NCBI GenBank assembly: GCA_003554445.1
Contig: PWGJ01000086.1
Coordinates: 1 to 46,017, forward strand
Reading direction: 5' to 3'
DNA from: Candidatus Nealsonbacteria bacterium
GTDB lineage: Bacteria > Patescibacteriota > Minisyncoccia > Minisyncoccales > PWPS01
Length of the DNA stretch: 46,017 nt
Part shown: piece after piece, positions 1-46,017 of the stretch
Layout of the letters: each line of letters begins with the position of its first letter
How positions within the stretch are numbered: position 1 is the first letter of the stretch
Notes under the pieces: model-generated
What the model was told of the DNA's origin: nothing
The model's input: only the letters and a program-made list of their open reading frames with translations
The model's database searches: none
Program-made: the position numbers and the translations under genes

Positions 1-1206
1 CCTGATCCAGGAAGGCTCATCTTGAAAATTTACAATCAACTTTAAGAATGCGGAGATATCTTTAACATGGGCTTGCTCAAAAAACCGCGTGCCGCCACGT
101 ACGATATAAGGGATGCCTTCTTTGGCGAGTTCCAATTCCAAGCCGGCTGCATGATAATGAGCTCTGAAAAGAACTGCGGTTTCCGAAGGATCAATCTCTT
201 CTTTTAATTTTTGAACTATAAAGCGTGACTGCTCTCTTGGAGAAGTAAGACATGCAATTACCGGATTATTTCCTTCACCCTTAACCGCCCGAAGATTCTT
301 ATCCAATTTCCCGCTATTATTTCGGATAATACAATTTGCCAGGCGTAAAATTTCCGGAGTACTTCTGTAATTTGTTTCCAACTTAAAAATGCTTGATGAA
401 TACTTTTCGGAAAAATTTAAAATGTTTTTAATTTCTGCAGCTCTAAAAGAGTAAATACTCTGCGAATCATCCCCCACAACCATTAGATTTTCATGATAAG
501 AGCTAACTTCTTCTAAAATTTCATCCTGTATAACATTCGTATCTTGATATTCGTCAACTAAAACATATTCAAATCTTTCGGATATTTTTTTCATTTCCGG
601 CAATCTCATTATTTTCAACCAATTGACAAGTAAATCGTCATAATCCATCAAGTTTCTTTTTTTCTTTCTGGATTGATATTTCTCTTTTACTCTTTTTAAT
701 TTTTCAATTTCAGAGTTTGAGCTGACCTCATCCGCTACATCCAAAATTGACTTTTTCGAATTGGTGCTTAGAGATATTTTCATTTGCAGCCACTTGGCAC
801 CGGGAAGCTCTCCTTCGGAGTCAACCTCTTCCTTTATGACTTTAATTAAGTTTTTACTATCCTCCTGATCGAGTATCGTATAGTTTCTTTCATAACCGAG
901 CTTGTCGGCATATTTTCGAAGATAATAATTGCCGACATGATGAAAAGTTCCTCCTAAAACTTGATTAGCTTTACTTCCGACCAGATTTTCAATTCTGGCA
1001 AGCATCTCTTTTGCAGCTTTTTTAGTAAAGGTAAGAAGTAATATTCTTTTTGGATCAACTCCCCTCTCCAAAAGATAAGCCACTCTGAAAGTTAGTGTTC
1101 TTGTTTTTCCGGACCCCGGTCCACTTAAAACCAATGTATAACCGTCCCCTTCTTTTACGGCTTTTAACTGTTCTTTGTTTAATAATTTTTCGTAATTAAT
1201 CTGCAT
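1..1206 (-). CDS. UvrD/PcrA-type superfamily 1 DNA helicase, N-terminal ~400 aa (C-terminus beyond window edge)
   Basis: Absent from the ORF track because it runs off the edge. My reverse-strand translation from the ATG at 1206 gives MQINYEKLLNKEQLKAVKEGDGYTLVLSGPGSGKTRTLTFRVAYLLE...LVDEYQDTN...VVGDDSQSIYSFRAAEIKNI...NYRS. These are the Walker A, DEYQD and downstream UvrD/Rep motifs. The frame stays open to position 1. Confidence 0.85.
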   Translation of the reverse strand, partial: MQINYEKLLNKEQLKAVKEGDGYTLVLSGPGSGKTRTLTFRVAYLLERGVDPKRILLLTFTKKAAKEMLARIENLVGSKANQVLGGTFHHVGNYYLRKYADKLGYERNYTILDQEDSKNLIKVIKEEVDSEGELPGAKWLQMKISLSTNSKKSILDVADEVSSNSEIEKLKRVKEKYQSRKKKRNLMDYDDLLVNWLKIMRLPEMKKISERFEYVLVDEYQDTNVIQDEILEEVSSYHENLMVVGDDSQSIYSFRAAEIKNILNFSEKYSSSIFKLETNYRSTPEILRLANCIIRNNSGKLDKNLRAVKGEGNNPVIACLTSPREQSRFIVQKLKEEIDPSETAVLFRAHYHAAGLELELAKEGIPYIVRGGTRFFEQAHVKDISAFLKLIVNFQDEPSWIR

Positions 1207-1750
1207 ACTTTTCAATCTCCTTAAATGTATCTTTTAATTTTTTAATCAGCTCTTCGTCGGTAAGTCTTAAGGAGAGAATTTTTACAACTCTTTCAAGTTG
1301 TCTAATTTTTTGATTTTTGCCCGTATGGAAAATTTCAAAAGACTCTTCTCCTCTTCGTTCCAGATCATTGGAAAGATCCGTCATATTGGATAAAACATCG
1401 GCAGCCTTAATTAATATGGCTCGGTCACTTACGGTATATAATTTAGCTGTCGCCCTCTCTTTTCTTTCTCCATAAGGCAAGTCACGATCGGACTCGGACA
1501 CTTCATCAACCATCTCCGCAACCTCTTTGCCGAAATTATCCATTATCTCTTTTTTTGTAAACTCAGTATCTTCTATGACATCATGAAGAATCCCGGCTAT
1601 GATCAGATCTTCATCCGCTTGCAATTTTGCCAATATTAAACCCACAATCATGGGATGAGATACGTAAGATATTTTCGCACCTTTTCTTTTTTGATTTTTA
1701 TGAGCTTTAAAGGAAAATTCAACTGCTTTTTGTTCTTTTTTAGTCCACAT
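1196..1750 (-). CDS. HD-domain protein, RelA/SpoT-type (p)ppGpp hydrolase-like (stand-alone small alarmone hydrolase candidate)
   Basis: AHKNQKRKG..SYVSHPMIVGLIL...AGILHDVIEDT matches the His..HD..ED signature of the Rel/SpoT hydrolase domain. It is only 184 aa and has no synthetase domain. Its stop overlaps the start of the helicase gene. Confidence 0.65.
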   Translation of the reverse strand: MWTKKEQKAVEFSFKAHKNQKRKGAKISYVSHPMIVGLILAKLQADEDLIIAGILHDVIEDTEFTKKEIMDNFGKEVAEMVDEVSESDRDLPYGERKERATAKLYTVSDRAILIKAADVLSNMTDLSNDLERRGEESFEIFHTGKNQKIRQLERVVKILSLRLTDEELIKKLKDTFKEIEKYAD

Positions 1751-1784
1751 TTAGTTACTGTTTATTATTCTTGATAATTATAAT

Positions 1785-2576
1785 TTAATCGACTTCTTCC
1801 GAAACTCTTTCTTTAATTACTTCTCTGGCCACTTCTCCTATTCTTCTTGTCAACCTGAAATAATTTACAGTTTGCAGGCTTTTTTCTTTTAGTTGAGATA
1901 CTTTTCCGTTGATTGGTTTTTCGTTTAATTTTCGACTTACTTCAGCGTGCAAATTCTTCAATACTAAAATTTTATCGGATATATAATTTTCTCCGAACTC
2001 GTTGACCATCAACCTAATCTTGTATGCCAGATCAAATGATTGAACCGTGTCCACTAAAAGAATTCCGTAAGTTACTCCCAGAACAAAAATAAAAAGACTT
2101 CCAACAACCAATTCTCGCATTAAATAATTAAAATAAGGAAAGATTGAATACTTGAAAAACAGACCCAAAATCAACCAGTAAAATAAAAAGGTCGGGCATA
2201 CAAAACCGTTTAGATTAAATCTCCTGTCGGAATAATCCCAAAGCCTTAATTTAAATATCTTTTTAAAAAAGATGCCGGTTAAATACTCTATTACTCCGAC
2301 AATTACTAAAAATATAATAAAAGAAGCTATTAATGAGAAATCACTCAAATAAGAGAAGGAAAAATAAGCTATAAGGCCACCGAATCCGTATATCGGAAGA
2401 TAAGGACCCCGCAAAAATCCCGGATTAGTGATCTTTTTGGACTGAACCGATCTATATAAAAGCTCTATAATCCAACCTGAAAGCGCAAAGAGAAAAAAAG
2501 AGATTAAAATATTTTCAAAACCGATTTCCATAACACAAACAAAATAAAGTTCTATTAACGTAATTAACCATAACAC
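1785..2576 (-). CDS. Polytopic membrane protein, putative ABC-transporter type IV (CmpB-like) family
   Basis: Multiple hydrophobic helices. The N-terminal IELLYRS and GPYLPIYGFGG motifs are typical of that family as I recall it. Confidence 0.4.
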   Translation of the reverse strand: MLWLITLIELYFVCVMEIGFENILISFFLFALSGWIIELLYRSVQSKKITNPGFLRGPYLPIYGFGGLIAYFSFSYLSDFSLIASFIIFLVIVGVIEYLTGIFFKKIFKLRLWDYSDRRFNLNGFVCPTFLFYWLILGLFFKYSIFPYFNYLMRELVVGSLFIFVLGVTYGILLVDTVQSFDLAYKIRLMVNEFGENYISDKILVLKNLHAEVSRKLNEKPINGKVSQLKEKSLQTVNYFRLTRRIGEVAREVIKERVSEEVD

Positions 2577-2611
2577 AAAAAACCCGTCTAAAAAAACAGA
2601 TTTGAAAGCTG

Positions 2612-3385
2612 TTACTTATTTTTTGAGGGAGGCCAAGGTATAAATTTATTCACTCTTCGCTTATAATCTTGAAATCCTTCTTTTTGGGACATGCTTTTTT
2701 CAAGCAATGGAATTCCGGAAACCTTGAGTATTAAAAAAGTTATGGTTACCGGACTCAATAAAGCTAAAATCCAACCCGGAAACCCTATACTCAAAATCCA
2801 AATACCCCACCACTGAGCCACCTCTCCAAAATAATTCGGATGCCTACTCCAAGCCCATAACCCCGACTGCATAATCCCCTCTTTTTGTGGGTCCTCGATA
2901 AATTTTTTTAATTGACAATCGGCAATTACCTCAAAATAAAATCCCGTAATCCATATTACAATTCCCATCTTATTAATAAGAGTGAATGTTTCCGGATTTC
3001 GGTTTATTGCCAAAACGGGTAAAGATATAATATACAATAAAAACCCTTGTAAAAGATAAATTTGAAAAAAAGATCTGAGACGAAACCACTTCCATTCTTT
3101 TCTCCACTTCTTATATCTGTAATCCTCTTCTCTACCTTTGTTTCTTAAATAGACGTGACCGGAAAGCCTCAAACCCCAAAGAGTTACAAAGGCGGTTACC
3201 AGTCCGGACTCGATTGAAAATCCTACCGATTGATAGCCAAAATAGAATGAAGTTAATGCTAAAAGAACAAAACCCAACCCCCAGGCCACATCAGCTAAAT
3301 CATTCCTTTTTTTAATTAAGGAAACTACAAACCAAAGAGATAGATGGATAAATAAAAAAAGGGCTAGAATCAAATAATAATTCAT
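2612..3385 (-). CDS. DUF1295 / steroid 5-alpha-reductase-like membrane protein
   Basis: Polytopic membrane protein with the C-terminal SRHPNYFGEVAQWWG motif characteristic of the DUF1295 / isoprenylcysteine methyltransferase-like fold. Confidence 0.65.
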   Translation of the reverse strand: MNYYLILALFLFIHLSLWFVVSLIKKRNDLADVAWGLGFVLLALTSFYFGYQSVGFSIESGLVTAFVTLWGLRLSGHVYLRNKGREEDYRYKKWRKEWKWFRLRSFFQIYLLQGFLLYIISLPVLAINRNPETFTLINKMGIVIWITGFYFEVIADCQLKKFIEDPQKEGIMQSGLWAWSRHPNYFGEVAQWWGIWILSIGFPGWILALLSPVTITFLILKVSGIPLLEKSMSQKEGFQDYKRRVNKFIPWPPSKNK

Positions 3386-3777
3386 ATTATAAGCTCAATT
3401 ATTAAAAAATAAGTAATTACCGATACACTGCCACCGATAAATGAACCCCAAAAAAGATCTACTACGGTTACCGAAATGGACCAACCCTTAATAGTAGCCA
3501 AGTTGGTTAAATCATAAGTCGCATAGGCTATGAGGCCAAAAAGAGCACCTGAAAAAAAGCTCTCAATCCAACTGCTTGCCTCGATCGCCGGCTCGATCGA
3601 AAAGATGGTTAGTCCTAAAATAAAAAGGAGATAGAAAATAGCTGCCGCTATCCAATTGACACTTTCTCGCATCAAAAATCCAATCTTCTTTTGATAAAAA
3701 TCTTTAGCGATAACACCCAACCAAAGAGCATCCATGAAAAGGAATACAAATAAGGCTATAAAATAGATTTTAAACAT
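3382..3777 (-). CDS. DUF2177 family small membrane protein
   Basis: 131 aa with 4 predicted TM helices. The N-terminus FLFMDALWLGVIAKDFYQKKIG resembles the DUF2177 signature. There is a 4-nt start/stop overlap with the DUF1295 gene. Confidence 0.5.
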   Translation of the reverse strand: MFKIYFIALFVFLFMDALWLGVIAKDFYQKKIGFLMRESVNWIAAAIFYLLFILGLTIFSIEPAIEASSWIESFFSGALFGLIAYATYDLTNLATIKGWSISVTVVDLFWGSFIGGSVSVITYFLIIELII

Positions 3778-3820
3778 ATCTTTTAATTTATCTACTTAAT
3801 TATAGCAGACTGCAAAAAAC

Positions 3821-3847
3821 AAAAAAAGCGGCTTACCCGCCTTTTTT
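3821..3847 (-). terminator. Putative intrinsic terminator after the 3868-4605 gene
   Basis: GCGG-cttac-CCGC hairpin flanked by an A-run and a T-run. On the minus strand a run of 7 T follows immediately. Confidence 0.4.
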
Positions 3848-3867
3848 GTTTATTTTTTGTTTTTGGT

Positions 3868-4605
3868 TTACCTGATTGAGAGGTTTTCTCCATCACTATC
3901 TATAACCCACTCAAGACGATCATCACTTTCCGGATCTTCAGTCTCAAATTCCAGCTGATCACCGCTCCAATTCAATTGAGCGAATACCGGCATAAATTCC
4001 GTGGGATCCAAATCACTTTCAAGCTGAACAATTAAATCATCACCTTCCAACTCAAAAGCAATATCCACTGCACTTAAATCATCAACTCTTAAAAAATCAC
4101 CTCCCGCCCTTGCGGTTCCTAAAGTATAGGCGATCTTCGATGAATCATCATTCCACGCGTATTCTTCAACGGATCCTCTAGCCGGAGTTCTGATAAATTC
4201 CATCTCTTCGCTTTCCAGATCAACTAAAATCGGTAAAGAGGTGGTTGTTGCTACGGCGTAATCACTGACAGAAAAGATCAGTTGCCTATTATCCGGAGAT
4301 ATGCTTGCGGCTCTGTCAAAAAATCCGAAATTATCCGGCTCAATATCTCTCATCCCTACCTGAGGGGTTTCCTCAAATTGATCCCAGTTATCCGTAGTCC
4401 ACTGATTGAGTTCATCGATTGTCATTGAAAAAATCTCTTCTTCATCTTGCAAAACTTTTATTTCTTGCGCTTCTTGATCTTCTTCAGCTATAAATTCAAT
4501 TTCTCTTTCCGGAATCTCCACATCCCCGTTTTCCGGCTCTTCCGGACCAAAAATAAAAAATCCTGCAGCTATAATAATAGCAATTAAAATAATTATTTTT
4601 TTCAT
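3868..4605 (-). CDS. Secreted/membrane-anchored highly acidic protein, possible PD40/TolB-like beta-propeller repeats
   Basis: N-terminal hydrophobic anchor MKKIIILIAIIIAAGFFIF followed by a D/E-rich sequence. ISPDNRQLIFS and YAWNDDSSKIAY resemble PD40 repeat cores. Confidence 0.45.
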   Translation of the reverse strand: MKKIIILIAIIIAAGFFIFGPEEPENGDVEIPEREIEFIAEEDQEAQEIKVLQDEEEIFSMTIDELNQWTTDNWDQFEETPQVGMRDIEPDNFGFFDRAASISPDNRQLIFSVSDYAVATTTSLPILVDLESEEMEFIRTPARGSVEEYAWNDDSSKIAYTLGTARAGGDFLRVDDLSAVDIAFELEGDDLIVQLESDLDPTEFMPVFAQLNWSGDQLEFETEDPESDDRLEWVIDSDGENLSIR

Positions 4606-4661
4606 AAATTGATAATTAATGCTAATAAGCGACCTACTTTAATGTTAGCAACATTAAATTT

Positions 4662-5207
4662 CTAGTCAACATGAAAAGTTTGTAAATTTTTAACTACCCT
4701 GGGATATAAAAATTTAAACCAGGGAGTGTATATCCCCGGGTTATCCTCCAAATCCTTCTCCAGTTTCGGTAAGGAGACCCATTTATAATCGGAAACTTCT
4801 TTTGGGTTGGGTTTAATTTCACCATTGTAAGTTCCGATAAAAAGATGGTCATATTCGTGCTCGATCAAGTTTCCAACTTTAAGATTATACTTGGCCTCTC
4901 CTATTTTCCCTATTTTGGTTTTAAAGCCCATCTCTTCCATTAATCTTTTTTCAGCCTGTATTTTTAAATTTTCATCTTCAGTCGGGTGACTGCAGCAAGT
5001 GTTTGACCAGAGTCCTCCACCATGATACTTATTGTCTGCCCTCTTTTGTAGAAGCATCTCCCCCTTATTATTTAAAATAAAAACGGAAAAGGCTCTATGT
5101 AAAATTGCCTCCTTGTGTGCAGCGAGCTTATCAACGTAACCCAGACTATGATCTTTCTCATTTACTTTTATTATCATATTCTTATTTTTATACTTGCCGG
5201 TACTCAT
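4662..5207 (-). CDS. idi: Isopentenyl-diphosphate delta-isomerase, type 1 (Nudix fold)
   Basis: HRAFSVFILNNKGEMLLQKRADNKYHGGGLWSNTCCSHP plus the EHEYDH motif match type 1 IDI. Confidence 0.8.
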   Translation of the reverse strand: MSTGKYKNKNMIIKVNEKDHSLGYVDKLAAHKEAILHRAFSVFILNNKGEMLLQKRADNKYHGGGLWSNTCCSHPTEDENLKIQAEKRLMEEMGFKTKIGKIGEAKYNLKVGNLIEHEYDHLFIGTYNGEIKPNPKEVSDYKWVSLPKLEKDLEDNPGIYTPWFKFLYPRVVKNLQTFHVD

Positions 5208-5215
5208 AAAAAAAG

Positions 5216-6295
5216 TTATATATTGAATAATCGTTCTTCCATCTCGGAAAGTTCATCCAAAGATTTTTCCAGCTCCTCCATGTCGGTCGGATCTGATTTT
5301 GAAATTTCTTTAATCGATTTCTTTATCTTTTTAAGTGCTTCAGTTAAGACATATTTTGTATATTTGTAATCGATAAAATTACTCTCATTAAGACTTTCAA
5401 TTAAATGGCGATTGCAAAGCTGTCTATATGTCTTAGCACTAAGAACATTCATATACCAAAACAGATCAGCCGCCTCCTCCGTGAATATCCAAAAATCTCC
5501 CTCCTCTTTTGATTTTTCCGCAATCGAAATTAGATTCTCCAACCAGTCTCTTATTTCCAGGTAAAATGGAAATTCTTCGGGAGATGGTAAATCTTCTTCC
5601 ATTTCACTTTCTTCTTGAGCTATTTCAATCAAAAAATCACCCCTTTCAAATAGATCATCCCGATCTCCTATTTCATCCAATTTTCTACAAATGGGACAAT
5701 CGTCTTTCATGCAAGGAATTCGTCTCCATGTGCAATCCATCCAGCTGGGCATTCCTGCATTTTTCTCATAAGCAACATCTTTCTTGCCCGGATTAATTAT
5801 CTTTGATAAAAGCATTTCCAGACTTTTATACTTACAAGGAGGTATCTCCGATATTTCTTCATAATCTTCATAGTCTTGGTCATAGTGAAATTCCAAGAGC
5901 AACAAGATGTCATCAACAAAACCGGTAAACACCTTTTTCTCCTCTTTTGACAGTTCTTCCGATTCGATTAACAGTGATTCAATTAAAGTTTCTGAAAGCC
6001 GAATAACCGCTCGTCTTACATTTCCGGAATCATTCTGAATATTTTTAGTAATAAAATCAGTAAAGAGAGGAAAAAACTCTCTTCCTCTTTCTCTGGCTGC
6101 CAAGCGTAATCCATATATAAAAGCAATTTTATTTTTCTCCTTATCTATCATGTAATAATCTTCCAGTTCACTTATCATTCGCTTTGAGGCGATACGGTCT
6201 TGATTTTTAAAGACTTTTTTTAGATTCTTTTTGGCTCGATCCACCTCTTCAGCCTCTCCGGTTTTTAATTTTTGAATTAAATCTTCAAGCGACAT
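5216..6295 (-). CDS. Hypothetical protein with central Cys cluster
   Basis: Long ORF with helical, acidic composition. It contains C-x-W..IPCMKDDCPIC, a possible Zn-binding cluster. I recognise no family. Confidence 0.55.
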   Translation of the reverse strand: MSLEDLIQKLKTGEAEEVDRAKKNLKKVFKNQDRIASKRMISELEDYYMIDKEKNKIAFIYGLRLAARERGREFFPLFTDFITKNIQNDSGNVRRAVIRLSETLIESLLIESEELSKEEKKVFTGFVDDILLLLEFHYDQDYEDYEEISEIPPCKYKSLEMLLSKIINPGKKDVAYEKNAGMPSWMDCTWRRIPCMKDDCPICRKLDEIGDRDDLFERGDFLIEIAQEESEMEEDLPSPEEFPFYLEIRDWLENLISIAEKSKEEGDFWIFTEEAADLFWYMNVLSAKTYRQLCNRHLIESLNESNFIDYKYTKYVLTEALKKIKKSIKEISKSDPTDMEELEKSLDELSEMEERLFNI

Positions 6296-6296
6296 A

Positions 6297-6503
6297 TTAA
6301 TCGTTTTCTGAATATTTTTCTTTTATTTCTTCAAACTTATTTTTAGATTTCTCCAATCTTTTTTTACATTTTTCAATAAGCTCCATTCCTCTTTCGTACT
6401 TTTCCAAAGCTTCTTCCAAGTCAATTTCCTCCTTTTGGAACCATTCATTTATTTCTTCTATTTCTTTGTAAGCTTTTGTAAAGTTAAAGTCTTTTTTAGT
6501 CAT
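6297..6503 (-). CDS. xseB: Exodeoxyribonuclease VII small subunit
   Basis: MTKKDFNFTKAYKEIEEINEWFQKEEIDLEEALEKYERGMELIEKCKKRL is a typical XseB. I place the start at the ATG at 6503, which overlaps the xseA stop as ATGACTAA, rather than at the ORF-track start of 6533. Confidence 0.8.
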   Translation of the reverse strand: MTKKDFNFTKAYKEIEEINEWFQKEEIDLEEALEKYERGMELIEKCKKRLEKSKNKFEEIKEKYSEND

Positions 6504-7866
6504 TTTTTTTAACGCGAGATTGAACCTCACCATCCTTAAAAGTTGTCTTAATTAAGTCATTATCCGTCAACTGATCAACCGATCTAACGATACCGCTTTC
6601 TTTCTTGGTTATCGAATAACCTTGCTTCAGTTTTAAATCCGGACTGGATAAAGAAAGCTTTTCTTTCTTTTCGGATAATTTGTTTTCAAGGCTTTTCTCC
6701 CAACGTCTTTTATTTTTTTGTAAATTTGTTTTTAATTTATCGACTTTATCGATGTTATTTTTTAATTTGGATTTTATCTTGTAATCCTGAGATTTAATCT
6801 CTTTCTCCAAAGAATAAAACTTGTCTATCTTGTTTTTTATTTTATCAGTTAAACTATTCAAGAGATAGTCCAGATCTTTTTCTTTTAACTTTAATTTTTG
6901 GATTAATTTACGGTCGAAGAAGTTAATATATTCATCAAATCTCCTTTCAGCTCGGTTTATCATTCTACGAGTAGCAATTGAGAGATTTTTTTCCGAATTG
7001 AGTATTCTTTTTTCTGCATCTTTCCATGATTGGGATAAAAACTTTCCGGCATCAGTAGGAGTCGATACTCGTTTGTCAGCAACCAGATCCAATAAAGTTA
7101 AATCATTTTCGTGACCGATTCCGGAAATAATCGGTATCTTGGATGAAAAAGCCGCCTTCACGACCTCTTCACTGTTAAATGCCTGTAGTGATTCCCAGCT
7201 TCCACCTCCCCTGGTTATCACTATCAATTCCAGATCGGGATGGTTTCTATTGAGTTTCTCTATTCCTTTAATTATATCCTTTATTGCCGAATCACCTTCG
7301 ACTCTACTCGAATAAGTTATGACTTTAAAACCGTAATCCTCAAGGTGAGTAATAAAATCTTTTTCCGCATCACTGCCTTTTGAGGTTATTAAGGCAATTT
7401 TTTGAGGGAAATCCGGGATCGGCTCTTTTTTTTCCGGATCAAAAAAGCCTTCTTTTTTTAATTTTTCTTTTAAGATTTCAAATTGCCTCTTAAGATCACC
7501 CTCCCCTACGAGACTTATTCTTGTTGTTTGAAAGCTGAATCTTCCTTTATTTTTTCTAACCTCGGGATATCCCGTCACTTTTACTTCCAGTCCCGGTTCC
7601 AAGTTCACTCCAAGCCTTTCAATTACATGAGAGATTCCAAAGCAACTAATTCTGGAGCCTTCCTCATCAATAAGATTGAATATGGCCCAACCATTTTTTT
7701 CATTTACATATATATCCTCACCAACCTCCCCTTTGACAACCACTTTCGAAATTTTAAGTGGTTCAAGAAGCCCGTTGACAAAATTAACGAACTCGGAAAC
7801 GGTAAAAACTTTTTCATCCAGAAAAGGTTTTAGTTTTTTTGCAAATTTTCTAGAATAATCGCTCAT
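6496..7866 (-). CDS. xseA: Exodeoxyribonuclease VII large subunit
   Basis: N-terminal OB-fold region, a central ITRGGGS.E.L..FN catalytic core, and a long C-terminal coiled-coil. The gene sits immediately upstream of xseB. Confidence 0.85.
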   Translation of the reverse strand: MSDYSRKFAKKLKPFLDEKVFTVSEFVNFVNGLLEPLKISKVVVKGEVGEDIYVNEKNGWAIFNLIDEEGSRISCFGISHVIERLGVNLEPGLEVKVTGYPEVRKNKGRFSFQTTRISLVGEGDLKRQFEILKEKLKKEGFFDPEKKEPIPDFPQKIALITSKGSDAEKDFITHLEDYGFKVITYSSRVEGDSAIKDIIKGIEKLNRNHPDLELIVITRGGGSWESLQAFNSEEVVKAAFSSKIPIISGIGHENDLTLLDLVADKRVSTPTDAGKFLSQSWKDAEKRILNSEKNLSIATRRMINRAERRFDEYINFFDRKLIQKLKLKEKDLDYLLNSLTDKIKNKIDKFYSLEKEIKSQDYKIKSKLKNNIDKVDKLKTNLQKNKRRWEKSLENKLSEKKEKLSLSSPDLKLKQGYSITKKESGIVRSVDQLTDNDLIKTTFKDGEVQSRVKKND

Positions 7867-8692
7867 TTTTATTGAAATAATTACACTTACCTTTACATTT
7901 TCTAATTCTCACATCTTTAAAGAAGTTTTCATACTTTCTTCTTACCCAATATGAAAGTCCGGACATATTTCCCGTCTCAGTGTAAAAAAGCCACGACATC
8001 AAATGAGCCATGGGGACACCACTTGCCTCTGAAGGTAGAGATTTCGGGCAAAATTTGCTCTCCTCCGCCTTTGGTGTTAAATAGCTATCTTCCTTACCGG
8101 AGGATTCACTGAAAAGTTCCTTGAATCCCCAATCCGTCGGTTTTAAGGCGTCGCGAATCTCCTTCTTAAGTCGTTCATCTACCGAATCTATTCTTTCAAG
8201 TAGTTTCTTGTAAAGTGTATGCAGATTTTTTACATCCTCTAAAGCTCTGTGCGCCTCATATGTAGTTCCGCAAAGCTTTTCGAGTAAATACTCTTGAGTG
8301 TGCTTGCTTTCCCTGGGATAAAGCATACAAGCCAGATCCAGGCTATCCAAATAAGTAGCCTCCAATCCGTTTTTTTCAAGAAAGGATCTGTCAAAATCCA
8401 TATTATGAGCAACTAACGGATCTCCATTTAAAAAATCATCCAATTGATTCATTACAGCATCTATCTTTGGTGCATCTTCCAGGTCAGAATCTTCAATTCC
8501 GGTAATGTTAATAATCTCCCTGGAAAGTTTTCTTTCCGGATTTACAAAACTGCAGTATTCATCCACTACTTGCAGATTTTTAACTTTTACGGCAGCGACC
8601 TCTATTATTTTATCGAATTTATAATCCGTTCCGGTTGTTTCTAAATCAATTATTACTATATCTTTCATATTTTTAATTATTATTGCTTTCAA
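7850..8692 (-). CDS. DnaQ-like (DEDDh) 3'-5' exonuclease with C-terminal extension
   Basis: Exo motifs IIDLETTG, HNMDFDRSFL and HRALEDV. A ~100 aa C-terminal tail of unknown function follows. The stop overlaps the xseA start. Confidence 0.75.
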   Translation of the reverse strand: MKAIIIKNMKDIVIIDLETTGTDYKFDKIIEVAAVKVKNLQVVDEYCSFVNPERKLSREIINITGIEDSDLEDAPKIDAVMNQLDDFLNGDPLVAHNMDFDRSFLEKNGLEATYLDSLDLACMLYPRESKHTQEYLLEKLCGTTYEAHRALEDVKNLHTLYKKLLERIDSVDERLKKEIRDALKPTDWGFKELFSESSGKEDSYLTPKAEESKFCPKSLPSEASGVPMAHLMSWLFYTETGNMSGLSYWVRRKYENFFKDVRIRKCKGKCNYFNKNERLF

Positions 8693-8773
8693 TGACTATA
8701 ACACAAGATTAAACTTATGTTTATTCTTTCAAAAATTTTAATATTTGTTAGACTTGTTTAAGGAGGTGATCTT

Positions 8774-8929
8774 TTGAAGGTTGAACGGAGAAAAAATGCT
8801 GTTAAGGTGACTCCGGTCAAACCTTGCCCGAAATCGTTGAATGATAAAAAAAGAAACCAAAATCACCGACAAGAAGAATTCCGGCATTACCTACAAAAGC
8901 AGAAGGAGAACCTAAGTCGAGAGGGGTAA
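8774..8929 (+). CDS. Candidate small basic protein (51 codons, TTG start)
   Basis: A perfect AGGAGG at 8761-8766 lies 7 nt upstream of the TTG at 8774. The open frame reads LKVERRKNAVKVTPVKPCPKSLNDKKRNQNHRQEEFRHYLQKQKENLSREG. Its stop sits in the loop of a plus-oriented intrinsic terminator. It is too short for the ORF track. Confidence 0.35.
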   Translation: MKVERRKNAVKVTPVKPCPKSLNDKKRNQNHRQEEFRHYLQKQKENLSREG

Positions 8930-8944
8930 AACCCTCTCTTTTTT
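8919..8944 (+). terminator. Intrinsic terminator, plus-strand oriented
   Basis: GAGAGGG-gtaaaa-CCCTCTC followed by TTTTTT. On the minus strand no T-run follows the hairpin. Confidence 0.55.
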
Positions 8945-9944
8945 AATAAGTTGTCTTTAATTTTTTTCTTCTATCGTGTCTATCTACCGCCAACCGAATC
9001 AACTCCGTAACCAGATCGGAAAAATCAAGACCCGACTCCTCCCATAGTTTTGGGTACATGCTTATGTTGGTAAATCCGGGAATAGTATTGAGTTCATTTA
9101 CATATATTTTCTGATTCTCAACTAAAAAATCTACTCTGGCCATTCCCTCACACATATTTGCTTTAAATGCACGAACAGCTAATTTTTGAAGTCTTTTTTG
9201 CAGCTCTTTACTTATATCCGCAGGAACTAAGAGTTCAGTGTTACTGTTATCGCTATATTTTTCTTCATATGAATAAAAATCATCCGGTCTGATTTCTCCT
9301 ATGATTGACGCTTTGGGATTTAAGTTTCCAAGCACGGAACATTCCAGCTCCTTACCGTCTATGGCTCTCTCAACTATAATTTTTTCATCATATTCGAATG
9401 CTTTATCCGTTGCCTCCATAAGCTCCTCTCTATTTTTTGCTTTTGATACTCCCACCGATGAACCTAAATTTGCCGGCTTTACAAAAACGGGATAATCAAA
9501 TTTTTCTTCTACATCCTCAACGCTAACCTCGTCTTTAAAACTGATCCAATCAACTACCGGAATTTTTTTGCTTTTAAGTAAAATCTTGCTAACCTCCTTA
9601 TCCATTGCTATTGATGATCCTAAAACTCCGGGGCCAACAAACGGTATATCCATCATCCTGAAGAGTCCTTGAATAGTTCCGTCCTCCCCATTCGGGCCAT
9701 GCAAAACGGGGAAAGCCACATCTACGTTAAGCAACCCCTTTCCCGGTGAAAGATTTACCTCGGACCTACCCTCGGTTACCTGGTCGTTTGGAATTTTGTC
9801 ACATAAAAACCACTCGCCTTTTTTAGAAATACCGATTAATATGGGGTTAAATTGATCATCCAAAGCATCGAGGATGCTCCTTGCAGATCTTAAAGAAACT
9901 TCATGTTCTGCGGATTTGCCTCCGAAGATTATAGCTATATTCAT
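8943..9944 (-). CDS. ddl: D-alanine--D-alanine ligase
   Basis: FGGKSAEHEVS, HGPNGEDGTIQG and an ATP-grasp C-terminal region ending in NELNTIPGFT. Confidence 0.9.
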   Translation of the reverse strand: MNIAIIFGGKSAEHEVSLRSARSILDALDDQFNPILIGISKKGEWFLCDKIPNDQVTEGRSEVNLSPGKGLLNVDVAFPVLHGPNGEDGTIQGLFRMMDIPFVGPGVLGSSIAMDKEVSKILLKSKKIPVVDWISFKDEVSVEDVEEKFDYPVFVKPANLGSSVGVSKAKNREELMEATDKAFEYDEKIIVERAIDGKELECSVLGNLNPKASIIGEIRPDDFYSYEEKYSDNSNTELLVPADISKELQKRLQKLAVRAFKANMCEGMARVDFLVENQKIYVNELNTIPGFTNISMYPKLWEESGLDFSDLVTELIRLAVDRHDRRKKLKTTY

Positions 9945-9948
9945 ATCT

Positions 9949-10356
9949 TTATTTTAATTCTAAAACCCACAAACCGTGAATATTACAATACGCTCGAACC
10001 GATTTCACCTCTTTCCTGGTTTGGAAAATTACTTGCGGATCGGATTTTGGTGTTAAAAACTTTTTACCTGATTTTCCATCCACAGTATTAATCTCTATCC
10101 ATTCTATGAAATGATCCTCTTCCATCGGATGGTCAACCTCACCGACTTTCACTTTGAATCCATCCTTTCCATCACAGACTTTACCGGGAAGTTTTTCAAT
10201 TACCGGCACATGTTTTTCATTGCCCTTGTCTTTCTTTTTTGCTTCCATACGCTCCATCGGTTTTTGGCAACAAAAGAGCTCGCCAACCCCTTCATGAATT
10301 ACTTCCGTTATATTTTCACAAACTTGACACTTATATACTTCTTTTAATTTGATCAT
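9949..10356 (-). CDS. dfx: Desulfoferrodoxin (2Fe superoxide reductase)
   Basis: N-terminal desulforedoxin-like CQVC...CC. The C-terminal SOR centre has EKHVPV, HPMEEDHFIEWIE and YCNIHGLW. Confidence 0.85.
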   Translation of the reverse strand: MIKLKEVYKCQVCENITEVIHEGVGELFCCQKPMERMEAKKKDKGNEKHVPVIEKLPGKVCDGKDGFKVKVGEVDHPMEEDHFIEWIEINTVDGKSGKKFLTPKSDPQVIFQTRKEVKSVRAYCNIHGLWVLELK

Positions 10357-10469
10357 ATTTTTAAGCTTTATTTTTTAATAATTTTAACATATTGGCTTTT
10401 TAAAAAAAGCCCAAATAAATATTCAACCTACAGCTGTCCCGATCTTGGTTGTAAAGTCTAAATTAAATT

Positions 10470-10949
10470 TTAATCCGCAACCTTTTCTTGATTATTTTTT
10501 AGTTTTTTAGCGAATTTTCTCGCTTCTTCTAAATCGGTTTTGTCCGGCCTGCCTTTGTTAACTCCTCCAAAAACTTTCAAGGGCCCGAAGCTGTCATAAC
10601 CCAAGCAGTCAAATTCATCAATTATTTGGAAGCCCTTTTCATTCAAAATTTTTCTAATATTTTTATGTCCCCGATTTAAAAATATATTTTGAGTCATTCC
10701 GGCAGTTGAGAATATAAAAGCTTTTTTATTTCTCACTTTTGGTAAACTGCTTACAAATTTAATCAAACCCTTGTGGAATTTAGCCATATAGATGCCGGAT
10801 CCGAAACCGACGAGATCAGCCTCCAAAACTTCTTCCTTACTTACTTCCGTAAAGGAAATCAACTTCCCTCCCAATTCCTTGTGAATCGTATCTGCAATTT
10901 TTTTTGTATTTCCATGATGGATTGAAGCGTATATTACTAAAATTTTCAT
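10470..10949 (-). CDS. Flavodoxin-fold protein
   Basis: MKILVIYASIHHGNTKKIADTI N-terminus typical of flavodoxin-like proteins. 159 aa. Confidence 0.6.
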   Translation of the reverse strand: MKILVIYASIHHGNTKKIADTIHKELGGKLISFTEVSKEEVLEADLVGFGSGIYMAKFHKGLIKFVSSLPKVRNKKAFIFSTAGMTQNIFLNRGHKNIRKILNEKGFQIIDEFDCLGYDSFGPLKVFGGVNKGRPDKTDLEEARKFAKKLKNNQEKVAD

Positions 10950-11998
10950 CTGTTTTTACTCTTAACGAAAATTACTCTGACACCCAGAAGCCTAACCGGT
11001 CTTGCTTTTTGAGTCAGAAGATCAAGTAGAAGCTTGACTCCTTCTCCGTACACCAAATCCCGTGTCGGCTTTTTAGGTTTAAAGGAGATTTGTTTAGTGT
11101 AACTGTCAAATCCCTCGAATCTACAAACGGTAACTATGGTTTTTATATTTCTCTCTTCTTCTCTTGCTAAATCAACAACTTCTTTTGACAAGGACTTAAA
11201 TGTCGATATTATTACTTCGGGATCGGTCGTATTTTTATCGAAAGTGGTCTCTCTCCCCAATGATTTGGTTTCCGTTTTGGTTTTTACCCTCGAGTCATCT
11301 TTACCTCTTGCCTTTTTATAGATATCCGCTCCTCTTTTTCCAAAGTCATTAACAAGTTGATCCATTGAAAGTCTCTTTAAATCTTTTACTTTCAGATCGG
11401 ATTTTCCCAAAATATGCTCCAGTTCTTTTTCTGTTTTAGGTCCTATTCCGGGAATATCTCTCACACTTTTTTTGGATATGAATCCGATCGTTTCTCCGGG
11501 CCGTACTACGGTCAAACCGTCGGGTTTATCCTCTTCGGAAGCAATTTTGGCGATCATTTTATTTTTCCCGATCCCCACACTGGAAGTCAATTTCTCTTTC
11601 CTTAAAATCATTTCTTTTAAATCTCTTCCTATCTTTTCAGCCTGTGAATAATTTTTAGCTACTCTCGATAAATCCAAATAAGCCTCATCAAAAGAAACTC
11701 TTTCACATTTATCCGAGACCGTTTCCATTATTCTGAAAATACTCTCGGAAACTCGTGAATAAAGATTCTTGTTCACCGGTAAATATATCGCCTTCGGACA
11801 GAGTTTGTAAGCTTTTGATATCGCCATTCCGGAACTTATTCCGAATTTTCTCGCTTCATAATTAGCCGTAGAGACGACACCTCTCGCCTCACCTCCTTTC
11901 GGATCGGACCCGACCACCAACGGCTCCCCTTTAAATCGCGGATTTTCTCGCTCTTCAACCTGAGCAAAAAAATAATCCATGTCCAAGTGTAAAATCAT
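10946..11998 (-). CDS. dinB: DNA polymerase IV (Y-family)
   Basis: ILHLDMDYFFAQVE, SFDEAYLD and the GIGPKT HhH motif. Confidence 0.9.
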   Translation of the reverse strand: MILHLDMDYFFAQVEERENPRFKGEPLVVGSDPKGGEARGVVSTANYEARKFGISSGMAISKAYKLCPKAIYLPVNKNLYSRVSESIFRIMETVSDKCERVSFDEAYLDLSRVAKNYSQAEKIGRDLKEMILRKEKLTSSVGIGKNKMIAKIASEEDKPDGLTVVRPGETIGFISKKSVRDIPGIGPKTEKELEHILGKSDLKVKDLKRLSMDQLVNDFGKRGADIYKKARGKDDSRVKTKTETKSLGRETTFDKNTTDPEVIISTFKSLSKEVVDLAREEERNIKTIVTVCRFEGFDSYTKQISFKPKKPTRDLVYGEGVKLLLDLLTQKARPVRLLGVRVIFVKSKNR

Positions 11999-12048
11999 AA
12001 ATTAAAAATCTATTGGTTGAGGATTTTCTTTTAGTAAAACTTCGGAAG

Positions 12049-12522
12049 TTAATTTAAAATCCAAATGAAATAATTTAAAGCGGTCGCCACCGATACCCAT
12101 CCGGTATACGGAATCAAAGCTATCGCCAACTTTTTTGAAACCGGCCAAAGAAACAGAATTAATAATATTATTGTCAGATTTAAAACAATAATTTGAATCA
12201 GAGCTACTCCGGTCAAATTAAGGGTGAAAAATAAGAGAGACCAGGTAGCGTTAAGAATCGCATTGACAGCAAAAAGAACTATTATTAATTTAAAGTGATC
12301 CGTTGATTTAAATTTATTCCAAAAAATTAAAACAACGGCAGTCACCAATGCATATAAAAATGTCCATATTGCACCTATAAGAGCACCCGGAGGAGTCCAT
12401 TCCGGTTTAACTAATTCATCATACCAACCATTTATTCCTTGCGAAGTAAAATAATTTCCAAAAATAGCAACGGCTATGGTGATAAGAGGAATCAGAAAAT
12501 AGTTTAATTTTATATTTTTCAT
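12049..12522 (-). CDS. tspO: TspO/MBR tryptophan-rich sensory protein
   Basis: 157 aa with 5 TM helices. WYDELVKPEWTPPGALIGAIWTFLY is the family signature. Confidence 0.8.
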   Translation of the reverse strand: MKNIKLNYFLIPLITIAVAIFGNYFTSQGINGWYDELVKPEWTPPGALIGAIWTFLYALVTAVVLIFWNKFKSTDHFKLIIVLFAVNAILNATWSLLFFTLNLTGVALIQIIVLNLTIILLILFLWPVSKKLAIALIPYTGWVSVATALNYFIWILN

Positions 12523-12526
12523 CTCT

Positions 12527-15500
12527 TTAATATTTTTTTAACAAATTATCTTCAAATTTACTTATTTCTTTTATCGACTTTTTATCATAGTCATCTTCTA
12601 CGGAAAAATTCAATTTTTTAATTCTCTTTCCAACTATTTCAATTAACTTTTTAACTTTTTCCACATCTTCCTTTTCAATATCGAGCGATAATCTGATAAT
12701 CTTTCCTTTTTTATTCGGCTCAATGAATTCGAGCCACCCTCGGCTAACGGTATAATCCGAAAAATCGGTAGAGTTTTCGATTAATAATTTATAAAAAATT
12801 AGTTGATTTTTGTACTTCCATGCTTTTATCTTGTTATAGTTTCCGGACGGATTCCAGCTTTCAATCGGCTTTCCGGTTTTGAAATCGGTTACTTCTATTT
12901 TGTTCTCTTTTCTTTCGATTTTATCGATTTTTCCGGTTAATCTTATACCGGAAACCAAAACACTTTGTTGTCTGAAGTTTTTTTCGATAATATGGTCGGA
13001 ATCAAAACTTTCCCGTCTTTCTTTATAAAACTTTTTCAAGCTGTCTTTTCCTTTTTTGAGATATTTATCAAAATCCCTCCCGGTTAATCGCTGCTTTTTT
13101 AAATAAATCTCATAAGTTTCCAAAATTTCTTCGATTTTCGGCAATTCTTCTTCCGATTTCAATTCATTGTAAATCCAGTTAAGAGTTTGATGAACAGCCG
13201 TGCCGTTGCAAGCACCCGGATGCTTTTTAGAAGGAAATCTCAGTAGCGTATCTTGTAAAAATGATTCCGGTCCTTCCTCGGTAACATTCAAATACTTATT
13301 GAACCCGGTAGAACTAAGCATGTAATCGGATGCCAGAGGTTTTAAAAGTTGCCTTTCAGTCGCATTGAAAGGTGGAGAGTAATAACTCTTTCTTGATGAT
13401 TCCAGTTGTTGATAACCGACATCAATTTCGGAATCCTCCAGATCAAAATGATCAATGAATTCTAATGATGAATAATCTCTACCATTTTCTTTTTTTCGAT
13501 GTGCTGTTATGGATAAAAAACTCTTGGCTCTGGTTAAGGCTACATAAAAAAGTCTTAAATAGTCATCTTTTGTTTCCGATGTTTTAAGAGGTATATTGGA
13601 TGGAAGAGGTAATCGATTTCCACCTCGCTTTTTTGCCCAAATCTCTTCTTGGCAATTTAAAACGAAGACCGCTTCAAACTCTCTACCCTTGGCACTGTGA
13701 GCGGTAATCAAAGAAACTGCATCGGAGTCCGTAATAAGAGGGCTGGTATCATTAATCGCTATCTTATTTTCAATATGCCTATCATAAAACTCCAAAAGAT
13801 CCGGAGCTTTTAAAACCTGTCCTTCTTTATAACTTTTTAAAGCAGAGGTAAATCTTTTCAATGCTGATAGGAATTCAAAATAAGCCGACGGATTCTCATT
13901 CAACGAATCTTTTCCGAAATAATGATTTTTTATGGGGCTACCCATTGCAATCTTTTTATTTCCTACCGTTAAATCAAGAATTTCTTCAGCTGTTTTGTAC
14001 TCTGATTTTTTAGATAACTCAACCAAAAAGTTACGAATACTTCTAAGTTGATTATCTCTCCCCATTTCTTCAAACCAAGAATTTCTTTTTTGATATGCTC
14101 TACGTGCCAATCTCCAAATTTTATCTCTATCTAAGTTCCAAAAAGGATAACTTAAAATTTCGGGAAGAAGTTCGTCGGCTTTATCATTGTCCCCCTCTAA
14201 GAGATAAACTGCAAATCGAATTATTTTAACAATTTGTCTAATAACTTCATTTTCAAGCACATTAACTTTTCTCTCGGCATAAATCGGAATTTCGAGGTCA
14301 GCAAAATAAGGAGCTGCTTCTTTTAAAATTTTATGTTTTCTGCCCATTACCGCTATTTCTTCCGGATTTATGCCGGATTCAATCAGTTCTTTTACTTTGT
14401 GAGACACATATGAATACTCCTCTTCTTTGGATTTAAAGCTTTTTGCTTCTATCTCTTCATCCATCTCCGGTCTGGCGGAAATCAAGTCTTTGTTGACTTC
14501 ATCTAATTTTTTTTCCAACCTTTCTTCACCTCTTGATATTATCTCCTTAGCGGAATCCAAGATTCTTTGTCCGGATCTGTAATTTTTTTTCAAAGTTACT
14601 ATTTCAATATCTTCATACAAATTCCTAAAATTCAAAATATTGGATATTTCAGCCCCCTGAAATCTGTAAATAGCTTGGTCATCATCACCAACTACACAAA
14701 TGTTAGGACGGTTGTGAGGTTCATCTTTGGTTAGATTTTCAAGAAGTCTCATCTGCACACCGCTTGTATCTTGAAACTCATCAATCATCATGTATAAATA
14801 TTTTTCTTGCAAATCATAACGAAGCGAATCATTACCCTCCAAAACCTTGGTTACATCCAAAATCATATCGGAAAAATCATAAAGTCCTCTTTCATACATT
14901 ATGTCTTCATATTTTCCATATACTCTTGCCAAACTTTTATGCTTTTCAAGATAGTGCTTATCCCTTAAAACTCTCTTTTTACCATCTCTTTTCGTCCACT
15001 TATTTTTCCACTCGGTTATTCCTCGAGTACCTTCTTTTTCCAACGCCCTTCTCAATGAAGCTGTTACCAATTTACTCAGTGGTTGATAATGTTTAAGAGG
15101 AAAATCAATGTCGACATTTTCAATTTCAGTTATAATATTTTCTATTTTCGGACGCATTGATTTGGAAACTCGATCACTAAAAACTTCACTTATCAGAGAA
15201 TTTATTTTTTGGATATCTTTTTGGTTTGCTTCTATCGATTTTTCTAATTCTTCCGGTGTAATTCCCGCTTTTTTTAATTCCGGAATTATCTTTTTTAGAG
15301 GTCTTAAATAGACATACCCTACACTTGGGTGTTTGCTTTCCAGCGGATCATCATAACTTAAATCTTTTAAAATCTCTTCTAAAATCTCGGTTTTGGTTAT
15401 CTCATCCGCAAGATCAAATTTTGCTCCCTTGTAAAAATGTTCCGGATTGGAATCTATTATCTCCTTACAAAAACTATGAAAAGTAAAAGTTGGAACTTTA

Positions 15501-15751
15501 TAACCTTCTTCGCCTATCATTTCAACTAATCGCTCTTTCATGTTGAGAGCCGCTGCATCGGTATAAGTAAGACAAAGCAAGCTACCGGCCGGAACATCCT
15601 TTTTTTTCAGTATGTTTGCCGCTCTGACGGACAAGAGCTCGGTTTTTCCCGACCCCGGACCGGCAACTATCATTAAAGGTCCGTCGATTTTATCGACAGC
15701 CCTTTTTTGCTCCTTATTTAATCTCTTGTAGCTTTTTTCAAAATTTTTCAT
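12527..15751 (-). CDS. UvrD-family helicase fused to C-terminal PD-(D/E)XK (RecB/AddA-like) nuclease domain
   Basis: N-terminal GPGSGKTELL, DEFQDTS and VVGDDDQAIYRFQGA helicase motifs. The C-terminal GKIDKIE...EVTDFKTGK...QLIFYKLL is a D..D/ExK..Y nuclease pattern. 1074 aa. Confidence 0.8.
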   Translation of the reverse strand: MKNFEKSYKRLNKEQKRAVDKIDGPLMIVAGPGSGKTELLSVRAANILKKKDVPAGSLLCLTYTDAAALNMKERLVEMIGEEGYKVPTFTFHSFCKEIIDSNPEHFYKGAKFDLADEITKTEILEEILKDLSYDDPLESKHPSVGYVYLRPLKKIIPELKKAGITPEELEKSIEANQKDIQKINSLISEVFSDRVSKSMRPKIENIITEIENVDIDFPLKHYQPLSKLVTASLRRALEKEGTRGITEWKNKWTKRDGKKRVLRDKHYLEKHKSLARVYGKYEDIMYERGLYDFSDMILDVTKVLEGNDSLRYDLQEKYLYMMIDEFQDTSGVQMRLLENLTKDEPHNRPNICVVGDDDQAIYRFQGAEISNILNFRNLYEDIEIVTLKKNYRSGQRILDSAKEIISRGEERLEKKLDEVNKDLISARPEMDEEIEAKSFKSKEEEYSYVSHKVKELIESGINPEEIAVMGRKHKILKEAAPYFADLEIPIYAERKVNVLENEVIRQIVKIIRFAVYLLEGDNDKADELLPEILSYPFWNLDRDKIWRLARRAYQKRNSWFEEMGRDNQLRSIRNFLVELSKKSEYKTAEEILDLTVGNKKIAMGSPIKNHYFGKDSLNENPSAYFEFLSALKRFTSALKSYKEGQVLKAPDLLEFYDRHIENKIAINDTSPLITDSDAVSLITAHSAKGREFEAVFVLNCQEEIWAKKRGGNRLPLPSNIPLKTSETKDDYLRLFYVALTRAKSFLSITAHRKKENGRDYSSLEFIDHFDLEDSEIDVGYQQLESSRKSYYSPPFNATERQLLKPLASDYMLSSTGFNKYLNVTEEGPESFLQDTLLRFPSKKHPGACNGTAVHQTLNWIYNELKSEEELPKIEEILETYEIYLKKQRLTGRDFDKYLKKGKDSLKKFYKERRESFDSDHIIEKNFRQQSVLVSGIRLTGKIDKIERKENKIEVTDFKTGKPIESWNPSGNYNKIKAWKYKNQLIFYKLLIENSTDFSDYTVSRGWLEFIEPNKKGKIIRLSLDIEKEDVEKVKKLIEIVGKRIKKLNFSVEDDYDKKSIKEISKFEDNLLKKY

Positions 15752-16421
15752 CTATTTTTTCTCGCATTTTAATTACTTCTTCTTTAGAAAAAAGGAGGCC
15801 GGTTGCACCTTGACTCATAACGTATTTGCCTTCTTCTTGATGTCCAAGACCAAAAACATGGCCCAGCTCATGAGATAAAGTTCTGTAATCTCTTCCGGCT
15901 ATATAGTCCGGAATAATAACGATATTTTTGCCCGGATAAGCGATACCGTTCAACCCGCCCAAAGTCTTTACCAAAATTATATTTACACCATCTTGAGTAG
16001 TGTCAATCAATTCAAAATTACCTCTTAATAATTGACTGGCATCATCTCTTGTTAGATTCTTTTTTCTGATTTTTTTAATCTCCAAATCAATTCCGCCCTG
16101 CGACAAGATCATGGAGCTGTTTTCAATCATCGAAATTATATTTTCCGAGCTTCTCTCCGAACCGAAAACTTCATCTTTTACGACTGAGACATAAACCGGA
16201 ACTTCCACCCTCTCAACATTCACTATCTTTTCCATTTCCGAAACCGTTACATGAGTCGGAGTTTCTCTAAAAAAGAAATATTCGTGCAACCCGGAGAAGT
16301 AAACCATTAAAAAAACCAAAAGCAAAGCCAACACGGCCTTTATTACCTTAAAAATCAAATTCTCATCATCTTCTCCTTCGATTTCCCGATTTAAATCATC
16401 TTCTAGGTCTTGGAGTTCCAT
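15738..16421 (-). CDS. Membrane-anchored metzincin-type zinc metalloprotease
   Basis: Acidic N-terminal tail, one TM helix, then HELGHVFGLGH, the HExxHxxGxxH metzincin motif. The stop overlaps the helicase start by 14 nt. Confidence 0.65.
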   Translation of the reverse strand: MELQDLEDDLNREIEGEDDENLIFKVIKAVLALLLVFLMVYFSGLHEYFFFRETPTHVTVSEMEKIVNVERVEVPVYVSVVKDEVFGSERSSENIISMIENSSMILSQGGIDLEIKKIRKKNLTRDDASQLLRGNFELIDTTQDGVNIILVKTLGGLNGIAYPGKNIVIIPDYIAGRDYRTLSHELGHVFGLGHQEEGKYVMSQGATGLLFSKEEVIKMREKIDEKF

Positions 16422-16422
16422 A

Positions 16423-16743
16423 TTAAAATTTTACCTCCCATTTCGGAGTAAATTTATTACCGGTCAGCTCGATCTTTCTTATTTTGCCCAATATAAAAGA
16501 ATGAGGCTCCTCATCTCCGGAACCCGTTGTGTATGCATTCAGGATATGTCCCGCTCTTATATGATCTTTATCAAAAACCAACGTCTCGCCACCGGGAGGA
16601 ATATCGGTGGTCAAGCTGTAAGGCTCAACCTCTCTCCAGCCTTCCTTGGTTTTTTCCGTTTCTGGATAATATATTCTAACAGTTTCATTATTTTTAGCCG
16701 CCTTTCCGAGAATTTTTAATATTTTTTTGAATTTCATTACCAT
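16423..16743 (-). CDS. Small stand-alone WYL-like domain protein (tentative)
   Basis: The pattern VRIYY...WREVEPYSL...HILNAYT...HSFILGKIRKIELTGNKF parallels the WYL-domain consensus (v.i.Y ... R.v.PY.L ... WYL.aY ... R.FrldRI..ve). Assigned by eye only. Confidence 0.4.
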   Translation of the reverse strand: MVMKFKKILKILGKAAKNNETVRIYYPETEKTKEGWREVEPYSLTTDIPPGGETLVFDKDHIRAGHILNAYTTGSGDEEPHSFILGKIRKIELTGNKFTPKWEVKF

Positions 16744-16750
16744 TTTAATA

Positions 16751-16759
16751 ATTATAGCA
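16751..16759 (-). promoter_or_regulatory. Extended -10 promoter element (TGcTATAAT) only 7 nt upstream of the ATG at 16743
   Basis: The reverse complement of 16751-16759 is TGCTATAAT. There is no room for a Shine-Dalgarno sequence, so a leaderless transcript is implied. Confidence 0.3.
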
Positions 16760-16772
16760 AAACTGCACCAAA

Positions 16773-16796
16773 TAAAAAATCCTCACCGGTGGTGAG
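16773..16796 (-). terminator. Intrinsic terminator after the 16821-17180 gene
   Basis: CTCACC-ggt-GGTGAG hairpin. On the minus strand it is followed by GATTTTTTATTT. Confidence 0.5.
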
Positions 16797-16820
16797 AATC
16801 AACTTTTTTTCTTGCATCTA

Positions 16821-17180
16821 TTATTGCCCGAATTCTTCTCTTATCACCAATCCCAGCTCTTGAAAAAAGCTTCTTATTATTTTCTTTTTTTGATTTAGAA
16901 AATCAAATGTGAATTTCGGCCAATTATCGGAACACTCTGCAGTAACAACATGACCCGAAACCGTAATTTCCAATTTTTTATATGCCCCTTTCGGTAAAAA
17001 ATGAAATTTGGACAAAGAATACCTCGGAACGGCTTGAACCGTCCATCTTCGAGTCTCCCCATCTTCATAACCTTCAACTTTCCACCCTTTTTCCTCACTC
17101 AATTTTTCAAGAGTTCTTTCAGTGGCTTGGTAGAGTTCATTGAAAAAAAACTCTTCAAATATTTCGGATTCTTTTACCAT
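16821..17180 (-). CDS. Hypothetical protein (119 aa)
   Basis: ORF with its own downstream terminator. No family recognised. Confidence 0.5.
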   Translation of the reverse strand: MVKESEIFEEFFFNELYQATERTLEKLSEEKGWKVEGYEDGETRRWTVQAVPRYSLSKFHFLPKGAYKKLEITVSGHVVTAECSDNWPKFTFDFLNQKKKIIRSFFQELGLVIREEFGQ

Positions 17181-17220
17181 AAATTAAACTTTCATTATTT
17201 ACTTAATTTAATCACAATAG

Positions 17221-18876
17221 CTAATTAGTGTCAATTTTTTCAATCGGACTTTTTTTTGTGTAAGTCGTGTAAAAGAGTTCTTTTTTGTCTTTAATCTTGT
17301 TATAGATTTTTTTAAACTCTTTATTCGCGTGAGTCGGTTGTACTTTTTTACTTTTAGCTTCCTCAATCAATCCTCTACGGCGTGACCTTCTTATCCTTTC
17401 ATTGGTTGGAACGGGTTGTCCTCCTCCTCCTATGCACCCACCTTCACAGCTCATAAATTCAATATAATCATATAAGTTGGGGTTTTCTTGTAATTTTTCA
17501 AATAAATGAACAGCTTCACTTAATCCGTTTATCTTTTTGGTTCTGATCTTTCTTCCATTCATTTCAAAAGAAAATTCTTCCCTGTTTTTAATATTTTCAT
17601 CCATCAATTCATTACCCGTTTTTAAATAATAAGCATGTCTGAGTGCGGCCTCCATAACACCCCCGCTCGCACCATAACTTATACTGTTACCGGAAGCGGC
17701 TCCGAATGGGTTATCAAACTCCCCTTCATCCAAGCTTAAAAAATCAATATTTTTATCTCTGAATAATCTTCCCACCTCTCTAACGGTAAGCACATGATCA
17801 ACCGGCCTTCCATGTCTTGTTTTTAATTCATCTCTGGTAATTTCATATTTTTTTGAAACACAAGGCATCACGGAAACGACGGTTACATTATCCGGGTTTT
17901 GAGAAAGTTCTTTGATTACGGCTCCCAATATTATATGAGGAGATCTGACGTTTGTTATTTTATCGATAAAATCAGGATAAAAGCATTCTACAAATCTGAC
18001 CCAAGAAGGACAACAAGAAGTCATTACCGGTAAATCATCCTCCGTCTGTTCCAAAAATTCCTTAGCCTCTTCATGAGTTGTGAAATCAGCACCGAAAGAA
18101 ACATCAAAAACCTTGTCGGCCCCAACTTTCCTAAGTCCGGATATCAATTTCCCTGTTGATACGGTTCCCAGGTCCAAACCGAATTCTTCACTTATTGAAA
18201 CTCTTGCAGCCGGTGCAATTTGAAAAACAATTTCTTTATCTTCACCACCCTCAAACGGTTTAAAAACACCTTGAAATTCACCGTCTGCTTCAAATGACCC
18301 CGCAGGACAATGGTTTATGCATTGACCACAATATACACACGCTTTTTCTTTTGAGGGAGTAACTTCAAAAAGATGTCCACGCCCCTCCATTTCTAAAAAA
18401 GAAACGGGGCAAACCTCCAGACAATTGCGACAATCTATACATTTTGAAGAATCAAAATCAACGATACCTCCGAAACTTAGTTCCGGATACTCCTCTTTCC
18501 TATCATCGAATTTATTTATTTCTACAAAATATCTTCTGGCTAAATACAATAATTTACAACCCGGATTCCAAACACAGTCATCACACTCTTCTTTGTGCTG
18601 GGAAAAGAGTAATTCTAAATTGGTTTTTCTTATTTTTTGGATTTCCGGATTATGAGTAATTACTTCCATGCCGTCATAAACTTCAGTTGCACACGCAGGA
18701 AGATAGTCTTTGCAACCTTTTACCTCTACGACACAAACCCTACAACTTCCTCTGACACAAACATCGGAATGACTACAAAGAGACGGAATTTCAATGTCTT
18801 CCCGGCGAGCAACTTCCAAAATCGTCTCCCCTTCTTTCACATTATCTATATTTTTTCCGTTTATCTTAATTATCAT
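17221..18876 (-). CDS. hydA: [FeFe]-hydrogenase catalytic subunit with N-terminal 2Fe-2S and 4Fe-4S ferredoxin domains
   Basis: H-cluster motifs TSCCPSWV, MPCVSKKYE and FMSCEGGCIGGGGQP. The N-terminus has CSHSDVCVRGSCRVC and two CxxCxxCxxxCP clusters. Confidence 0.9.
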   Translation of the reverse strand: MIIKINGKNIDNVKEGETILEVARREDIEIPSLCSHSDVCVRGSCRVCVVEVKGCKDYLPACATEVYDGMEVITHNPEIQKIRKTNLELLFSQHKEECDDCVWNPGCKLLYLARRYFVEINKFDDRKEEYPELSFGGIVDFDSSKCIDCRNCLEVCPVSFLEMEGRGHLFEVTPSKEKACVYCGQCINHCPAGSFEADGEFQGVFKPFEGGEDKEIVFQIAPAARVSISEEFGLDLGTVSTGKLISGLRKVGADKVFDVSFGADFTTHEEAKEFLEQTEDDLPVMTSCCPSWVRFVECFYPDFIDKITNVRSPHIILGAVIKELSQNPDNVTVVSVMPCVSKKYEITRDELKTRHGRPVDHVLTVREVGRLFRDKNIDFLSLDEGEFDNPFGAASGNSISYGASGGVMEAALRHAYYLKTGNELMDENIKNREEFSFEMNGRKIRTKKINGLSEAVHLFEKLQENPNLYDYIEFMSCEGGCIGGGGQPVPTNERIRRSRRRGLIEEAKSKKVQPTHANKEFKKIYNKIKDKKELFYTTYTKKSPIEKIDTN

Positions 18877-19831
18877 AAAGCTTCATAAGTGAGTTTAAAA
18901 CTTCACCGGCCACCTTGCCCAAAGGACAGTAGGAGCTCTTTTCCAATGCCAAAATAATTTCTTCTAAAAGATCACGATCATAATATCCGGAGTTAAGCAT
19001 TTCATTTATCCTGTAAATTCCCTCTCTACAAGGAGTGCATTTATCACAATTTCCATGCATTAGAAGTCGAGTAATCGATTTCATTTTCTCTTTTTCGTCA
19101 AATTTTTTCTTATCGAAAACCTTTACTGAAGCCAATCTATTACAAGTTACATCAATTTCTTGACTCGAAAGAAAAATTCCTCCTAATCCACCACCCACCT
19201 GAACTAAAAAATCGAATTTTGGGTAATTTTCGGTTTTAATCAAGACATCTCTTACGGTAAGATCTTTATCCAGCTTAAAAACGTCTTCATTTTTTACCGC
19301 TCCGGAAATACAATAAAATTTCTTTCCTTTGTATTCATCGTTTGCTATCTCTGAAATTGCGTAAAAAGTTTCTACATTATGAATCAGAGTCGGGTGGTTC
19401 CATAATCCTTGTTCAGTCGGGTAAGGAGGTTTTATTTTGGGTTCTCCCCTATTTCCTTCAATTGAATTTATTACGGAAGTTTCTTCTCCGGCAACATATC
19501 GATCATCTTTCCTTTTGATTGCTATCTCCGCCGTAAATAAATTCTTTAATTTTTTTTCAAATAACTTCAAATAATCTTTTCTTAAATAAAAGAAGCTCTT
19601 GTTGATATCAAGAACTTCAATCACCTTTTCAATTCCATCCACAACTTTTTCCGGCTCATTGTTTAAGATATATTTATCCTTAAAAACACCCGGCTCTCCT
19701 TCCGCTCCATTACAAATTAAAAATTTTTTACCGTCTTTTTCCGACAGTCGGACCCATTTTTCAAAAACCGGAAACCGACTTCCACTTCTGCCCAGTAAAT
19801 TAGCATCTCTTATTTTTTGAATTAAATCCAT
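18866..19831 (-). CDS. NuoF/HydB-like flavoprotein subunit, short form (321 aa)
   Basis: GRSGSRFPVFEKW, CNGAEGEPGVFKDKYIL and GEETSVINSIEG match the NADH/FMN site. CDKCTPCREG...YCPLG is the 4Fe-4S site. It lacks the extra ferredoxin/NuoE-like domains of typical HydB. Confidence 0.75.
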   Translation of the reverse strand: MDLIQKIRDANLLGRSGSRFPVFEKWVRLSEKDGKKFLICNGAEGEPGVFKDKYILNNEPEKVVDGIEKVIEVLDINKSFFYLRKDYLKLFEKKLKNLFTAEIAIKRKDDRYVAGEETSVINSIEGNRGEPKIKPPYPTEQGLWNHPTLIHNVETFYAISEIANDEYKGKKFYCISGAVKNEDVFKLDKDLTVRDVLIKTENYPKFDFLVQVGGGLGGIFLSSQEIDVTCNRLASVKVFDKKKFDEKEKMKSITRLLMHGNCDKCTPCREGIYRINEMLNSGYYDRDLLEEIILALEKSSYCPLGKVAGEVLNSLMKLYDN

Positions 19832-20586
19832 CAGTTGATTTCAAATGTTACTTCCACTGAACTTCTGATCTCATTTTCACCCGGTTCTATCGGAACTTGT
19901 TGACTGTCATCAGCAGCTTCTTCCATCAGATCCATGGACACTCTTGGAGCATAAAAACCGGCAGATTCAGAATAATCAAGAACCCTACCGACACTAACCC
20001 CCAACGAATCAGCTATTAACTCAGCTTCTTCTCGTGCATTTTCAATAGCTTTTTTGCGAGCATCGATTTTCAACTCCTCCTCATTGCTAACTGAAAAAGA
20101 GAGTCCGGCCACCTTGTTGGCTCCGGCATCGATTGCACCGGCAATAAGAGAATCAATTTCATCAAGATTTTTAAACTTAATCTTTAAATTGTTTTCAACC
20201 TCGTACCCTATTATCTCTCGCTCTCTGTCTCTATTTTCGGTCGTCTCACGATAGCGCGGAGATACGCTGAAATTTAACGTTTTCATATCTTCGTCTCCCA
20301 ATCCGTTTTCCTTAAGGTAATCTCTTACCTCACTCATTTGTTGGCTATTTCTATTGGTAGCCTCACCGTAATCTTCTCCTTGAGTAACAACACTGAAAAC
20401 TATCTCGGCCTCATCGGGAACTTCGTGCAGAGTCTCCTCACCGCTTACCCTTATTGATCTTGGCTGATCCAATCCGGCATAATCACTCTTTGCAAATTCA
20501 TTCATAGTCAATGAAATAACAAAAAGAGTGAGAAAAACGATAAAAACGGCACCCAGATTATATATTAATTTTTTTGATTTATCCAT
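19831..20586 (-). CDS. SIMPL (DUF541) domain secreted protein
   Basis: N-terminal TM/signal anchor and a SIMPL-like layout (RVSGEE...PDEAEIVFSV ... SVSPRY ... ARKKAIENAREEAELIA). Its TGA stop overlaps the NuoF-like ATG (ATGA). Confidence 0.65.
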   Translation of the reverse strand: MDKSKKLIYNLGAVFIVFLTLFVISLTMNEFAKSDYAGLDQPRSIRVSGEETLHEVPDEAEIVFSVVTQGEDYGEATNRNSQQMSEVRDYLKENGLGDEDMKTLNFSVSPRYRETTENRDREREIIGYEVENNLKIKFKNLDEIDSLIAGAIDAGANKVAGLSFSVSNEEELKIDARKKAIENAREEAELIADSLGVSVGRVLDYSESAGFYAPRVSMDLMEEAADDSQQVPIEPGENEIRSSVEVTFEIN

Positions 20587-20626
20587 TTTCTTATTTTTAT
20601 TAACTTGCTTTAATTAATTTTAACAT

Positions 20627-20658
20627 AGAAAAAAACAAAGACAACCGAAAATCGGTTG
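20627..20658 (-). terminator. Intrinsic terminator after the GerMN-like gene
   Basis: CAACCGA-aaa-TCGGTTG hairpin with T-rich tracts on both sides (bidirectional). Confidence 0.5.
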
Positions 20659-20689
20659 CCTTTTTGCCTTTTTTACCATTTATCGTTCT

Positions 20690-21484
20690 TTACGGTTGCA
20701 AGGCGTCCTCTTCTCCTTCTACGAGAATGATCACCTCATCTACGGAATCAAATTGTGTTAAGGTTTGCTCAATTTGATCTCTTATCGATGTTACCCAAGC
20801 GGATCCACCACCGGGATCTATTTCCGCACTGAAATCAACCGTGGCCACTCCTTCTTCCAATTCAAAAGAGAGTAATTCAACCCCTTCAGGAATTGAACTG
20901 CTAATCTCTTCACCGTCTTCATCTTCGGTTAAACCGCCCAAAAGTGCAACAATTGCAGACTCTTCTACTCCGTTTACCACCTCTATCTCCCTGTTAATTG
21001 CAACTATGTCTTCAACACCGCCGATTATCTCAACAAAGTAAAGATCAACCGAAGCAGTTTCTTCTTCATCACCATTTTCTTCATCACCATTTTCTTCATC
21101 AACCATCTCTTCGGTCATCTCGTTGAAGATTTCGTCGGTAAAAGCACCGATGACTTCATTTTCTTCTACGGTAACTACGATGGTATGAGGTGTAATGACT
21201 TGCGCAGCCGCTTCATCCTCGCCCACGGTTCCGTAGCCCGCAAAATTGGAATTAAAGTCAAAAGTCACTCTAAAACGAGAATCTTCGACTTCTTCCGTGT
21301 CAACATGGGTTAATTCGTGACCACCCCTTTCGGTAAAGGTGGGAGCCTCATCTCTAACCCAGTCTTCAGCGATTTCTTCCGCTTCTTCAGCGGTGTAAAT
21401 TACGTCCTCTACTTCACTTAAAAAGTAACCGGCTACCAAAACGAGTGCTACGATTATAATTCCTATTAATACTTTTTTGTTCAT
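20690..21484 (-). CDS. Secreted acidic protein with C-terminal GerMN-like domain
   Basis: N-terminal anchor. The C-terminal VDLYFV...ALLGG...IPEGVELLSFELEEGVATVDFS...QIEQTLTQFDSVDEVIILVEG follows the GerMN pattern. Confidence 0.55.
   Translation of the reverse strand: MNKKVLIGIIIVALVLVAGYFLSEVEDVIYTAEEAEEIAEDWVRDEAPTFTERGGHELTHVDTEEVEDSRFRVTFDFNSNFAGYGTVGEDEAAAQVITPHTIVVTVEENEVIGAFTDEIFNEMTEEMVDEENGDEENGDEEETASVDLYFVEIIGGVEDIVAINREIEVVNGVEESAIVALLGGLTEDEDGEEISSSIPEGVELLSFELEEGVATVDFSAEIDPGGGSAWVTSIRDQIEQTLTQFDSVDEVIILVEGEEDALQP
21063..21092. repeat. 15-bp tandem repeat x2 (plus an imperfect third copy) inside the CDS
   Basis: tcttcatcaccattt occurs twice in tandem and encodes the ENGDE ENGDE repeat. 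Confidence 0.8.
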
Positions 21485-21560
21485 GGTATTTTTTAAAAAA
21501 TAAATTTTCGACCTTTTTTGTTTTCACCTTTATTCTAACACAACTTTATTATTTGGCAAC

Positions 21561-21592
21561 AAAAACCCTCACAGCTAATTGTGAGGGTTTTT
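21561..21592 (-). terminator. Bidirectional intrinsic terminator after the hyper-acidic protein gene
   Basis: AAAAA-CCCTCACA-gctaat-TGTGAGGG-TTTTT. Confidence 0.6.
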
Positions 21593-21602
21593 ATACTTAT
21601 TT

Positions 21603-21620
21603 TATTGCAAATTGAAATTA
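21603..21620. repeat. 18-bp direct repeat, copy 1 (partner at 21973-21990)
   Basis: tattgcaaattgaaatta is identical at both sites, 370 bp apart. Confidence 0.9.
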
Positions 21621-21908
21621 CAACTCAAGGTCTTCCTCGTCTTCCTCATCTTCTTCGAGGTCTTCCTCGTCTTCCTCATCTTCTTCGAGGTCTTCTTCTA
21701 ATTCGTCATCGAAATCTTCCTCGAGATCCTCTTCGAACTCGTCGTCGAAGTCGTCATCGAGGTCTTCGTCGAAGTCGTCATCGAAGTCCTCTTCGAAGTC
21801 GTCATCAATAGGATCAATCTCTTCAACCTCATCAGTCATCGCTACTCCTATGATAACGAGTAAAACGATAATTACTGCAACAACAATTAAAATTGTTTTT
21901 TTATCCAT
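21618..21908 (-). CDS. Small membrane-anchored hyper-acidic (D/E repeat) protein
   Basis: MDKKTILIVVAVIIVLLVIIGVAM anchor followed by ~65 residues that are almost entirely D/E/F/L repeats. It has its own terminator. Confidence 0.55.
   Translation of the reverse strand: MDKKTILIVVAVIIVLLVIIGVAMTDEVEEIDPIDDDFEEDFDDDFDEDLDDDFDDEFEEDLEEDFDDELEEDLEEDEEDEEDLEEDEEDEEDLEL
21629..21695. repeat. 30-bp tandem repeat x2.2 inside the acidic protein CDS
   Basis: ggtcttcctcgtcttcctcatcttcttcga at 21629-21658 is repeated exactly at 21659-21688, then a partial third copy follows. Confidence 0.9.
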
Positions 21909-21971
21909 TTTTTTAGCTCATTAATTTAAGCCGACCTTTTTTCCTTGTAGAATTATAAAAGAAATGAAAAT

Positions 21972-22766
21972 CTATTGCAAATTGAAATTAAGTTCTATCT
22001 CTCCATTGGTTGCCAGAAGATCTATCTTATCATCAACACTGAGTTCATCTATCTCAATTAACTCTTTGCTTGAATCGTATAAACTTCCTCCCGCTTCGTT
22101 TAAAATAACAATTCCTGCAGCTATGTCCCATATCGGTATATTGTATGTTAAGTAGCCTTCTGCTCTGGCTGACGCTATCCATGCGAGCTCGATAGCGGCG
22201 GACCCTATCTTTCGAAAATCTTTGGTCTTCGAGTAAACCTCTTCAAAATTGGCAATAATTCTTTCATTTGATTTTTCGGTTCCTTCACAAAAAATAAAAT
22301 AAGAATTATTCAAATTATCTTCATTTGAGACATTTAGCCTCTTTCGCTGTCCGGTCTCGATATCTTGCCTGTAAGAACCTTCATTCACGATCCCGAAGAA
22401 CCGCTCACCTAAAGATGGAGCTTCTATTACCCCTAAAAGCGGAGTTCCGTTCCTCCATAGTGAAATTGAGACACTGTAAAATGGATTATGATTTTCAAAA
22501 TTGCCCGTTCCATCCAATGGGTCGATTATCCACAAAAAATCACCCCCTTTGTCGACTAAGCCCGATTCTTCGGTTAAATAAGAGTGTTCCGGGAATTCTT
22601 TTTCTATTCCCTTTTTAATCAAATCATCCATTAAATGATCAAAGATACTCTTAACCTCTTTGCTCGTACCTCTCTTATCGGCATTTTCAGATCGAAAAGA
22701 CTCTTTTAGTTTAAGACCCGCCTTCTTAGCAACTTTTTGACTGAATTTTAGATATTTTTTCTTCAT
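21972..22766 (-). CDS. Inositol monophosphatase (IMPase/SuhB) family protein
   Basis: LTEESG and WIIDPLDGTGNF motifs. I place the start at MKKKYLKF (22766) because a TTGAAT-16-TATAAT promoter lies inside the longer ORF-track N-terminus. Confidence 0.8.
   Translation of the reverse strand: MKKKYLKFSQKVAKKAGLKLKESFRSENADKRGTSKEVKSIFDHLMDDLIKKGIEKEFPEHSYLTEESGLVDKGGDFLWIIDPLDGTGNFENHNPFYSVSISLWRNGTPLLGVIEAPSLGERFFGIVNEGSYRQDIETGQRKRLNVSNEDNLNNSYFIFCEGTEKSNERIIANFEEVYSKTKDFRKIGSAAIELAWIASARAEGYLTYNIPIWDIAAGIVILNEAGGSLYDSSKELIEIDELSVDDKIDLLATNGEIELNFNLQ
21973..21990. repeat. 18-bp direct repeat, copy 2
   Basis: tattgcaaattgaaatta. Here it encodes the last residues (NFNLQ) of the IMPase-family gene. 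Confidence 0.9.
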
Positions 22767-22776
22767 ATTGGGTAAA

Positions 22777-22804
22777 ATTATAACGAAGCTCAAAATTAAT
22801 TCAA
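22777..22804 (-). promoter_or_regulatory. Sigma70-like promoter, -35 TTGAAT / 16 nt / -10 TATAAT
   Basis: The reverse complement of 22799-22804 is TTGAAT and of 22777-22782 is TATAAT. The -10 ends 10 nt before the ATG at 22766. Confidence 0.4.
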
Positions 22805-22845
22805 GAAAAAAGCGCCCTTCGAAGGGCGCCGGTTTTATTTTTTTG
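22805..22845 (-). terminator. Strong GC-rich bidirectional terminator
   Basis: Perfect palindrome GCGCCCTTCGAAGGGCGC at 22812-22829, flanked by AAAAAA on one side and TTTTATTTTTTT on the other. Confidence 0.65.
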
Positions 22846-22848
22846 TAT

Positions 22849-23277
22849 TTAAAGTCTGTCTCTATTTTTTTCGACTAATTTTTCTTTGAAATGTTCGGGG
22901 GGACTCAAGTCTATCGTAGTCGGTATGGTATAAAATCTAATGAAAAAATTAGAAGAAATAACGGGTGAGTACGCTTCAAATTCATATCTTCCGGGAAATA
23001 CACTAAGAGAACCTCTTAATTTCATCTTTTTTCCAAAATTAAAATCGATTCTGGATACCGATTCTCTTGGACTTATTCCTACAACGTAAAACGGCAACAC
23101 GGTCACTTTCTTCTCATCCAAAAATACGTCCTGTGAATAGATTTTTGCACCAGCTTTAACTTCTACCTCCTTGTGAAGCTTTATTGGCGCAACTCTTAAA
23201 AAGGTCCTGATTAAATCAAAATCTTTTTCCGGAAAATAGCTTCCGATCTTTTCAAAGTTATCTTTTTTAATGTTCAT
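22849..23277 (-). CDS. Hypothetical protein (142 aa), divergent from the OLD-family gene
   Basis: An AAGGAGGGGG Shine-Dalgarno sequence sits just upstream of the ATG at 23277. The gene has its own terminator. Composition is beta-rich and no family is recognised. Confidence 0.55.
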   Translation of the reverse strand: MNIKKDNFEKIGSYFPEKDFDLIRTFLRVAPIKLHKEVEVKAGAKIYSQDVFLDEKKVTVLPFYVVGISPRESVSRIDFNFGKKMKLRGSLSVFPGRYEFEAYSPVISSNFFIRFYTIPTTIDLSPPEHFKEKLVEKNRDRL

Positions 23278-23319
23278 TTTACCCCCTCCTTAGCAAAATA
23301 GTACAATTAAAACTTTCTT

Positions 23320-23348
23320 TTGTCAAACATAAACAGTAGTGATATACT
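23320..23348 (+). promoter_or_regulatory. Sigma70-like promoter, -35 TTGTCA / 17 nt / -10 TATACT
   Basis: TTGTCA at 23320-23325 and TATACT at 23343-23348, 24 nt upstream of the OLD-family ATG. Confidence 0.4.
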
Positions 23349-23371
23349 GATAAAGATTAATAAAAAAGATT

Positions 23372-24607
23372 ATGCAAATAAAATTCAAGAAGGCATCAAT
23401 TGAAAAATATAAAAGCATCAGAAGCCCTGTAAATATAAACGGGTTTTCCAAATTCAATATTTTAGTGGGTCCGAATAACGCCGGAAAGACCAATGTACTT
23501 GACGCTTTGGAGCTTATCTTTAATCCAAAAAAGGAAAGTTTGCACCGAAAAGAGGCAAAAATTGATATTGTTTTGGAAGTTGAAGGAGAAGAAAAACTCT
23601 TTAATTATTCCCAAAAAAAAATTCGGCCGAGTCTAAGCAAAAAGTCACGATTAATCAGGATTAATGACTCCATATCCATAAAAAAGATTGCCACGGAAGA
23701 ATTGCAGCGCTTTAAGGATCAATACGAGTCGGATTATAGAAAGCTTTCATCCACGATTGAAGAGTACTTTCAAGACATCCAGATGAGTGAAGATCTCTTC
23801 AAGGCTAATATCAAAACAAAAGATGGCAAAAAATCTCTAAAAAGAATGGGGGACGGATTTAAAAGGCTCTTCGTTATTCTTTTTTATATCTACCATCCGG
23901 AATACGATATAATTTTAATTGATGAGCCTGAACTTCATCTACACCCTTCAGTCATTAAAAAATTTCTAAAGATATTAAATAAAGAAGAAGTTGACACTCA
24001 AGTTTTGATGACTACTCATCACCCCACGATGGTTCAGGCTAAATTTTTAGATAAAACTTGGCGAATTGCCAGGGATGATTCTCACAGTACTTCAATTTAT
24101 AAATTTAACGAAAAATCATCTCTTGATATCGATCGTTTTGTTCAAGAGATAAATGATGATAATTCGGCAATGCTCTTTGCCGATAAGGTTTTGCTGGTCG
24201 AGGGTGTTTCGGATAGTATACTTATGAGAGAATTGATTGATAAATTTTACACTGGCAGGGAGGATATAAAAGTTGTCTATTCGGGTGGGGTCGGTGATAT
24301 CGACCTGTATGAAAAAGTTTGTGAGATCTTTAATATTCCCTACAAAGTAATGATTGACGGTGATATGCTGGAGATGTATTGGCAAAAAAAATTCGGCAAA
24401 AAAAAGAGCCCTCGAAAAGAAGTAAAACGGGATCTTCTGGAGAAAGAAAACATATTCGTTCTCAAAGGTGACCTTGAGGATAATTATCCTAAAAAATATC
24501 AAAAAAGAGACACTAAGCCACTTAATGCTCTTTTTGCCGGAAATAAAATAAACGAGAGTGATTTTTCAAATATGAGTGAATTGAAAAGAGTGATTGAGAA
24601 CCTCTAA
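23372..24607 (+). CDS. OLD-family nuclease (ABC-type ATPase + Toprim), compact 411 aa
   Basis: Walker A GPNNAGKT, signature-like GDGFKRLF, Walker B ILIDEPELHLHP, H-loop TTHHP, then Toprim LLVEGVSDSILM and IDGD. Confidence 0.8.
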   Translation: MQIKFKKASIEKYKSIRSPVNINGFSKFNILVGPNNAGKTNVLDALELIFNPKKESLHRKEAKIDIVLEVEGEEKLFNYSQKKIRPSLSKKSRLIRINDSISIKKIATEELQRFKDQYESDYRKLSSTIEEYFQDIQMSEDLFKANIKTKDGKKSLKRMGDGFKRLFVILFYIYHPEYDIILIDEPELHLHPSVIKKFLKILNKEEVDTQVLMTTHHPTMVQAKFLDKTWRIARDDSHSTSIYKFNEKSSLDIDRFVQEINDDNSAMLFADKVLLVEGVSDSILMRELIDKFYTGREDIKVVYSGGVGDIDLYEKVCEIFNIPYKVMIDGDMLEMYWQKKFGKKKSPRKEVKRDLLEKENIFVLKGDLEDNYPKKYQKRDTKPLNALFAGNKINESDFSNMSELKRVIENL

Positions 24608-26301
24608 TCCCAATTGAAATTATTTATTTTAAAAATCTCATGAAGGGCTTCCAGATAAGTGGCAAAGCTCCATGCTTGGCTTATTGCTCCTTCCGCTCTC
24701 AACTCTTCAGCGGAGCTTAGCTCGCTGTGATGCCCGACCGCACCATTCCAGAGCAGATCCGCTCTACTTGCTTTTAATATTTGATTAACTTCATATGAAA
24801 ACTTCCCCTCATTCAATCTATTCATCGCTATCGCCGCCAAGTTGTTAACAAAAAACCAGCTATCACCTTGATGGTAACTTTGCGGGTTCTCACCCGTATA
24901 TTTTTTTTGGTACCGAGGATCTTCCTTGCTTATCGTAGCCAAACCACCCCAGTCCAGCCAAAGCTCATAAAGAGCTCTTCTAAAACAAACCTCCCATTCA
25001 TCATCAGTAAGAAGCTCCGGATATATATAATATGACAAGAAAACATTCGGTCTGACAGTTTTATCAACCCATCCCGAATCCGGAATGTATCCGTCCGCTA
25101 AAATATTTCCGTCCCAGAATTTATCACGAACTTCTTTTTTTAAATCTTTCTCCAATCGTTCATAGTCTTTTTGTCTTTCCTTATCAATCAACTTACCCAA
25201 TTTATACATTGCGAGCTGTAACGCTTGCATTTCAATTCTGGCACCTTTTCTGGATATTGAATCCATCCAAGTCTCTTTACTATCACTTATTTTCAATATT
25301 TCCGAAGGATTTAAATCAACCCGCTTTCTTAAAGATTCAGCTAGCTTCTTTTCTTTTTCTTCATCAAAATCATTTAAAAACAAAAATGCTCTTTTAAAGG
25401 TCCACCCTATTCCGTCAGCAACATGATTTCCGCGTGGGCCGGAAGTGTTTCCATCCAAAAGAGACCAAAAAACTTTTTCAGCTTTCTTTGGTTGAGTAAT
25501 TTTCAATCCTCTAAGTGAAATTGCTTCATCGCGCTGCCAAAACTGAAAGAACCATGGAAATCCAGCGTATATATTTTTACCGTTAACTACTAAATTGTCC
25601 AATCCAACCTCTGAAGTGACAAAGTCAACCGGTTCTCGACGACTTCGACACTCTTTCTTTTTAATCTCTTTTTCAAGATTATCCAATGCCGCATTTTTAT
25701 CTTCAGCTGCAGAAAAGACAATCTTTTTGCCCTTCAAAATAAGAGCTTTAAAAACCGCCTTTTCAAAAGGAGGCGAACTTCTCTTTTTATCCAACTCATA
25801 ATCACGAACGAATCTTTCTTCAACCTTTTCAAAAGAATCAAATCCGGTGATTGCCAGATAGAGATTGCTTTCTCCTTCGGAGCTTACCAAAATTTTATTT
25901 TCAAAGCTTTCGATCTCATATTCCGGATAGTCATCGCTATAAGATCGACGCATATCCAAAACCAATTCTATTCTTTTCTTGTCTTCAAGTTCATAAATAA
26001 ACATACTGGAGTCAAGATCCAATTGAAATGACTCCTTAAAGCCCTCTCCTACCCTCTCTACGGATGTAAAATAGTTATTCAACTGTTCTACACTTTTACG
26101 ATCAACGGGACGTATGTCATCTATTATTTTATAAATCTTACCTCGTTCTTCTTCCGGAGTTACAAACCAGCCTTGATATCTGCTTTCGGGACTATTTCCC
26201 AGCCAAAGATAATCACCCAAATCATTACCAAGCAAGAAGGATCTTCCATCCCCCACTTCTTTTTCCCAACTCCCTTTTCCTAAAATATGCTTTATTTTCA
26301 T
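24604..26301 (-). CDS. Amylo-alpha-1,6-glucosidase / glycogen debranching enzyme (GDE C-terminal type)
   Basis: AGFPWFFQFWQRDEAISLRGL and C-terminal six-hairpin glucosidase-like motifs (YHQGDSWFF, SQAWS). Confidence 0.75.
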   Translation of the reverse strand: MKIKHILGKGSWEKEVGDGRSFLLGNDLGDYLWLGNSPESRYQGWFVTPEEERGKIYKIIDDIRPVDRKSVEQLNNYFTSVERVGEGFKESFQLDLDSSMFIYELEDKKRIELVLDMRRSYSDDYPEYEIESFENKILVSSEGESNLYLAITGFDSFEKVEERFVRDYELDKKRSSPPFEKAVFKALILKGKKIVFSAAEDKNAALDNLEKEIKKKECRSRREPVDFVTSEVGLDNLVVNGKNIYAGFPWFFQFWQRDEAISLRGLKITQPKKAEKVFWSLLDGNTSGPRGNHVADGIGWTFKRAFLFLNDFDEEKEKKLAESLRKRVDLNPSEILKISDSKETWMDSISRKGARIEMQALQLAMYKLGKLIDKERQKDYERLEKDLKKEVRDKFWDGNILADGYIPDSGWVDKTVRPNVFLSYYIYPELLTDDEWEVCFRRALYELWLDWGGLATISKEDPRYQKKYTGENPQSYHQGDSWFFVNNLAAIAMNRLNEGKFSYEVNQILKASRADLLWNGAVGHHSELSSAEELRAEGAISQAWSFATYLEALHEIFKINNFNWD

Positions 26302-28091
26302 TCTGTCGCTTTATTATGGGCTTTGATGTAATTTTCTACAAAATCATTCCAGTCCGCTTTTGAGGCGATCTTTCTGGATTCTATCTTATTATCAACTCTT
26401 CCCTGTCTATCATATTGAGAAAATTTATGCATGAATTCCGCTAAATCTTTTACCGCCTCCCGATCATCTCTTCCATGTCTTTTTAAAATATAAACACCTT
26501 CTTTATCTTCTTTCGTTTCAAGAGTTTGTCGATATCTTCCGAAACCGGCTAAATCCGTAGTTACCGAAGCTACGCCCAAAGCAGCCGCTTCAAGCGGAGT
26601 ATACCCCCAAGGCTCATAAAAGCTCGGAAATACACCAAGATGACAAGCTTCCAGTGCTTCTTGATAACTGAGATTGGAAAGGCCGTCATGACCGGTAAGA
26701 TAAATTGGATAATAAACCACCTTTACCGGATCATCTTTGTCATTGGTTAAGCCGTGCTCTCTAAGAGAATTTAAAATTCTGTCACTGCCTCCGGCAAGTT
26801 CATGAGTCGATAAGGGCGGATTCTCATGCGATCTATCGAGTCGTAATAACTTCTTCTCAATTTCAAAGAGATAATTTTCACTTATAGTGTTTTTTGTCTT
26901 AATTTCATCCTCATACAGAAGGTTGTAGAGTATTTTTTCTTCTATTTCCGGCATCGCACCATCCAAAGAATCCTTAACGTCTTGAAAGAATTCTTTATTT
27001 TCAACCAACTCTCTTTTAACCGACAACGCATCGGACGGAATCCAGAAATAAGCCACTATCGTTTTATCGTTATCATTACTTTCTTTTAGTTTTTGATTTA
27101 AATCCGCTAATGATTTTATAAAATAATCGACTCCTTTTGCTTTGTATTCATTTCTTCCGATAATGAAGTAAAAAAGTGTGTTTTCAATATCGAATTTATA
27201 ATAAGGGAAAAAGTAAGAAATCGTAAATTCTCGAAGCTTTTTTCGCTGATGTCTATGTTTTATGACAATCTCTTCAAAGGTCAGAAACTTATCCAAGTTA
27301 AGTCCGTTCGGTAATATGACGTCCGGTCTGCGCCCCAAAAAGTTTTCCGTTTCCAGGCCGGTAATTTCACTTACCGTCGTAAAAACATCCGCTCTTTCAG
27401 CCGTTTTCTTTTCCATTTGATGCTTGGAGTGAACATTATTCTCATAAGAAGCATCGGAGGGGTTTATTTCATCCAATTTCGTATAAAAATCTACATTATT
27501 ATATGCCAGTGCTCTTCCCAGACTGGTAGCATGAGTTGTAAAAACGGTTGATACTTCGGAATTACTCCTATCCAAATAAAGCAAACCTCCGCCCGAAAGC
27601 CACTCATGAAAGTGAGCAACCGCTTTTTCTTCTTTTTTCACTAAATGTTCGTTCAATTTTTCAATCAATTTACCTGTTGCCCAAGACCAAATCATCGGAG
27701 TCTCAAAGGTATCACCGGCATCCAAAGAATCAATTCCGTAATCTTCCCACAAAAATTTCTTAATTCTATTTTTTTCAGAATAAAAGCCATTAAAATCAAC
27801 AAGTATCGTCTTGGGTCTTCCTTTAACCATCCATCTCCCGTAATAACATTGAATTCCTTCTTTTTCCAGCTCATCAAATATCTTCTTTAAATCGTCACTT
27901 GGTGCCTCTTGCTTGAACTCTCCTTTTGATTTGTCCAGATAATAGGGTCCTATAAGGTAATAGTTATCACCGTATTTCTCCAGCATATTGGATGCTTTCG
28001 ATTCTAAAACTCTGTATATTCCTCCCACCTTATTACATATTTCGAAAGAAACCTCAAAAAGATAATCAGATTTTGGCTTTTGTTTTTTCAT
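26298..28091 (-). CDS. Glycogen synthase, eukaryote-type (GT3 family)
   Basis: The N-terminus FEVSFEICNKVGGIYRVLESKA closely parallels the animal/fungal glycogen synthase N-terminus. The later HEWLSGGGLL and EPWGYTPLEAAA motifs also fit. Confidence 0.75.
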   Translation of the reverse strand: MKKQKPKSDYLFEVSFEICNKVGGIYRVLESKASNMLEKYGDNYYLIGPYYLDKSKGEFKQEAPSDDLKKIFDELEKEGIQCYYGRWMVKGRPKTILVDFNGFYSEKNRIKKFLWEDYGIDSLDAGDTFETPMIWSWATGKLIEKLNEHLVKKEEKAVAHFHEWLSGGGLLYLDRSNSEVSTVFTTHATSLGRALAYNNVDFYTKLDEINPSDASYENNVHSKHQMEKKTAERADVFTTVSEITGLETENFLGRRPDVILPNGLNLDKFLTFEEIVIKHRHQRKKLREFTISYFFPYYKFDIENTLFYFIIGRNEYKAKGVDYFIKSLADLNQKLKESNDNDKTIVAYFWIPSDALSVKRELVENKEFFQDVKDSLDGAMPEIEEKILYNLLYEDEIKTKNTISENYLFEIEKKLLRLDRSHENPPLSTHELAGGSDRILNSLREHGLTNDKDDPVKVVYYPIYLTGHDGLSNLSYQEALEACHLGVFPSFYEPWGYTPLEAAALGVASVTTDLAGFGRYRQTLETKEDKEGVYILKRHGRDDREAVKDLAEFMHKFSQYDRQGRVDNKIESRKIASKADWNDFVENYIKAHNKATE

Positions 28092-28094
28092 TTT

Positions 28095-29297
28095 CTATTT
28101 TTTAGTTATCTTTTTTACTTCCAATTGGAAATCATTTAAAGCATTGGCATAAGATATGAATGCTTCATACGGAGATTCATAAGGACTAAAATAGTTATGC
28201 ACGGTTCCGTCCTCAAGACCTTTGGTCGAGATATAATAAAAATGATCCGAAGTTTGAAGTCTGCGCCATTTTTCTATGAGCTCTTCATCATCGGTCTTTA
28301 AAACGTCTTCTTCCAAATCATATACCTTGCTCAACAAATCTCTTTGCATAGGGTTTCCCATCCAAGCTGATAGATCTCTTTCCTTGTCCGCCCAGGAGGT
28401 AAAATAAGGAACATCAAGCTCCGCAACCGACGAATATCTATCCGACGCTTCGGATAAAGTTAAAAAGTCATTATCGGGATGTTTTAATATCTCAGCCGGT
28501 AATGCTTCCAAAAAATCAAATATTCCCGTTGATTTCCACTGATGCTCCCCAAAAGTTTCATAATCCATAAAGAGGTTTATAACCTCCCCTGCCCCGTTTA
28601 TCGCAGAAACCCACTGTGCAAACTTGGGTGCCGTTAGCGGATGTTCTTTCCAATGCTTGGCAGAAAAACGAAATGCAATGTCATCGGATAATTTATAATT
28701 TTTAAGAAATAAATCTATATCCGATCCCAGGGGTCTATATAAAAAATTGGGGCTTCTCCATCCTAAAACCTTATCGGCTCCTTCAGCCAAAATTCCATCA
28801 TATCCCATCTGGTCAACTTTTTGAGCTAATTCATTACTGTAGAAAAGTTCCGTGCATCTGAATATCTTCGGCTCGTAATCAAAAAGTTCTTTAATCTTTT
28901 CCTCGTGCAATTTAACTTGTTTTTCAAACTCTTCTTTTGAGTAAAGAAAAGCAAGTGAGTGATAATAAGTTTCTGCCAATACTTCAACTTTTCCCGTATC
29001 AACCAGTTTTTGAAAAGATTTTAGCGTTTCCGGAGAGTAAAGCTCCATCTGCTCCAAAGCCACACCGGAAAAAGAAAAAGTTATTTTGAATTCAGGATAT
29101 TTCTTTAAGAGCTTTAGAAGTAATTTATTGGTCGGAAGGTATGACTTACGAGCCACCTTCTTCATTATCCTTTCATTATTCAGGTTATTTTCTCCTTTTT
29201 CATTAAAATAATTATGATCTTCACCTATATCAAAATATTGATACTTTTTTACTCTGAAAGGTTGATGTACCTGAAAATAAAAGCATGTTGAAGGCAT
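28095..29297 (-). CDS. Glycoside hydrolase family 57 (alpha-amylase / branching-enzyme type)
   Basis: CFYFQVHQPFR N-terminus and the later MDYETFGEHQW are typical of GH57. Confidence 0.75.
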   Translation of the reverse strand: MPSTCFYFQVHQPFRVKKYQYFDIGEDHNYFNEKGENNLNNERIMKKVARKSYLPTNKLLLKLLKKYPEFKITFSFSGVALEQMELYSPETLKSFQKLVDTGKVEVLAETYYHSLAFLYSKEEFEKQVKLHEEKIKELFDYEPKIFRCTELFYSNELAQKVDQMGYDGILAEGADKVLGWRSPNFLYRPLGSDIDLFLKNYKLSDDIAFRFSAKHWKEHPLTAPKFAQWVSAINGAGEVINLFMDYETFGEHQWKSTGIFDFLEALPAEILKHPDNDFLTLSEASDRYSSVAELDVPYFTSWADKERDLSAWMGNPMQRDLLSKVYDLEEDVLKTDDEELIEKWRRLQTSDHFYYISTKGLEDGTVHNYFSPYESPYEAFISYANALNDFQLEVKKITKK

Positions 29298-29301
29298 TTT
29301 T

Positions 29302-30516
29302 CTAGTTTGTCAATGATTTATAAATTTCTAAACACTTATTCGCGGCCGGGTCCCATGTTATCTGATCCACTTCCTGTCTTCCTTTTTCAGTTAAACAATC
29401 AACTAACGGTCTATGATTTAAAAAGGTTAAAATTTTATTGGCCATGTCCCGAGTATCCCAAAAATCAACTTTTAAGGCGTGAGTTAAAACTTCGGAAACT
29501 CCCGATTGTTTTGAAACCAAAACGGGAGTGCCGTTAACCAGAGATTCAAGTGGTGTTAACCCAAAAGGTTCGGAGACCGAAGGCATAACAAAGAGATCAG
29601 CTGCTTTATATAAACCGTGTAATTCATCTCCGCGAATAAAGCCGGGAAATAAAACTCTATCCGTAATTCCAAGTTCCGCAGCTTGCCGCATAATTTGTCT
29701 GTCCATATCTCCGGATCCGGCAACTACAAAAATAATATCGTCACTACAATTGATTACCTCTCTTGCAGCTTCCAAAAAGTAATCGGGGCCTTTTTGTAAG
29801 GTTATCCTACCTACAAACAAGACTATCTTTTTTCCGGCCTTCTTTAACGACTCCAAAAGCTCCTTGCCTACCGGCTTTTCACTTAAGTCAACACCATTGT
29901 GAGCCACCTCAACTTTATCTTCCGGAATTCCGTACTTTTCAACAACGATACCTTTGGTGTAATGGCTAACCGCTATAACTTTGTCCGCCGCTTCCATTCC
30001 CTCTCTTTCCCTTTTATAAACTCTTTCATCTATATTCACTCCCCCTCCCCTGTCAAATTCCGTAGCGTGAACATGAGCAACAAGAGGTTTTTCGGTTATC
30101 TTCTTTGCTTCTACTCCGGCACCAAAAGAAAGCCAGTCGTGAGCATGAATCACGTCAAATTTTTCATATTTAGCCAATTTTTTAGCACATTCTCTGTATC
30201 TGGCGACTTCTTCGAAGAGATTTTCTCCGTATATGTCACTTTCTTCTCGCTTCAATACACTTTCATACTTTTCAGCCGTTATATACGGAGTCATCGGAGA
30301 CTCAAATTCAATTTCTTCAAAATTATAATTTACACTTGCCGAAAGCAATTTAAAACAGCTTCTACGCATCGATTCCTTTTTCCTGGGAACTACGAATTTT
30401 ATATCAACACCGTTTTCATTTAATTTTCTGGAAAGACCAAGGCAAGCAACACCTAAACCTCCACTGTTTTCAGGCGGAAGCTCCCACCCGAACATTAATA
30501 CTCGGATATTATTCAT
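29302..30516 (-). CDS. GT-B glycosyltransferase (GT4/GT5-like, archaeal-type glycogen synthase-like)
   Basis: ELPPENSGGLGVA N-terminus and the C-terminal PSVSEPFGLTPLESL E-x7-E type motif. Confidence 0.65.
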   Translation of the reverse strand: MNNIRVLMFGWELPPENSGGLGVACLGLSRKLNENGVDIKFVVPRKKESMRRSCFKLLSASVNYNFEEIEFESPMTPYITAEKYESVLKREESDIYGENLFEEVARYRECAKKLAKYEKFDVIHAHDWLSFGAGVEAKKITEKPLVAHVHATEFDRGGGVNIDERVYKREREGMEAADKVIAVSHYTKGIVVEKYGIPEDKVEVAHNGVDLSEKPVGKELLESLKKAGKKIVLFVGRITLQKGPDYFLEAAREVINCSDDIIFVVAGSGDMDRQIMRQAAELGITDRVLFPGFIRGDELHGLYKAADLFVMPSVSEPFGLTPLESLVNGTPVLVSKQSGVSEVLTHALKVDFWDTRDMANKILTFLNHRPLVDCLTEKGRQEVDQITWDPAANKCLEIYKSLTN

Positions 30517-30541
30517 TTTCCTCCTTATTTAATAATATTTG

Positions 30542-31477
30542 TTAATTTATTGGCATTTTGAACCAAAAGGTTGAACCCTCTCCCTCCTCACTATCGAATC
30601 CGATTTCACCACCCAGCTTTTCAACTATTTCTTTTGTCAAGAAAAGCCCCAAACCGGACCCGGTTTCTTCAACCTGATCAACATTACTGGCTCTTTCAAA
30701 TTTAGCAAATACCTTTTTTTGCTCTTTTTTCGGGATGCCGATCCCGTTATCCTCAACTTCAAAAATGATATTTTTGTCTTTTTTTATTAATCTTACTTCT
30801 ATATGCCCTCCTTCGGGAGTATATTTTATCGCATTGGAAACAAAGTTATCCATTACTATTTCAAGCTGCGACTCGTCACTTTTTATCTCGGGAACATCCT
30901 CAAGATCTTTCTTTACCTCCACTCGCCCATCTTCATCCACCATATAATCTTCCAAAACTTCCTGCGCAAGATCCTTTAACGAAAAGCTTTCCATTTCAAA
31001 CTCGTGCCCTTCTTGATCCATTCGCGATACCAGAAGTAAATTATTGACCATCTCGGACATCTTTTCCACATTTGATTCTAAGCTTTGAAATAATTTCTTT
31101 TGCTCTTCATCGGTTTCAATCTCCTCTTGAATGCTTTGAAATCCCCATTTCATCGTAGTTAACGGAGACCGCAGTTGATGAACTACCAAATCGATAAAAT
31201 CGGACTTCATCCGGTTCGCTTCGGCCATCTTCTCAAAACCGCTGACCAAGGCATAACCCATAATGAAAAGGATCAGCGCCTCGCCCAAAATTATGACAAG
31301 GACTACCAGCGGATCTCCAAAAATTTGATCACCCATCGTATAGGTGATTAAAATTACCGCTATAATAACAAGACCCATCAGTAAAAACAAAAACTGTGGG
31401 CATTTATATAGAGGAACCCCATAATCCTCACATTGCTTCTTAATATTTAATTCCTCCAATATCTTTTTATCTGCCAT
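30542..31477 (-). CDS. Sensor histidine kinase (2 TM, HisKA + HATPase_c)
   Basis: H-box FIDLVVHQLRSPLT, N-box NAIKYTP, G-boxes DNGIGIP and GSGLGL. No response regulator lies next to it. Confidence 0.85.
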   Translation of the reverse strand: MADKKILEELNIKKQCEDYGVPLYKCPQFLFLLMGLVIIAVILITYTMGDQIFGDPLVVLVIILGEALILFIMGYALVSGFEKMAEANRMKSDFIDLVVHQLRSPLTTMKWGFQSIQEEIETDEEQKKLFQSLESNVEKMSEMVNNLLLVSRMDQEGHEFEMESFSLKDLAQEVLEDYMVDEDGRVEVKKDLEDVPEIKSDESQLEIVMDNFVSNAIKYTPEGGHIEVRLIKKDKNIIFEVEDNGIGIPKKEQKKVFAKFERASNVDQVEETGSGLGLFLTKEIVEKLGGEIGFDSEEGEGSTFWFKMPIN

Positions 31478-31704
31478 CTTTCTTTAATTGTTCTAAATTG
31501 AAAAGGTAATTATAATTATTGATATTGAAAAGCAGCAACTTTTCAAAAAATTCTTTTTTAAATCCAAAATTTTACACTACGGGATAATTAGACTTCTGTT
31601 TTTATTTTATCCAATTTTTAACTTTGTTTGTCAACACTTCCACTCCGTTAAATATCCTTTTTACGCTCATTAATCAATTATAACAACATTTAAAAAGAAA
31701 ACAA

Positions 31705-32910
31705 CTACCCTATCAAAAGATATACTTTATCGTTCTTTCTCACTCTTTTATCCACCTTCAATCCGACTTGATCACTTTTTTCAGCTTTTTCAATCTTTTC
31801 ACCATCAATCTCCATCGATATAATCTCTTGCTCAAGATAGGTGGTTTCTCCTTCCACAATAATTTTATCTCCTTTTTTTAATCCTCTGTGAATTAATTCA
31901 ATTATTGCAACACCCGAATCGTTGTAAAAATGATTCACCTTTCCGACTTGTAATCTTTTTGTGGTTCCCGCATTTCCGGAGAAAAAACTTATTCCTTCAG
32001 CTCCGGGTTCTCCAAAATAAAACCCGGTTGAAAAATTTCGGTTATAAACCTTTCTCAGTTCTTCTTTATATTTTTTTGCTTTTATTTTTGAAAAGTCTCC
32101 GGAAAAATAATCGTCTACCGCCTTTTTGTAGTATTTTGCAGTTTCACGAATGTATTTATTGCTTCTTTGTCTGCCTTCTATTTTAAAAGAATCTATTCCT
32201 GCCTCTATTAGCTCCGGAATATATTCAATCATGCAAATATCTTTTGGGCTCATATATTGCTTTCCATCGGTTTCCAAAATATTCCCTTTGTCATCACATA
32301 ACTTTAATTCTCTTCTGCAAATCTGATTACAAGAACCTCTGTTAGCCGAGGCGTTTTCATAAAATCCGGAAAGGATGCATCTACCCGATATCGCAAGACA
32401 CATTGCACCATGAACAAAGGATTCTATCTCCATATCCACTTTTCTTTTTACTTCTTTTATTTGATCAAGCGTCATTTCACGAGCCAGAATAACTCTCTTT
32501 GCTCCCATCTTTTTATAAAATTGAGCTGATTTCCAATTGGATATATTGGCTTGTGTAGAAATAAAAAAATCGACTCCCGTATTTTTGGCAATCTCAATTG
32601 TAGCCGGATCCCAAACTATTATGGCGTCAACATCACTCTCTTTAGCTGTTTTTATTACTCTTTTCGCTTTTTCAATATCATTATTATAAAGAGTTGAATT
32701 TACAGTTAAATAACCTAAAATACTTTTTTCATGACAAGCTTCCATAAAATCACCTAAATTATCCAAAGTGATTCCTTTTGAATTTGATCTTAGATTTAAT
32801 TCCGATACTCCAAAATAAACAGCATCTGCATATGGAGAAGCGGCTTCCAGGCCGGATCTGTTTTTTACCGGGCTCATCAATTCCGGCCTCTTTTTGCTAT
32901 TGGTTGTCAT
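31705..32910 (-). CDS. Peptidase U32 family protein
   Basis: ELMSPV N-terminus, an HGAMCLAISGRCILSG..NRGSCNQICR Cys motif and a C-terminal beta-barrel region. Confidence 0.8.
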   Translation of the reverse strand: MTTNSKKRPELMSPVKNRSGLEAASPYADAVYFGVSELNLRSNSKGITLDNLGDFMEACHEKSILGYLTVNSTLYNNDIEKAKRVIKTAKESDVDAIIVWDPATIEIAKNTGVDFFISTQANISNWKSAQFYKKMGAKRVILAREMTLDQIKEVKRKVDMEIESFVHGAMCLAISGRCILSGFYENASANRGSCNQICRRELKLCDDKGNILETDGKQYMSPKDICMIEYIPELIEAGIDSFKIEGRQRSNKYIRETAKYYKKAVDDYFSGDFSKIKAKKYKEELRKVYNRNFSTGFYFGEPGAEGISFFSGNAGTTKRLQVGKVNHFYNDSGVAIIELIHRGLKKGDKIIVEGETTYLEQEIISMEIDGEKIEKAEKSDQVGLKVDKRVRKNDKVYLLIG

Positions 32911-32964
32911 AATACATTAATTTATTTATGTTTCCATTATAGCAAAAAAGATTCTTCTTGACAT

Positions 32965-32992
32965 TTGTTATCCGCTCAAAAAATGTCATAAT
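32965..32992 (+). promoter_or_regulatory. Candidate promoter, -35 TTGTTA / 16 nt / extended -10 TGTCATAAT
   Basis: It sits ~8 nt upstream of the AAGGAGG at 33001-33007, which precedes the ATG at 33015. Confidence 0.35.
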
Positions 32993-33014
32993 AATCATGA
33001 AAGGAGGAGTTAAA

Positions 33015-33458
33015 ATGAACATTAATAAAAAAAGGGAAGTTGCGATAGAAAAGCTCCTGGACTTTATGATATATATCAGTTGGGTTGAAAAATACGGCAG
33101 ATCATTAATAAAAGAAAACCAATTAAAGTTGAATATCGATATGATAGAAAAAGTAGCTCTTTTTTTGAATGAATTTATCTACACGATACATTTAAAAGGC
33201 AAGATATTGATGCCGATGGGGTATCTCTTTAAAAATGGAAGATGGTTGGAAGAGTCACGCTATTTTTATTTTACTTCAGTAGCAGAAGAAATAGGAGTAG
33301 TTGGATTAAAAATAAAAAATCCTCTCGACCTGAGTAAGTTACAGACTAAAAATAACTCAAAAAAGATATTGATCAAGTGGTTCAGCAAATTGCAAATTGA
33401 CCCATCATCAATTAAGAGTGATCTTCAGAATGCAAGAGATATTATTGGAAAAAAATAA
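33015..33458 (+). CDS. Hypothetical protein (147 aa), isolated plus-strand gene
   Basis: I start at the ATG at 33015, which has an AAGGAGG 8 nt upstream, rather than at the ORF-track TTG at 32958, which coincides with a TTGACA hexamer. No family recognised. Confidence 0.5.
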   Translation: MNINKKREVAIEKLLDFMIYISWVEKYGRSLIKENQLKLNIDMIEKVALFLNEFIYTIHLKGKILMPMGYLFKNGRWLEESRYFYFTSVAEEIGVVGLKIKNPLDLSKLQTKNNSKKILIKWFSKLQIDPSSIKSDLQNARDIIGKK

Positions 33459-33490
33459 GGAGAGAGTTAAAACTCTCTCCTTCTAGTTTA
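33451..33490. terminator. Bidirectional terminator between convergent genes
   Basis: GGAGAGAG-ttaaaa-CTCTCTCC. The minus strand has TTATTTTTTT after it, serving ychF. Confidence 0.55.
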
Positions 33491-33503
33491 TCTGTCGATA
33501 TCT

Positions 33504-34544
33504 TTAACTTTGCTCGGTTTTAAAAAATATTACATCACCGTCTTTAACTTGATAATCTCTTCCCTTGTCTCTTACTGCTCCCTCTTTTTTAGCTCCCACC
33601 CAGCCTCCGTATCGAACAAAATCCTCATAAGATACGACTTCCGCTCGAATAAAATTATCTTGAAAGTCAGAATGAATGCGCCCACCGGCAACGGGAGCTT
33701 TCGTCCCTCTTTTTACGGTCCAAGCTCTGCTTTCCTTTTCTTCCGAAGTAAAAAAGGAAACTAAATCCAGTGCTTGGTAGCTTTCCCTTATCAATTTTTC
33801 AAGTCCTCTTTCTTTAATATTGTAAGACCTCAAGTAGTCTCTGGCTTCTTCCGGAGAAAAGTCAGCCAATTCACTTTCAATTTTAGCATTTATCTCTAAA
33901 AAATCTGAGTTCTCGCTCGGCTTATCAACGTTTTTTAAATAGATAATCGGCTTGTCGGTTAGAAAGTCGAGCTCCTTTATTGCTTCTCTTTCTTTTTCAG
34001 TTAGCTCCAGCTGACTTATCAACTTCTCTCCTTCCAAAAATTTTTTTATCTTTTTTAAAGTTTTTAGTTTAAATTCATTTTCCTTTGTTTCTCTTTCATC
34101 TTGGATTCTTTTGAGTGCTTTTTCAGTCATCTGTAAGTCCGCCATTATTAATTCGATATCAATAATATCCTTGTCTCTTTCAAGATCAATCGATCCTTCA
34201 ACATGCGCTATGTCGGGATCTTCAAAGTCCCTGAGAACCTGAACTACGGCATCCACCTTTCTTATATTGGAGAGAAATTTATTACCCAGTCCCTTTCCTT
34301 CATGTGCTCCTTTAACCAATCCGGCGATATCGACAAACTCTACCGTAGTATTAACTGCTCGATCCGATCCGGTTATCTCGGCTAATTTTTGGACTCTGTC
34401 GTCGGGAACTTTAACAGTACCGATATTGGGGTCGATAGTGCAAAACGGATAATTTTCCGCTTCCACTTGATTTTTAGTTATTGCTTCAAAAAGTGTTGAT
34501 TTACCGACATTGGGTAAACCCACTATCCCTATTTTGAATGACAT
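33504..34544 (-). CDS. ychF: Redox-regulated ribosome-binding ATPase YchF
   Basis: GIVGLPNVGKSTLFEAIT, DIAGLVKGAHEG and a C-terminal TGS-like FIRAEV region. Confidence 0.9.
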   Translation of the reverse strand: MSFKIGIVGLPNVGKSTLFEAITKNQVEAENYPFCTIDPNIGTVKVPDDRVQKLAEITGSDRAVNTTVEFVDIAGLVKGAHEGKGLGNKFLSNIRKVDAVVQVLRDFEDPDIAHVEGSIDLERDKDIIDIELIMADLQMTEKALKRIQDERETKENEFKLKTLKKIKKFLEGEKLISQLELTEKEREAIKELDFLTDKPIIYLKNVDKPSENSDFLEINAKIESELADFSPEEARDYLRSYNIKERGLEKLIRESYQALDLVSFFTSEEKESRAWTVKRGTKAPVAGGRIHSDFQDNFIRAEVVSYEDFVRYGGWVGAKKEGAVRDKGRDYQVKDGDVIFFKTEQS

Positions 34545-34595
34545 GTTTTAGAAAATAAATGAAAAAATTACTGCTATACACAGTAAGGAAAAATG

Positions 34596-34666
34596 CTGCG
34601 GGACCAGGACTCGAACCTGGACTACTTGGACCAAAACCAAGCGTGCTACCATTACACCATCCCGCA
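34596..34666 (-). tRNA. tRNA-Gln (anticodon UUG)
   Basis: The reverse complement folds as a cloverleaf: acceptor TGCGGGA/TCCCGCA, D stem GTGT/GCAC, anticodon stem CTTGG/CCAAG with loop TTTTGGT, T arm CCAGG-TTCGAGT-CCTGG. 71 nt, and CCA is not encoded. Confidence 0.9.
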
Positions 34667-34774
34667 ATTTTTAAAACTTTCAATTGAACCGATTCGACTT
34701 CGTTCTTTACAATAGCAATATTTTGACTGAAATTCAAGGATGAGTCAAATTAAATCTTAAAAAGAACTAAACTG

Positions 34775-35884
34775 TTAAGCGGTAATATCAACTATCGCCA
34801 TCTCTATCGGAAGTTGTGGTATGGGGGAATAATCCATCCTCTTTCCCGCTTTCAAAAACGACTCCAGCATCTTGTTAATTTCGGTCAAATCAATTTTTTC
34901 AGATTGCTCTTTTAATTGTTTTATCTCTTTTTGAGTAAAACTAACCCGCAAACCGGCAATTACGGAGTTCTCATTATCGGTCAACTCGGCATCGATCAAA
35001 CTCATGGTCATCAATTGTCTTAAATATTCCAAAAGTGAGCCGTGAAACTCTTCCAAGTTAACCCCTTCTTTATACATCTTCTCAAGATATCTAATCGCTT
35101 TTAATCGCTTCTTTTCTATTAAAAGATCAACGAATTCAAACATGTATTGAGTTTCAACCAATCCCAGGAGGTCTCTTACATCTTCTTCATCCAGCTGGTC
35201 TTCAGTAAAAGTTAAAATTTGATCCAAAAGACTCTCGGCATCTCTGAAGGAACCACCTGAGGCAGTAGCTATTATTTCTAAAGATCGCTTGTCGGACTTT
35301 ACGCCTTCTTCTTTTAATATTTTTTCCAGCTTCCTTATTATCTCAGAAAGATTCAATTTTCTAAAATCAAATCGCTGACATCTGGAAATTATAGTCGATA
35401 TCATCTTTTGTGGTTCGGTGGTAGCCAAGATGAACATTGCATGATCCGGAGCCTCCTCCAAAGTTTTCAAAAGTGCATTAGCCGCTCCTTTTGTCAGTTG
35501 ATGACTTTCATCAATTATATATACCTTGTATTTCAATTTATTGGGAGAAAACTTAATACCTTCTCTTAACTGCCTTATTTCATCTATCCCTCTGTGAGAA
35601 GCGGCATCTATTTCAATTAAATCAACTGCGTTACCGGCAGTGATCGACTTGCATGATTCACACTTGTTGCACGGCTCCGCATCTTTTTTATCTTCACAAT
35701 TAACAGCCTTTGCTAAAATTCTGGCCATCGTCGTCTTTCCGGTTCCGCGTGGACCCGTAAAGAGATAAGCGTGAGAAATATTGTCGTTTTTAATCGCATT
35801 CCTTAGCGTCTTTACCACATGTGACTGCCCTATAATATCTGAAAAACTTTTCGGTCTATATTTTCTATATAAAACTTTAGACAT
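34775..35884 (-). CDS. dnaX: DNA polymerase III gamma/tau subunit (short, 369 aa)
   Basis: GPRGTGKTT Walker A, a CxxCxxC zinc module, IIDESHQL and SRCQRF. Confidence 0.85.
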   Translation of the reverse strand: MSKVLYRKYRPKSFSDIIGQSHVVKTLRNAIKNDNISHAYLFTGPRGTGKTTMARILAKAVNCEDKKDAEPCNKCESCKSITAGNAVDLIEIDAASHRGIDEIRQLREGIKFSPNKLKYKVYIIDESHQLTKGAANALLKTLEEAPDHAMFILATTEPQKMISTIISRCQRFDFRKLNLSEIIRKLEKILKEEGVKSDKRSLEIIATASGGSFRDAESLLDQILTFTEDQLDEEDVRDLLGLVETQYMFEFVDLLIEKKRLKAIRYLEKMYKEGVNLEEFHGSLLEYLRQLMTMSLIDAELTDNENSVIAGLRVSFTQKEIKQLKEQSEKIDLTEINKMLESFLKAGKRMDYSPIPQLPIEMAIVDITA

Positions 35885-36422
35885 TTTTTTTATTTAATTT
35901 TAATAAATAATAGAGGAACATTCCCAATACCATGAATCCGATAACTACCTGAATTCCTCCTATCGATTCTAAAACATTTCCGTATATCAAAAGCGCAATA
36001 ACTATCAAACCGGCAACGAGAACTCCGCCAAAAATCGTAATAAAAGATTTTTTATAATCAAGGCCGAAAAGATAAGCAACCAAAGAAGCTGTCCATGCAC
36101 CACTTATCGGAAGCGGTATGGCCGTAAATCCGGCTAACGCTAAAAACCCCCACTTTTCAATCTTTTTTTCATTCTCTTTTTTGGTTTTTTCGAAAAGAAA
36201 ATCTATCGCTTCATTTAGATGAACGGATAATTCTCTTAAAAAATTAATGACCGGATCCAGAAATAAAAATATCAAAACAACCGGAACCATGTTGCCGACT
36301 ACGGAAAAAAAGTAAGCCGACACCCAACCCATCTGGCGTATCTCTACAGCGAAAGGAATGGAAGCTCTAAGCTCTCCTATCGGTGTCATCGCTATTATAA
36401 AAGTCTCTAATTCAACAGGCAT
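35877..36422 (-). CDS. Small multidrug export protein family membrane protein
   Basis: AMTPIGELRASIPFA N-terminal motif and 5 TM helices. Confidence 0.55.
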   Translation of the reverse strand: MPVELETFIIAMTPIGELRASIPFAVEIRQMGWVSAYFFSVVGNMVPVVLIFLFLDPVINFLRELSVHLNEAIDFLFEKTKKENEKKIEKWGFLALAGFTAIPLPISGAWTASLVAYLFGLDYKKSFITIFGGVLVAGLIVIALLIYGNVLESIGGIQVVIGFMVLGMFLYYLLKLNKKNV

Positions 36423-36488
36423 ATCATATTAATTCTACTATAAATCGACATGGAATCAAAATTATTTTTATGTTAAGATTATTACAGC

Positions 36489-37841
36489 ATGATTGAATTT
36501 TACAATAGTAAAACAAGACAAAAAGAAAAGTTTCAACCTCTTAAAAAAGAGGTTGGATTATATACTTGTGGGCCCACCGTTTATGATTATGCTCATATAG
36601 GAAATTTAAAAGCCTATATCTTTGAAGATGTCTTAAAGAGAGTTTTGCAGGATAACGGATACAAGGTAAAACATGTAATGAATATTACCGATGTAGGTCA
36701 TCTGGTATCGGATGACGATACGGGTGAAGATAAGGTGGAAAAAAAGGCGAAGGAAAAATCGATGGATGCCTGGGAACTAACCCGCCTTTACACCGAAGAA
36801 TTCAAAAAGGATATTAAAAAACTAAATATAAAGGATCCGGACATATTCGTAAAGGCGACAGAAACGATAAAAGAACAGATCAAACTGATAAAAACTTTGG
36901 AAGAAAAGGGATTTACTTATGAGATTGAAGACGGAATCTATTTTGATACCTCTAAGCTGGATAATTACGGCAAGATGGCAAATCTTGATCAACGAGAAGC
37001 CGGAAAAAGAATAGAGATGAAAGATAAAAAAAATCCGACTGACTTCGCTTTATGGAAGTTCTCTCGACCCGGTGAAAACAGGCAGATGGAGTGGGATTCT
37101 CCTTGGGGGGTCGGTTTCCCGGGATGGCATACCGAATGTGTAGTTATGGCTGAGAAAAACCTTGGAATTCCTTTTGATATACACTGCGGAGGAATAGATC
37201 ACGTAGAAATTCATCATCCTAATGAAATTGCTCAATCGAAAGCCGCCTTCGGGAAGAATCCGGCTAACTTTTGGATGCACAGTGAGTTCTTAACCGTGGA
37301 AGGAGAGAAGATGTCAAAATCAAAAGGCAATTTTTACACGCTTAAAGATATAATTAAAAATTACACTCCTCTAGCCTACAGATATCTTATACTTAATTCT
37401 CATTACAGATCAAAGGTCAACTTCTCCACCGAGGCAATGAGTGGAGCGGAAAACTCCTTGAAAAAAATGAAAGAGAGAGTTATTAATCTCGGAAACGAAA
37501 AAGGAGACCCTTCCTCGAAGTACAAAGATAAATTCCTAAAAGCTGTAAATAACGACTTAAATACTCCTCAAGCATTGAAAGTTACTTGGAATCTCCTTAA
37601 AGACAAAGATCTAAATGATAGTGTAAAGCTGGCCACCGTTATCGATTTCGATAAGGTTTTAGGTCTTGACCTAAATAAAGAGGTAGAGATTCCCAAAAAA
37701 GTAAAAGAGCTCGCCGAGAAAAGGGAGGAATATAGAGAAGATAAAAAATACGAAAAGGCGGACAATCTAAGAAGCAAAATAAATGACCTCGGTTATGATA
37801 TTGAAGATGTGAAAGACGGTTATAAGTTAAAAAAAATATAA
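36489..37841 (+). CDS. cysS: Cysteine--tRNA ligase
   Basis: CGPTVYDYAHIGN (HIGH), WHTEC and KMSKS. Confidence 0.92.
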   Translation: MIEFYNSKTRQKEKFQPLKKEVGLYTCGPTVYDYAHIGNLKAYIFEDVLKRVLQDNGYKVKHVMNITDVGHLVSDDDTGEDKVEKKAKEKSMDAWELTRLYTEEFKKDIKKLNIKDPDIFVKATETIKEQIKLIKTLEEKGFTYEIEDGIYFDTSKLDNYGKMANLDQREAGKRIEMKDKKNPTDFALWKFSRPGENRQMEWDSPWGVGFPGWHTECVVMAEKNLGIPFDIHCGGIDHVEIHHPNEIAQSKAAFGKNPANFWMHSEFLTVEGEKMSKSKGNFYTLKDIIKNYTPLAYRYLILNSHYRSKVNFSTEAMSGAENSLKKMKERVINLGNEKGDPSSKYKDKFLKAVNNDLNTPQALKVTWNLLKDKDLNDSVKLATVIDFDKVLGLDLNKEVEIPKKVKELAEKREEYREDKKYEKADNLRSKINDLGYDIEDVKDGYKLKKI

Positions 37842-37844
37842 AAA

Positions 37845-39206
37845 ATGTCCAAAAATCAAGAAGTTCCCGATAAATTACCACCCAGAAATATAGATGCTGA
37901 AAAATCACTTTTGGGTGGATTAATGATGGACAAGGAAGCAATTTATAAAATAATCGACTTTTTTCAGCCCAAGGATTTTTATGAAAGTGATCATCAAGAT
38001 ATATATGAATCGATGGTTGATATAATCGATAAATCGGGAACAATTGATCTTTTGTCGGTTGCTAACAGGCTTGAGGAAAAAGAACTGCTGGAAAAAATCG
38101 GAGGTAATAGCTATTTGACCGAACTTGTTAATTCGGTCCCGACCGCCAGTCATGTTTCCGAGTATGCGAAAATAGTTCAAAAAAAGAGGATTCTGAGAGA
38201 GATGATTCAGGCCGGGCAAGAAATCAGCATAGCCGGTTATAATGAGGACAAAGATGTCGAAGAGGTTTTGGATGAGGCAGAACAAAAAATATTTAATATA
38301 AGTGAAAATTCACTCAGAAATAGATTTTTACGCGTCGGTGACGCTCTCGAGGAAGCCTTTGAAAGAATTGAAAAACTGACAATGGATGATACCGATACTC
38401 GTGGTGTTCCCAGCTGTTATCCCGCCTTGGACGGGATTTTGTCGGGATTTCAAAAATCGGATCTTATAATATTGGCTGCAAGACCGAGTATGGGTAAGTC
38501 TTCCCTCGCCTTCAATATTGCTCAAAAAGTTGCAATGGAGGAAGAGGTTCCGGTAGGAGTCTTCAGTCTGGAGATGTCTCATGACCAAATTGTCGATAAA
38601 CTTTTAGCTTCCGTTTCGGAAGTTAACCTCTGGAAAATTAGAAATGGAAAACTTTCAACCAAGGGAGAAACAAACGACTTTACAAGAATTCAAGAGGCAA
38701 TGGGAAAGTTGAGTGATGCTCCCATATATATCGAAGATAAAAGTTCATTCAATATAATGCAGATGAAAGCGATGGCCAGAAGGCTTCAAGCGGAAAAAGG
38801 TTTGGGACTTCTTATAATTGACTACTTGCAATTAATCCAACCCAGATCATCATCCGAATCGATGGTGCAACAGATGACAGAGATATCCCGTTCACTTAAG
38901 GGTTTGGCCAAGGAGTTGAATGTTCCGGTTATAGCACTTTCTCAACTCTCCAGAGCTGTCGAAAAGAGAACTCCAAAAATACCCCGCCTGTCCGACTTGA
39001 GAGAAACCGGTGCACTTGAGCAAGATGCGGATGTAGTTATGCTTTTGTACCGAGAAGATTATTACAGAGACGACACTGAGAGAAAAAATATAACCGATGT
39101 GATAATCGCCAAACATCGAAACGGTCCCACCGGAAAGATTGAACTCTACTTCGATAAAGATATAACTACTTTTAAATCTCTCGATAAGAAATATTCCAAC
39201 GAATAA
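37845..39206 (+). CDS. dnaB: Replicative DNA helicase
   Basis: PRNIDAEKSLLGGLM N-terminus, ARPSMGKSSLA Walker A, IIDYLQL and LSQLSRAVE. Confidence 0.92.
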   Translation: MSKNQEVPDKLPPRNIDAEKSLLGGLMMDKEAIYKIIDFFQPKDFYESDHQDIYESMVDIIDKSGTIDLLSVANRLEEKELLEKIGGNSYLTELVNSVPTASHVSEYAKIVQKKRILREMIQAGQEISIAGYNEDKDVEEVLDEAEQKIFNISENSLRNRFLRVGDALEEAFERIEKLTMDDTDTRGVPSCYPALDGILSGFQKSDLIILAARPSMGKSSLAFNIAQKVAMEEEVPVGVFSLEMSHDQIVDKLLASVSEVNLWKIRNGKLSTKGETNDFTRIQEAMGKLSDAPIYIEDKSSFNIMQMKAMARRLQAEKGLGLLIIDYLQLIQPRSSSESMVQQMTEISRSLKGLAKELNVPVIALSQLSRAVEKRTPKIPRLSDLRETGALEQDADVVMLLYREDYYRDDTERKNITDVIIAKHRNGPTGKIELYFDKDITTFKSLDKKYSNE

Positions 39207-39814
39207 TGTATCCGAAACCGATCAAAAATTTAATAGATATATTTCTTCGCTTTCCTACCGTAGGGAGAAAAACCGCAACAAGATTCGCCTTTCATCTACT
39301 TAATACCGATTCAAGTGAAATAGACAGACTCATAAAAGAGCTCAAGCAATTAAAATCATCCGTTCATACGTGTCAATTTTGTTATAGAAGCCTGGAAAAA
39401 GAGAGGGATTTATGTTCAATTTGCGATGATAAATCCAGAGAACCGATTTTAGCTATAGTGGAGCGAGAAACTGATTTGATATCATTGGAAAAAACCAACC
39501 AATACAAAGGTTATTACTTTATTCTGGGCGGAAATGTAAGCCCGTTGAGAAAAAAGGATTTAAAGAAAGTAAGAGCGAAAGACTTGAAAAGAAGAATTGA
39601 AGCTCCCGAAAGTTTCGGTGTAAAAGAGATAAAAGAAGTGATTATCGCTACCAATCCGACAACCGAAGGAGAAGCTACCGGCCTTTTTTTAAAAAGAGTT
39701 TTGGATAAATTCGATTTAAAAATTACTAAACTGGCAAAGGGATTACCTGTCGGAGGTGAGCTGGAATACGCTGACGAGGATACTCTTACATCAGCACTGA
39801 AAGGAAGAAAATAA
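39206..39814 (+). CDS. recR: Recombination protein RecR
   Basis: FPTVGRKTATRFAFHL HhH motif, a C4 zinc finger CQFC..CSIC and a Toprim domain. Its ATG overlaps the dnaB stop. Confidence 0.9.
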   Translation: MYPKPIKNLIDIFLRFPTVGRKTATRFAFHLLNTDSSEIDRLIKELKQLKSSVHTCQFCYRSLEKERDLCSICDDKSREPILAIVERETDLISLEKTNQYKGYYFILGGNVSPLRKKDLKKVRAKDLKRRIEAPESFGVKEIKEVIIATNPTTEGEATGLFLKRVLDKFDLKITKLAKGLPVGGELEYADEDTLTSALKGRK

Positions 39815-39827
39815 TTTGACTCAATTC

Positions 39828-39858
39828 AAAAACTCCCCTCACGGGGAGTTTGTTTTTT
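39828..39858. terminator. Bidirectional intrinsic terminator (recR / rplU convergent)
   Basis: AAAAACTCCCC-tcac-GGGGAGTTTGTTTTTT. Confidence 0.65.
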
Positions 39859-39875
39859 ATTCTTTTACCTGTGGC

Positions 39876-40187
39876 TTAATCTTTTTTGATTTCCTTTATT
39901 TCTATTCTACTGTAGGGTTGTCTGTGTCCTTTTTTCTTTCTTTGTCTCTTCTTGGGTTTGTATTTATACACTATCTTTTTTTCTCCTCTACCCTGCTCCA
40001 TAACCTCCGCTTTAACGGTGGCACCTTCAACCGTCGGATTGCCGATATTGCTCTTTTTGTCTTTCAATAACAGAACATCTTTAAAAATTACTTCTTCGCC
40101 TTCTTTTTTGTCTAATTTTTCAATATCCAAAACATCTCCTTCTGAGACTTTGTATTGTTTTCCGCCTGTTTTTATTACTGCAAACAT
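39876..40187 (-). CDS. rplU: 50S ribosomal protein L21
   Basis: MFAVIKTGGKQYKVSEGDVL is the canonical L21 N-terminus. Confidence 0.9.
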   Translation of the reverse strand: MFAVIKTGGKQYKVSEGDVLDIEKLDKKEGEEVIFKDVLLLKDKKSNIGNPTVEGATVKAEVMEQGRGEKKIVYKYKPKKRQRKKKGHRQPYSRIEIKEIKKD

Positions 40188-40224
40188 AGATATTTAATTA
40201 ACTGCTATAATGACTGTCCTGATT

Positions 40225-40253
40225 ATTGTAACAGAAAATTAAGCTTTAAGCAA
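40225..40253 (-). promoter_or_regulatory. Candidate rplU promoter, -35 TTGCTT / 17 nt / -10 TACAAT
   Basis: The reverse complement of 40248-40253 is TTGCTT and of 40225-40230 is TACAAT. Confidence 0.35.
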
Positions 40254-40278
40254 GTTTATCGCAAAAATAAAGACTGAT

Positions 40279-41265
40279 TTACTCCCCTTCTTCCAATTCT
40301 TCCAAATTATTTTCGGTTAACTTCTCAACCCTGTTAGTGAATCTATCCAATCTCTGATCCGATCTCTCATAAGCCGATGAAGCATTGGACAGATGTTTGC
40401 CCAGCTTTCTAAAATCATCCTTTAATTTCCTACTATCTTTTTCCATCCGGGATATTCCTTTGATTATTTCTTGAGTCTTTCTGGAAATGTGTGTATCCCT
40501 AAACCAATGCTCTATAGCTTTTAACGTTAAAAAAATAGTATTCGGAGAAGCTAATATAACCTTTTTCTCTCTTGCATACTCAACGACATCAATCTCTTTA
40601 TTCATACTAATTTCATAATAGACGGCTTCGGCCGGAATATACATGATTGCAAACTCAACCGTTCCCTCCGAAGGTAATATATACTTGTTTGAAATGCTGG
40701 TTATCTTCTTTTTTGCATCTTTTAAAAACCTTTTTCGGAGCTTCTCCTTCTTGCTTTCATCCTCTTCCTCAATCATTCTTCTGTAATTATCAAAGGGAAA
40801 TTTAGAGTCAATCGGTAAAAATTTATCATTGGGAAGCTTTAAAACCGCATCAACCTGCTCACCGGAATCAAACATATATTGAGACTGGTAAAAATCGGCG
40901 GGAAAGTATTCCTTTAAGATGTGTTCCAAGCTAGCCTCTCCCCATTCACCTCTTGCCTTCGGCGAAGTAAAAAACTCTTGAAAAGAGCTTACATTTTCCA
41001 TTGCTTTTTGAATTTCACCTATTTCCCCTCTTAGCTTTTCGGTTTCTTTGGTAAAAGACTTTATCTGTTTGTGCATCGTTTTGGTGGTTCCGTCCACCGT
41101 TCCTCTCACCTCTTTGAGCTGTTCGGTTATTAATTTGCTCAGATGATCTTCAAGATCACGTATTCTTCGCTCTTGATCAGCTTCATCTTTTACTTTTTTA
41201 ACCCAAAAAAAGGCAAAAAACCCACCGAAAACGATTATTAAAATTAAAATAATTTCTAAAGTCAT
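40279..41265 (-). CDS. rmuC: DNA recombination protein RmuC
   Basis: N-terminal TM helix, a coiled-coil, then a C-terminal RmuC nuclease-like region (RGEWGE, LPIDSKFP, MYIPAEAVY). Confidence 0.8.
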   Translation of the reverse strand: MTLEIILILIIVFGGFFAFFWVKKVKDEADQERRIRDLEDHLSKLITEQLKEVRGTVDGTTKTMHKQIKSFTKETEKLRGEIGEIQKAMENVSSFQEFFTSPKARGEWGEASLEHILKEYFPADFYQSQYMFDSGEQVDAVLKLPNDKFLPIDSKFPFDNYRRMIEEEDESKKEKLRKRFLKDAKKKITSISNKYILPSEGTVEFAIMYIPAEAVYYEISMNKEIDVVEYAREKKVILASPNTIFLTLKAIEHWFRDTHISRKTQEIIKGISRMEKDSRKLKDDFRKLGKHLSNASSAYERSDQRLDRFTNRVEKLTENNLEELEEGE

Positions 41266-42242
41266 AAAAATAATTCACCAAAATATAATTCCGAAAATAA
41301 GAATGCAAAATAAATTAAAAACAAGATAAAGGCTTCCTTTCTGGTTAATCTGTTACTTGTTCTTACAAAAAACCACAAAATAATTCCGCTCAAAACCAAA
41401 AACATCATGCTTATCGAGTACGGACTGTCAGCCAAATGAGGAGGTTGACTCAAAACTATCGGATTAATTAAAGCAACCGCTCCCAAGACGAGTGTTGAAG
41501 ACATTGCCACTGCTCCGGTCAACCCTCCTAAAATCATCCATGACCTTCCTCTTGTCGCTAATTTAAGCGAAAAATATAATTCGGGAAGGGCAACCCCCGC
41601 TCCCACCAAAAGAACACCGATAAGGCCTTCCGGCACATCAAAAATAAGCGCGAATTCGGTTGCCGAATAAACTATTCCCTCTGCGGAGAAAATAACCAGA
41701 ATAAAACTTCCGACAAACATTAAAAAGTACTTCAGGTAACCCTTCTTCGTTTTAATCTCATCATCCTCATATTCATAATCCTTAATAAACCGATCATCTT
41801 TTCTAAAGAGCCAAAAAACATAAAAGATAAATGTTCCAATCAGTATAATTCCATCCATTCTCGAAAGCATACCGTCTCTTAGCAAAAATAATGGCAAAAG
41901 AACCGCTATCGCTGCAAAAGTCGTTCCCGCACGAACCGTTCTGGATTGGACTATAATTCCTTTAACAACAATTGTGCAAACCGCAACCGCGAAAGTCAAA
42001 AGTATTATGTTTTGCCCGATTACATTCCCTAATGAGAGTTCAGGCACGCCTCCCAGAGCCGCTCTGACACCAATTATGAATTCCGGCAAAACCGCCCCCA
42101 TCGAAACTGTAAAAAAAGCTACTACGAATTCTTTCCATCCCAAAGATCTTGCCAGTTTGGAAAGCGAATCGATTACCCATCTACTGGAAACAATTATAGC
42201 CAGACAAGAAAGTACGAAAATTGCAATCTCAAAAAAAGGCAT
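41262..42242 (-). CDS. Sodium/calcium exchanger (CaCA, YrbG-like) membrane protein
   Basis: Two alpha-repeat-like motifs, GAVLPEF and GVALPELYFS, in a 10-TM protein. Confidence 0.7.
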   Translation of the reverse strand: MPFFEIAIFVLSCLAIIVSSRWVIDSLSKLARSLGWKEFVVAFFTVSMGAVLPEFIIGVRAALGGVPELSLGNVIGQNIILLTFAVAVCTIVVKGIIVQSRTVRAGTTFAAIAVLLPLFLLRDGMLSRMDGIILIGTFIFYVFWLFRKDDRFIKDYEYEDDEIKTKKGYLKYFLMFVGSFILVIFSAEGIVYSATEFALIFDVPEGLIGVLLVGAGVALPELYFSLKLATRGRSWMILGGLTGAVAMSSTLVLGAVALINPIVLSQPPHLADSPYSISMMFLVLSGIILWFFVRTSNRLTRKEAFILFLIYFAFLFSELYFGELFL

Positions 42243-43373
42243 TTAATCAATAAAACTGAGTATTATGTCTTTATTATAAACTATATTGTAGATTATTCCC
42301 AAAACGAAGACCAGAATAATCGGATATGTTAGTAGTTTGTATTTAGCCGGTCTATACTTTTGATACATTATCGTTATCAAGGTAGCATCAATCGCCAAAA
42401 GAGTTGCTCCGACAAAAGATATAACCTGTATGTAATCATCGAGACCGATCACGAAAGCGGTAATCGGAATAAATGTAACTACCGCCCAAGCTATTTTTTC
42501 ATGAACCCCTAAATCATACCACAAAATCTTTTTCAAGGTTAAGCCCAGAGTAACAAATGAAGTAAATGTAGCTAAAATACCAAAGACTAAAGCTAACCCG
42601 ACCACTCCATTGTCCAAATGATCAACCAAACCCAAAATACCTTCTTTTGAAGTTTCCGCACCGGTAATTCCGACGACAACGAATATGAAAAAAAGATAAA
42701 TTAAAACAGCCAATCCGATCCCCACCGGAGCCACCCATTTCAACTTTTCTTTTTCCCCCGTCAGCTCTTCTTCCACTTCCGGTATTAACGCAGCTCCCCA
42801 AAGCGAAAAAAGTACTGCCCCGTAAGGTAAAAAGAGATCGCCACTAAAACCTTCTCCGACTTCAAGAAATAGACTTGGATTTATATCACCCCAACCTCTC
42901 ACGAGTATTAAAAAAAGAACCATTAAAAAGCCAACTATCCCCAAAAATTCAACCTTTTCAATCGCTTTTATACCGAAAAATATAAAAGCGGCACCGATCG
43001 CCCAATACAAAAGTGAATATTCAAAAGGGCCACCACCGACAACATCCCCGAAAATTCCCGACAAAAACTCTCCTCCTAAAATAATATAAGCTAATATTGA
43101 ACCGGAAAGACCGATTATCCCGGTACAGGTTGTCAATTTTTTAGCCCAGGGACCCAAATGAATACCTGCAAAGCTCGGAAATCTGAGATTGTCTTCCGTG
43201 CGCAGAGCCAGTTGACCGAAAAAGTGATGAATCGCAATGGATATGAGTCCCAAAAATAAGAAATAAAGTAAAATTACTCCGGATCCCACTTGTGTAGTTA
43301 TATAAGGAAGAGCAAAAAGTCCTGCCCCTATCATCGTCCCCGCAAGAATCGAAACGGCATAAATGAACTTCAT
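42243..43373 (-). CDS. Amino-acid permease, HAAAP (Trp/Tyr/Ser-type) family-like
   Basis: N-terminal AGTMIGAGLFALPY motif and ~11 TM helices. Confidence 0.65.
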   Translation of the reverse strand: MKFIYAVSILAGTMIGAGLFALPYITTQVGSGVILLYFLFLGLISIAIHHFFGQLALRTEDNLRFPSFAGIHLGPWAKKLTTCTGIIGLSGSILAYIILGGEFLSGIFGDVVGGGPFEYSLLYWAIGAAFIFFGIKAIEKVEFLGIVGFLMVLFLILVRGWGDINPSLFLEVGEGFSGDLFLPYGAVLFSLWGAALIPEVEEELTGEKEKLKWVAPVGIGLAVLIYLFFIFVVVGITGAETSKEGILGLVDHLDNGVVGLALVFGILATFTSFVTLGLTLKKILWYDLGVHEKIAWAVVTFIPITAFVIGLDDYIQVISFVGATLLAIDATLITIMYQKYRPAKYKLLTYPIILVFVLGIIYNIVYNKDIILSFID

Positions 43374-43599
43374 AAAAGTTTCTTTATAAATTTAAATACT
43401 TATATAAGGTTACAATAAAAAAAATCAGTTGAAAACCCCATTAAGATTTCACGAGTTGGTTCTGCCGAAATGCTTTTTTAAAACAAAGCACCTTTGCGAA
43501 GAAGCTCTCGCAGGTAGTTTAGCATGGTTCAGCTGTACCGAAATGCTTTTAGAACGCAAATACCCTCACTGAGAGAATATTTTACTTTTAAAATAAAAA

Positions 43600-43728
43600 T
43601 ACCCTCTCTGAAGAAGTTCGCGGAGGCGATTTGGCATGGTCGCGACATAGTCGCGCAAATCGCTGAGCGCACAACCTCCAAAATCGCCACTGGCGATTCT
43701 TGAGGGGTGATTCTTCAAACGAGGGTGT
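43600..43728. ncRNA. Candidate structured RNA element, copy C (most divergent)
   Basis: Pairings: ACCCTC/GAGGGT, GAAGAAT/ATTCTTC and GCGATTTG/CAAATCGC. Hairpins: CGCGAC-ata-GTCGCG and CCTCCAAAATCGCC-act-GGCGATTCTTGAGG. The unpaired GCATGGT is conserved. Strand undetermined. Confidence 0.45.
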
Positions 43729-43870
43729 TAATCCTTTTTGCTTTCAAATGAAAACACCTTTTTCGGAGAAGCTCTCGGAAGTAATTTAGCATGGCTTTCA
43801 GAGTGAAAATACCCTCACTGAGAGAACTCTCGCAGGAATTTCAGCACGGTTTCTAGCCCCAGAACGCAAA

Positions 43871-43998
43871 TACCCCTTTCGGAGAAGCTCTCGGAAGTAA
43901 TTTAGCACGGTTTTCAGCTTTGCTGAAATAAATTACTGAGAGCGCAGGAATCAAATTTTCGCTGGAAAATTTGAATTCCGATTCTCACGAAAGGGGTA
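43871..43998. ncRNA. Candidate structured RNA element, copy B
   Basis: Pairings: TACCCCTTTC/GAAAGGGGTA (10/10), GAGAA/TTCTC, GCTCTCG..GTAATTTA/TAAATTAC.GAGAGC. Hairpins: TTTCAGC-ttt-GCTGAAA and GGAATCAAATTTTC-gctg-GAAAATTTGAATTCC. Unpaired GCACGGT. Confidence 0.45.
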
Positions 43999-44006
43999 TT
44001 AAGTGA

Positions 44007-44029
44007 TGTGACCCCGAGGGGAATTGAAC
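44007..44029 (-). repeat. Orphan duplicate of the tRNA-Glu 3' end (T-loop through discriminator and 2 nt of trailer)
   Basis: tgtgaccccgaggggaattgaac matches 44197-44219 at 22 of 23 positions, exactly 190 bp away. The 5' side of the T stem and the rest of the tRNA are absent. Confidence 0.85.
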
Positions 44030-44060
44030 GTCGCTTCGCTTTTTTTGCTTTCAAATGAAA

Positions 44061-44189
44061 ACACCCTTTTAGAAGAAGCTCTCGCAGGTAATTTAGCATG
44101 GCTTTCAGCTTTGCTGAAATAAATTACCGAGAGCGCAAGAACCAAAATCCCGCTGGGATTTTGAGTTGTGATTCTTACGAAAAGGGTGT
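44061..44189. ncRNA. Candidate structured RNA element, copy A (adjacent to tRNA-Glu 3' end)
   Basis: Pairings: ACACCCTTTT/AAAAGGGTGT (10/10), AAGAA/TTCTT, GCTCTCG..GGTAATTTA/TAAATTACCGAGAGC. Hairpins: TTTCAGC-ttt-GCTGAAA and AAAATCCC-gct-GGGATTTT. Unpaired GCATGGC. Confidence 0.45.
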
Positions 44190-44198
44190 TGAATGCTG

Positions 44199-44273
44199 TG
44201 ACCCCGAGGGGATTTGAACCCCTGTTACCAGGATGAGAACCTGGCGTCCTGGACCAAGCTAGACGACGGGGCC
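44199..44273 (-). tRNA. tRNA-Glu (anticodon CUC)
   Basis: The reverse complement is GGCCCCGTCGTCTAGCTTGGTCCAGGACGCCAGGTTCTCATCCTGGTAACAGGGGTTCAAATCCCCTCGGGGTCA. It forms a cloverleaf with anticodon loop TTCTCAT and closely parallels canonical bacterial tRNA-Glu. 75 nt, and CCA is not encoded. Confidence 0.9.
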
Positions 44274-44286
44274 GACTACACTGGTT

Positions 44287-44314
44287 ATTTTACCAGAGAA
44301 ATCTTTTTTGTAAA
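44287..44314 (-). promoter_or_regulatory. Candidate tRNA-Glu promoter, -35 TTTACA / 16 nt / -10 TAAAAT
   Basis: The reverse complement of 44309-44314 is TTTACA and of 44287-44292 is TAAAAT. The -10 ends 13 nt before the mature tRNA 5' end. Confidence 0.4.
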
Positions 44315-44905
44315 CTAATTTTTTATCTTTTGAGTCAGACTAACAAAATTAATATTCAGAAGAACACCTACTCCCAAAGATGCAACTACTTGCAAAACAT
44401 CATCTTCCGTCTTTTTTCCGGGAATCCATACCGGGACACTGCTTCCGTCATAATTAAGTTTAAAATTCGTTTTTTTATCATGTATATTCATATCACTAAT
44501 GTTGAAATCGGCTTCCGAATCAAATCCGAAACTCAAAAAATATTTCATTCTTTTTCCGGAAAATTTTTCTTTGCTTTCAAAATCAACCAGCAATGTATCA
44601 CTCTTTTTCATCGTTTGTATTACCTCCTTTTCATCAGTTATATTTTCCGAATTAACTACGGTTATAACTTCCCTGAAATTGGAGAAAAGATCTTCAGTTT
44701 TTTGATTATTGCCCTCTCTTGTCACTATAATCACATCATAAAAAATAAAAAGTAATCTATTCATCCCTCTATCGGTTGGCTCAACCCTTTTCACTTTTAA
44801 AAAATCTTGAATTAAATCAAAGATAAAATCTGCAGTCTCCGTACTATTTTTACCCGTTACGAAAACAAGCTTGACACCTTTCCATTTTAATATGCTTTTT
44901 ATCAT
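44315..44905 (-). CDS. Half-size, degenerate Mur-ligase-like protein (central domain only; possibly a relic)
   Basis: 196 aa in the position where murE/murF usually follows ftsI. VFVTGKNSTE sits where the Mur ligase P-loop TGTNGKT would be, but the Lys-Thr is lost. The tail NYDGSSVPVWIPGKKTEDDVLQVVASLGVGVLLNI resembles the end of the Mur central domain. Confidence 0.4.
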   Translation of the reverse strand: MIKSILKWKGVKLVFVTGKNSTETADFIFDLIQDFLKVKRVEPTDRGMNRLLFIFYDVIIVTREGNNQKTEDLFSNFREVITVVNSENITDEKEVIQTMKKSDTLLVDFESKEKFSGKRMKYFLSFGFDSEADFNISDMNIHDKKTNFKLNYDGSSVPVWIPGKKTEDDVLQVVASLGVGVLLNINFVSLTQKIKN

Positions 44906-44907
44906 AA

Positions 44908-46017
44908 TTAATCTCTTACGTAATCCGGCGGGATCTGTTTATAATCTATTATATAGTTAGCCAACTTTCTAAATACAGGCACAACGGAAACCTCAGCTGT
45001 CGGAGCTTCCGGCCTATCCATCTTTACTAAAATTACAAATTCGGCATTTAAAGGGCCATAGCCTATAAAGCTTTGAATCGTTTCGCTTGAGTATCCTCTC
45101 CTATTTTCACCCAAAACCGACCAAGGTATTTGAGCGGTTCCGGTTTTTCCGGCCAGATAATAACCCGGTATTTTGGCTCTTTGTGCCGTTCCTTCTTCCA
45201 CCGTACTGATTAGCATGGAAGTTACTTTCGAAGTCGTTCCGGGTGAAAAAACTCTTTTACTTCTATCCGTGGGATTGAAATTTTTTGTTATATACGGCTC
45301 TACGAGCTCACCCCCGTTTGCCAAAGAGGAGAAAGCTGCAAAAAGTTGAATCGGGGTAACCTCTATTCCTTGACCAAACGAAGCATTGGCAAAATTAACG
45401 TCATACCCTTCTTTAAATACTAAATTTCTAGAAAATACCTCTCCCTGCAAATCTATTCCGGTTCGTTCAAAAAAGCCTAAATCATTTAGGTAGTCCAAAA
45501 ATATTTGATTTTCCAATTGCTGCTGAACATAAATCATCCCGGTGTTAATTGACATTTCCATAACCTCGGTCATATCAACCGTACCCCAGCTTCTTTGACC
45601 ATAATTCCGTAAAGTGTGTCCGCTTACAACCTCATAGCCTTCATCGTGATAAGTGTCCTGCGGGCTAACTACACCCTCTTCAATACCCATTGCCATCACA
45701 AACGGTTTAAAGACCGATCCGGGCTCAAAAAGTGACTGAATTGCAGTATTTTTAAAAACATCCAATCTTTCCGACCTGTAATTATTGGGATCAAATGTGG
45801 GGTAATTTGTTAAAGCCAATATTTCTCCCGTGTTAGGATCACCCACTATTACCGTTCCCGAAGTCGCATTTAAATCCTCTACCGCCTCTGCCAGAAATTT
45901 TTCCGCCATAAACTGTATGTTGTAGTCAATCGTAAGATCTATACTCATCCCCATTTGGGCGGTGTCTTCGGTAATTACTATACCCGTTGGGCTCTTTCTC
46001 CATGCCTCTCTGACACC
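44908..46017 (-). CDS. Penicillin-binding protein 2 / FtsI-type transpeptidase, C-terminal part (N-terminus beyond window end)
   Basis: SxxK (GSVFKPF), SxN (MSINTG) and KTGTA motifs. The frame stays open from 45954 to 46017, so the ORF-track Met is probably internal. Confidence 0.85.
   Translation of the reverse strand, partial: GVREAWRKSPTGIVITEDTAQMGMSIDLTIDYNIQFMAEKFLAEAVEDLNATSGTVIVGDPNTGEILALTNYPTFDPNNYRSERLDVFKNTAIQSLFEPGSVFKPFVMAMGIEEGVVSPQDTYHDEGYEVVSGHTLRNYGQRSWGTVDMTEVMEMSINTGMIYVQQQLENQIFLDYLNDLGFFERTGIDLQGEVFSRNLVFKEGYDVNFANASFGQGIEVTPIQLFAAFSSLANGGELVEPYITKNFNPTDRSKRVFSPGTTSKVTSMLISTVEEGTAQRAKIPGYYLAGKTGTAQIPWSVLGENRRGYSSETIQSFIGYGPLNAEFVILVKMDRPEAPTAEVSVVPVFRKLANYIIDYKQIPPDYVRD

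Follow-up and report, generated by a model that had tools for sequence, protein, structure and literature searches.

What kind of sequence fills the repetitive stretch beside a tRNA gene of this Candidatus Nealsonbacteria contig, a family of structured RNA genes or a mobile element that has piled up? The preliminary description of the window (the whole stretch of 46,017 nucleotides analysed here) had offered both an ncRNA family and a structured mobile or recombination element, and had reported three full copies and four left-half fragments of one multi-helix unit. Repeat search and alignment bore out this layout, a single repeat family with three full copies (A, B and C) and four 5'-part fragments filling positions 43484-44189. 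These repeats are genuine copies of a previously uncatalogued, three-armed folded element of ~130-145 nt. To our knowledge, Patescibacteria have tiny genomes in which few mobile elements are recognised and very few non-coding RNAs have been described, and either answer would give a new component in the biology of this large, poorly understood bacterial branch.

The tandem array and the adjoining tRNA-Glu gene

All units of the array lie on the + strand. The leftmost, half-unit f1 (43484-43529; repeat family D1, alignment A1), is of an A-like subtype and contains the 5' arm only (P1-5', P1b-5', P2a-5', the bulge, P2b-5' and GCATGG), and it is followed by the short half-unit f2 (43550-43588), recognised from direct-repeat family D3 and array parsing, which is composed of a TAGAACGCAA leader, 19 nt of a D-type 5' arm and a T-rich linker. 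Full copy C (43599-43729), of the E-type subtype, was identified by its fold and a covariance-model match of 101 bits; it contains the helices P2c CGCGAC-ATA-GTCGCG and P3 AATCGCC/GGCGATT and is 84% identical to the E-type copy of L044. Repeat families, alignment and array parsing place the linker TTTTTGCTTTCAAATGAAA plus half-unit f3 at 43734-43798, f3 itself (~43754-43796) being a B-like 5' arm that ends in GCATGGCTTT. Half-unit f4 (43799-43859; repeat families and array parsing) is a regular 61-nt module with the leader CAGAGTGAAA, a D-type 5' arm up to GCACGG and a T-rich linker, and its D-type is present as a full copy adjoining tRNA-Glu in L022, L043 and L044. Full copy B (43870-43999; fold, covariance-model match of 132 bits) precedes a duplicate of a tRNA-Glu-type 3' end (44008-44029, antisense reading GTGACCCCGAGGGGAATTGAAC); direct reading of 44030-44060 then gives GTCGCTTCGC, a T-run and the linker TTTTTTTGCTTTCAAATGAAA, which array parsing found again ahead of every unit. 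Full copy A (44061-44189; fold, covariance-model match of 130 bits) is built from P1 (44061-44070/44180-44189), P1b (44073-44077/44172-44176), P2a (44078-44084/44128-44134), the bulge CAG (44085-44087), P2b (44088-44095/44120-44127), the bulge GCATGGC (44096-44102), the P2c hairpin (44103-44119), the junction GCAAG (44135-44139) and the P3 hairpin (44140-44167).

The spacing between units is 20-60 nt and free of ORFs, unit length is 61 or ~190 nt, and the array is neighboured by a permease, tRNA-Glu and a 196-aa protein without a Pfam match. The fragments do share the left part of the element as had been described, and they are regular modules rather than random debris, which had been missed. 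No reading frame is shared between copies according to the ORF listing and reading of the copies, as claimed earlier, and the G+C content is indeed raised, but only modestly (0.44-0.48 in the array versus 0.31-0.38 in the flanks). The array had also been called the sole long gene-free stretch of the window; another candidate gap of note exists at 21485-21971, but it encodes a small acidic protein. A weak covariance-model match at 21706-21824 was rejected because it falls within coding sequence.

The right end of the array had been drawn too far, as 44198-44219 already belongs to a minus-strand tRNA-Glu(CTC) gene (44198-44273; ARAGORN; Rfam tRNA, 58.4 bits), of which it is the 3' end; this gene is convergent with the element copies, and copy A stops 8 nt from the tRNA 3' end. 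The last 22 nt of this tRNA are repeated at 44008-44029 (2 matches, 0 expected), the duplicated end stands at the same spacing from copy B as the real tRNA from copy A, and a 60-nt repeat (D4) covers 43970-44029 and 44160-44219. The 22-nt piece at 44008-44029 is a fragment rather than a tRNA gene; L022 and L044 have an identical tRNA-end fragment, likewise followed by the extension GTCG(CTTC). ARAGORN and Rfam called only the adjoining tRNA-Glu and a distant tRNA-Gln in the window, in line with the earlier remark that the element is not recognisable as tRNA, tmRNA or another familiar RNA. Upstream of tRNA-Glu lies a putative sigma-70-like promoter on the minus strand (TTTACA-16-TAAAAT, 44287-44314; a consensus match only), and transcripts from it would run antisense into the array.

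The same linkage recurs in four related soda-lake species, in which the element invariably follows right after tRNA-Glu, 8 nt from its 3' end, and the tRNA-element junction seen here is also found in L039, L043 and L044. At the orthologous tRNA-Glu loci compared, the flanking protein is 52-58% identical between species, the mixes and orders of subtypes differ and the half-units are regular (61-64 nt), and array content is variable between strains (L006, L016, L022). The tRNA-proximal D-type copies are 94-96% identical across species versus ~70% DNA identity for the adjacent gene, which indicates strong constraint or recent exchange.

Fold, covariation and the folded strand

Copies A, B and C each folded independently into the identical three-way junction, and all helices named in the preliminary description were present in the minimum-free-energy structures. 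The folding energies were -54.6 (z -6.6), -62.9 (z -9.2) and -61 kcal/mol (z -6.4) for A, B and C, respectively, relative to dinucleotide shuffles, of which 0/200 were equally stable. The closing helix of the element, P1, is variable and its P2a/bulge core invariant; the remaining parts are a GCAYGG bulge and the variable hairpins P2c and P3, the latter with a CGCUGG-type loop and a bulged A. In every full copy P1 amounts to a 10-20-bp terminal inverted repeat, with conserved tandem G.A pairs at its end on the + strand, and the termini vary and covary whereas the interior core hardly changes between AT-rich and GC-rich genomes.

Selection on secondary structure had been proposed on the basis of matched changes in the three copies, a number that is insufficient for such a claim, but 24 distinct homologues establish covariation: 93.2% of cells were paired versus 72.9% in shuffles, both sides had changed in 30 of 39 pairs and none of 500 shuffles reached any of five covariation measures, while slid controls were 37-52% paired. 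Similarly, RNAalifold run on 16 copies returned compensatory pairs at 24/39 positions, and six of the eight pairs of P1 were altered on both sides. The helix P2a (GCUCUC/GAGAGC), by contrast, never covaries and is invariant in sequence. The family is real, and its structure is under selection.

The folded strand is the + strand, reading GAAGCUCUCG... The ratio of G.U to A.C in pairs (46:15) favours this strand, which is also the stabler one in 23/24 copies (mean difference, 7.6 kcal/mol), and the consensus energy is -40.9 for + versus -31.0 for -. A K-turn in the P2a/bulge region was considered and dropped because its G.A/A.G register requires a G where 4 of 16 copies have C; likewise, GCATGG was dropped as a start codon behind GGAGG on the grounds that it is ACG in several copies and out of frame with tsaD. 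The end motif of the element (UUCCGAGCG/GCGAGGA in canonical copies, GAAUGA-type here) is mimicked in the P2c hairpin, and a half copy in the atp operon (L013/L031) stops precisely at ..GGTTCCGAGCG. An identical motif of 4-6 nt (CGAG in canonical copies, GAAUGA in the soda-lake lineage) is found at the flanks of all copies; it may belong to the element itself or serve as a fixed target or a crossover core.

Homologues and their genomic sites

A covariance model, as the preliminary description had called for, was built, and pattern scans located homologues in Patescibacteria genomes and metagenomes, the carriers being Wildermuthbacteria, Saccharibacteria and 'Patescibacteria group' MAGs. Copy number was low in these scans (1-5 per genome), with copies on at least four contigs in one MAG. 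The sites lie between groES and groEL, lemA and htpX, grpE and dnaK, and yebC and ruvB, within rpl and atp operons, and upstream of fusA and ruvA, the element usually starting 0-35 nt past the upstream stop codon. With respect to flanking genes or tRNA, 12 contexts are antisense versus 3 sense, a bias that is only modestly significant; the copies in tsaD, L012 and L019 have the opposite orientation. Since the nearest GroEL relatives are merely ~80% identical in protein, empty and filled spacers, compared via these relatives, were scored as presence or absence only. L026 has the element in both the groES-groEL and the lemA-htpX spacer; in relatives the groES-groEL spacer measures 5 and 24 nt (L167, L170) or, in L168, 135 nt without a covariance-model match, and the lemA-htpX spacer of L168 measures 37 nt. 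The element thus occupies unrelated sites in different genomes, and the syntenic sites of relatives are empty.

In one tsaD clade the element is inserted in frame, giving proteins of 400-421 aa as opposed to 353-361 aa in the nearest relatives without the element, and the tsaD ORF of L025 (408 aa) runs through it. The reading frame is kept in five members of this clade, in which 46-48 codons are absent from the nearest relatives, and the indels are multiples of three (141 and 144 nt). At three kinds of site (tsaD, upstream of fusA in L015/L021/L033, and tRNA-Glu in four species) the element is kept at orthologous positions with compensatory changes. Viral contigs gave no match to the strict pattern; a looser gapped pattern gave at least 120 hits, of which the first 100 loci were without a covariance-model match and are attributed to chance.

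Searches for known families returned no match of the element to Rfam 15 at gathering score, either for the window copies or for the canonical copies of L021, L023, L026 and L027, and nothing credible at E<=10 over 43300-44400 or at permissive E-values for the canonical copies, so that the Rfam comparison suggested earlier left the family unassigned; a full-text literature search including invariant sequence strings retrieved no description of it. Transposase, integrase, RT and HUH families were absent from the window ORFs scanned (1-31.5 kb and 36.5-46 kb, leaving out those at 31.7-36.4 kb) and from 68 neighbouring ORFs at other loci, and partner-protein enrichment among these 68 revealed housekeeping families only, plus one RtcB at one locus. 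The fetched loci gave only chance-level motif matches to a longer autonomous element with matching ends. We found no permuted or right-half-only copies, no promoter on the + strand, and no excised form or recent, precisely bounded empty/filled pair.

Readings of the array and comparison with known systems

The element is deeply conserved and covaries strongly, it inserts into housekeeping operons as well as one essential gene, and beside a tRNA gene it forms arrays that vary between strains, all of which implies either a new cellular structured RNA or a mobile element with a structure-dependent mechanism. Between the two readings offered at the outset, the evidence leans to a structured mobile or recombination element because of the dispersed unrelated loci, the empty syntenic sites, the in-frame tsaD insertion and the strain-variable arrays. 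We therefore favour, with a probability of about 0.5, the reading that the array is a pile-up of a new, structure-constrained, low-copy, non-autonomous insertion element of Patescibacteria. New units would join the array at its tRNA-proximal end, and the 22-nt tRNA end after copy B may still mark one such event. Deletion between direct repeats would remove the right arm of older units and leave the regular 61-nt half-units; the repeats would exist because the P2c hairpin has short motifs of both element termini. Mobilisation may depend on an enzyme encoded elsewhere that recognises the folded strand and the end motif; the junction of a circular or excised form would read ..UUCCGAG/GAAUAC.., or ..UUGAAUGA/AAAUACCC.. 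in this lineage. As the intermediate, RNA or its cDNA appears slightly ahead of single-stranded DNA. Several observations argue against an insertion element: no mobilising enzyme or excised form was found, the genomes that supplied the empty sites are too diverged to map junctions at base level, there are few copies (1-5 per genome), the interior is conserved above the termini, unlike in ordinary transposon relics, and the orthologous copies with compensatory changes resemble the outcome of selection on the host more than a parasite in decay. The covariance model built here provides a handle for locating all copies and the partner protein. A bolder variant, which we regard as doubtful, holds that the element is a new selfish nucleic acid, a non-coding structured RNA/cDNA of ~140 nt whose core recruits a host or trans-encoded enzyme and for which the tRNA-Glu locus is a trap. 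Two equivalent hairpin ends would mark its circular or hairpin-capped intermediate, the tRNA promoter would transcribe antisense copies and half-copies of several subtypes within the trap, and such a piRNA-cluster-like or CRISPR-like record could silence incoming elements.

A serious rival, though one to which we assign clearly less than even odds, is a family of host-functional small RNA genes, for example a protein-binding scaffold RNA of Patescibacteria, in which every copy would function as a gene and gene amplification, with pseudogenised half copies, would account for the array. The unpaired and core nucleotides that are invariant across very different genomes while the helices covary, the low copy number, the orthologous positions kept with compensatory changes (tsaD, upstream of fusA, tRNA-Glu) and the 94-96% identity of the tRNA-proximal D-type copy between species, matching the tRNA's own conservation, are all consistent with host RNA genes. 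Conversely, one copy forms part of a coding region whose reading frame continues through it (indels of 141 and 144 nt), copies sit a few nt past stop codons in operons, antisense and without a recognisable promoter or terminator of their own, syntenic spacers differ in presence or absence, and non-functional half-units are conserved between species to the same degree as full copies. Antisense placement could also point to a cis element of the minus-strand transcripts, that is, a REP/ERIC-like terminator, insulator or processing/stability hairpin. The reverse complement is transcribed by flanking genes or tRNA in 12/15 contexts, the element usually begins 0-35 nt beyond a stop codon, the reverse complement of units in this lineage ends in a stem plus U-rich tract (GGGUAUUUUCAUUCU), two such sites were flagged as terminator-like on the minus strand and the candidate tRNA-Glu promoter is directed into the array. 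Yet the pair statistics and the stability in 23/24 copies favour the + strand, the tandem G.A pairs at the P1 end would turn into U.C/C.U in the reverse complement, a terminator or stabiliser has no need of invariant bulges in a three-way junction of 130 nt, and the tsaD, L012 and L019 copies are oriented oppositely, making this explanation quite improbable.

We consider two further explanations very improbable. A new class of self-processing RNA, spread by reverse transcription (a self-cleaving ribozyme, a small intron-like RNA or a viroid-like circle), would explain the small-ribozyme pattern, in which peripheral helices covary around a conserved core and a genome holds several copies and tandem arrays. 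The termini pair flush and share a motif with the P2c tip, such that a circular form would have two equivalent hairpin ends, and the minus-strand units have a common 3' end with an A-run and 5'-side truncation, one of them reaching 22 nt into the tRNA, a truncation pattern that cDNA of a tRNA-Glu read-through transcript would give. However, Rfam ribozyme and intron models gave no match, no reverse transcriptase was seen near any copy, no permuted copy was found, and a cleaving RNA in the essential tsaD mRNA would be harmful, the frame-preserving indels favouring translation over splicing. An ordinary MITE, derived from a DDE transposon by internal deletion, bounded by terminal inverted repeats with a target-site duplication and moved by a transposase that resides elsewhere in the genome, would accommodate P1 as inverted repeats of 15-20 bp, the direct repetition of 4-6 nt at or just outside both ends (CGAG in canonical copies, GAAUGA in this lineage), and the dispersed, mainly intergenic sites. 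But the termini vary by copy and lineage and covary, with the interior core most conserved, the direct motif at the flanks does not change from site to site, a double-stranded substrate is hard to reconcile with the strand asymmetry of the fold, and neither a transposase in ~200 kb of flanking sequence nor a longer element with matching ends in the fetched loci was seen; the ordinary MITE that the preliminary description had named as a possible refutation is therefore a poor fit to this element.

The element resembles ERIC/IRU, Correia and REP/BIME repeats as structured sequences between cistrons and past stop codons, with orientation bias and clusters of units. REPs occur in hundreds of copies, have a RAYT transposase and are palindromes of 20-40 nt, and ERIC and Correia elements form simple long hairpins that have fixed ends and TA duplications; in contrast, the present element folds into a three-way junction on a strand that is mostly antisense to mRNA, its unit of 130-145 nt occurs in 1-5 copies per genome and no Y1/HUH family was found among the neighbours. 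Integron attC sites (57-141 nt) conserve structure over sequence and act as a folded single strand with conserved unpaired bases. Integron cassette arrays are head-to-tail, strain-variable, grow at one end and lose sites by deletion between successive ones, features that the array and its proposed growth and decay recall, but here there is no integrase and no cassette ORF, and dispersed single copies occur. Of the attC boxes (RYYYAAC and GTTRRRY), a GTTRRRY-type GTTGAAT stands at the 3' foot of copy A only (B, C, D-type, F-type and canonical copies are without GTT), RYYYAAC is absent from the 5' foot, and no IntI was found among the scanned window ORFs (1-31.5 kb and 36.5-46 kb).

IS200/IS605 ends, PATE and TnpB omega-RNA share with the element strand-specific folded ends and a scaffold of ~130-150 nt abutting flanking DNA, together with one short motif at the left flank and right end without a variable target duplication. 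However, IS200/IS605 ends do not pair together whereas these form a long helix, the orientation to genes is opposite to that expected for lagging-strand-template insertion, no TnpA(Y1) or TnpB Pfam family lies near any copy and the Rfam IS605-orfB and HEARO models were unmatched. Self-cleaving ribozymes, viroid-like RNAs and retrozyme repeats are alike in conserved core, covarying helices, dispersed copies and tandem arrays, but differ in that the present element matches no catalogued ribozyme and has one copy in frame in an essential mRNA. The closing helix and hairpins are only superficially like retron msr-msd, there being no RT near any copy, and an array of type III toxin-antitoxin repeats (~36 nt, upstream of ToxN) was rejected because the neighbours are the permease, tRNA-Glu and the 196-aa protein without a Pfam match; the units, moreover, measure 61 or ~190 nt.

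Rickettsia palindromic elements (RPE) are ~100-150 nt long with strong hairpin potential and no gene of their own, high-copy and decaying, and they reside in intergenic sites as well as in frame within essential protein genes of small-genome bacteria; we know of no enzyme that mobilises them. The present element is similar in size, hairpin potential, the lack of a gene or known enzyme and in-frame insertion (here in tsaD), but differs in being low-copy, with a core invariant across Patescibacteria classes and tRNA-linked tandem arrays, in another taxon. RPE were reportedly described by Ogata et al. in 2000. The in-frame structured repeat that is read through, as in RPE, is what the tsaD copies exhibit, a likeness of behaviour and not of homology.

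An array of three-armed elements beside tRNA-Glu

The 941-nt gap between a permease gene (42243-43373, minus strand) and a gene for a 196-aa protein (44315-44905, minus strand) holds three full copies of a repeat, A (44061-44189), B (43870-43999) and C (43599-43729), and four half-units retaining the 5' arm alone, the numbers of copies that the preliminary description had reported. Folded separately, A, B and C gave the same three-way junction (-54.6, -62.9 and -61.0 kcal/mol, respectively), with z-scores of -6.4 to -9.2 and none of 200 shuffles equally stable, which bears out the common fold proposed for them. G+C content of the array does exceed that of the flanks, but only modestly, and while the repeats lie where they had originally been placed (43488-44219), the right-hand end of that span already belongs to a tRNA-Glu(CTC) gene (44198-44273, minus strand), being its 3' terminus. 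This gene had been overlooked, as had its position 8 nt from copy A in convergent orientation and the duplication of the last 22 nt of a tRNA of this type at 44008-44029, a fragment that is as far from copy B as the real tRNA is from copy A. Ahead of tRNA-Glu lies a predicted sigma-70-like promoter (44287-44314, minus strand; TTTACA-16-TAAAAT, TG upstream), and its transcripts would run antisense across the array toward the permease gene. Beside the tRNA fragment, at 44030-44039, lies GTCGCTTCGC, also found in the related soda-lake locus L044 and reverse-complementary to the loop region (..CGAGCGAAGCGAGG..) of the canonical P2c hairpin; the similar CGTCGCTTCGC occurs downstream of the copy in locus L019.

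Through orthologues (52-58% identity) of the gene for the 196-aa protein we reached the corresponding loci of other soda-lake species, every one of which carries tRNA-Glu(CTC) and then, within ~8 nt and in the same convergent orientation, a full element, preceded by one to several half-units. The copies fall into about five subtypes (A, B, C/E, D and F) whose order varies between genomes. D-type copies are 94-96% identical between species in which the adjacent gene is ~70% identical at the DNA level and the gene-tRNA spacer 50-72%; between copies in the same genome, identity reaches just 66-81%. An identical tRNA fragment, with its GTCG(CTTC) extension, is present in the window, strain locus L022 and L044. 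Array content varies even among strains whose 196-aa protein is identical: L006 and L016 have a B/A hybrid, with a single full copy beside the tRNA on contigs (short-read contigs end inside the array), and the array of L022 is longer and contains six insertions of an unrelated 25-nt hairpin repeat, TATCAAATAGGTCGAACCTATTTTTA, within half-units (sites between 342 and 752); the window lacks this repeat.

Selection on structure and the folded strand

Comparison of the window copies with Rfam 15 returned nothing at gathering score or at E<=10, and GC-richer canonical copies likewise matched no family. We scanned for homologues with a degenerate pattern built from the conserved 5' core and recovered 16 metagenome loci and 11 loci in species-representative genomes; viral contigs gave none. 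The six genomes of origin are without exception uncultured MAGs; four bear Patescibacteria titles (Wildermuthbacteria, Saccharibacteria, "Patescibacteria group") and two are called simply "bacterium". These canonical copies share the architecture of the window copies, and the plus-strand consensus reads, 5' to 3': GCGAGG; the closing helix P1 (15-20 bp, variable); GAAGCUCUCG; a GSA bulge; P2b; a GCAYGGU bulge; the P2c hairpin; P2b'; CGAGAGC; GCAR; the P3 hairpin (CGCUGG loop, bulged A); GGUUC; P1'; and CCGAGCG. One copy (L020, 1450-1628) has an extra ~35-nt insertion with two small hairpins, which interrupts P2a, elsewhere invariant, in its 3' strand; this copy still scores 69 bits with the covariance model. 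Full-text literature searches found no description of the element which, as far as these and Rfam show, has not previously been catalogued.

RNAalifold predicted 39 pairs from 16 copies, 24 of them with compensatory changes. In the 24 distinct full copies gathered by the covariance model, 93.2% of cells were paired (72.9% in shuffles), both sides had changed in 30/39 pairs and the covariation score was 0.628 (0.235 in shuffles); none of 500 shuffles reached any of these measures, and sliding the partners left 37-52% paired. The selection on secondary structure that had been read from the window copies is thus upheld. Covariation involves P1, P2b, P2c and P3, and is never seen in P2a (GCUCUC/GAGAGC), which is therefore a sequence motif. 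The folding strand is the plus strand: G.U outnumber A.C wobbles 46:15, the plus strand is the more stable in 23/24 copies with RNA or DNA parameters alike, and the consensus folds at -40.9 versus -31.0 kcal/mol for the minus strand. The distal end of P1 carries conserved tandem G.A/A.G mismatches (5'-GCGAGG / CCGAGC-3'), which would be U.C/C.U on the opposite strand. In DNA, too, tandem sheared G.A pairs are very stable, as is the GCGAAGC mini-hairpin, and the folded form may be RNA or single-stranded DNA. No plus-strand promoter was detected in the window array.

Genomic sites of the family

Copies neighbour housekeeping genes: they lie in the groES/groEL and lemA/htpX spacers of one genome (L026), between grpE and dnaK (L029), between ruvB and yebC (L027), within the L5-L6 part of a ribosomal protein operon (L035), next to recR (L020), upstream of ruvA (L023/L032) and, with differing P1 sequences, upstream of fusA in three genomes (L015, L021, L033); a half copy lies in an atp operon (L013/L031). 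The element usually starts 0-35 nt past the upstream stop codon and is antisense to the flanking genes in 12/15 independent contexts. Among relatives at the GroEL locus, the groES-groEL spacer measures 5 nt (L167), 24 nt (L170) or 135 nt (L168), and lemA and htpX are 37 nt apart in L168; L167 and L168 keep the groES-groEL-lemA-htpX synteny of L026, and the covariance model found no match in the three loci, whose genomes have diverged from the carriers. Judged by position, the element may be weakly associated with tRNA genes in general. A tRNA-Glu gene lies 0.8-1.8 kb from the element in two further independent contexts (L014/L024/L025 and L020), and tRNA-Pro lies 195 nt from it in L019. In a single case, that of the Saccharibacteria copy preceding ruvA, an RtcB RNA ligase gene (L023, 2239-3702) is found 1.8 kb away.

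A clade of Wildermuthbacteria type has the element in sense and in frame within tsaD (L025 6050-6193; L014 8145-8285; L030 1-134), whose product is an enzyme for the t6A modification of tRNA. The 408-aa ORF runs through the element, which lengthens a variable loop by 46-48 residues; precisely these codons are missing from the closest relatives. Five clade members, with 60-65% mutual identity, keep it, and the P2c of the two versions sequenced differs by 3 nt, with compensatory changes preserving the hairpin.

Nature of the element and proposed growth of the array

Of the ncRNA family and mobile element suggested at the outset, we favour the latter, in the form of a new insertion element that is non-autonomous, depends on its structure and would be moved in trans by a putative enzyme (probability about 0.5). 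A host-functional small RNA comes second, as a tentative reading backed by the persistence of copies at orthologous positions, by the invariant core and by the few copies per genome. The scans used strict patterns, which makes the copy counts lower bounds, and the carrier genomes were examined as 8-20-kb pieces. That the element acts in cis on the minus strand is improbable, because the fold and wobble evidence favours the plus strand; a self-processing RNA is no more likely, as the tsaD copies keep the reading frame. We consider an ordinary DDE-type MITE equally doubtful since the termini are variable and covary whereas the interior is invariant; moreover, a search for genes of a transposase, integrase, reverse transcriptase or HUH enzyme found none in the window ORFs scanned (1-31.5 kb and 36.5-46 kb) or among 68 ORFs neighbouring copies elsewhere. 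Integron attC sites, retrons, REP/RAYT, IS200/IS605 RNAs and type III antitoxins each fail on a defining feature. The nearest analogies are Rickettsia palindromic elements and ERIC/REP-type repeats, from which the element differs in fold, conservation pattern, strand and tRNA-linked arrays.

When divided at the leader YAGAAYGMAA, the array resolves most of its half-units into regular modules of 61-64 nt, each made up of leader, 5' arm through GCAYGG and T-rich linker. Linker and following leader resemble the P2c hairpin and 3'-arm start of full copies (compare UCUUUUC-GCUA-GAAAAGAAAAUCC, from a full copy, with the half-unit junction UUUUUGCC-UUUA-GAAUGAAAAUACC). Canonical P2c is often UCCGAGCG-AA-GCGAGGA, with the 3' end of the element repeated in its 5' strand and the 5' end in its 3' strand, and the atp operon half copy terminates in ..GGTTCCGAGCG. 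We infer that half-units would arise by deletion between these P2c/terminus direct repeats, through homologous or site-specific recombination, with loss of the 3' arm and spacer. Growth would occur at the tRNA-proximal end, the order B, tRNA fragment, A preserving one addition event, and the array beside tRNA-Glu would be a pile-up of growth and decay. A route that would fit as well is cDNA synthesis on transcripts reading through from tRNA-Glu: in the minus-strand direction, the units have in common a 3' end plus A-run, their truncations lie on the 5' side, one unit reaches into the tRNA, and the predicted promoter (44314-44287) precedes it.

Elsewhere in the window, an OLD-family ATPase/TOPRIM nuclease gene (23372-24607, plus strand; AAA_21, AAA_15, OLD-like_TOPRIM), possibly a defence gene, is the only plus-strand ORF among the first 30 scanned (1-31.5 kb) and is surrounded by minus-strand genes. 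The 487-nt "gap" at 21485-21971 is not gene-free: at ~21620-21907 (minus strand) it encodes a small protein that starts with a hydrophobic segment and has a long, repetitive and very acidic tail rich in D, E and F, and a clean hairpin terminator follows the gene.
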